Positions 1-64,000 of a stretch of DNA of 64,000 bases are shown in pieces (positions within the stretch are counted from its first letter, which is position 1; each line of letters opens with the position of its first letter). The notes under the pieces were generated by a model that saw only the letters and a program-made list of their open reading frames with translations, was not told where the DNA came from and ran no database searches. This DNA comes from Longimicrobiales bacterium (GTDB taxonomy: Bacteria > Gemmatimonadota > Gemmatimonadetes > Longimicrobiales > Gaopeijiaceae): NCBI GenBank assembly GCA_965238005.1, contig OZ250165.1, positions 1,568,001-1,632,000 on the forward strand. Reading direction: 5' to 3'. The position numbers were made by a program, and so were the translations under genes.

Positions 1-21579: not shown

Positions 21580-22322
21580 CCATCACCGTTTCCTGTCCGG
21601 CATGCAGTACATCGTTTCCGGTGGACCCCGCCAAGATTCCCCCGGACGGCGTGAGAGCTCAATGCAGTGCGTGCCCCGAGATTTTCGACGTCGACAAGCC
21701 CGGCGCCGAGCCCACCTTCGCTGAACCCACCGAGACCTTCGCCGAGCCGGCGGCACCCGTCGAGTCGGAGGAGACGGAGGTGCCACCCGAGGTGCAGAGC
21801 CCGTTCGGCGCCGACGCCGAGGCAGTCGCCGGCATCGCCCACGAGACGACCGATGAGTTCGGCGGTCGTGAGATCACCTTCGACTCCGCCCCCGTAGAGA
21901 CGGACGAAGGGCTCGCTGCGGACACGGACCTGGAGGTCGAGAGCACCGAGGAGTATATCGGAGAGATCGAGGTCGAGGCTCCGGCGGCGGAGGCTCCGGC
22001 CGAGGAGGTCGCACCGAGTCCGGCACCCATCCAGTTTGGAAAGCGGACTCCGGAGGACAAGGCCAGGAGCCTCGCCAGGAGCCTCGCCAGGAGCCTCGCC
22101 AGGAGCCTCGTCTCCGACCTGATTGCGTACAACCCCGACAAGCACATGGAGGCCCTGGCTTCCGGGACGCTCGTTGAGGTGTTCGGTGAGGAGATCGAGA
22201 AGTCCTGGAAGGACTACCGGGAGCAGGTCGATCCAGAAGTGATGGAGCAGGGCACGTTTTTCAACGACGCACTCAACGAGCTTCTCGCCGACGGCGAGAG
22301 CGTGTTCAACGTCGAGGGATAA
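21576..22322 (+). CDS. Zinc-ribbon (MJ0042-finger-like) protein with acidic linker
   Basis: CPACSTSF...VRAQCSAC; C-terminal KARSLA..LVSDL. Confidence 0.8.
   Translation: MTITVSCPACSTSFPVDPAKIPPDGVRAQCSACPEIFDVDKPGAEPTFAEPTETFAEPAAPVESEETEVPPEVQSPFGADAEAVAGIAHETTDEFGGREITFDSAPVETDEGLAADTDLEVESTEEYIGEIEVEAPAAEAPAEEVAPSPAPIQFGKRTPEDKARSLARSLARSLARSLVSDLIAYNPDKHMEALASGTLVEVFGEEIEKSWKDYREQVDPEVMEQGTFFNDALNELLADGESVFNVEG
22062..22109 (+). repeat. Perfect 4 x 12-bp tandem repeat GCCAGGAGCCTC (ARSL x4)
   Basis: Read directly from the sequence. Confidence 0.95.
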
Positions 22323-22446
22323 TCACGAAGGTCACGTCGGTTGATGGCCCTGAGGATCTCGAATATATTTTGCGCGGTCGAGGGGTCGCCCTTTCGGGTG
22401 GCCCCTCTCGTGCATCCAACCAAATATCAGACGGGACCACGCAATT

Positions 22447-23560
22447 ATGAGCAGGGAAGCACTGCAACGCTTGGAAGGGCTTCGCGGCCGGATTTCCGAC
22501 CTCCGGGGGTATCTTTGACGTCGTCGCCAAGGACGCTCGCATCGCCGAGCTCGACAAGGCGATGGCGGCTTCCGGCTTTTGGGATAATCAGGAGAAGGCC
22601 CGCGAGGCTATAGCCGAATCCAACCGGCTGAAGAGCTGGGTTGGGCCGTGGCACGAGCTCGATGCCAAGGCCGCCGAGCTGGCGGAGCTCGGGGAGCTTC
22701 TCGAGGAGGAGGAGGACGAGGACCTCGAAGCCGAGCTGATCTCCGAGGTCGAGGGACTCGAAGGACCCATCGAGGCTCTCGAGCTACGGACCATGCTGCA
22801 GGGCTCGGATGACCACCGTGGCGCCCTCCTGACGGTTCACCCCGGTGCAGGCGGTCTCGAATCGCAGGATTGGGCGGAGATGCTCACGCGGATGTACGCG
22901 CGGTGGGCCGAGAGCCATGAATACGAGGTGAAGGTCCTCGATCTGCAGCCCGGGGAAGAGGCAGGCATCAAGAGCGCCACCCTAGAGGTCACGGGGGACC
23001 ATGCCTACGGGTACCTGAAGGCCGAGAAGGGCATCCACCGGCTCGTGCGCATCTCCCCCTTCGATGCCCAGTCCAGGCGACACACGTCCTTCGCCAGCGT
23101 GTTCGTATATCCTCTGGTCGACGACGAGATCGAGATCGACATCGACGAGTCCGATCTACGGATCGACACGTTCAGGGCTTCGGGAGCGGGTGGGCAGCAC
23201 GTCAACAAGACGGACTCGGCTATCCGGATCACGCATATGCCCACCGGGATCGCCGTGGCCTGTCAGCAGGAGCGGTCTCAGCACAAGAACCGCGCGACCG
23301 CCATGAAGATGCTGAAGGCTGCCCTCTACGAGCGCGCTCTCGAGGAGCAGGAGCAGGAGAAGGCGGCCGTGGAAGCCACCAAGACCGACATCGGGTGGGG
23401 CAATCAGATCCGATCGTACGTCTTTCAGCCGTACACGATGGTGAATGACCACCGCACCGACCTGAAGGTCGGCGACGTGAACAAGGTGATGGACGGGAAT
23501 CTCGATCCGTTCATCGAGGCCTACCTCAAGCAGTTCGCTTCGCAGGGCGCTGGGAAGTAG
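22447..23560 (+). CDS. prfB: Peptide chain release factor 2 with programmed +1 frameshift
   Basis: ATG 22447 to GGGGGTATCTTTGAC (CTT TGA C at 22513-22519), continuing in the +1 frame; SPF and GGQ motifs. Confidence 0.96.
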
Positions 23561-23573
23561 AGCGGGAGACACC

Positions 23574-25100
23574 GTGAGCGAAGACCTCAGTCAGGTGCGC
23601 CGGCATCGCCGGGAGAAGCTGGACGCCCTGCGGGAGAAGGGCCTCGAGCCGTACGCCTATATGTACGATCGATCCCATCTAGCCCGGGATGCCGTGGGCC
23701 TTTTCGAGCAGGAGGAGGCCGCGGGCTCCCTGAACGAGCAAGGGCAAGGCACCAGGGTCGCCGTAGCCGGCCGCATGCTGAGCTACCGGAGCCATGGGAA
23801 GAGCGCGTTCGGACACGTCGAGGATCGCTCGGGCCAGATCCAGGTCTACTTTCGTAAGAACGTCCTGGGAGACGAGAGCTTCGAGGCGCTGGACCTGCTC
23901 GACCTGGGCGACTGGATCGGGGTAGAGGGGATCCTGTTTCGGACGCGAACGGGTGAGACGACGATCCAGGTGCAGGAGTGGACGGTCCTCGCGAAGTCCC
24001 TGACGCCGCTCCCCCTGGGCAAGAGGGAGGTCGATGCTGAGACGGGCGAGCGTACGACCTTCAGCGGGTTCGCCGACACAGAGACCCGCTACAGGCAGCG
24101 GTATGCCGACCTGGCGGTCAACCCGGACGTGAGAGACGTCTTCCGGACCCGGGCGAATATCATCACCGAGCTCCGGGCGTTCCTGGACGAGGCGGACTTC
24201 CTGGAGGTCGAGACCCCGGCTCTGCAGCCGCTCTACGGTGGCGCGGCAGCCCGGCCATTCCTCACGAAGCACAATACGCTCGACAGAACGCTCTACCTGC
24301 GGATCGCTGACGAGCTCTATCTGAAGCGTCTCATCGTGGGCGGGCTCGGGCGCGTGTACGAAATTTGCAAGGACTTCAGGAACGAGGGGATCGATCGGTT
24401 CCACAATCCGGAGTTCACCATGCTCGAGTTCTATCAGGCCTTCATCGACTACCACGGCTTGATGGACTTCACCGAGGAGATGTTGTCCCGGGTGGCGATG
24501 GCGGCCACCGGCTCCACCGACGTCGTGTACCAGGGACAGGAGATCAGCTTCGCGCCCCCCTACCTGCGCGTCCCCATGCTGGGCAGGCTCTCGGAGGCGC
24601 TGGGCGTCGATGTCAGAGAGCTCTCGGAGGCCGACCTGCGTGAGCGGGCGGAAAAGCTGGATGTCCCCGCACTCGACGGCGCAGGCTGGGGTAAGCTCAT
24701 CGACGAGCTGTTCGGCGAGCTCGTGCAGCCGAACCTGATTCAGCCGACATTCGTGATGGACCATCCGAAGGAGATCAGCCCTCTGGCGAAGACCCATCGG
24801 GAGCATCCGGATCTCAGCGAGCGGTTCGAGCTCTTCATCGCCGGCGAGGAGATCTGCAACGCCTTCTCGGAGCTCAACGATCCCTTGGAGCAGCGGGAGC
24901 GCTTCGAGGCTCAGGCGCGACTGAGGGACGCCGGAGACGAAGAGACGCACCCCATCGACGAGGACTACATCAGAGCCCTGGAGTACGGCATGCCTCCCAC
25001 GGGCGGACTCGGGATGGGCGTCGACCGCCTCACCATGCTGCTGACGGATCAGGCATCCATTCGGGACGTGATCCTCTTTCCCACACTGCGAGACGAGTGA
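23574..25100 (+). CDS. lysS: Lysyl-tRNA synthetase (class II)
   Basis: RYRQRY, YGGAAARPF, FRNEG, YGMPPTGGLGMG; follows prfB. Confidence 0.97.
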   Translation: MSEDLSQVRRHRREKLDALREKGLEPYAYMYDRSHLARDAVGLFEQEEAAGSLNEQGQGTRVAVAGRMLSYRSHGKSAFGHVEDRSGQIQVYFRKNVLGDESFEALDLLDLGDWIGVEGILFRTRTGETTIQVQEWTVLAKSLTPLPLGKREVDAETGERTTFSGFADTETRYRQRYADLAVNPDVRDVFRTRANIITELRAFLDEADFLEVETPALQPLYGGAAARPFLTKHNTLDRTLYLRIADELYLKRLIVGGLGRVYEICKDFRNEGIDRFHNPEFTMLEFYQAFIDYHGLMDFTEEMLSRVAMAATGSTDVVYQGQEISFAPPYLRVPMLGRLSEALGVDVRELSEADLRERAEKLDVPALDGAGWGKLIDELFGELVQPNLIQPTFVMDHPKEISPLAKTHREHPDLSERFELFIAGEEICNAFSELNDPLEQRERFEAQARLRDAGDEETHPIDEDYIRALEYGMPPTGGLGMGVDRLTMLLTDQASIRDVILFPTLRDE

Positions 25101-26362
25101 TGCCGGGCCGGTCCTCGGGTGGGCTGGAGTGGTACATCGCCCGGCACTATCTGTCCTCCGCCCACGGAGGAAGGCTCCTCTCCTTCATCACCTGGATCGC
25201 TCTGGGCGGCGTGACCGTCGGGGTCAGCGCCCTCGTCATCGTCATCGGTGTGATGTCTGGGATGCAGGAAGATCTGATGGCTAAGATCCTCGAATCGTCG
25301 CCTCATGTGCTCGTGCTCAAGCAGGGCAGGAGCCTCCGCATGGACGACTGGCAGGAGGTGACGGCCGCTGTCCGCGAGGTAGAGGGCGTCACAGGCGTAG
25401 CGCCCCTCGTCCTCACCAACGTGGCGGTCTCCCGGGCTGGGTACACCCAGCCCGCCGATCTGTACGGTGTCTCCCTCGGTCCGGAGGGGCCCCCGGTCAC
25501 GGAGATGGAGGCGCGGATCCAGGAGGGCATCCACGACCTGGGACCGACGGCCTCCGGACTCCCGCCGGTGGTCCTGGGGAGCCGGCTGGCCGCCCGGATG
25601 TCGGTCTTCTCGGGAGATACGCTCACCGTCATCTCCTTCGAGAACATCACCGTGGACGTCATGGGCATGCCTACGCCTAGCCTTCGTCAGTACGAGATGA
25701 CCGGTACGTTCACGACGGGCATGTACGACTACGACCTGAAGAACATCTACGTCCCTCTGGAGGCTGCGCAGGACCAGCTGGACATCCTCGAGGACGACCG
25801 GATCTCGATGCTTGGGGTCCGCACGGATGACCCGGATCAGGCTTCGGTAGTCGCCCAGGCCATCCAGGAGAATCTGGGCTTCGAGTTCTACGCGGTGAGC
25901 TGGAGCACGACGAACCGTGCCCTCTTTTCGGCCCTCAAGCTCGAGAAGCTCGCCATGGGGCTGATCCTCACCCTCATCGTCGTTGTCGCCGCCTTCAACA
26001 TCGTGAGCACGTTGGTCATGGTGGTCGTGGATCGGACGCGGGAGATCGGCATCCTCAAGTCCATGGGCATGACCGACCGGATGATCCTTCGGGTCTTCGT
26101 CATTCAGGGCCTCTGGATCGGCGTGATCGGTACGGTCATCGGGACGGCGCTCGGCCTCTTCCTGGCCTGGCTGGTGGACACGTACGAGATCATCCGGATT
26201 CCGCCGGACGTCTACTTCGTGGATCGGCTCCCCGTCTCCATCCATGCGACAGACATCTTCATTATCGTGGGCATCAGCGTCCTCATCGCTCTCACAGCCA
26301 CGATCTACCCGGCGATTCAGGCCTCACGGCTCCAGCCTGTGGACGCGATCCGGCATGAGTAA
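25097..26362 (+). CDS. lolE: Lipoprotein-releasing ABC permease LolC/E
   Basis: GVMSGMQ, LFSALKLEK, VAAFNIVSTL, REIGILKSMG. Confidence 0.9.
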   Translation: MMPGRSSGGLEWYIARHYLSSAHGGRLLSFITWIALGGVTVGVSALVIVIGVMSGMQEDLMAKILESSPHVLVLKQGRSLRMDDWQEVTAAVREVEGVTGVAPLVLTNVAVSRAGYTQPADLYGVSLGPEGPPVTEMEARIQEGIHDLGPTASGLPPVVLGSRLAARMSVFSGDTLTVISFENITVDVMGMPTPSLRQYEMTGTFTTGMYDYDLKNIYVPLEAAQDQLDILEDDRISMLGVRTDDPDQASVVAQAIQENLGFEFYAVSWSTTNRALFSALKLEKLAMGLILTLIVVVAAFNIVSTLVMVVVDRTREIGILKSMGMTDRMILRVFVIQGLWIGVIGTVIGTALGLFLAWLVDTYEIIRIPPDVYFVDRLPVSIHATDIFIIVGISVLIALTATIYPAIQASRLQPVDAIRHE

Positions 26363-27050
26363 CGAGACGCCTGCGGCCGTCGAGGCGAGGGCCCTGTGGA
26401 AGAGCTTCGTGGGCGGCGACGGCCATGAACTCGCTGTACTGGAAGGGGTAGAGCTAAGCGTCGAGGCGGGGGAAGTCGTGGCCGTGGTGGGGAGCAGCGG
26501 AGCTGGGAAGTCGACCCTGCTGCACCTGCTCGGAGCCCTCGACCGGCCGAACTCGGGCGAGGTCCTGATCGGTGGTCGCGACCTCTCTCTGGTGGATGCC
26601 GAAACGCTCGCAGGGATCAGAAACGAGACTGTCGGGTTCGTGTTTCAGTTTCACCATCTGCTCCGGGAGTTCACGGCGCTGGAGAACGTGATGATGCCGT
26701 GCCTGATCTCGGGGCTGGACCGACGGGCTGCCCAAGAGCGGGCCCATGAGCTTCTGGCAGTGGTGGGACTCCAGGGACGATTGGAGCACCGTCCCGCACA
26801 GCTTTCGGGAGGAGAACAACAGAGGGTCGCCGTGGCAAGAGCGCTCTCGAACGATCCGCTCGTGCTCCTGGCGGATGAGCCTTCAGGCAACTTGGATACG
26901 CACACGAGCGAGGAGCTACATGATCTCCTCTTCCGCCTGAGGGGAGACAGGGGACTGGCGATGGTGCTGGTGACACACAATCGAGAGCTTGCCGGGAGGG
27001 CCGATCGGATCATGGAACTGAGAGACGGTCGACTCCACGAGGCGGTTTGA
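26355..27050 (+). CDS. lolD: Lipoprotein-releasing ABC ATPase LolD
   Basis: GSSGAGKSTLLH, GFVFQFHHLL, LSGGEQQR, ADEPSGNLD. Confidence 0.92.
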   Translation: MSNETPAAVEARALWKSFVGGDGHELAVLEGVELSVEAGEVVAVVGSSGAGKSTLLHLLGALDRPNSGEVLIGGRDLSLVDAETLAGIRNETVGFVFQFHHLLREFTALENVMMPCLISGLDRRAAQERAHELLAVVGLQGRLEHRPAQLSGGEQQRVAVARALSNDPLVLLADEPSGNLDTHTSEELHDLLFRLRGDRGLAMVLVTHNRELAGRADRIMELRDGRLHEAV

Positions 27051-27056
27051 GGGACG

Positions 27057-27581
27057 ATGGAAGGCAAGCAATCCAACGACGTTTGTGAAATCTGCGGGTC
27101 GGCGCACGCCGTTGTGCACCTCACGCAGATCGAGAACAACCAGATGTCGACATCTCATCTGTGCGAGAAGTGCGCGGCCGCGAAGGGCGTCGAGGGCCCC
27201 GACGAATCGGTGAACCTCCCCCTGACGGGATTCCTGGCCCAGCTCGGCGACGAGCCGACCGCCGAGGAACCCGGCGAGTCGTTCGGCTCGTGCTCCTTTT
27301 GTGGGCTCACGTTTAGCGACTTCCGTGAGGCCGGTCGACTGGGGTGCCCCCACTGCTACACCACGTTCGAGGGCTATCTGCGGGGCCTGCTGCGCCGGGT
27401 CCACGGCAGCACACAGCACGTGGGCAAGGTCTACCTGCCACCCGATCCTGCGGCCTCCGACGTGGAGAAGCAGCTCGAGGTACTCCGGCACAAGCTGCAA
27501 CGGGCCGTGGACTCCGAGGACTTCGAACGGGCTGCCGAGATCCGGGACAAGATCCGAGCCATGGAGCCTGCCGCAAGCTGA
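27057..27581 (+). CDS. mcsA: McsA-like zinc-finger/UVR protein
   Basis: Four CxxC pairs, GRLGCPHCY, EDFERAAEIRD UVR motif. Confidence 0.9.
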   Translation: MEGKQSNDVCEICGSAHAVVHLTQIENNQMSTSHLCEKCAAAKGVEGPDESVNLPLTGFLAQLGDEPTAEEPGESFGSCSFCGLTFSDFREAGRLGCPHCYTTFEGYLRGLLRRVHGSTQHVGKVYLPPDPAASDVEKQLEVLRHKLQRAVDSEDFERAAEIRDKIRAMEPAAS

Positions 27582-27589
27582 CCCCCGAC

Positions 27590-28714
27590 ATGAGCGATCT
27601 CCCGACACTCCCCGATTACGGCCTGAGCTGGCTGGATGCCAGCGGCGACCACTCCGACGTGGTGCTGTCCACTCGGGTGCGTTTGGCCCGGAACCTCCAG
27701 GGGCACGCCTTCGGGCCGAGGGCGCGGGTCAACGACCGGGAAGCCGTTCTCGAGCACACCAAGCGAGCCGCGGCGAAGGTAGGCCTGTTGAAGGGGGCCA
27801 CCCTCCTGGAGCTACCCGAGCTGGATCATCGCAGCAGGCGGATTCTCCTGGAGCGGCGTCTGGCTTCTCGAGAGCTCCTCGGCGACGTGAAGACGGGTCC
27901 CGCCCGTGCCACCGGAGTCCTGCTTGCATCGAAAGATCCGCTCAGCGTCATGATAAACGAGGAGGATCATCTCCGGATACAGGAGCTGGTCTCGGGTCTT
28001 CGCCTCAAGAAAGCGTGGAATCTGGTCGATCGTTTAGATGAGGAGCTGGGCCAGGAGCTTCCGTTCGCGTACCACCACGAGTTCGGCTTCCTGACCAGCT
28101 GCCCCACGAATGTGGGGAGCGGGCTGCGTGCTTCGGTGCTGGTGCACCTTCCCGGCCTCGTCTTGACCAAGGAGATCGGGAAGGTACTGCAGGGCTTGGG
28201 GCAGGTGGGCCTGACCTTCAGGGGCTTGTACGGTGAGGGCTCCGAGGTCGTGGGCAATTTCTTCCAGGTCTCGAACCAGACGACGCTCGGCAAAAGCGAG
28301 GAGGATCTGGTCGAGCACCTGGACAAGGTCGTGCGTCAGGTGATCCAGTACGAGAGCCAGGCGCGGCAGGTGCTCCTGAGGGATGCACCTCAGGTCACGG
28401 AAGACAAAATTTGGCGAGCATACGGTCTCCTGCGGTACGCGAGGTCGCTTTCGTTCGAGGAATTGATGAATTTGTTGTCGGGGATTCGCTTGGGAGTGGG
28501 CCTGAAACTCCTTCCAGAACTCCGGGTATATACGCTGAACAAATTGATGATTTTTACCCAGACTGCTCACTTGGAGCAGGCGGCTGGACGAGACCTGCCG
28601 CCCTCGGAGTGCGATGCTCACCGGGCGGCTTATGTGCGACGGATCCTGGCCACGGAGGGGGCTTCGCCCCCGGATGAGGAAACCGGAGAGGATGGCTTGC
28701 CCACGAAGGGATAG
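27590..28714 (+). CDS. mcsB: Protein arginine kinase McsB
   Basis: STRVRLARNL, MINEEDHLRIQ, LTSCPTNVGSGLRAS, SNQTTLG. Confidence 0.93.
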   Translation: MSDLPTLPDYGLSWLDASGDHSDVVLSTRVRLARNLQGHAFGPRARVNDREAVLEHTKRAAAKVGLLKGATLLELPELDHRSRRILLERRLASRELLGDVKTGPARATGVLLASKDPLSVMINEEDHLRIQELVSGLRLKKAWNLVDRLDEELGQELPFAYHHEFGFLTSCPTNVGSGLRASVLVHLPGLVLTKEIGKVLQGLGQVGLTFRGLYGEGSEVVGNFFQVSNQTTLGKSEEDLVEHLDKVVRQVIQYESQARQVLLRDAPQVTEDKIWRAYGLLRYARSLSFEELMNLLSGIRLGVGLKLLPELRVYTLNKLMIFTQTAHLEQAAGRDLPPSECDAHRAAYVRRILATEGASPPDEETGEDGLPTKG

Positions 28715-28726
28715 CCACCGAGCAGA

Positions 28727-31210
28727 ATGAATTACAACTTCACCGATCGCGTCCGAAAAGTGTTGGCCATGGCCCGTGAAGAGGCCATTCGCCTCCAACA
28801 CGACTACGTAGGCACCGAGCACATACTCCTGGGACTCATCCGGGAGGGTGAAGGCGTAGCTGCTGCGGTTCTCACCAACCTCAACGTGGATCTGGACCAG
28901 ATCCACGATCAGGTGGAAGAGTCCGTCAAGAAGGGGAAGGCGACGATCGCCCTCGGTGAGCTCCCGTATACGTCCAGGGCGAAGAAGGTCCTCGAGTTCG
29001 CCATGGCCGAGGCCCGGGAGCTGAATCATTCGTACGTCGGCACCGAGCACCTGCTCCTGGGGCTCCTCAGAGAGGAGAAGGGGATCGCCGCTCAGGTCCT
29101 CAACTCTTTGGGGGTCAGCATGGAGGAGGCGCGGTCCGAAACGCTCAAGGTCCTGGGCTCGGACGTGGGACCCTCGGAGGCGGCAGGGATCGGTGGGGGA
29201 GCACCGGTCACGCCGCCAACGGGCAAGGGCGAAAAGAAGTCCAAGACTCCGGCCCTCGATCATTTTTGCCGAGACCTGACCAACCTGGCACGGCAGGGGA
29301 AGCTGGATCCCACCATCGGACGCACGACGGAGATCGAGCGCGTGGTGGAGATCCTGTGCCGGCGGAAGAAGAACAATCCGGTCCTCATCGGTGAGCCCGG
29401 CGTCGGCAAGACCGCCATCGTGGAAGGACTCGCGCAGCTCATCTCCCGGAACGAGGTCACCGAGTCGCTCAAGGACCACCGGGTGCTGGCCCTGGACATG
29501 GCCGCGGTGATCGCCGGGACCAAGTACCGGGGCCAGTTCGAAGAGCGCCTCAAGGCGGTGATGAACGAGATCTCCCAAAATCAGACGGTCGTCTTGTTCA
29601 TCGACGAGCTTCACACGCTCGTGGGCGCTGGGGCTGCCGAGGGAGCCATCGACGCCTCCAACATGCTCAAGCCGTCCCTCGCCCGGGGTGAGCTGCAGTG
29701 CATCGGCGCATCGACTCTGAACGAGTACCGAAAGTACATCGAGAAGGACGGAGCGTTGGAGCGACGCTTCCAACCCGTCATCGTCGATCCGCCGTCCGTC
29801 GAAGAGACCGTCGACATTCTCCATGGTCTGCGGACGCACTACGAAGAGCACCATCGTGTGGTAATCCCCGATGAGGCCCTCAAGCAAGCCGCGAAGCTCT
29901 CCGATCGCTACATCACGGATCGGTTCCTGCCGGACAAGGCTATCGACGTCATCGACGAGGCAGGGGCCCGTGCTCGGATCGCCGCGCAGGTGCCGCCGCC
30001 CCAGGTGGAGGAGCTCAAGGACGAGCTGGCCGAGATCGCCGATCGAAAGGAAGGGGCGATCCGGGACCAGGACTTCGAGCGCGCTGCGGAGCTCCGCGAC
30101 GAAGAGCGGGCGCTACAGGAGAGGATCCGGGGCGAGCAGGACGACTGGGAAGAAGAGCGGAAGCGTCACCGCCCCGAGATCGAGTCCGAGGACGTGGCCT
30201 TCATCGTCAGCCGCTGGACGGGCATTCCGGTCACCCGGCTGCAACAGGCCGAAACGGAGCGTCTCGTCCACATGGAGGAGGAGATCCACCAGCGTGTGGT
30301 GGGCCAGGACGATGCCATCACGGCCATCGCGAGGTCCATCAGGCGCAGCCGTGCGGGGCTGAAGGATCCTCACCGCCCCATCGGGTCGTTCATCTTCTCG
30401 GGCCCCACCGGAGTCGGCAAGACCGAGCTGGCCAGGGCCCTCGCGGAATTCCTGTTCGCCGATCGCGACGCTCTGATTCGGGTGGACATGAGTGAGTACA
30501 TGGAGAAGTTCTCCATCTCGCGACTCATTGGAGCCCCTCCGGGATACGTGGGCTACGAGGACTCCGGTGCGCTCACGAAGGCGGTGCGCCGCCGGCCCTA
30601 CTCCGTCGTGCTCCTGGACGAGATCGAGAAGGCCCACCCGGACGTCTTCAACATCCTTCTGCAGGTGCTGGATGAGGGACATCTCACGGACAACTACGGC
30701 CGGGTGATCGACTTCAAGAACACGGTTCTCATCATGACCTCCAACCTGGGCGCTCGGGACATCTCCAAGAGCGGAAGCCTCGGCTTCCACGACGACGATC
30801 CCAGGTCGTCCTACGAGATCATGCAGAGAAAGGTGCGTGACGAGATCGAGAGGGCCTTCAATCCCGAGTTCCTGAATAGGGTGGATGAAACGATCGTGTT
30901 CCACATGCTGACCCGGAAAGAGATCGGACAGATCGTCCTCATCCTGCTCAGGGACATCAGCGAGCGTCTGGCGGAGGAAGAGCTCAGCCTCAACCTCTCG
31001 GACGGGGCCATCGACTTCCTCGTCGAGAAGGGGTACGACGAGAAATTCGGGGCACGGCCCCTCAGGCGGGCCATCCAGCGCTATCTCGAAGATCCTCTCT
31101 CGGAGGGGATCCTGACGGCGGACTTCTCGGCGGGTGACGAGATCGCCGTCGACGTGGACGACGAGGGAGAGGCGCTCACCTTGGCCGCGGCCTCACAGAG
31201 CAAGACGTGA
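28727..31210 (+). CDS. clpC: Clp protease ATP-binding subunit ClpC
   Basis: Two Clp-N repeats, [11 protein letters not shown] middle domain, GPTGVGKT. Confidence 0.96.
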
Positions 31211-33645
31211 CGCCCGGGGCCAGACCTTTGTTCAACTCGATGCTCAGGGCCGTGAGAACATTCCCGCTGTGTGCTGTCCTATTGACTCTTGTGATGGCGC
31301 CCCCCATCGCTCAGGCGCAACAGAACGTGGCGGGTGAGCCCATTCTCATCGACTCCGTGGCGGTGAAGGGCAACGTACGCCTGGCCGATCTCACCATCAT
31401 CGCGATGGCGGACATCAACCGCGGCACCGCCTACACCATCTTCGACATCCAGAAGGCCACCAAGGAGCTGTGGGCCTCTGGGCAGTTCTGGGACATCACC
31501 GCCCACATCGAAGGCAACGTCGGCGAGCACGTCACCCTGGTGTGGGAGGTCGAAGAACAGGATCTCATGCGGAACGTCGTGATCACGGGCTTGGTCAACG
31601 TGGACGCCGACGAGGTTCGTGACACCACGGGCCTACAGGCGGGGCTGCCTTACTCGCCCGGGAGAGTGGCCGAAGCGAAGGAGTTCATCCGGCAGCAGCT
31701 GGCGTCGAAGGGAATACCGTTCGCGGACATCGTGGAGCGAGCCGCGCCCATCACGAACCGTCAGAAGGAGATCATCCTCTACCTGGATGTGACGGAGGGC
31801 ACGATGATCACCGTGGCCGACGTCGTCTTCACGGGGAACGAGCTCTTCTCGGACGGGGAGTTGAGGGGCGCCATGTCCGTGAAACCGGAGGGGTTCTGGT
31901 GGTGGAAGTCGGGCTCCTACGACCGGCAGCGTCTGGACGAGGATCTCCGTGTGCGTCTGCCGGCCTATTACGCCGCTCGAGGCTATCTGGATTTCCAGGC
32001 CCTGGGGGATTCCCTGATCGTCGATCCGACCACCGGGAAGACCCGAATCCAAGTGACGGTGGAGGAGGGTGTGGAGTACTATCTCGCGGACTTCTCCATC
32101 AACGGGAACAGGGAGTTTTCCACCGAGCGGCTGGAACGGTTTTTTCAGCCGGAGGAGGCAGGTCTTTTCACGACCGTTCTCGGCCAGGAGCGGCTCCCGG
32201 TCTTCGACTCCGTCGCCTTCCAGGCGGCCACCGAGGAGGTGACGCAGCTTTACCGGAACGAGGGATATCTCTACGCCCAGATCGTTCCGTACGTGAACCG
32301 GAATCCGGCGAGCGAGGGGGAGCCCGCTACGGTGAACGTGGGTTGGACGATTCGGGAGGAAGTTCAGGCGTACGTCGCGAGAGTCGATATCGAAGGCAAC
32401 GAGTACACGTACGCGCGGGTCATCCGTGACAAGATCTTCATCCTCCCAGGGGACGTGTACTCGCAGGAGCGCATCATGCAGAGCTTCCAGAATATCTCTT
32501 CGCTCGGCTACTTCGACGTGCCGATGGAGTTTCCGTCCATCCAGGCCAACGAGGACGGGGACGTGAACGTCACCTTCAAGGTGACCGAGAGGCCGACGGG
32601 GGCGATCAACTTCGGTACCTCCGTCGGCGGCTTTTCGGGCCTCGCCGGGTTCGTCGGCTACGACCAACCGAACCTCTTCGGGAAGGGCAAGTCCGGAAGC
32701 ATACGATGGGACTTCGGCCGGTTCGCCAACAACCAGACGATGAGCTATACGGACCCCGGAATCTTCGAGTCACTCGTGAGTGGGTCGCTGAGCCTGTTCA
32801 ACACCCGTGACCGGTTCATCAGCTTCCAATCCGGACGGCGACGGAGGGTAGGTGCTTTCGCCCGCTTCGGATTCCCGATTGCCGGTGCGCGCTTCACACG
32901 GCTCTTTGCCGGTTACGGCCTGTCCCGCACGAAGTTCACGCTGCTGGGCCGCAGCGTCGATCAGTCCCTCTTCGGTCGTCCTCCGGGCACCCAGAGCACA
33001 GTCACGGTGGGCATCGCTCGCTCGACCCTGAACCATCCGGTGTTCCCCACCGTGGGTGGCCGCCAGACGGTGAACGTGGATCTCACCGGCGGGCCCCTCG
33101 GAGGGAACGGCAAGTTCATCAAGACGACGGCCGAGGGTTCGTGGTGGATTCCTGTGGGGGTGGTGGGCGGTGATGTCAATCAACCCGGCTCCGGCCTCTC
33201 GTTCACGTTGGGAATGACCTTCAGGGCCGGCGCCATCCAGGGAGACAGCGAGCGCTTCCCGTTTGAGCGCTTCTGGATGGGTGGTATCCAGTTCGGTGAG
33301 CGGCTCAGGGGGTACGACGAGACCACCGTCACGCCCGAAGGGTTCTTCCCGGAGCGGTCCAGGGAGATTCTCGACATCGACAGGCTGGGGACGGCGTTCT
33401 TCTCCATGACCACAGAGCTGGCATTGCGAATGGGAGCTCAGTTCTCCGTATCTCTCTTCTTCGATGCCGGCGACGTCTGGCGCAGCCCCTGGGAATTCGA
33501 CCCCACGAAGCTGCGGAGGGGCGCGGGCGTCGGCGTTCTGTTGGTAACACCGTTCGGTCCCGTGGGGCTGGACTATGCGTACGGGTTCGACAAGCCTGAG
33601 CCTGGTTGGCAGCTGCACTTCAACCTGGGCGGCGGCGGGTTCTGA
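31207..33645 (+). CDS. bamA: Outer membrane protein assembly factor BamA
   Basis: POTRA domains, LRGY motif, TPFGPVGLDYAYG, terminal F. Confidence 0.93.
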   Translation: MTPGARPLFNSMLRAVRTFPLCAVLLTLVMAPPIAQAQQNVAGEPILIDSVAVKGNVRLADLTIIAMADINRGTAYTIFDIQKATKELWASGQFWDITAHIEGNVGEHVTLVWEVEEQDLMRNVVITGLVNVDADEVRDTTGLQAGLPYSPGRVAEAKEFIRQQLASKGIPFADIVERAAPITNRQKEIILYLDVTEGTMITVADVVFTGNELFSDGELRGAMSVKPEGFWWWKSGSYDRQRLDEDLRVRLPAYYAARGYLDFQALGDSLIVDPTTGKTRIQVTVEEGVEYYLADFSINGNREFSTERLERFFQPEEAGLFTTVLGQERLPVFDSVAFQAATEEVTQLYRNEGYLYAQIVPYVNRNPASEGEPATVNVGWTIREEVQAYVARVDIEGNEYTYARVIRDKIFILPGDVYSQERIMQSFQNISSLGYFDVPMEFPSIQANEDGDVNVTFKVTERPTGAINFGTSVGGFSGLAGFVGYDQPNLFGKGKSGSIRWDFGRFANNQTMSYTDPGIFESLVSGSLSLFNTRDRFISFQSGRRRRVGAFARFGFPIAGARFTRLFAGYGLSRTKFTLLGRSVDQSLFGRPPGTQSTVTVGIARSTLNHPVFPTVGGRQTVNVDLTGGPLGGNGKFIKTTAEGSWWIPVGVVGGDVNQPGSGLSFTLGMTFRAGAIQGDSERFPFERFWMGGIQFGERLRGYDETTVTPEGFFPERSREILDIDRLGTAFFSMTTELALRMGAQFSVSLFFDAGDVWRSPWEFDPTKLRRGAGVGVLLVTPFGPVGLDYAYGFDKPEPGWQLHFNLGGGGF

Positions 33646-33661
33646 TCAGGGAGCATCTCTT

Positions 33662-34186
33662 ATGCGAAGAGTCGTTTTGTTCACGTGCGCCCTCCTCATG
33701 TTGGGTGGGACCGCAAGGGCGCAGACCGCTGAGAGTGGTCTCAGGATCGGCTACGTCAACTCTTCGGCCATCGTAACCGGGAACGCGGATGCCATGGCAG
33801 CCCAGGAGCAGTTCAAGAGGGAGATGGTACCTTTCGAGAGCGAGCTGAAGGCCCTGGAGACCGAGATCGGTCAGCTGTTAAGCCGCTATCAGGCGCAGCA
33901 GGTCACGTTGAGTCCCGACACCCGCAGAAGCCGCCAGCAGGAGATCCAGCAGAAGCAGCAGGAATACCAGAATCGCATGGGGGAGATCGAGGCTGAGGCC
34001 GCCAGGCGCCAGGAGGAGCTCGTGGGGCCCATCATGGAGCGCATCAACGACATCATCCAGGATATCCGGCGGGAGGGCTCGTACACGTTCATCTTCGACG
34101 TCTCTGCCGGTGGGTTGATCGCAGCCGACGAGGCCTTCGACTTGACGGACGAGGTGATCCAGAGGTTGGCCACCCAAGGAGGCTGA
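33662..34186 (+). CDS. skp: OmpH/Skp chaperone
   Basis: Signal peptide, RIGYVN, coiled coil, DLTDEVI; follows bamA. Confidence 0.9.
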   Translation: MRRVVLFTCALLMLGGTARAQTAESGLRIGYVNSSAIVTGNADAMAAQEQFKREMVPFESELKALETEIGQLLSRYQAQQVTLSPDTRRSRQQEIQQKQQEYQNRMGEIEAEAARRQEELVGPIMERINDIIQDIRREGSYTFIFDVSAGGLIAADEAFDLTDEVIQRLATQGG

Positions 34187-34190
34187 CATA

Positions 34191-35249
34191 GTGAAGGCCA
34201 GCCCCGCGGGCCACACCCTGGCTGATCTGGCGTCCCTGGTGGGGGGACGCGCCGTAGGAGACGTCGAACTCTCCGTCAAAGGGATCGCCACCCTCGCTCA
34301 CGCGGGACCCGACGAGTTGGGGCTGCTGGCCGATCGCACGTACCTCAAAGGAGTACCGGAGAGCAACGCCGGCGCGCTCCTGATCTCCGAAGAGCTTGAC
34401 CCCGAAGTGACCGACGCGCCCAACCGCTTGGTCGTCGAGAATCCTCGCGAGGCCTTGGCCTTCCTTATCGGCCACTTCCATCCGGAGCCGCCGCGCCGCC
34501 CCGGCATCCACCCCACGGCGGTCATCGGCGAGCGGGTCCAACTAGGTCTGGACGTCAGTGTGGGGCCGTACGTGGTGGTGGAGGACGACGTGGTCATCGG
34601 CCACCGAACCACGCTCCACGCCCACGTCGTGGTGCGGCAGGACGCGCGGATAGGCGACGATTCGGTCCTGCATCCTCACGCGGTCCTCTATCCTCAGGCC
34701 CGCGTGGGCAACCGAGTCGTGCTCCACGCGGGTGTGCGCATCGGCGTGGACGGCTTCGGGTACACGCCCAGCGGCGGCGAGCCGAAGAAGATCCCTCATG
34801 TGGGTCTCTGCGTGATCGGAGATGACGTGGAGATCGGCGCGAACAGCTGTGTGGATCGCGGCTCCATCGGTCGTACCGAGCTCGGCAACCAGACCAAGCT
34901 CGACAACCTGGTTCACATCGGGCACAACGTCAGCGTCGGGCCCCACAGCGTGATGTCGGCCATGGTGGGCATCGGGGGGTCGACGAGTATCGGAGCCGGC
35001 ACGATGTGGGGTGGGCAGTCAGGGGCCATGGATCACCTCGAGATCGGGGACGAGACCAGAGTGGCCGCCCAAGCGGGGCTCATCGACAACCTACCCTCGG
35101 GGAGCACGGTGGCCGGCTTCCCGGCCCGGCCGATCAGGGACTTCTTCAGGGCCAACGCGGCCATGTATCGTGTCGCGGACTTGAGGCGGCGCGTACGGAA
35201 CATGGAGAGGGCTCTAGGGCTTGGCCGCAGCCGAGAAGACGCCGAATAG
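34191..35249 (+). CDS. lpxD: UDP-3-O-acylglucosamine N-acyltransferase
   Basis: Hexapeptide repeats, DGFGY, VEIGANSCVDRG, KLDNLVHIGHN. Confidence 0.95.
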   Translation: MKASPAGHTLADLASLVGGRAVGDVELSVKGIATLAHAGPDELGLLADRTYLKGVPESNAGALLISEELDPEVTDAPNRLVVENPREALAFLIGHFHPEPPRRPGIHPTAVIGERVQLGLDVSVGPYVVVEDDVVIGHRTTLHAHVVVRQDARIGDDSVLHPHAVLYPQARVGNRVVLHAGVRIGVDGFGYTPSGGEPKKIPHVGLCVIGDDVEIGANSCVDRGSIGRTELGNQTKLDNLVHIGHNVSVGPHSVMSAMVGIGGSTSIGAGTMWGGQSGAMDHLEIGDETRVAAQAGLIDNLPSGSTVAGFPARPIRDFFRANAAMYRVADLRRRVRNMERALGLGRSREDAE

Positions 35250-35251
35250 GA

Positions 35252-36535
35252 ATGGTTTACACCAAACAACGCACGTTGGCTGGTGAAAGGGCCCTTGAGG
35301 GCATCGGCGTGCACTCCGGGGAGTCCGCGACACTGACCATGAAGCCGGCCGACGGCGGAGGGATTCGCTTTCGTCGCATCGATGTGGAGGGGCAGCCCGA
35401 GATACCTGCGGATCTGGACCACGTGGTGGGAACGGATCTGGGCACGAGCCTCGGAGCGGGCGACGTCACGGTCTTGACCGTGGAGCACGTCATGGCGGCT
35501 CTGTCGGCCGCAGGGATCGACGATGCCATCCTCGAGCTCACGGGTCCCGAGCCCCCCATCCTGGATGGCAGCTTCCAGCGCTACCTGGATGCCATCTCCG
35601 AGGTAGGTGCGGTAGAACTGGACGAGCCTGCGGAGGTTCTGGCCGTGCGGAAGGCCCTGACGGTGAGTGTCGATACCGGAGCGTTGTACGTGGCGTCGCC
35701 CGCGGAGGACCTGCGCATCTCGGCGACCATCGACTTCGAGCATGCGACCATCGGACGCCAGTTCGGCACGTTCGACGTCACGGAGGAGGCCTTCCGTAGC
35801 GAGATTGCGCCCGCTCGGACGTTCGGGTTCCATCGCGACGCCAAGGAGCTACAGGAACGTGGGCTCGCCCGGGGCGCGTCGCTGGAAAACACGATCGTAC
35901 TGGATGACGACGGTGTCATGAATGACGGTCTTCGATTCGAAGACGAGTTCCTGCGTCACAAGGTGGGCGACCTCATCGGCGACCTAGCGCTCATCGGCGG
36001 ACGGATTCAGGGGCACATCGTGTCCGAGAGGCCCAGCCACAAGGGGAACATAGCTTTGGCCAGGGCGTTGAAGGATCACGCACGGAAGGGAGCGTCTCAA
36101 TTCCCAGTGGAAGTTCAACGTATCATGGAGTACCTGCCCCACCGGTATCCCTTCCTCCTCGTGGATCGGGTCCTGGAGTTCGAGTCGGGCAAGAGGATCG
36201 TCGGCATCAAGAACGTGACGATCAACGAGCCCTTCTTCCAAGGACACTTTCCCGGACACCCCATCATGCCCGGGGTCCTGATCATCGAGGCCATGGCGCA
36301 GGTGGGCGGGCTTCTGCTGATGGACACGGTGGCCGACCCGGAGGACAAAATCGTCTACTTCATGTCGCTCGATAACGTGAAGTGGCGGAAGCCGGTGATC
36401 CCTGGGGATCAGCTGGTCTTCGATATCAAGATGGTCCAGTTCCGCAGGAACGTGTGCAAGATCAGGGGCGTGGCACGAGTGGACGACAATGTGGTGGCGG
36501 AGGCGGATCTGATGGCAAGGATCATCGATAGATGA
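35252..36535 (+). CDS. lpxC/fabZ: Bifunctional LpxC-FabZ
   Basis: [36 protein letters not shown] followed by [31 protein letters not shown]. Confidence 0.95.
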
Positions 36536-37347
36536 GCGATACATACTGGAGTGAGCGGGCCGACGAGCGGACCGATGTCCAGGTCCACCCGACGGCCATC
36601 GTCGACGCCGGCGCGCGCTTGGGGGGGGACGTGGTCGTGGGCCCGTTCTCCATCATCGGCCCCGGGGTCGCCGTGGGGAACGGGACGATCATCGGCCCCC
36701 ACGTGTTGATGGAGCGCGATACGACCATCGGGGAGCAGTGCCAGATCGCTCAAGGAGCCGTGCTGGGGACGGACCCTCAGGACCTCAAGTACGAGGGCGA
36801 GGCGTCACACCTCTACGTGGGCGACCGCACGGTGATCCGCGAGTACGCCACGCTCAATCGCGGAACCCGGGCATCCCGCAAGACGGTGGTAGGAAGTGAC
36901 TGCCTGATCATGGCGTACGCCCACATCGCCCACGACTGCGAGATCGGGAACCACGTCATTCTGTCGAACGCCGTGAACATGGCGGGCCATGTCGTCATCG
37001 AAGACTGGGTCATCATCGGTGGGATCACCGCCATCCATCAGTTCGTGCGCATCGGCGCGCACTCGTTCTGCGGCGGCGGATCCCGCATACCGCAGGACAT
37101 ACCGCCGTACATCAGGGTGGCGGGCAACCCGGCCAAGCTCTATGGCCTGAATACGGTCGGTCTGGAGCGTCGCGGCGTGTCCGAGGATGTGAAGCGGGCT
37201 CTCAAGCAGGCGTATCGGACCCTCTTCCAGTCAAAGCTCAACCTCTCCCAGGCTCTGGACCAGGCGGAGGAAGAGGTGGCACAGATCCCCGAGGTAAGGC
37301 ACCTCCTGACCTTCATCCGGGATAGCGAGCGTGGCATCACGACCTAG
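36532..37347 (+). CDS. lpxA: UDP-N-acetylglucosamine acyltransferase
   Basis: VHPTAIV, PQDLKY, IREY, HIAHDC, IHQFVRIG. Confidence 0.95.
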   Translation: MSDTYWSERADERTDVQVHPTAIVDAGARLGGDVVVGPFSIIGPGVAVGNGTIIGPHVLMERDTTIGEQCQIAQGAVLGTDPQDLKYEGEASHLYVGDRTVIREYATLNRGTRASRKTVVGSDCLIMAYAHIAHDCEIGNHVILSNAVNMAGHVVIEDWVIIGGITAIHQFVRIGAHSFCGGGSRIPQDIPPYIRVAGNPAKLYGLNTVGLERRGVSEDVKRALKQAYRTLFQSKLNLSQALDQAEEEVAQIPEVRHLLTFIRDSERGITT

Positions 37348-38356
37348 CAGGTCGTCGTCCGGTTCACCCGCTATCGGCGTCGTAGGCGTCGGGAGCCTCG
37401 GCTATCACCACGCTCGAATCCTCGCTTCCCTCGACGGAGTCCACATGGCGGGCATCTACGACGTCGACGCGGACCGGGCCCATGAGGTAGGTCATACGCT
37501 GGAGCTGGAGGTCCACTCCGGCCTGGACTCGCTCCTCGATGCGGCGAACGGGCTCGTGGTGGCGGTCCCCACCGTCGAGCACGAGGCTGTGGCCGTGGCG
37601 GCGCTGGGGCGGGGCGTGGACGTACTGGTGGAGAAGCCTCTGGCGCCGTCCCTCGAGGCTGCGGACCGCATCCTGGAGGCTGCCGAGTCAAGCGGTGCGA
37701 TGATCCAGGTCGGGCACATAGAGCGGTTCAATGCCGCCATCCGAGCCGCAGAGCCTTTCCTCCAGGCCCCTCTCTTCATCGAGTCGCACAGGCTCGCTCC
37801 CTTCGTTCAGAGAAGTACCGACGTAGCGGTCGTTCTGGACCTGATGATCCACGACGTCGACCTGGTGCAAAGCCTCGTAGGGAGGCCCATCAAGGATGTC
37901 GCCGCTACGGGGATGCCGGTTCTGACGCCCAGCATCGACATCGCCAACGCGCGGCTCGGGTTCGAGGGAGGGGCGGTGGCGAACCTCACCGCGAGCCGGG
38001 TATCGATGGAGCGGATGCGAAAGCTCCGCATCTTCCAGGAGTCCGGATATATCAGCCTTAACCTCGCCGACGGAACGGGCGAGTTCCTCAAGCTGAAGCA
38101 GGATCTGCCGTTGTTCTCGGGCGGCGGACACATCGAGATGCCGAGGGAGGGTGGGCTCGCCGATATCGTGGAGCGAGTTCCTCTGCAAGGTGACGGTGCA
38201 GAGCCTCTGGCCAAGGAGCTGGAGAACTTCCGTGACGCGGTGGCGGGGCGGGGGGCACCGGCCGCGGACGGTGAGGACGGACGCTCTGCCCTGGCGGTAT
38301 CCCTATTGATCGAAGAGCGCATCGAGACCTATGTCGCTGATACGAGTCCGGCGTGA
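37331..38356 (+). CDS. Gfo/Idh/MocA oxidoreductase (GnnA-like)
   Basis: GVGSLG, EKP, GHIERFN, DLMIHD, ANLTASRVS; lies between lpxA and lpxB. Confidence 0.85.
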   Translation: MASRPSRSSSGSPAIGVVGVGSLGYHHARILASLDGVHMAGIYDVDADRAHEVGHTLELEVHSGLDSLLDAANGLVVAVPTVEHEAVAVAALGRGVDVLVEKPLAPSLEAADRILEAAESSGAMIQVGHIERFNAAIRAAEPFLQAPLFIESHRLAPFVQRSTDVAVVLDLMIHDVDLVQSLVGRPIKDVAATGMPVLTPSIDIANARLGFEGGAVANLTASRVSMERMRKLRIFQESGYISLNLADGTGEFLKLKQDLPLFSGGGHIEMPREGGLADIVERVPLQGDGAEPLAKELENFRDAVAGRGAPAADGEDGRSALAVSLLIEERIETYVADTSPA

Positions 38357-38465
38357 CCGGAAGAAGAACTGGATCGACAACAAGAAAGGGCTGCCGCCGC
38401 GGCAGCTCATCTTCCTCCTGGTCCTCCTCCTCATCGTGATCTGGTACCTGGGTGTCCGATTCTGA
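38331..38465 (+). CDS. 44-aa small membrane protein (not in the ORF track)
   Basis: MSLIRVRRDRKKNWIDNKKGLPPRQLIFLLVLLLIVIWYLGVRF: basic N-terminus plus one TM; fills the operon gap. Confidence 0.6.
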   Translation: MSLIRVRRDRKKNWIDNKKGLPPRQLIFLLVLLLIVIWYLGVRF

Positions 38466-38472
38466 GGGCTCT

Positions 38473-39603
38473 GTGGGCAAAGGAACGCCCACGATCCTCA
38501 TGCTTGCCGGGGAGGCCTCGGGTGACCAGCACGGGGCGCGTGTCGCCCGGGCCCTGAAGGCACGATGGCCCGGGTGTCGTCTGCTGGGCCTGGGTGGCGA
38601 GGGCATGAGGGCCGAGGGCGTGGATCTGTTGGCGGATCTCGATCGGCTCGCCGTCATGGGCTTCGCCGAGGTTCTCGCGCATCTGCCTTTCTTCTACCGC
38701 CTGGAACGCCGCATCCTGGCTCTCCTCGACGGTGGCTCCATCGACCTCGTTCTCCCCATCGACTATCCCGGCTTCAACCTCAGGATCGCGAGGGCGGCGC
38801 GGCGGCGTGGCATCCGGGTCCTCTACTACATCGCTCCTCAGGTGTGGGCCTGGAAGCCCGGTCGGGCCCGGCGGCTCGCCGAGGATTGCGATCACCTGGC
38901 CGTGATACTCCCGTTCGAGATGGACGTCTTCCAGGAGGCGGGAGCTCGAGTGACCTTCGTCGGCCACCCGCTGCTCGACGAGGACGTGCCGGAGCCCGAT
39001 CCGGTCGGGTTTTGCAAGCGCTGGGCTCTCGATCCGGACAAGCCGATCCTGGCGCTCTTTCCGGGGTCCCGGTCACAGGAGCTGTCTCGACACCAGGAGC
39101 TGTTCCTCGCCACCGGCAGACGACTGAAGAGCGAGAGACCCGATCTCCAGATGGCGTGGGCCAAGGCCTCGTCGGCTCACGCCTCGGCGTTTGCGGGTTC
39201 GGACCTGCCGGTGGTGGACGACGCTCGGAGCCTGCTGGCGCATGCGAGGGCGGCCCTGGTGAAGTCTGGCACGACCACCCTGGAAGCGGCGCTCCGAGCC
39301 ACGCCGTTCGTGACGGTATATCGGACTCATCCCGTTACGTACCTTCTCGCCCGTCTGCTGATCAGGGTCGACCGAGTGGCGTTGGCGAACCTCGTGGCGG
39401 GGGAGGACGTCGTACCGGAAGTGCTTCAGGGGTCGGCAACACCGGAGTACCTGGCCTCCCTTCTCGAGCCTCTTCTCGATCCGGAGTCCACTGAGCGGGG
39501 CCGCATGATCGAGGGACTGGGGCGTGTGCGCGGTGCCCTGGGTGAGCCGGGGGCTTCGGAGCGGGTGGCGGACCTGGTGGCGCGGGTCTTGGAGAGGGCA
39601 TGA
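38473..39603 (+). CDS. lpxB: Lipid-A-disaccharide synthase
   Basis: AGEASGD, AVMGFAEV, IDYPGFN, PQVWAW, FVGHPL, PGSR, SGTTTLE. Confidence 0.95.
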   Translation: MGKGTPTILMLAGEASGDQHGARVARALKARWPGCRLLGLGGEGMRAEGVDLLADLDRLAVMGFAEVLAHLPFFYRLERRILALLDGGSIDLVLPIDYPGFNLRIARAARRRGIRVLYYIAPQVWAWKPGRARRLAEDCDHLAVILPFEMDVFQEAGARVTFVGHPLLDEDVPEPDPVGFCKRWALDPDKPILALFPGSRSQELSRHQELFLATGRRLKSERPDLQMAWAKASSAHASAFAGSDLPVVDDARSLLAHARAALVKSGTTTLEAALRATPFVTVYRTHPVTYLLARLLIRVDRVALANLVAGEDVVPEVLQGSATPEYLASLLEPLLDPESTERGRMIEGLGRVRGALGEPGASERVADLVARVLERA

Positions 39604-40259
39604 AAAGGCGCACCTCGGGGCTGCAGTATTCCGCGGCGGGGATCCTGGGCCAGGGCCTGATCGGAACACTCTTCCTGACCGTTCGCTTCCAGACGATGGG
39701 AGAGGACCGTCTCCGCCCGTTCCGGGACGCCGGAACGCCGGTCATCTTCGTCTTCTGGCACGGGCGCCTCCTTCCGCTGATCCACGGCCACCGCCACCGG
39801 GGGGCCGTGGTGCTCGTGAGCGAGCACGGCGACGGCGAGTACATCACGCGGATTCTCGAGCGGTTCGGCTTCGGCACCGTTCGAGGCTCGAGTACCCATG
39901 GAGGTGTGCGCGGCCTCAAGGGACTCATCCGCGCGGCCCGGCAAGGCTACGATCTGGCCGTAACGCCCGACGGCCCACGCGGCCCGAACCGCGAGCTCAA
40001 GCCCGGGGCCCTTACGGTTGCACGCATGACGGGGCTGCCGCTCATTCCCGTCGGTGTGGGAGCGAGCTCAAGTTGGCGCGCCGACAGCTGGGATCGTTTC
40101 CTGGTGCCCAGACCCTTCTCGACGGTTCAGATCGCCTATGGAGAGCCGTGCTTCATCGCCAGGGATGCCGTCGAGGCGGAGATCGAAGATACGGTACGGA
40201 CCGTGACACAGGCCCTCGCCGACTTGTCGGTGCGGGTTGGGGACACAGTGGACTGGTGA
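39600..40259 (+). CDS. DUF374 / lysophospholipid acyltransferase family protein
   Basis: FWHGRL, SEHGDGE, VRGSS, TPDGPRGP, SWDRF. Confidence 0.88.
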   Translation: MKRRTSGLQYSAAGILGQGLIGTLFLTVRFQTMGEDRLRPFRDAGTPVIFVFWHGRLLPLIHGHRHRGAVVLVSEHGDGEYITRILERFGFGTVRGSSTHGGVRGLKGLIRAARQGYDLAVTPDGPRGPNRELKPGALTVARMTGLPLIPVGVGASSSWRADSWDRFLVPRPFSTVQIAYGEPCFIARDAVEAEIEDTVRTVTQALADLSVRVGDTVDW

Positions 40260-41266
40260 GGAATCTCCAGGCGTGGCTGCGGCGGGTTTGGAGTGGAGAA
40301 GCAGGGTTCTTGGGTGGGATCGTGAGTGCCGTGCTCTGCCCCGTGGAGTTGTTCTATCGGGGAGTGATCGGCCTCAGAAACCGGGGATACGATTTGGGAG
40401 TTCTTCCCACCACCGAGCCGCCCATCCCGGTGATCTCGGTAGGTAATCTGGCCGTGGGAGGGACGGGAAAGACACCCTTCTCGGGCTGGCTCGTTTCGCG
40501 TCTCGAGGAGATGGGTCGTCGTCCGGCTCTCGTCATCCGGGGTTACGGGTCGGACGAGGTACGGCTGCACCGCGCCTGGAATCCGAGTGCCGTGGTGGTT
40601 GTGGACCCCCAGCGACTCAGGGGCGTTGCGCTGGCGGCGGAGCGAGGAGCCGACGTGGCCGTCTTGGACGATGCCTTCCAGCATCGTGCCATCGGAAGGC
40701 AGGTGGACATCGTGCTGGTCGCGGCGGAGCACGGGGCCCGGCGTGCGCTTCTGCCGAGGGGGCGCCTCCGGGAGACGCTCCGATCACTCGCCCGGGCCGA
40801 TGCGGTTGTGGTCACCCGCAAGACGGCGAGCCGCGCGGAGGCCGACCGGATCGGCGGGCATATTGAAGCTGCCGTCCCAGGCATTTTGGCACAGATCAGC
40901 TTCGAGGCCGCGGCGTGGACCGATCTCGACGGGTCGGTCGTTTCACCTCCACTCGGTGAGGATCTCGTGGCGGTGACCAGTGTGGCCGAGCCCCAGCCGT
41001 TCCAGGAGATGGTGCGGGACCAGACGTCGAGTGCAGTCGAGAGCTTCGCGTTTCGCGATCACTTTGTGTTTCAACAAGCCGACGTTCGGCGAATGGTGAA
41101 GGAGGCGGGTGGACGCTCCATCGTCACCACGGAGAAGGATGCGGTGAAGCTGAAGGACTTCTCGGAGATGCTGCCGTCGACGTACGTGTTACGCTTGCGG
41201 GTGGCCTGGGAGTCCGGCCACGACGATCTGATGGCCCTCATTGAAGATGCGCTGGAGGGCGGATGA
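40256..41266 (+). CDS. lpxK: Tetraacyldisaccharide 4'-kinase
   Basis: VISVGNLAVGGTGKTP, RGYG, LDDAFQH, LPRGRLRE, TTEKDAVK. Confidence 0.94.
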   Translation: MRNLQAWLRRVWSGEAGFLGGIVSAVLCPVELFYRGVIGLRNRGYDLGVLPTTEPPIPVISVGNLAVGGTGKTPFSGWLVSRLEEMGRRPALVIRGYGSDEVRLHRAWNPSAVVVVDPQRLRGVALAAERGADVAVLDDAFQHRAIGRQVDIVLVAAEHGARRALLPRGRLRETLRSLARADAVVVTRKTASRAEADRIGGHIEAAVPGILAQISFEAAAWTDLDGSVVSPPLGEDLVAVTSVAEPQPFQEMVRDQTSSAVESFAFRDHFVFQQADVRRMVKEAGGRSIVTTEKDAVKLKDFSEMLPSTYVLRLRVAWESGHDDLMALIEDALEGG

Positions 41267-41742
41267 CCATCACCGTCGTCGCCGTCGGGCGTGCCGGATC
41301 ACCCTTGAAAGCCGCGGTGGAGGAATACGAGGCTCGGGCCAAGCGGTACTGGAAGCTGAGCGTGGTCGAGCTCCCCTCCGGCACGGCAGGCAATAGGAGG
41401 GGTGACGCGGGGCGGGCCGTCAGGACGGAAGAGAAGCTCATCCTGAAGAAGCTATCGGACCGTGCCGAGGTCGTCGCCCTCACGCGGGCCGGTACGCATA
41501 TGAGCTCTCCGGAGCTGGCAAGGTATCTCGAGGACCGTGCTCTCCGTTCGATCCCCGAGGTAACCTTCGTCATCGGCGGGGCTTTCGGGCTCGGAGCCGG
41601 CGTATTGGAGCGCGCAGATCGCACCTTGGCCCTTTCGGCGGGCACGCTTCCGCATGAGCTTGCACGGCTGGTGTTGGCCGAGCAGCTCTACCGCGCCGGG
41701 ACGATCGTGAGAAACGAGCCGTATCACAAAGGGGGGAAGTGA
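41263..41742 (+). CDS. rlmH: 23S rRNA m3Psi1915 methyltransferase
   Basis: FVIGGAFGL, TLPHELARLVLAEQLYRA, PYHK. Confidence 0.93.
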   Translation: MTITVVAVGRAGSPLKAAVEEYEARAKRYWKLSVVELPSGTAGNRRGDAGRAVRTEEKLILKKLSDRAEVVALTRAGTHMSSPELARYLEDRALRSIPEVTFVIGGAFGLGAGVLERADRTLALSAGTLPHELARLVLAEQLYRAGTIVRNEPYHKGGK

Positions 41743-43337
41743 TCGAGTTACTCATCGGGAAGCCGGAGGGCTCCCCGTTCGTAGACGCCTATCTGAGGGG
41801 TGATCCGGGCGTCGCTCCGTACTTCAGCGGCTCCTGGCTGGATCCCGAGGCGTACCGGGACATGCTCGAGGGCATCGATCGACGCTTCGACGCCGCTGCC
41901 CGGCGGCGGGCGCTAGAGGCCTTGAACACCCCGGGTGGGGTGGGGCAGGAGAGGCTCGATCGCTGGGTGGAGGGTTCCGGGCTCGTGGTCACCACAGGAC
42001 AACAGCCAGGGCTCATGGGAGGACCGCTGTACTCCCTCTACAAGGGGCTCACCACGGTTCGCCTGGCGGAGCGGCTCGAGGCGCTCCTCGACAGACCCGT
42101 CCTGCCCGTGTTCTGGGTGGCATCCGAAGACCACGATTGGGAGGAATCCGATCATGCCTACCTGATCGACGGGTCCAATCGACTGACCCGCGTGCAGGTG
42201 CCGGACCCGGGGCACGGCAACCGTGCCATTCACCGGGTTCCCCTCGACGGCGAAGTTGCAGGTATGGTTGCACAAATCGAGGAACTCGTTCCCAATACAG
42301 AGTTTAGCGGTTCATATATCGAGTTGATTCGAGATGCCTACGCGCCTGGGGTTACCCTGGCTGACGGATTTCGCACCGTGCTGTCCGCGCTTCTGGAGCC
42401 CCTGGGCGTGCTCTTCACGGACGCGGCGAATTCTGCTCTGAAGGCCTCCTCCAAAGAGATTCTCCTGGCCGAGCTGGACCGGGCAGAAGCGCACGAGGAG
42501 ATGCTTCGGGAGGACGCCGAGAAGCTCGAACGGGCCGGATACTCACTCCAGGTGCCCATTCTCGAGGGGGGCGTGAATCTCTTTCTGGAGGCTCCCGCGG
42601 GTCGCGAGCGATTGTACAGGCATCCCGACGGTTTCGAGCTGCATCGTTCCGGTGAGACGGTGACTGCGGACGGTATCCGCTCACGGGTCGAGGAGGATCC
42701 TCTGGTCTTGAGCCCCAACGTACTGCTCCGTCCCGTGGTGGAGAGCACGGTGTTTCCGGTCGTGAGCTATGTGGCCGGCCCCGGGGAGCTGGCCTATCAC
42801 GGCCAGATCAGGCGGCTTTACGAGGCGCACGGCCTCAGGATGCCGGTCATCTTCCCGCGACACGCCGTGACGGTCGTAGAGACGAAGATCCGGAAGGTCA
42901 TCGACAAGTTCGACCTGGAGCCCGAGGATCTCAGGCGCCCTCACCACGAGATCGCCTCCGAGATCGCCCATGAGGACGTCCCGGAGGCCGTTCGCCGGGC
43001 CCTGGGGCAGCTCAGGGGATCCATCGGGGAAGGGTCTCGAAGGCTCCTGGATTCCGCACGGGAGATCGACTCCACGCTCAAGGGGCCGGTGACCCACGCG
43101 CGCAACGCCGCGCTGGCCGCTTTTCAGGACCTGGAGCGCAAGATCGTACAGAGTGTGAAGCGCGAGAACGAGATCGCCCTGGCCCAGCTCGAAAAGGCGC
43201 ACCTGCACCTCTTTCCGGAAGGTAAGCCACAGGAGAGGGTCCTGAATCCGCTGTACTACCTGGCGCGGTATGGGAACCCGTTCATCGAGGCGCTAGTACA
43301 TGGATTCAAGGTGGATTTGACCGACGGGACGGAGTAG
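41739..43337 (+). CDS. bshC: Bacillithiol biosynthesis cysteine-adding enzyme
   Basis: TTGQQPGLMGGPLYSLYK, WVASEDHD, SPNVLLRP, YVAGPGELAY, PQERVLN. Confidence 0.92.
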   Translation: MIELLIGKPEGSPFVDAYLRGDPGVAPYFSGSWLDPEAYRDMLEGIDRRFDAAARRRALEALNTPGGVGQERLDRWVEGSGLVVTTGQQPGLMGGPLYSLYKGLTTVRLAERLEALLDRPVLPVFWVASEDHDWEESDHAYLIDGSNRLTRVQVPDPGHGNRAIHRVPLDGEVAGMVAQIEELVPNTEFSGSYIELIRDAYAPGVTLADGFRTVLSALLEPLGVLFTDAANSALKASSKEILLAELDRAEAHEEMLREDAEKLERAGYSLQVPILEGGVNLFLEAPAGRERLYRHPDGFELHRSGETVTADGIRSRVEEDPLVLSPNVLLRPVVESTVFPVVSYVAGPGELAYHGQIRRLYEAHGLRMPVIFPRHAVTVVETKIRKVIDKFDLEPEDLRRPHHEIASEIAHEDVPEAVRRALGQLRGSIGEGSRRLLDSAREIDSTLKGPVTHARNAALAAFQDLERKIVQSVKRENEIALAQLEKAHLHLFPEGKPQERVLNPLYYLARYGNPFIEALVHGFKVDLTDGTE

Positions 43338-43349
43338 CTTCAAAACATC

Positions 43350-43628
43350 ATGATTCCACTCATCTTCGTGCTCGTCCTGCTGATTCCGATTCTGGCCATC
43401 ATATTGGATTCGCCGGTGGGACGGGCTCTCGCGGGGCGGCTCGAGAGGCGCGGCTTGGGGTCCGGCAACGATAAGGTCACCGCGGAGCGTCTCTCCTCCC
43501 TCGAAGGGGAGTTCGAGCGGCTGACTTCCGAGGTGCGCCGCCTCGAGGAGGAGAGCCAGTTCCTGAACAAGCTCCTCACGGAGCGCCCGGCTTCGGAAGT
43601 GCTTCCGCCCGGTGATCGAGACGCGTAG
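43350..43628 (+). CDS. Small TM plus coiled-coil hypothetical protein
   Basis: Hydrophobic N-terminus, LDSPVGRALA, coiled-coil tail; operonic position. Confidence 0.7.
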   Translation: MIPLIFVLVLLIPILAIILDSPVGRALAGRLERRGLGSGNDKVTAERLSSLEGEFERLTSEVRRLEEESQFLNKLLTERPASEVLPPGDRDA

Positions 43629-45261
43629 CCCCGATCCCACAGTGGGCCGACGCTCCCGTGCCGCCTTCATGGTCGGCGCGGGCATTTTTTTCAGTCGGAT
43701 CAGCGGCTTCGTGCGCGATGTGGTCTTCGCATACTTCTTCGGAAACACGGGACTGGCCGATGTCTGGCGCGTATCGCTAAAGACCCCGAACGTCATCCAG
43801 AACCTGCTGGGAGAGGGGACGCTGAGCGCCTCGGTCATCCCGGTCTACGCAGAGTTCCTGGAGGAGGGCAGGAAAGAAGACGCAGGCCGGTTCGCCGGGG
43901 CGGTCCTCGGCATCCTGATGGTCGTGGCCGGCGGGGCGGCGCTCATCGGTGTCCTCCTGGCGCCTACCCTGGTGCCCGTCTTCTTCTTCCGGTGGGACCC
44001 CCAGAAGCTCGCACTCACCACGGTCATGGTTCAGATCCTCTTTCCCATGACAGCGGTTCTCGTGGTCTCGGCCTGGGCGCTGGCGATCCTCAACAGCCAC
44101 CGCCGGTTCTTCGTCTCCTATGTGGCGCCCGTGGCCTGGAATGGCGCCATTCTCCTCACCATGGTCGGGTTGGGCTTCGGGGTGGGCTGGACGGGCTCCG
44201 CGCTCCTCTTGGCGGTGGCGGGGGGCGCCTTCGGCGGCGGGGTGCTCCAGTTGGTGGTGCAGCTCCCCTACGTCGTGCCGCTCTTGGAGCACTTCCGCCT
44301 CTCCGTGAGCCGGACCGCATCGGGAGTGAAGGAGGCCATCCGCAACTTCATCCCGGTGGTGGCGGCGCGTGGCGTCGTGAACATCGGCAGCCTTCTCGAC
44401 GTGTTCCTCGCTGCGCTCCTCGTCGAGGGAGCGGTGGCGGCGCTGGGTTACGCCCAGACCCTCTACATCCTACCGATCTCCCTGTTCGGGATGTCGATCG
44501 CGGCGTCGGAGCTGCCTGAGCTTTCCCGGCAGCGAACGCGACCGGCCGAGGAGTTGGCGGCTCAGGTCTCCAGCGCCCTCGAGCGCATCCATTTCCTCTT
44601 GATTCCGTCGACCATCGCGTTCGTCCTCCTGGGAGATCTGTTCATCGGCGGCATCTACCAGCGGGGAAGCTTCCTCGCCACGGACATACCCGTGGTCCAC
44701 GCCGTATTGGCCGCGTATGCGCTGGGGCTTCTGGCGTCATCGGGCTCCCGGGTGCTCTCTACCGCGTTCTACGCGCTTCGCGATACTCGGACGCCCGCGC
44801 GGATGGCCTATCTGAGAGTGGCCGTGTCTCTGGCCATAGGGGTGTCCCTGATGTTCCCCCTCGACCGGTTCAGCTCCGGAGGCCTCCGCTTCGGGGCCGT
44901 GGGCCTGGCCCTGGGTGCCTCCATCGCCGCCTGGCTCGAGTACGTGATGCTCCGCGGTCGGCTCGTTCGAGCCCTCGGCTCCCACGGGCCCAGGTCCGAC
45001 GTGCGGTCTCGCCTCCTCGCGGCGGGTGCTATCGCAGCGCTGGCCGCCGTGGCGGCCAAGTGGGCGTTGGGCTCCACCGTGCCCCGCCGGGACGGTCTAC
45101 TCACGGGGCTGATGGCCGATTCCGCTCCCTGGCTCCTCCAGCCGGCTCTTGCGGTGGGAACGGCCCTGATATTCGGTGTAGTATACCTCGTCACGAGCGC
45201 TCGGCTCGGCGTTGGCGTCCCCCTGCGGCATCTGCTCCGGGGCGGCGCAAATACCCAGTGA
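43612..45261 (+). CDS. murJ: Lipid II flippase MurJ
   Basis: SRISGFVRD, PNVIQNLLGEGTLSASVIPV, FYALRDTRTP. Confidence 0.93.
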   Translation: MIETRSPDPTVGRRSRAAFMVGAGIFFSRISGFVRDVVFAYFFGNTGLADVWRVSLKTPNVIQNLLGEGTLSASVIPVYAEFLEEGRKEDAGRFAGAVLGILMVVAGGAALIGVLLAPTLVPVFFFRWDPQKLALTTVMVQILFPMTAVLVVSAWALAILNSHRRFFVSYVAPVAWNGAILLTMVGLGFGVGWTGSALLLAVAGGAFGGGVLQLVVQLPYVVPLLEHFRLSVSRTASGVKEAIRNFIPVVAARGVVNIGSLLDVFLAALLVEGAVAALGYAQTLYILPISLFGMSIAASELPELSRQRTRPAEELAAQVSSALERIHFLLIPSTIAFVLLGDLFIGGIYQRGSFLATDIPVVHAVLAAYALGLLASSGSRVLSTAFYALRDTRTPARMAYLRVAVSLAIGVSLMFPLDRFSSGGLRFGAVGLALGASIAAWLEYVMLRGRLVRALGSHGPRSDVRSRLLAAGAIAALAAVAAKWALGSTVPRRDGLLTGLMADSAPWLLQPALAVGTALIFGVVYLVTSARLGVGVPLRHLLRGGANTQ

Positions 45262-45283
45262 ATCCGCTTTTCTTCCTCGTCCG

Positions 45284-47101
45284 ATGATTCAGGATCAACT
45301 CCGAGGGCTTCCGTCGCGTCCCGGCGTCTACCTCTTCAGGGACGCAGCGGGCGACATCCTCTACGTCGGCAAAGCGAAGTCCCTCAGACCACGCGTCAGG
45401 AGCTACTTCCGCGGCTCTGGCCAACCCTTGAAGACAGAGGAGCTGGTCCGGCACGTCCAGGGCGTCGAGACGATCGTCGTGGGGTCGGAGGCCGAGGCCC
45501 TCATCCTCGAGGCCAACCTCATCAAGGAGCACCGGCCCCGCTTCAACATCCAGCTCCGTGACGACAAGCGGTATCCGTATATCAAGGTGACGACAACGGA
45601 GCCCTTTCCGCGGGTCTTCGTGACGCGAACCCTGAACGACGACGGGTCGCGTTACTTCGGACCGTATACGTCGGTGGGATCCATGCGCGAGGCCCTGGAG
45701 ATCATCAAGCGGCTCTACACGGTCCGTTCCTGCCGTTATGACCTCCCCCGGGAGGCGCCGGAGCGCCCCTGTCTGGACTACCACATCGGACGCTGCCTGG
45801 CTCCCTGTGTAGGCTACCAGGACCAGGCTTCGTACGGGGCGATGATCGACGAGATCCTGAAGGTGCTGGACGGAGAGACAGAGGAGGTGCGACAGCGCGT
45901 GGAGAAGCGGATGCGCGACGCCTCCGTGGAGCTGGATTTCGAGCGTGCCGCCCGCCTTCGGGATGTCCTCGCGGCCCTCGACGCCCTCGCCCGTCAGCAG
46001 AGGGTCGAGAAGCTGAGAGGCGGTGACTACGACGTGGTAGGCCTCGCCAGAGACGGAGAGCTGGCCGCCGCCGTGGTGATGCGCATTCGACGGGGCGTGC
46101 TCCTGGGCCGCGACACGCTGCGATTCTCGGACGTAGGCGAGGAGAGCGACGCCTCACTTCTCACGACCTTCGCTTCGCGACACTACCTGAGCCGGGGCAC
46201 CGGCGGCGGTCGGAATCTCCCGAAGGAAGTTCTGGTCCCCACCGAATTCGAGGACATGGACCTCCTCGAGGAGATCCTCCTCGACGAGGCGGGGCGCAAG
46301 GTAGGCATCTACGTTCCCAAGAGGGGGGCGAAGAAGCGCCTCTCGGAGCTCGCAGGCGACAACGCTCGTCACGCCCTGGAGGATCGCCTGACGGCCACCG
46401 AGCGGGTGCAGGATCGGGCCGAGGAGGTGCTCTACGACCTCCGCGATCGCCTGGACCTGAAGGTCGTACCCCGCCTGATGGTGTGCTTCGACATCAGCCA
46501 CACCCAGGGGACCGAGACCGTGGGGAGCGCCGCCGTGTTCGAGAACGCCGAGCCCAAGAAGGCCGAGTATCGGCACATGCGTATCAAGGGCGATTGGGGC
46601 AACGACGACTACCGGTCCATGGCCGAGGTGGTCAGTCGGTACTTCCACCGCCGGCTCGAAGAGGAGCGGCCGCTTCCGGATCTGGTTCTCATCGACGGAG
46701 GGAAGGGCCAACTGGGGGCCGCGCAGAACGCACTGACCGAGCTGGGCGTTACGGATGTCGCACTGGCGTCCCTGGCCAAGCGGGAAGAGCTCGTCTACCG
46801 CCCCGGGAGACGAGAGCCCTTCCGCCTCGGGCGGCGGAACAAGGCGTTACATGTTCTCCAGAGGATTCGGGATGAAGCTCACCGGTTCGCCGTGACCTAC
46901 AATCGGAAGCTCCGGCGGAAGAGAACCGTGCGGAGTGATCTCTCTGAGATTCCCGGCATCGGTCCCGAGAGGCAGAAGCTCCTGCTCATGCGATTCGGGT
47001 CGGTTCGAGGGGTCAAGTCGGCCAGCGCCGAAGAAATCGCTAGGCTCCCGGGCTTCAGTGGGACCCTGGCGGCGCGAGTTCTCACCTACCTGGGACAATA
47101 G
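45284..47101 (+). CDS. uvrC: Excinuclease ABC subunit C
   Basis: PGVY..YVGKAKSLRPRV GIY-YIG, FDISH, DGGKGQ, RDEAHRFA, HhH. Confidence 0.96.
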   Translation: MIQDQLRGLPSRPGVYLFRDAAGDILYVGKAKSLRPRVRSYFRGSGQPLKTEELVRHVQGVETIVVGSEAEALILEANLIKEHRPRFNIQLRDDKRYPYIKVTTTEPFPRVFVTRTLNDDGSRYFGPYTSVGSMREALEIIKRLYTVRSCRYDLPREAPERPCLDYHIGRCLAPCVGYQDQASYGAMIDEILKVLDGETEEVRQRVEKRMRDASVELDFERAARLRDVLAALDALARQQRVEKLRGGDYDVVGLARDGELAAAVVMRIRRGVLLGRDTLRFSDVGEESDASLLTTFASRHYLSRGTGGGRNLPKEVLVPTEFEDMDLLEEILLDEAGRKVGIYVPKRGAKKRLSELAGDNARHALEDRLTATERVQDRAEEVLYDLRDRLDLKVVPRLMVCFDISHTQGTETVGSAAVFENAEPKKAEYRHMRIKGDWGNDDYRSMAEVVSRYFHRRLEEERPLPDLVLIDGGKGQLGAAQNALTELGVTDVALASLAKREELVYRPGRREPFRLGRRNKALHVLQRIRDEAHRFAVTYNRKLRRKRTVRSDLSEIPGIGPERQKLLLMRFGSVRGVKSASAEEIARLPGFSGTLAARVLTYLGQ

Positions 47102-47300
47102 CCGGCAGCACTCAGGACCGGAGGTCGAGCCCTGTCGCGCGACAAAGCGACTCGTGTGATGAAACACGGCGAGAGTTTTGCAGTATATTTTATCGGGCGC
47201 CGTGATCGGCGGATTGCCGCCCCTTGGCGGTAGTTCTAAATTACGCGGTAGTCCTAAAGTACATGGTCTAGACACACTGGTCTTATAGGAGGGTTATCCG

Positions 47301-48674
47301 ATGTACCTCCGTGCGGGGCTTTTCCTATTTGCTATCGCCGCCATACTGGCGCCTTCCCAAGCTTCGACCCAGGACAAGCCTCGTATGACGAGCGAAAACC
47401 TGATCGTCGGCCTCATGTTACAGCGGGCGGCCGATGAGGAGGACGAGGTGGCTGCCGCCGAGTTGTACCGAGAGGCCGTCGAGGCCAGCTACGACGCTAT
47501 CGAGGCATACCCGCACAATGCCACGGGGTATCTGCACCTGGGCGCAGCCAGGTTGGGGTTGGGCGAGTATCTGGCCGCCGACAGCGCCTTCAACACGGCC
47601 GAGGCCATCTATCCCTTTTACATCGACGATGAAGATGGGACGGGCCCCTTCCGCGAGAACGCGTGGGCCGATGCCTATAACGAGGGCATCGCGGCGCAAA
47701 GGGCGGGGGACAACGAGAACGCCCTGACGCACCTCGCCAGGGCCAACCAGATCTTCGACGGGCGTCCGGAGGCGTATCTCAACCTCGGGGCCACCTACGC
47801 GAACACGGGCCAGCTGGACGCCAGCATCGAGGCCTGGAAGAGTGCGATCGAGGTCATCAACTCACCGGACTCCAAGCCAAGGAACGAACAAGAGCGGCTG
47901 CAGTGGGTCAGCCAGTACGGGCCCATGGCCCTCGAAAACCTGACCCAGGTCCTGTACCGGGCCGATCGAGCTGAGGAGGCCGTGGCCATCTACGAGAAGA
48001 TCCTCGCGGACGATCCCGACAACGGCCCGGCACGGACCGGCCTTGCGATCGCCCTCGCACAGTCGGGCCAAGCGGAAGGTGCCTTGAGCATCTACGACGA
48101 GATCCTGGAGCGCGATGACGCCTCGGCGCGGGACTACTACACCGCCGGGGTGACGCTCTACACTGCCGAGGCTTACGACCGCGCCGCGACCGCGTTCGAG
48201 AAGGTGCTCGAGCGGGCACCCATGCACCGCGACGCCCTCCAGAACCTGGTGCAGGCCCTGGCGCTGGAGGAGAACTACGAAGCTCAGCTCCCCTACTCCG
48301 AGAAGCTCCTGGAGATGGACGGAAAGAACTACTTTGCCCATCAGGTGCACCTCAGGGCTCTCTCCCTGCTGGGGCGCACCGAGGACCTCGGCCCCATGGT
48401 GGCAGCGATGACGGCGCTCACGTTTCTCGTGGACAACCTCCAGCTCCAGCCGACGAGTAGGGGAGCCCGCGTCACGGGTTCCGTGACCAACAAGCTGCTC
48501 GAGGAAGGTGCCTCGGTTACTCTCCGTTTCCACTTCTACGACGACGGGGGGAATGAGCTCGGGACTCAGGACGTGTCCGTGCTCGTGCCGCCCGTGGACG
48601 GGGCTCAGCAGTTCCAGGGTTCCTTCAACGCCGAGACCGATGTGATGGGGTACAGCTACGAGGTCATCAGCTAG
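47301..48674 (+). CDS. Exported TPR-repeat protein with C-terminal FxLYD-like domain
   Basis: AGGAGG RBS, signal peptide, multiple TPR helices, VTGSVTN..FHFYDDGG. Confidence 0.82.
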   Translation: MYLRAGLFLFAIAAILAPSQASTQDKPRMTSENLIVGLMLQRAADEEDEVAAAELYREAVEASYDAIEAYPHNATGYLHLGAARLGLGEYLAADSAFNTAEAIYPFYIDDEDGTGPFRENAWADAYNEGIAAQRAGDNENALTHLARANQIFDGRPEAYLNLGATYANTGQLDASIEAWKSAIEVINSPDSKPRNEQERLQWVSQYGPMALENLTQVLYRADRAEEAVAIYEKILADDPDNGPARTGLAIALAQSGQAEGALSIYDEILERDDASARDYYTAGVTLYTAEAYDRAATAFEKVLERAPMHRDALQNLVQALALEENYEAQLPYSEKLLEMDGKNYFAHQVHLRALSLLGRTEDLGPMVAAMTALTFLVDNLQLQPTSRGARVTGSVTNKLLEEGASVTLRFHFYDDGGNELGTQDVSVLVPPVDGAQQFQGSFNAETDVMGYSYEVIS

Positions 48675-48801
48675 TGTCCCGTTGCCAAAGTGTCTCGGCC
48701 AGTCGAGGGCACGGTGCATCCGACCCTCTTGGTGGCTCGCGAACTTCGGCAACGGAACACTAGGAGTATCTGTCCGAGGAGACGGCCGACGAAGAAAGCG
48801 A

Positions 48802-48838
48802 AAGACCGGGCGTCCCAAGCGGGCGCCCGGTCTTTTTT
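48802..48838 (+). terminator. Intrinsic terminator
   Basis: AAGACCGGGCGTCC/GGGCGCCCGGTCTT hairpin followed by a T run. Confidence 0.8.
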
Positions 48839-48871
48839 CGCCCCTACGGCCCGTTTAGATTAACGCCCGTC

Positions 48872-48944
48872 GCGGGCGTAGCTCAGTTGGTAGAGCATCA
48901 GCTTCCCAAGCTGAGGGTCGCCGGTTCGAGTCCGGTCGCCCGCT
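48872..48944 (+). tRNA. tRNA-Gly(CCC)
   Basis: GCGGGCG/CGCCCGC acceptor stem, TCAGC-TTCCCAA-GCTGA anticodon arm, GTTCGAGTC. Confidence 0.96.
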
Positions 48945-49038
48945 TTCAGGAAACACCAAGCGCCGCAAGGCTTTCCGGCCCTGCGGCGCTTCTCTTTTCC
49001 GGTGTCCGTGTCAGCGTGGTAACGCTGGTGGTAACAAA

Positions 49039-49527
49039 TCAGAGGGCTGCGGTGGCTGCTAGGAACCGCGCCAGCGCCCGGGGTACGTCCGCTCCCTCGA
49101 GACGGAGTTGGTCTGGAACGCGCGCTACGGCGTCCTTGATCATCGGCACCAGCGCTTTCTCACACCCTCGATCCTCCCACTCGTCGAGCTCGCCATGATC
49201 CGAGCGCTCTCCCCCGAGGTGTGACGCAAGTTGCGTCGCCTGATTCCACCAGTCCTCCTCCTCCTCTGTCCAGTTGCCTCGATATGGGTTCGGATCTACC
49301 AACTCTCCGTACTTGATGTCCTTCGCTGCCTTCCCGCCTCCACCGTGGGGAGAGCGCTCGTGAAAGAACTCCAAGAGGTTACGAACGTGTGTGGCATAGG
49401 TGGTCCTCATCGAATGCCAGATGATGGGGAGGTACTCGCACGAGGGGTTCTTCATCTCCACATGCAGTTCCAGGAATCGCGCCATCTCGTGGGCGGCGTG
49501 GCGCGCCCTCGTGCCGTCCTCCATCAT
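49039..49527 (-). CDS. Hypothetical protein coupled to the integrase remnant
   Basis: ATG overlaps the integrase stop, CAGGAGG upstream; HVRNLLEFF motif. Confidence 0.6.
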   Translation of the reverse strand: MMEDGTRARHAAHEMARFLELHVEMKNPSCEYLPIIWHSMRTTYATHVRNLLEFFHERSPHGGGGKAAKDIKYGELVDPNPYRGNWTEEEEDWWNQATQLASHLGGERSDHGELDEWEDRGCEKALVPMIKDAVARVPDQLRLEGADVPRALARFLAATAAL

Positions 49528-49835
49528 GTCGCCTCCTGAAGAGCGCGAATCCGGTCCCCTAGCTTCTTCTCGTACTCCTGTACGAGGAACTCCACGACCT
49601 CCTTCCCGCCGACCTCCGCCCGGTCGTGGAGATGGCCATACCTGTCCTCGATCATGTTCAGTGACCGGTGGCCGAGCTCACGCGCCACCGTGTAGAGCGC
49701 CACGGGCCGACCCCGGTCCAGCGTCTGGATCCTGGCCGCCGTGTAGGTGTGCCGAAGCTGGTGTAGGCGCACGTCCCCATTATTGAAACCGGCCCGCGTG
49801 ACGATGTGGTCGATGGGCGCTAAAGCCTTCCTTAC
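49524..49835 (-). pseudogene. Tyrosine recombinase/integrase C-terminal remnant
   Basis: LHQLRHTY (HxxR), ARELGH, DRYGH (catalytic Tyr); N-terminal portion absent. Confidence 0.85.
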
Positions 49836-50045
49836 GCGCACAGTCGGCCCGAAGTGGATCGTACTGCCCGCCGCCCTCGCCGTAGCAATGTCTTGCAATG
49901 GTGGAGATGGCAGTGGCAGGACGTTCCTGCAATCTTGTGACTGACTTCAGATGAATCGAGGGCAACGGTCGGTGGCACGATTCCTGAGCACCGCCAACCG
50001 CCGGCCAGAGAAGGTTGACATAGGCCTTCGGACCCGCTGGACCAA

Positions 50046-50126
50046 CGTCACCTGGATCTCAGCCAGGAACCGCTCGGCACCTACAACGGCGGCCAGTTCA
50101 GGCTTGAGGACCTTGAGCGCGACATT
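50046..50126 (-). pseudogene. Ser/Thr protein kinase N-lobe fragment
   Basis: Reads NVALKVLKPELAAVVGAERFLAEIQVT (VAxK motif and helix-C Glu). Confidence 0.75.
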
Positions 50127-50457
50127 GGCGCAAGCAGAACCCGGCCTGCAATGACGTTCTGAGCGTCTTCGGGATTTATTCGGTATCCTGGGTAGGCTGG
50201 AGCGTTCTCGTGGCTTAGGGGGCCGTTATCGGCTTGCTCGCCCCAGAGGAGGTTCATGCAACAATATTCTACAAGCTAGGTGATCCTGGGCAGAACACCG
50301 TCGATATGGAGGCTGACTTGCTGCCGACCTCTGTCGCCTGGCATACTCGGACGTAAGCGACCGTACCTCAACGGTGAAGCACGCGAGGTCGTAAAGCGTT
50401 CTTTCAGCCGTTCGGGATGTCGGCTGACTCGGTTCTCTGAATGGAGGGGCATCGATC

Positions 50458-50748
50458 ATGTTCGTCGTGCAAGACACTTTCAAGACCAAGCCCGGAAAGG
50501 CCAACGCGCTCGTAGAGGTGTTTACCGCAGCGGCTCCACACCTCGCTGCCGATGGAGTCCACGCGCATCGAGTACTCGTCGATCACGTCGCGGACTACTG
50601 GACTGTGATCTTCGAGTCCACAGTCGAGGATCTCGACACGTACTTCGCGTTCACAGAGAACCAAGCAGCGCGCGAGGCCATGGCGGGGTATATGGACCTT
50701 GTCGTGAGCGGTAGTCGTCGCATCTACCGGATAGCGTACGAGGGTTGA
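50458..50748 (+). CDS. Small NIPSNAP/dimeric alpha-beta barrel-like protein
   Basis: GGAGG RBS, F..KPGKA..., YMDLVVSGSRRIY. Confidence 0.7.
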   Translation: MFVVQDTFKTKPGKANALVEVFTAAAPHLAADGVHAHRVLVDHVADYWTVIFESTVEDLDTYFAFTENQAAREAMAGYMDLVVSGSRRIYRIAYEG

Positions 50749-50854
50749 GTCTCGCAGTGCTTGGACGTTCTGCCTAACACAACTTGAAAGCACGCCCCCT
50801 GTGGGTACCGTGGAGTTGCGAAACAACCATGGACCACAGCAGAGGGCGGCTCTC

Positions 50855-52459
50855 ATGAAGCGGAACACCAAGTATGTGGGGCTCGACGTGCACCAGGCAA
50901 TGACGGTGGCGACGGTTCGGAGCGAAGGGGGGCGTGTGATCGCGCGCAGCGTGGTGGAGACGAGCGACGAATCGATAAGGGAGTTCTTCAGCGCGATGGC
51001 TGGGTCGGTGCACGTGGTGTTCGAGGAGGGAACACAGGCGCAGTGGCTCTACGACCTACTGAGTCCTCGTGTAGACCGGGTGATCGTGTGCGACCGCAGA
51101 GGCGAGAAGCGATCGGGCAACAAGGGGGACCAGGTCAATGCCGACGAACTGTCGGAGCAGTTGCGGTGCGGCAGCCTGCGAGCGGTATACCACGGCGCAC
51201 ACGGCCGGGCCGATCTCAAGGAGCTGACTCGAGCCTATCGCAACCTCGTCGAGGACGGCACGCGCGTGATGCTGCGGCTCAAGGCACTCTTCCGTGCGCG
51301 GGCCATCCGAACCACGGGCGGCGGTGTCTACCAGCCGAAGGGGCGCGCCGCCTGGGTCGCACAGCTACCCGAGCACGGTGCTCGGCTACGTGCCGAGACC
51401 CTGTACGCTCAGCTCGATGTGCTTCGGACTCAGCGCAAGAAGACCAAGGCGGCCATGGTCGCTGAAGCGAAGCGCGATCCGGCCTTTGGGGTGCTCGAGA
51501 CGATCCCCTACTGCGGGCCCGTGCGTATCGCGCTGTTGTTGGCAACCATTGGTACGCCTTGGCGCTTCCGCACGAAGCGCAACCTGTGGGCCTATGCCGG
51601 ACTCGCCGTGGTCACCCGCTCGAGCGCCGACTACGAGTTGTTTGATGGGCGCCCTCGTCGTCGTCGTCGCCCGCCGCTCACGCGAGGGTTGAACCCCAAC
51701 CACAATCGCGTACTCAAGAATGTCTTTAAGGGCGCCGCCAACGTAGCCATCGGACGTCGGGGCCCTCTACAAGATTTCTAACTCGCCGTGGTCACCCGCT
51801 CGAGCGCCGACTACGAGTTGTTTGATGGGCGCCCTCGTCGTCGTCGTCGCCCGCCGCTCACGCGAGGGTTGAACCCCAACCACAATCGCGTACTCAAGAA
51901 TGTCTTTAAGGGCGCCGCCAACGTAGCCATCGGACGTCGGGGCCCTCTACAAGATTTCTAACTCGCCGTGGTCACCCGCTCGAGCGCCGACTACGAGTTG
52001 TTTGATGGGCGCCCTCGTCGTCGTCGTCGCCCGCCGCTCACGCGAGGGTTGAACCCCAACCACAATCGCGTACTCAAGAATGTCTTTAAGGGCGCCGCCA
52101 ACGTAGCCATCGGACGTCGGGGCCCTCTACAAGATTTCTAACTCGCCGTGGTCACCCGCTCGAGCGCCGACTACGAGTTGTTTGATGGGCGCCCTCGTCG
52201 TCGTCGTCGCCCGCCGCTCACGCGAGGGTTGAACCCCAACCACAATCGCGTACTCAAGAATGTCTTTAAGGGCGCCGCCAACGTAGCCATCGGACGTCGG
52301 GGCCCTCTACAAGATTTCTATCACCGAATGATCGAGCGCGGGATGCGCGAGGAGCTCGCCCGTGTGACGCTGGCGCGTAAGCTCGCCGCGCTCACCCTTC
52401 GTCTACTCAAAACCGGAGAAGTCTTTGATCCGACCCAGCTGAGTCGACCCCAAATATAG
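50855..52459 (+). pseudogene. IS110-family transposase/recombinase interrupted by a tandem duplication
   Basis: YVGLDVH, VVFEE, KGDQVNA (RuvC-like), YAGLAVVTRSS, LARKL; TAA at repeat junctions; one repeat copy gives a 354-aa ORF. Confidence 0.9.
51601..52320 (+). repeat. Perfect 4 x 180-bp tandem repeat
   Basis: Units 51601-51780, 51781-51960, 51961-52140 and 52141-52320 are identical. Confidence 0.98.
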
Positions 52460-52886
52460 AGGGGGTTCGTCGTCCCGGAGCGTAGGGTGCAGCGTATGAC
52501 CCTCGATCCCTTGGAACGTCGAATCCCCGGACGACGGTGCGGGAGGCAGTCTCAACGCGAGACGTACGCCCGGCTCGCAGTCATGCCGAGGCACGAGTCT
52601 AACTCCAGGCCCTTCCGCAGAACCCGAAGAAGTGTCAGGCCGGCCCGAGGCTGAGTCTCAGATAGAACCATGGTTCGCGTCGTACGACCCAGGTCCACTC
52701 AATCAAGTCCGGACGGATCGATCATCCAAGCGAGGATCATCATGGCCCACACGAAGACTGACTCATCCAGCACACCGCTCTCTGACGATCCGGCTAATCC
52801 AACCAAGGGGCTGAGTGCCAAGCCCAACACGGCTTCGCATCCAGCCGGGGCGGAGCCCGCTCTTGACACTCTCTTTCATAGAACTT
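52460..52886 (+). ncRNA. Candidate IS110 bridge/seek RNA region
   Basis: ~430-nt non-coding end with hairpins and short matches to the inferred target and donor junctions. Confidence 0.5.
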
Positions 52887-52959
52887 CTCGCGATTCTGCT
52901 GCACGACAAGAATGCCGACCGCAAGCGAAATGCGCGACCCTGGGCCGCGCGCACCGACC

Positions 52960-53265
52960 TCATTCCGCGGAGCCTTCGGACGCCGCGAAGAGACGCCACT
53001 CGCCGGGGATCCCCTTCAGTGCATGAGCTCCGCGGTCGACGAATCCAAGGCCGGAACCGGCAACGAGGTCCTTGACGGTCCTGGAGACGAGAACCTCGTT
53101 GGCCTCCGCACAGCCCGCGACGCGGGCTCCAAGGTGTACCGCGATTCCCAACACCTTGTCACCCACCACCTCGCATTCGCCGGTGTGCAGGCCCGCCCGA
53201 ATCGCGATCCCCAGGTCAGCGACTGCGTCACGGATCGCACACGCACAGCGGATCCCCCGGGCCGG
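52960..53265 (-). pseudogene. Class III adenylate/guanylate cyclase C-terminal fragment
   Basis: PARGIRCA..IRAGLHTGECE..GIAVHLGARV..EVLVSRTVKDLVAGSG..LKGIPGEWRLF. Confidence 0.85.
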
Positions 53266-55487
53266 CCATCGCGCCCCGTGACGGACGGGCCGACCCAGGC
53301 TCCCCCCTCGCTCAGGACGCGCACCCACGCGCCCCCGATCGGGAGTCCAGACTGGTCGTCCACGACCGTTCCGCGGATGACGGGCTCGAGGGAAGCGTTC
53401 CCCGGTCCCACGACCTGGGAGGCCCAGAACGAACGCTCCTCCGCCGCAACCAGGAGGGAGGCCGCGTCCGCGGGAAGGAGAAAGCGGCCCTCCTGGAGCC
53501 CGCGCACGGTCTCGGAGACTCGTCTGAGGTAGGCGTCCCGTGTCGGGTAGCGTTCGAGAATCGCGGGGCGGGGATCCCCTGACGCCTCCCGGTCGGCCCG
53601 GGTGACCGGGAAGTCGAAGACCGACCCCATCCAGCGGGTGAGCATCCCGTCGGCTCCCCACGCCTCGGTGCGGAGGTTCCATCCCGTCCGGGTGTCGACC
53701 GGTACCGCGATGTCGGGAAGCCTGACTCCCGCCACGTCGTTGCCGTCCGAGTCCACCGCAGGCACGAGGGTCGTGTAGCGCTCTCCCACCCGGGGCGGCG
53801 CGTTGTCGGAGATGCCCGCGGTCCTCCAGCGGGGACCTGGGTCGAGGCGGATCGGCCGGTAGACCGCGGTCGGCATCCGTGATCCCGGGATGTCCGGGAA
53901 GGAGGCCCTGTAGACGTCCAACGTCACGAGCGTACCGTCGTCGATCCGGGGGTAGCGGTTCGGAGGCGGCTCGACCCCGTCGGCTACCCATTCGTCGAGG
54001 GCGGCGAAGAGTGCGCGGCTGACGGGCCCTCGGCTCAGACGGTTCAGGGGGTTGTCGTAGTGCCCACCCGTCATGGACGTGTGTGGGGCCCCGGTCACCA
54101 TGTAGATGCGGACGCTGGGGTCCGGATCGATGTCCCGGGTCCCCTGGACGTCGGTGTGCAGGAGCGACGCGGCGCGGCTCCAATACTCGGTCGAGGTCTG
54201 GAGGAACATCACCTTCGGGACGTTACCCGCCGCTCGTGCCCGCTCGAACATGTCCCCCCGCTCGCCGGTCAGGGGGTCCTCCTGCGGGACCGAGGTGAAG
54301 GGAAAGAAATCGGACGGGTAGAGGTTCTCCTCGTGCTGGCTCCCGTGCCGGGTCGTCTGCCAGAAGCGGTAGTTGAAGAGCCCCTTGCCGCCGCCCGCGA
54401 CCTCGACAAACACCCCGTCGAAGACCGGGCGGCCTTCGGTGTCCGTATTGAAGCCGTCCCAGATGAAGTGGTGCAGGTAGCGGCCCGACTGCGACACGCC
54501 GAAGCCGTAGGCCAGGCGGATCGCTCCGGCGAGCGGGTTGGGCTGCCCCATGTCGTCGGACTCGGCATACCGGAAGAAGGAGACCGGGTCGCGCACGTTC
54601 GCCATGCCCAGCCCTGTCACACGGGGGTTCTCCGCCATGTAGACGAGATCGTAGAGCCACCCGAGCCGGAATCCGTCGTGTACGTAGAGTTGGGACGCAT
54701 CCGGGATGACCTGGCCGTTCTCGTGGCGCGCGAACCCCCACGCGTCCCTCGGAATCTCCGTCGGGGCGGCGCTCCGGTCGGGGCGCATGGTCAGGGTCGC
54801 GTTCCCGTTGTCCAGGGTCGCGGAGGGGTACGAAAGCGATGCGCCCCAGTCGAAGGGGATGCTGTAGAGGAGCTGGTCGGCGGACTCGCTGCTCTGGGTG
54901 ACGAAGTTGTTGCGGTAGAGCTGGTAGCCTCCACTCTCCATCTCGACGTAGACCCTTCCTGTGAGGGTCGCGTCGTCGTCGCTCGCCACCGGCACGTCGG
55001 TCGTGAGTCGGCCGCCGCCGGGGAGCACGTCACCACTCCAGCCGGTCCACAGCACCGAGTAGCCACGCTCCATCAGGAAGCCGCTCCCCGCCCGATCGGG
55101 GTCGTTGCCGCCCGCACCGTTGAAGGTGCCGAGCGCGACCTTGCCACCCCGGTTGTTCACGTCGTAGAGGAGCCGGCCGCTCCCGCGGGACGGGTCCACA
55201 GGCTTGAGTAGGTAGAAGTCCGTGCGGACCTCCACACGGCCTCGCTGATTGACGGGTGCGCGATGAATGTCGGTGATGCGCTGGTTGGCAGGATCGTCGG
55301 GATCCACCTCCAGGTAGAGGCTGCCCACGAGCCGCTCGTATGGACCGACCTCGCCGAAGGACTGGCCGTCCGCGAACGGCTCCCGGCGGTCGATCTCGAT
55401 CCGCGCGACCTGGGCGAGCCCCGTCGCCGGCAGGGCGGCCCAGACGAGCGTGATCGCGCAGAGGTGGGCTACGCGGGAGCCCTTCAC
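53016..55487 (-). CDS. Secreted alpha/beta-hydrolase-domain protein with truncated, chimeric C-terminus
   Basis: GTG 55487 overlapping upstream stop, signal peptide, SFGEVGPYERL, LLYDVNNRG, GVSQSGRYL, TSTEYW, VDSDGNDVAGVRLP. Confidence 0.8.
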   Translation of the reverse strand: MKGSRVAHLCAITLVWAALPATGLAQVARIEIDRREPFADGQSFGEVGPYERLVGSLYLEVDPDDPANQRITDIHRAPVNQRGRVEVRTDFYLLKPVDPSRGSGRLLYDVNNRGGKVALGTFNGAGGNDPDRAGSGFLMERGYSVLWTGWSGDVLPGGGRLTTDVPVASDDDATLTGRVYVEMESGGYQLYRNNFVTQSSESADQLLYSIPFDWGASLSYPSATLDNGNATLTMRPDRSAAPTEIPRDAWGFARHENGQVIPDASQLYVHDGFRLGWLYDLVYMAENPRVTGLGMANVRDPVSFFRYAESDDMGQPNPLAGAIRLAYGFGVSQSGRYLHHFIWDGFNTDTEGRPVFDGVFVEVAGGGKGLFNYRFWQTTRHGSQHEENLYPSDFFPFTSVPQEDPLTGERGDMFERARAAGNVPKVMFLQTSTEYWSRAASLLHTDVQGTRDIDPDPSVRIYMVTGAPHTSMTGGHYDNPLNRLSRGPVSRALFAALDEWVADGVEPPPNRYPRIDDGTLVTLDVYRASFPDIPGSRMPTAVYRPIRLDPGPRWRTAGISDNAPPRVGERYTTLVPAVDSDGNDVAGVRLPDIAVPVDTRTGWNLRTEAWGADGMLTRWMGSVFDFPVTRADREASGDPRPAILERYPTRDAYLRRVSETVRGLQEGRFLLPADAASLLVAAEERSFWASQVVGPGNASLEPVIRGTVVDDQSGLPIGGAWVRVLSEGGAWVGPSVTGRDGRPGGSAVRVRSVTQSLTWGSRFGRACTPANARWWVTRCWESRYTLEPASRAVRRPTRFSSPGPSRTSLPVPALDSSTAELMH

Positions 55488-56287
55488 CTCATCTCGCCCT
55501 CGTAACGGATGACCCTCGCTCGGATCGTCGAGTCCAGGAGGGGCCACTCTTGATCCAAGTATGCGTTGCCGCCCTCCACGATGTCGCCCTGCCTTCCCTG
55601 CCGCACCCCGCTCCCCGAGCTCTCGCCGTATCCCGAGTAGAGCTGGTCTACGACGTCCATCCCCTCGACCACCTGTCCGAAGATGGCAAACGGCTCCCCG
55701 TCGTTGCGCGTGTTGTCCCCGACGTTGATGTAGATCTGGGTCGTGCGGTTCTCGGGCACAGGCGCTTGGGCGAACGCGAACGAGCCCCGAACGTTGCTGC
55801 CGTACTTGGGATCGTCGGGGATCGGATGGGCCTGCCACACTGCGTTCACGGCGGGATCGCCGTGAAGACCCCATTGAACGATGTAGTTGGGGTTCACGCG
55901 ATGAAACCGCGTGTCGTCGTAGTAGCCGAGACGGACCAGGTTGTAGAAGCGGTCCGCGCCGTGGGGCCCGTGTTCCCGCACCACCTCGGTGACGAAGTCC
56001 CCCTTCGACGTCTCGAAGCGGGCGTGCCAGACCGGGGGCGAAGGCCTCCTCCACTCGGAGTGGGATGCATCGAGCAGGACGCTTTGACGCTCCGCCGTTG
56101 GAACGGTGTCGGGGAAGGGCATGCCGAGTTCGATGACGTTCGCCTCAGCGGTCGACCCCGCAGGGTCCGCGCCGCTGGAACTGGCGGGCTCCGGGGACGT
56201 GCACGCGGCGAGAAGGAGCATCGCGGGAAGAACTCCCGCTACGATGTGTGGGGCGGCCCGTCGGTGCTCCACGGCGGTTTTCACCAT
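55484..56287 (-). CDS. Cyclophilin-type peptidyl-prolyl isomerase (lipoprotein)
   Basis: LAAC lipobox, FETSKGDF, RFHRV..VQWG, RTTQIYIN, FGQVVEGMDVVD. Confidence 0.9.
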   Translation of the reverse strand: MVKTAVEHRRAAPHIVAGVLPAMLLLAACTSPEPASSSGADPAGSTAEANVIELGMPFPDTVPTAERQSVLLDASHSEWRRPSPPVWHARFETSKGDFVTEVVREHGPHGADRFYNLVRLGYYDDTRFHRVNPNYIVQWGLHGDPAVNAVWQAHPIPDDPKYGSNVRGSFAFAQAPVPENRTTQIYINVGDNTRNDGEPFAIFGQVVEGMDVVDQLYSGYGESSGSGVRQGRQGDIVEGGNAYLDQEWPLLDSTIRARVIRYEGEMR

Positions 56288-56473
56288 TCACGGCTCCTGT
56301 TCGTGGCCAGGGGTCCGTCGGCCTGCATGTGACACCCCCTTCCGTGAACCAACACCTCCGGGGGCGCCCGCATACGTCATCGACAAACACCTTCATGATC
56401 GGTCTCCCAACTGGTATGCCATCCGCACCGGAATGTCCAGCATCCCCATGAGCGTGGTGCACTGCCGGCTGAT

Positions 56474-56803
56474 TTACTCCTCGGTTGTGCCCATCTCAGC
56501 CGCAACCTCCTTGGCCGAGACCAGTTCGATATGTCGCGTGCATTCCCCCAGCGGGTGTACGGCCTGCCGTGAATCGCCATAGACCCAGACCGCGAGCCTT
56601 ATCCCGGCCTGGCGTTCCCCCTTTTTCCTGACGCACGCAATCCCTTCCTGCTTGATGTCAGCCAGTCGCTTCGCCGCGATGCCTCTTACGCGGGTCAGTT
56701 GGTCAACGGACGCGAACGGTTTCACACGTCGCAATTCGATGATCTGTTTCGCTCGCACGGGACCGATGTGCTTGATCTCCTGGAGCTGCTCGAGGCCAGC
56801 CCG
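56474..56803 (-). pseudogene. ComEA-like helix-hairpin-helix fragment
   Basis: AGLEQLQEIKHIGPVRAKQIIELR..PFASVDQLTRVRGI; 5' end missing. Confidence 0.72.
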
Positions 56804-56808
56804 CTGTC

Positions 56809-57063
56809 GTGCCGCCGCCGAAATGGAAGATGGCGTTGCTCATCATCCTCGCCATCTACCCGCTGCTGCTCATCGTTCTTCCGCTCATGGGAACGGTCTT
56901 CGACATTCCGTACCTGAGTGTCCCCATCACGATCGGCTCCGAGTTCGTGGTGAGGACGTTCGTCACTGCGGTGATCCTGGTGACGCTCATGACGTGGGTC
57001 GCCATGCCCTTTCTCACCAGGCTGTTCCGGGGCTGGCTGTACCCGGCCCCCGGGGGTGAGTAG
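56809..57063 (+). pseudogene. Membrane C-terminal fragment of an antibiotic-biosynthesis-monooxygenase-type protein
   Basis: PPKWKMA..YP..LMTWVAMPFLTRLFRGWL; no N-terminal domain. Confidence 0.65.
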
Positions 57064-57287
57064 CAGCCCGACCTCGATCCCGGTAGCCTTGACCTAAATA
57101 AGGACTCTCCGCTCAACGATCACGTCTATACGAGAGCCTGCAATGGGTGCGCTATCGGTGGCGACTCGCTCGCATCTGGTGAACCGCATTCTTCTCGCTA
57201 TTTTTCCCTCGGGCAAGTTCAGAACGGCTGCTCATCGTCCCACTCCCGGGCGGGAGCCGCGCTCGGGCCTCCTTGAGGGGGAATCCC

Positions 57288-58640
<1,353 letters not shown>

Positions 58641-58864
58641 GAGCTAGCTTGGTCCGAAGAACGCCGCCGGAGCTCCTGGCAACCCACCTGACGGTCGTCA
58701 CCCGCTGTTGTTGGCCCACATGATCGTGTGCGCCGTCTGTGCGCCGCGAGGCGGCGAAAGGCGGTAACACCAGTGGTAACAAAACCCACTGACGCTAGTG
58801 GGCGAACGAAAACCGAAATGTCAGTCTTTATGCGCGTGTGTGGCGCTGGCTGACGCCCGTTTCT

Positions 58865-58909
58865 AGCTTCCCAAGCTGAGGGTCGCCGGTTCGAGTCCGG
58901 TCGCCCGCT
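58865..58909 (+). repeat. att repeat: copy of the tRNA-Gly 3' 45 bp
   Basis: Identical to 48900-48944. Confidence 0.95.
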
Positions 58910-58919
58910 CTCTATAACT

Positions 58920-58958
58920 AAAAGCTCAGCAGCGAGTTACAGGTGCTGGGCTTTTTTA
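58920..58958 (+). terminator. Terminator-like hairpin after the right att
   Basis: AAAAGCTCAGCA...TGCTGGGCTTTTTT. Confidence 0.6.
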
Positions 58959-59279
58959 TGAGTCGGGCCGGTTGCGACGCCAGTGACAATCGCAGTTCGG
59001 GCCCAGGGGCAAAGAGGGGGGTGGGGGGGCCTAGCGGTTGGCAGCCTCCAACGCCATCAGGTGCTCATTCTGACCACCACGGGTAGCAGGGAAGAGGAGT
59101 TCCTGTAGACCACCGTCCTGTTCACGCTAACTACGTGCTCGAGATCTCCAGGACCGTCCCCGCGGAGAGCGTAACGAGAAACCAGTTGGCGGCCGTGCTC
59201 TGTATCGACATCGTGCTCAAGGAGTAGAGGCTCTCCGGTTCCGGTTGGACCCCGTCGCTTCGTCACTGTAATGTGCCGC

Positions 59280-59978
59280 ATGCATTCCACTCGCTCTCAC
59301 CTCGCGCTGATCGTTCCGGCTTCGAACACGGTCATGGAGCCCGACTTCCACCGCACGGGGACCGACTTCCCCTGGACGGTGAGCACGTGGCGCATTTTCC
59401 TCGAGAGTGTCACGGAGGAGGCCGAGATCCGCATGCTGCAAGAGGAGCTTCCCAGGTGCCTCACGCAGATCGCAACCACGGCGCCGGACCTGGTGGTCTT
59501 CGGATGCACTTCCGCCGGCTCCCTGGGAGGGCTCGGACACGACCGGGAGATGATCGATGACATACATGCCCGTACGGGTGCGAGCGTCGTTACCGTGATC
59601 AGTGCGATGCTCGCCGAGTTGGAGGCGATCGGGCCCAGCCGGGTTGCCGTCTTCACCCCCTACCCCGATGAGCTGACGTCGAGCGTGACGCGCTGTGTGG
59701 CCGAGGGCGGGTACGAGATCGCATGCGCGAAGGGAATGCAGCTTCGCGACAATGGGGACATCGGTCGAGTGACTCCCCCCGAGATCACGAATTTCGTTCG
59801 GACGGGGATGGTGGGCGTTTCCGCGGACTGTGTCTTTCTTTCCTGCACGAACTGGCGTGGCATCGAAGCGATGGATGTCCTCCGAGGTGCACTCGGTGTG
59901 CCCGTACTCTCCAGCAACCAGGTCACCCTGGAGGCCAGTCGTCGCGAGGCCACCATGGCTCCCGCAGCGAGGTCTTGA
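59280..59978 (+). CDS. Maleate isomerase / Asp-Glu racemase family protein
   Basis: LIVPASNTVMEPDF, FGCTS, VFTPY, FLSCTNW, PVLSSNQ (two catalytic-type Cys). Confidence 0.88.
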   Translation: MHSTRSHLALIVPASNTVMEPDFHRTGTDFPWTVSTWRIFLESVTEEAEIRMLQEELPRCLTQIATTAPDLVVFGCTSAGSLGGLGHDREMIDDIHARTGASVVTVISAMLAELEAIGPSRVAVFTPYPDELTSSVTRCVAEGGYEIACAKGMQLRDNGDIGRVTPPEITNFVRTGMVGVSADCVFLSCTNWRGIEAMDVLRGALGVPVLSSNQVTLEASRREATMAPAARS

Positions 59979-60023
59979 TGGGCTCGGAGCCCTCGGTGTA
60001 ATGGGGCCAGGAGCGGCTTCGTC

Positions 60024-60137
60024 ATGACCGTCTATCTGATCCTTTTGTCGGCAGCAGGCATCTGCGTCGTTCCGATGGCGCTCATGCTCCTGTTCGAACG
60101 CAAGGAGAAGCGGGAGCAGATCCGGGAGGATCGCTGA
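60024..60137 (+). CDS. 37-aa single-TM protein coupled to the symporter
   Basis: AGGAG RBS; MTVYLILLSAAGICVVPMALMLLFERKEKREQIREDR; TGATG overlap with the next start. Confidence 0.65.
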   Translation: MTVYLILLSAAGICVVPMALMLLFERKEKREQIREDR

Positions 60138-61570
60138 TGGACCTCGGGCTTCTCTCGGCCTTCATCGCCTACTCCATCTTCATCCTGGGAGTCGGCGTAT
60201 GGGGCTACCGCAAGAAGTCCTTCGAGTCCTACGCCGTGGCCGACCGCACGATGGGCTTGGGCCTGGCGACGAGCGCCTTTGTCGCGACCTTTCTCTCAGC
60301 TGTCACGATCATCGGAGTCTCGGGATACGCGTCGATCAACGGCTGGTCGGCGGCGGCCTTCACCTGCTACGGCTACGCGCTCGGTTGGATCCTCCTTCTC
60401 GTGGCCTCGGGCCGACTGCACCGGGCTCGCCTCACGACCGTGCCGGAGTTCCTGGGCCTGCGCTACGAGTCGACGGGGCTCAGGGCGTTCTCTGCGCTCA
60501 CCATCATTGCCCTCTACTCCATCACCCTCGTCGTTCAACTCCTGGCCATCGGCATCACGATGAACACGCTGATCGGATTGGACACGTCGGTCTCTATCCT
60601 GACGGTGGGCGTCGTCTTCGTGAGCTATACGATGCTAGGTGGGCTCGCGTCGGTTCTTCGTACCGACATCGTCCAGGCGGCCCTTCTGGCCGGCGGTGTG
60701 CTCCTGGCGGCAGGCGTTGTCCTTTGGCGAACGGGCGGCGCGGTCGTCACGGCCCCCCCTGCCCACCTGGGAGGCTTCTTTGGCGGCAGCGTGAGCAACA
60801 CCAGCGACTTCATCGGATGGATGCTCGTATGGGGCTTGGGCATCCCGACCCAGTCGTACTATCTACATCGTTTCTACGCGAGCCGGGACGTCCGCGTCGC
60901 GCGCGGTCAGATCGCGTTCGGGGCGATCCTCGTCATGGGGATTCTCCTCTCCGTGATACTGGTCGGGACCGGCGCCGGCATGCTGGTCCCCGCCGACGAG
61001 CTCGGGGATGGAGCCTTCCCATATCTGGTGAAGAACGTAATCGGGGGATGGGCCAGTCTCCCGATCCTGCTCGCGATCACCGCGGCGATCCACTCCACGA
61101 CGGACGGCCTCCTACACATCGTCGGCCTCTACTTCGCGGTAGACGTCTATCAGCCGTTCAGGCCCGACACCGCCGGGGAGGTTCTTCTACGGGTGAGCCG
61201 TAAAGCCACCTTCATCTTCGGAGCAATAGCGACGGTAGTGGCCGCCTACGTTTCGGCCCATCCGGTCCCCCTGATCAGCTTGATCGCCAGCGTCGCATGG
61301 GGTGGAATGGCTTCGACGCTCTTCGCGCCGCTCTTTTTCGGTCTCTTCTGGCGTAGGGCGACTCGACAGGGCGCCCTGGCGAGCGCCGTCGCAGGGCTGA
61401 CGTTCTCGATCGCCGCTTTGGCCCTCAAGCGCGCCGGACTGATGACCATTCACGAGATCTATCCGGGCGTGATCGCCTCGCTGACGCTCATCGTCGCGGT
61501 GTCCCTGGCCACGAGGGGCAACTCGGAGTCCACGCTCGCGCGATTCTTCCCGGAGTCGGCGCGGGCCTGA
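60137..61570 (+). CDS. Sodium:solute symporter family transporter
   Basis: Many TM segments, YAVADR, TVPEFLGLRY, YTMLGG..TD, AAIHSTTD, FWRRAT..GA. Confidence 0.9.
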   Translation: MDLGLLSAFIAYSIFILGVGVWGYRKKSFESYAVADRTMGLGLATSAFVATFLSAVTIIGVSGYASINGWSAAAFTCYGYALGWILLLVASGRLHRARLTTVPEFLGLRYESTGLRAFSALTIIALYSITLVVQLLAIGITMNTLIGLDTSVSILTVGVVFVSYTMLGGLASVLRTDIVQAALLAGGVLLAAGVVLWRTGGAVVTAPPAHLGGFFGGSVSNTSDFIGWMLVWGLGIPTQSYYLHRFYASRDVRVARGQIAFGAILVMGILLSVILVGTGAGMLVPADELGDGAFPYLVKNVIGGWASLPILLAITAAIHSTTDGLLHIVGLYFAVDVYQPFRPDTAGEVLLRVSRKATFIFGAIATVVAAYVSAHPVPLISLIASVAWGGMASTLFAPLFFGLFWRRATRQGALASAVAGLTFSIAALALKRAGLMTIHEIYPGVIASLTLIVAVSLATRGNSESTLARFFPESARA

Positions 61571-61882
61571 AGCTTCTCGCGGGGTGCGCGTACGGTCCTG
61601 CCAATCGCTGATGACAACGCGCCAGGGGAAACCGGAGAGGCCGCGCGCGAGAAACTCGTGTACCCGGTCGATGGTAGACATGGCCATCCGTTTTCTGATT
61701 CCCGGCGGAACATGTCAGATTGTAATCCGCGACGCACCCCTCCATCATCGCGTCCAGATGCTTAAGCCGTTAACGGCCCTCTAACCCACGAGGGCGCTCC
61801 GGCCCAACGACCTCGGCTCCCTTGCTCGACACGCGACCGCCTGTGAGCTAAACTGGGAGGAGGCTGCCGTGCAGGTGAAGGA

Positions 61883-63328
61883 ATGATGAACATATCCGCC
61901 CGACAATTCGTCGTCACACTACTCCCGCTGATCGCCATCGCTGTTCCGAACGAAGCGCGTGCGCAGAGCTCCATGCCGTCGCACGGCTTCAAGGTGGGCA
62001 GACCGTTCCCCACTTTGTCGCTCCCGTCCCTCGATGACGGGCGGCCCGCGTCTATCGCCGACTTCCGCGGTCAGAAGGTCATCCTGCACATCTTTGCATC
62101 TTGGTGAGCAGGCTGTAGGCGACACGTGCCCGGGTGGCACAACGCGACCGAGAGCCTCCAGGACATCGGCAGCGTACAGATGGTCGGGATCATCCAGGAG
62201 CAGCACCCCGACCGGGCCCGCCTCTTCATGCAGTGGAAGCAGATGGGATGGCCCATCCTTGTCGACTCGTACGATCTGCTGGAGGCACCTCACGTGCCGA
62301 TCTCCCTCGCTATCGACGAGAGCGGGGTGATCCGGAAGATCCTCCCAGCGATGCAGGAGGACGGCAGCATCACCGAGGACTTTCTAGAGGAGAGCTTTGG
62401 CTCCGCACGGGACGAGCCGTCGGCACCCACTCCTCCGCCGGACGTGGCTGCCCTCTATGCGCGAGCACAGTCCGAGGGCAGCGCGGAGGCGTGGAAGGCC
62501 TATGGCGACGCGATCGCTGTGTTGGGCGGGGCCGGCCGAGTGGACCAGGCTATTGACGCGTACGAGCGCGTGGTGAGCGAACAGCCTGAAGACGGCATGG
62601 CGCACTTCCGCCTGGGCGTCGCCTACCGTATGCGCTACGACTCGGACGGACGGCGCGACGGCGACTTCCAGAAGGCCGTCGACGAGTGGTCCGCCGCGCT
62701 CGAGATCGATCCCAACCAGTACATCTGGCGCAGACGCATCCAGCAGTACGGGCCCAGGCTCGACAAGCCCTACCCCTTCTACGACTGGGTCGTCACGGCC
62801 CGCGACGATATCCAGGCCTGGGGCGAAGAGCCTGCTCCACTCGCCGTTGAGCCTCGCGGCTCCGAGTTTGCAAGCCCAGAACGGGACTTCGTCGCCAGCC
62901 TGGACGCTCCCCCAGAGCCCGACCCTCTGGGTCGTGTGCTTCGCGACGAGGACCAGTTCATCGAAGTCGAGGCCGTCGCTGTCCCGGCCGGGATCGCTCC
63001 CGGCGTGGTCACCCGGCTGCACTTCTCGTTCCGACCGATCCAGCGCACGGAAGCACACTGGAACAACGAGGCCGAGGAGATGGTCCTCTGGCTCGATCCG
63101 CCCGAGGGATGGGAAGTCGAGACCAGGATGTACGGCTATCCGCTCCCTCCCGAGGTGGTGTCACTGGAGACTCGCGTGATCGAGGCTGAGATCCGTGCGC
63201 CCCAGGAGCTCGGCCGCGGCCCGATCACGATACCGGGATACGCCCTCTACTACGTCTGTGAGAACGTGAACGGGATCTGCATGTATAGGCGTCAGGATCT
63301 GGAGGTGGAGCTGCGGCCCAGGAGGTAG
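61883..63328 (+). CDS. Probable selenoprotein: signal peptide, TlpA/redoxin domain (WUAGC), TPR, DsbD-N-like domain
   Basis: ORFs 61883-62107 and 62126-63328 are in frame; TGA 62105-62107 sits at the first Cys position of FASW-x-AGC; hairpin GTGCC-CGGGT-GGCAC downstream. Confidence 0.8.
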
Positions 63329-63432
63329 GCTGCTACCTCGAATCCTGTGCGCGCAGGCCACCTTATCATGTCATTACACTGAGCCTCGTCGCGCCAGGTG
63401 CATCCGGCTCCTGTGCCATCGTCCCCTCGTGA

Positions 63433-63498
63433 GAGGACGTCAAGCACAACCGCAAGGTGGCCCTCAAAGTCTTGAAGCCCGAATTCGCTGCGGTTGTC
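63433..63498 (+). pseudogene. Ser/Thr protein kinase N-lobe fragment
   Basis: Reads EDVKHNRKVALKVLKPEFAAVV, then a stop. Confidence 0.7.
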
Positions 63499-63529
63499 AA
63501 GGACTAAGATGACGACTGGAGGTTCAACG

Positions 63530-63794
63530 ATGACAGGTCGCACAGGCGTACCCGGTGGGTTGGAGCTCGGCATGCTTGCGATGGTCCTCTGCGCCCCACA
63601 TCCCGGTTCGAGCCAAGACGTGCAGCAAACCTCTTGCTCGGATATCAGTGTGTTGAGCTCGGTGGAAATCCTGCTCTCGTGTGCCACCACCGGGGACGAG
63701 CTCGCTCAATTCAGTCTCGGGCTGATGTACGAGTCCGGTTTGGGGGTGCCCGAAGACGATGTCGAAGCAGTTCGCTGGTACCGATTAGCGGCAG
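63530..63794 (+). pseudogene. Sel1-repeat protein truncated by an IS
   Basis: GDELAQFSLGLMYESGLGVPEDDVEAVRWYRLAA, ending abruptly at the IS end. Confidence 0.8.
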
Positions 63795-64000
63795 TGGAGC
63801 TGTCCCGTTTCAGTGGACGGGTGAACACTGAGGTTTATAGTCTGTCCCCCTCGCTGGGGAGAGGAAAGCTTCCCCCGCGCAGCGGGGGAGTAAAGGGCAA
63901 CTTGGCCACGCAGGTTTCTCATGCTGCCGCTCCGTGGCGACGCTCGAAGTTGATGGGCGACAGCTGACCCAGTGCCGAGTGTCGCCTCCGGGGGTTGTAG
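63795..64000 (-). mobile_element. Right end of an IS3-family element (partial)
   Basis: Terminal TGGAGCTGTCCCGTTTCAGTGGAC; minus-strand YNPRRRHSALGQLSPINFE* (63919-63999) is typical of the IS3 transposase C-terminus. Confidence 0.82.

Follow-up and report, generated by a model that had tools for sequence, protein, structure and literature searches.

A guide RNA of the bridge RNA/seekRNA type is very probably encoded at positions 52529-52710 of the DNA analyzed here, within an IS110-family element of IS1111-like layout (50779-52884), and would act by two-loop targeting. The window, to which all coordinates refer, is a stretch of 64,000 nucleotides from a Longimicrobiales bacterium of the phylum Gemmatimonadota (contig OZ250165.1, assembly GCA_965238005.1). 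The ends of the element are fixed by other copies, the fold of the RNA carries compensatory changes, and the target guides covary with the DNA flanking the respective insertions. A preliminary description had placed an IS110/IS1111-type guide RNA, with a target loop followed by a donor loop, in the 3' end of the element; the consensus fold of 38 relatives bears this out, and that interpretation was right in kind and wrong in half of its details. The features of the element and its site are as follows.

50770-50778, plus strand: left target half CTGCCTAAC, its final two bases AC being the core; CTAAC is the terminal sequence in the flanks of other copies and in unoccupied paralogous sites.
50779-52884, plus strand: IS110-family insertion sequence of IS1111-like layout, from homology boundaries and the Pfam domains DEDD_Tnp_IS110 and Transposase_20.
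50779-50854, plus strand: left end, a 76-nt leader whose first 5 nt, ACAAC, are the clade-specific right donor half.
50855-51781, plus strand: transposase ORF MKRNTKYVGLDVH.., matching residues 1-308 of 354 and ended by a TAA at the first joint of the repeat.
51601-52320, plus strand: perfect tandem repeat of 4 x 180 bp in the transposase gene (100% matches, score 1440).
52148-52459, plus strand: leftover C-terminal transposase frame (residues 250-354), running to the natural stop at 52459.
About 52529-52710, plus strand: core of the bridge/seek RNA with closing stem 52529-32/52707-10, from RNAalifold and pair counts in 38 relatives.
52557-52565, plus strand: right target guide GCGAGACGT, reverse complement of AC+GTCTCGC, in the 5' loop strand 52553-52567.
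52595-52603, plus strand: left target guide GAGTCTAAC, copying the left flank and core, in the 3' loop strand 52593-52606.
52625-52635, plus strand: presumed right donor guide CGAAGAAGTGT, in the 5' strand of the donor loop; contains AGAAGT.
52662-52668, plus strand: left donor guide ATAGAAC, within 52659-52671, the 3' strand of the donor loop.
52679-52688, plus strand: small GC hairpin GTCGTACGAC, following the donor domain and preceding the 3' strand of the closing stem.
52742-52884, plus strand: right-end part of a conserved ORF, with Shine-Dalgarno GAGGA at 52732-36 and ATG at 52742.
52863-52884, plus strand: right-end tip, with TTGACA at 52863-68, subterminal repeat CTTTCA at 52873-78 and left donor half CATAGA-AC at 52877-84.
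52885-52960, plus strand: right target half, part of a low-copy REP-like genomic repeat, from BLAST matches in the genome.

A BLAST comparison of positions 50600-53100 with the 4.84-Mb genome of the bacterium revealed four further pieces of the element (a rearranged second copy, two 5' fragments and one 3' fragment), and weaker matches to the right flank also turned up. The aligned pieces give the left junction as ..CTAAC^ACAACTTGAAAG.. and the right junction as ..CTTTCATAGAAC^GTCTCGCG.. (the caret marks the joint), and at three paralogous sites without the element the sequence is ..CTAAC^GTCTC... Homologues were sought in one genome per species, which yielded 78 related loci, mostly in MAGs of Longimicrobiales and Gemmatimonadota, with protein identities of 63-97%. 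The right end reads ..TCATAGAAC in all 78 of them, and CTAAC is the usual 3' end of their left flanks; the left end consists of a clade-specific pentamer (ACAAC, GCATG, GCATA, GGATA or GGATG) followed by TTGA(A/G)AGC. As the other genomic copies and these loci fix the ends, the element occupies 50779-52884, beginning with ACAACTTGAAAG.. and ending with ..CATAGAAC.

The left end had been set in the preliminary description at an AACTT motif thought to be shared by both ends, 5 nt to the right of the true start at 50779. This sharing is a coincidence, the T at 52885 being found only in the window copy, and the supposedly extra ACAAC of the left flank belongs to the element, which starts at 50779. 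The target proposed from these ends, AAC-TTCTCG, is contradicted by the second copy, the 3' fragment and the three unoccupied paralogous sites, all of which read AAC^G at the junction; the T is thus private to the flank of the window copy. The target consensus is ..(G/C)(T/C)CTA-AC^GTCTC(G/T)(C/G)CG... The proposed AC core stands: AC (possibly AAC) is common to the target and both ends and is therefore taken as the core. The inserted arrangement is CTA-AC^element..CATAGA-AC^GTCTC, with a shared dinucleotide and no longer target duplication.

The joined form of the ends was sought by a junction pattern scan of metagenomes, which returned at least 117 stretches; among the 80 inspected there were 78 chance matches and two real junctions. 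Thus, in at least two natural metagenome contigs of about unit length the ends are abutted, CATAGAAC being followed directly by the first left-end base and not by TTGAAAG, as had been supposed. This is the junction to be expected for a circular or tandem form of the element.

The insertion site belongs to a low-copy, imperfectly palindromic, REP-like repeat (..CTA-AC^GTCTCGC..) with 10 BLAST matches in the genome, the window site itself included. It is located between the 3' ends of two convergent genes, one encoding an ABM-domain protein and the other, on the opposite strand, a large alpha/beta-hydrolase. The left flank (50250-50778) had no match outside its own genome when compared with 40 relatives ranging from genus to order; as this comparison gave no orthologous empty site, the target was defined from paralogous sites and other copies. 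Inside the element, a 6-bp subterminal inverted repeat (TGAAAG at 50785-50790 and CTTTCA at 52873-78) covaries between its two arms, TGAAAG/CTTTCA being replaced by TGAGAGC/GCTCTCA in other clades, where the repeat is 7-8 bp long.

The open frame 50801-51781 bears both domains typical of the family, the N-terminal RuvC-like DEDD domain (PF01548, E=6e-10) and the C-terminal domain (PF02371, E=1e-10), with similar values (9e-11 and 1.8e-11) in an intact relative, L004. The NCBIfam model NF033542, 'IS110 family RNA-guided transposase', is aligned over positions 1-342 of 343 at 119.8 bits, the curated cut-off being 140. The segment 51598-51630 reads AGLAVVTRSSADY, the same as in the database protein P0030, and contains the conserved Ser of the C-terminal motif, given for the IS110 family as G(L)-x-P/x-x4-S-G/A in the accessible text of PMC11187229; it deviates from this motif in having V where P, and A where G, would be expected. 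Among the IS110-family genes on 72,556 plasmids, none reaches 30% identity to the transposase, the best matches being named only 'IS110 family transposase', and a phmmer search with the protein of an intact relative (E<=0.001) found no match among PDB chains, the IS621 structures included.

The window copy is 2106 bp long versus 1566 bp in intact relatives, the difference being due to three extra units of the 180-bp repeat. A TAA arises at each joint of the fourfold repeat, so that the protein stops at residue 308 of 354. The remaining pieces of the element in the genome are also broken, and none is an intact copy. Because of the truncated recombinase gene and the lack of an intact genomic copy, the window copy is unable to move by itself; the sequence of its guide RNA is intact, and the element is stranded in this genome if the tandem repeat is real and not due to misassembly. 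The 'new programmable recombinase/RNA pair' of the preliminary description goes too far: the recombinase gene of this copy is disrupted, and right-end RNAs of IS1111 elements had already been published.

The fold was derived by RNAalifold from 38 non-identical relatives over the alignment window 52524-52745. The closing stem encloses a target loop domain, a donor loop domain and the small hairpin. The first module has outer stems 52539-45/52612-18 and 52549-52/52607-10, an internal loop and the inner hairpin 52568-74/52585-92; the second has the outer stem 52620-24/52672-76, an internal loop and the inner hairpin 52637-44/52650-58. At the 35 consensus pairs, 99.0% of the cells of the 38 relatives form standard pairs, and compensatory changes on both sides occur at 13 of the 35. 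Column shuffling did not reach the observed value of any of five pairing measures (0/500), and sliding the partners by 1-3 columns lowered pairing to 31-45%. In relatives with a protein identity of 63-73%, DNA identity in the block equivalent to 52526-52690 is 77-84%. The single sequence folds into the same main stems, with a stability not above that of shuffled sequences (z = -0.77), and a scan of 50500-53200 against Rfam 15 returned no matches at E<=1. A hairpin-like GC-rich segment equivalent to 52679-52688 is present in relatives; it had been thought to separate the two donor guides and actually lies between the donor domain and the closing stem. Folding of the window sequence alone for minimum free energy had made GCGAGACGT a mere stem partner of GTCTC; this pairing was rejected, the segment being hypervariable and unpaired in the consensus fold.

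In the first loop, the 5' strand, directly after the conserved GGCAGTCTC, is hypervariable among relatives and ends in GT. This right guide matches its own right flank at 7.87 of 11 positions on average, versus 5.49 (sd 0.20) for shuffled flanks, and the left guide matches its own left flank at 4.95 of 7 versus 3.68 (sd 0.12); in neither case did any of 5000 shuffles reach the observed value. Flanks were shuffled among the 38 elements having both of them, with the same outcome for the 34 unique guide pairs. Of 40 elements, 19 agree with their right flank at 9/11 positions or better, another, whose flank is short, does so at 8/8, and six reach 5/11 or less. The guide of L004, GCAGAGACGT, is the exact reverse complement of the core AC plus the flank of this locus, GTCTCTGC. 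The left guide varies with the flank, reading ..CTCCGAAC, ..GCGCAAC, ..GCTTGAC, ..GTTTCAC or ..ATCAAAC in different relatives, and strongly divergent guides, e.g., those of L044, L046, L060 and L066, still fit their own unrelated flanks.

In the window itself, GCGAGACGT is a perfect fit for the flank of the second copy, GTCTCGC; with its own flank, TTCTCGC, it disagrees only at the first position. The left target half agrees with the left guide at 6/9 positions. The target of the window copy thus differs from its own guides at one right and three left positions. The top-strand guide (52557-65) stands 5' of the bottom-strand guide (52595-603), an order described for seekRNAs of the IS1111 family and the reverse of that of the IS110 type (PMC11187229, as far as the available text goes). 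AC or GT ends three of the guides in all relatives and the fourth, the strand equivalent to CGAAGAAGTGT, which there ends in GT, in 31-32 of 38, which fits the rule stated for IS621 that the core takes part in all four pairings (PMC11208160, available text).

The five strings on which the preliminary description was built are placed correctly (GTCTAAC at 52597-52603, AGAAGT at 52628-52633, ATAGAAC at 52662-52668, TCAAGT at 52703-52708 and GTCGTACGAC at 52679-52688). Covariation in homologues supports two of the four guides assigned there. GTCTAAC, taken for the left target guide, tracks the left flanks as shown above, and ATAGAAC is upheld as the left donor guide. AGAAGT, taken for the right target guide, is part of CGAAGAAG[T/C]GT, the 5' strand of the donor loop, a sequence that hardly varies among relatives with very different targets; AGAAGT had been chosen because the guide order of IS621 was assumed, and its role belongs to GCGAGACGT at 52557-52565, 5' of the left target guide. 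TCAAGT, taken for the right donor guide, shares bases with the 3' strand of the closing stem and is missing from other clades: where their left ends would call for TCAACA or TCAATA, the aligned site reads ATTCGT, ACACGT etc. Both false guides follow from the 5-nt error in the left end. At uniform base frequencies, 427 nt should contain any particular 6-mer about 0.1 times, and several 6-mers can be selected per half-site, so matches of 6 nt carry no weight by themselves.

The 3' strand of the second loop reads CAGATAGAACCAT, and in 38 of 38 relatives its ATAGAAC is identical to the invariant right end CATAGAAC (right end plus core). As guide and right end are both invariant, no covariation can be seen for this pair inside the family. 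Elsewhere in the genome, a single-copy element with 40% identity carries ATAGAAG in its own loop strand, and ..CATAGAAG stands as far from its TTGAC as the right end does here; with the end of that element placed by this spacing, loop and end would have changed together, one instance in support of the left donor guide. The 5' strand of the loop, CGAAGAAGTGT, is complementary to AC+ACAACTTGA (core plus left end) at 7 of 11 positions, with two internal mismatches. Facing the first left-end base, all 38 relatives have a complementary base (7 T-A, 31 C-G), a difference that amounts to a single clade split, and the second left-end base is mismatched in 11 of 38. Discontinuous pairing with the right donor has been described for IS621 (PMC11208160, available text), and CGAAGAAGTGT probably pairs in the same manner here.

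According to the mechanism we propose, the RNA would fold as two stem/internal-loop/stem modules under one outer stem and would be bound by the recombinase. The first module would base-pair with the insertion site and the second with the joined ends of the element, where ATAGAAC (52662-68) would pair with the right end and core and, less surely, CGAAGAAGTGT (52625-35) would pair discontinuously with the core and left end. Strand exchange by the DEDD/Ser recombinase would follow at the AC core, so that the element would insert without duplication beyond AC.

A narrower role of the RNA, as a seekRNA in the strict sense that guides target choice only, is unlikely but merits consideration. The protein would then read the ends through the subterminal repeats and the flanking target halves, and the second loop would serve for structure or protein binding instead of guiding the donor. 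The invariance of the right end and ATAGAAC, which precludes covariation inside the family, agrees with this possibility; yet the 3' strand of the second module shares a 7-nt identity with the right end that finishes exactly on the core, and loop and end both read ..AGAAG in the 40%-identical element. The presumed right donor guide fits poorly, but complementarity at the first left-end base holds in every relative. The mutual covariation of the subterminal repeats is of the sort expected for a protein or DNA-structure site, whereas the second module repeats the architecture of the first. The published record points both ways as well: Siddiquee et al., in the accessible part of their paper (PMC11187229), give only target matches and the need for target-like flanks around the donor, whereas donor loops have been demonstrated experimentally for IS621 (PMC11208160, available text).

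It is far less probable still that the 3' block is an mRNA or DNA feature without a guiding role, such as a leader or attenuator of the ORF at 52742 or a binding site, its matches arising from similar repeats. The block does lie 31 nt upstream of a conserved Shine-Dalgarno sequence and ATG, and many targets belong to one repeat family, which raises the background (the shuffled mean of 5.49 of 11 given above). However, flank shuffling retains this background and still does not reach the observed match in any of 5000 trials, the divergent guides of L044, L046, L060 and L066 fit unrelated flanks of their own, and the variable bases fall exactly in the loop strands of the covarying fold. Two-loop guidance by the RNA thus remains our preferred explanation.

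The class of RNA has been known since 2024. In the parts of these papers available, guide RNAs in the right end were predicted for 93% of the ISfinder IS1111 elements (Durrant et al., 2024; PMC11208160) and shown experimentally for four IS1111 members, ISEc11, ISPa11, ISKpn4 and ISPst6 (Siddiquee et al., 2024; PMC11187229). The window element adds another IS1111-type member, as assigned from its layout and guide order. It resembles the IS1111 group in having a long non-coding region downstream of the DEDD transposase gene (425 nt at 52460-52884, versus 76 nt in the left end, 50779-50854), subterminal inverted repeats (6 bp here and 7-8 bp in relatives), a top-strand-complementary segment located 5' of the bottom-strand one, with both overlapping at the insertion point, a repeated palindromic target, and a right-end TTGACA placed for a junction promoter. 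It differs from this group in the AC core, in the shortness of the subterminal repeats, which are at the low end of the 7-17 bp quoted for IS1111, in the transposase, with its low identity to the plasmid-borne IS110-family genes and an NCBIfam score under the cut-off, and, as far as the group is described in the accessible literature searched, in a conserved ORF that begins inside the right end. Moreover, both loops are simple internal loops here, unlike many IS1111 RNAs, in which the donor bases are said to be in a multiloop.

The bridge RNA of IS621 (Durrant et al., 2024; Hiraizumi et al., 2024) likewise has two internal loops, target-binding and then donor-binding, each with a strand that reads in the sense of the left half and core and a strand antisense to the core plus right half; there too, the core dinucleotide is part of all pairings and the right donor pairing is discontinuous. 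Unlike in IS621, where the RNA is in the left end and the core is CT, the RNA is in the right end and the core is AC; the strand order of the target loop is reversed, the right guide being 5' and the left guide 3', and similarity of the protein to the solved IS621 structures was not detectable by phmmer. ISPpu9 and ISPpu10 of Pseudomonas putida, as presented in the accessible text of PMC12288879, also belong to the IS110 family; REP sequences are their targets, their minicircles are closed at a shared dinucleotide, and an RNA gene follows tnp. They differ in lineage, in the AG core and in the regulatory RNAs Asr9/Ssr9, and ISPpu9 has no junction promoter.

The family described here contributes a deep-branching lineage from marine and soil Gemmatimonadota and a cleanly defined two-loop RNA with an AC core. 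Recombinases with bridge or seek RNAs are under development as programmable tools for DNA insertion without double-strand breaks. The relatives form a natural 'reprogramming series' of at least 34 different guide pairs, most of them fitting their own insertion sites, which marks the freely changeable positions: about seven non-core bases on the right and about five on the left. For annotation, the case teaches that short guide-like matches should not be trusted until other copies have fixed the ends of the element.

A further feature is the conserved ORF starting at 52742, which has no stop inside the element and runs to 53026 in the integrated copy. The GAGGA and ATG lie 31 nt downstream of the guide RNA, and 37 of 41 non-identical relatives have a start codon preceded by a Shine-Dalgarno-like motif at the equivalent place or no more than a few codons away; the motif test did not find one in the other four. 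The distance from start to right end is 128, 134, 137, 140, 143, 146 or 149 nt, always 2 mod 3, and the left-end leader of relatives is 76 or 79 nt long. No stop interrupts this frame in any of the 41 relatives, whether before the right end, at the modelled junction or in the leader, and it joins the transposase ATG in phase; immediately 5' of the ORF start, stops occur in eight of them. The ORF is unbroken in at least two natural junction contigs, and the database proteins P0001 and P0002 have the same start and extension, continuing into the transposase. On the other hand, the extension shows no third-position GC excess (0.64 versus 0.82 in the transposase) and is poorly conserved in sequence outside the blocks that double as RNA or DNA signals; agreement in phase with the transposase would by itself be expected in one case out of three; and a junction promoter would begin transcription 3' of the ATG at 52742. 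Stops in the other two frames are not independent evidence, because conserved motifs produce them. A word-based protein search with the 74-residue extension of relative L127 returned 69 candidates, none significant.

The chances thus stand about even that the recombination site lies inside the transposase frame, so that a start in the right end would give a complete transposase, longer by about 73 residues, only from joined ends, in a circle or tandem. If so, the long form of the transposase would report that excision has happened, and the layout of the circle would be guide RNA, start codon and transposase, as in IS621, suggesting that IS110- and IS1111-type layouts differ only in where the circle opens. 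Such an ORF would be a new way to tie transposase production to the excised state. An ORF across the circle junction was not found described in the accessible part of the IS110/IS1111 literature, and the older IS1111 literature may bear on this point.

A scan of 50700-53000 for promoters and terminators found no promoter-like (sigma-70-like) site in the linear element and two terminator-like sites, no more than shuffled sequences predict. TTGACA at 52863-68 is a candidate -35 box of a junction promoter; TTGACA-17 nt-CATATT occurs in at least two junction contigs, and the -10-like position across the junction is a poor CAACTT in the clade of the window. Six metatranscriptome runs contain about a quarter of the sampled words. 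Contigs of four such runs, from four studies, cover 52322-52940 in pieces, including variants with other guide bases at 52556-58 and 52597-98, and one 532-nt contig stops at the right end; no joints, pile-ups of starts or ends, or loose end leading into the left end were seen among the contigs over this region. As these contigs may derive from DNA and show no ends, their coverage is not evidence of transcription. Farther along the right end, bases at about 52811-20 can pair with either about 52840-49 or about 52866-75, with some compensatory changes for either alternative.

The element's two ends, when abutted in a circle or tandem form (the RE|LE junction), could be read through by an open reading frame. 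This frame and the other features considered are the following.

Window 52732-52884 with 50779-50857, + strand: junction-spanning ORF, with a Shine-Dalgarno site and ATG in the right end
Window 51601-52320: perfect tandem repeat, 4 x 180 bp, inside the transposase gene
Window 52885-52960, plus roughly nine further sites in the same genome: low-copy target repeat
Contig C1 of the same genome, C1:3445704-3447215: second copy of the element
C1:4813435-4815016, outside the window: single-copy second IS110-family element, 40% protein identity

The Shine-Dalgarno site and the ATG are both conserved, and the frame opened by this ATG is stop-free within the element. Where the frame crosses the RE|LE junction it shares the phase of the transposase, so that the protein would be extended by approximately 73 residues. 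All length differences among variants of the ORF are multiples of three, and it is unbroken in four natural junction-bearing sequences (loci L127 and L128; proteins P0001 and P0002). No GC3 signal was found in the extension. Near the right end (window 52808-52878), the conserved segment GGGGCTGA(G/T)TGCC has two possible pairing partners: GCA(T/A)(C/T)CAGC, approximately 25 nt downstream, and a GACA(C/A)TC segment overlapping the TTGACA box. As some compensatory changes were seen for each pairing, two alternative folds are possible.

The tandem repeat begins where the transposase's conserved Ser motif is encoded, and a TAA is created at every joint; the repeat may reflect a genuine recent amplification, or it may be an artefact of the assembly. 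In the second copy, 107 bp are duplicated within the transposase gene and 172 bp of that gene are deleted. The guide RNA region of this copy shows about 97% identity, and there is a perfect match between its right flank and the right target guide (window 52557-52565). At least 14 near-identical 1566-bp copies were found on one Longimicrobiales chromosome (loci L005, L011, and L012), several of them within a few kb of one another; these copies make the family appear active there. The target repeat, located in intergenic DNA, is about 60-75 nt long and contains an imperfect palindrome, ..TCTAAC GTCTCGCGATTCTGCTGCGCG..CAAGATGCCGACCGCAAGCGAAGCGCGCGAG...

The second IS110-family element retains an open 364-aa frame, and its 3' RNA region resembles that of the window element. 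A right target guide was not found in it. ATAGAAG in the loop, together with CATAGAAG at the putative end, suggests an AG core, and the loop strand TCACTAG resembles the putative left flank, TCAATAG.
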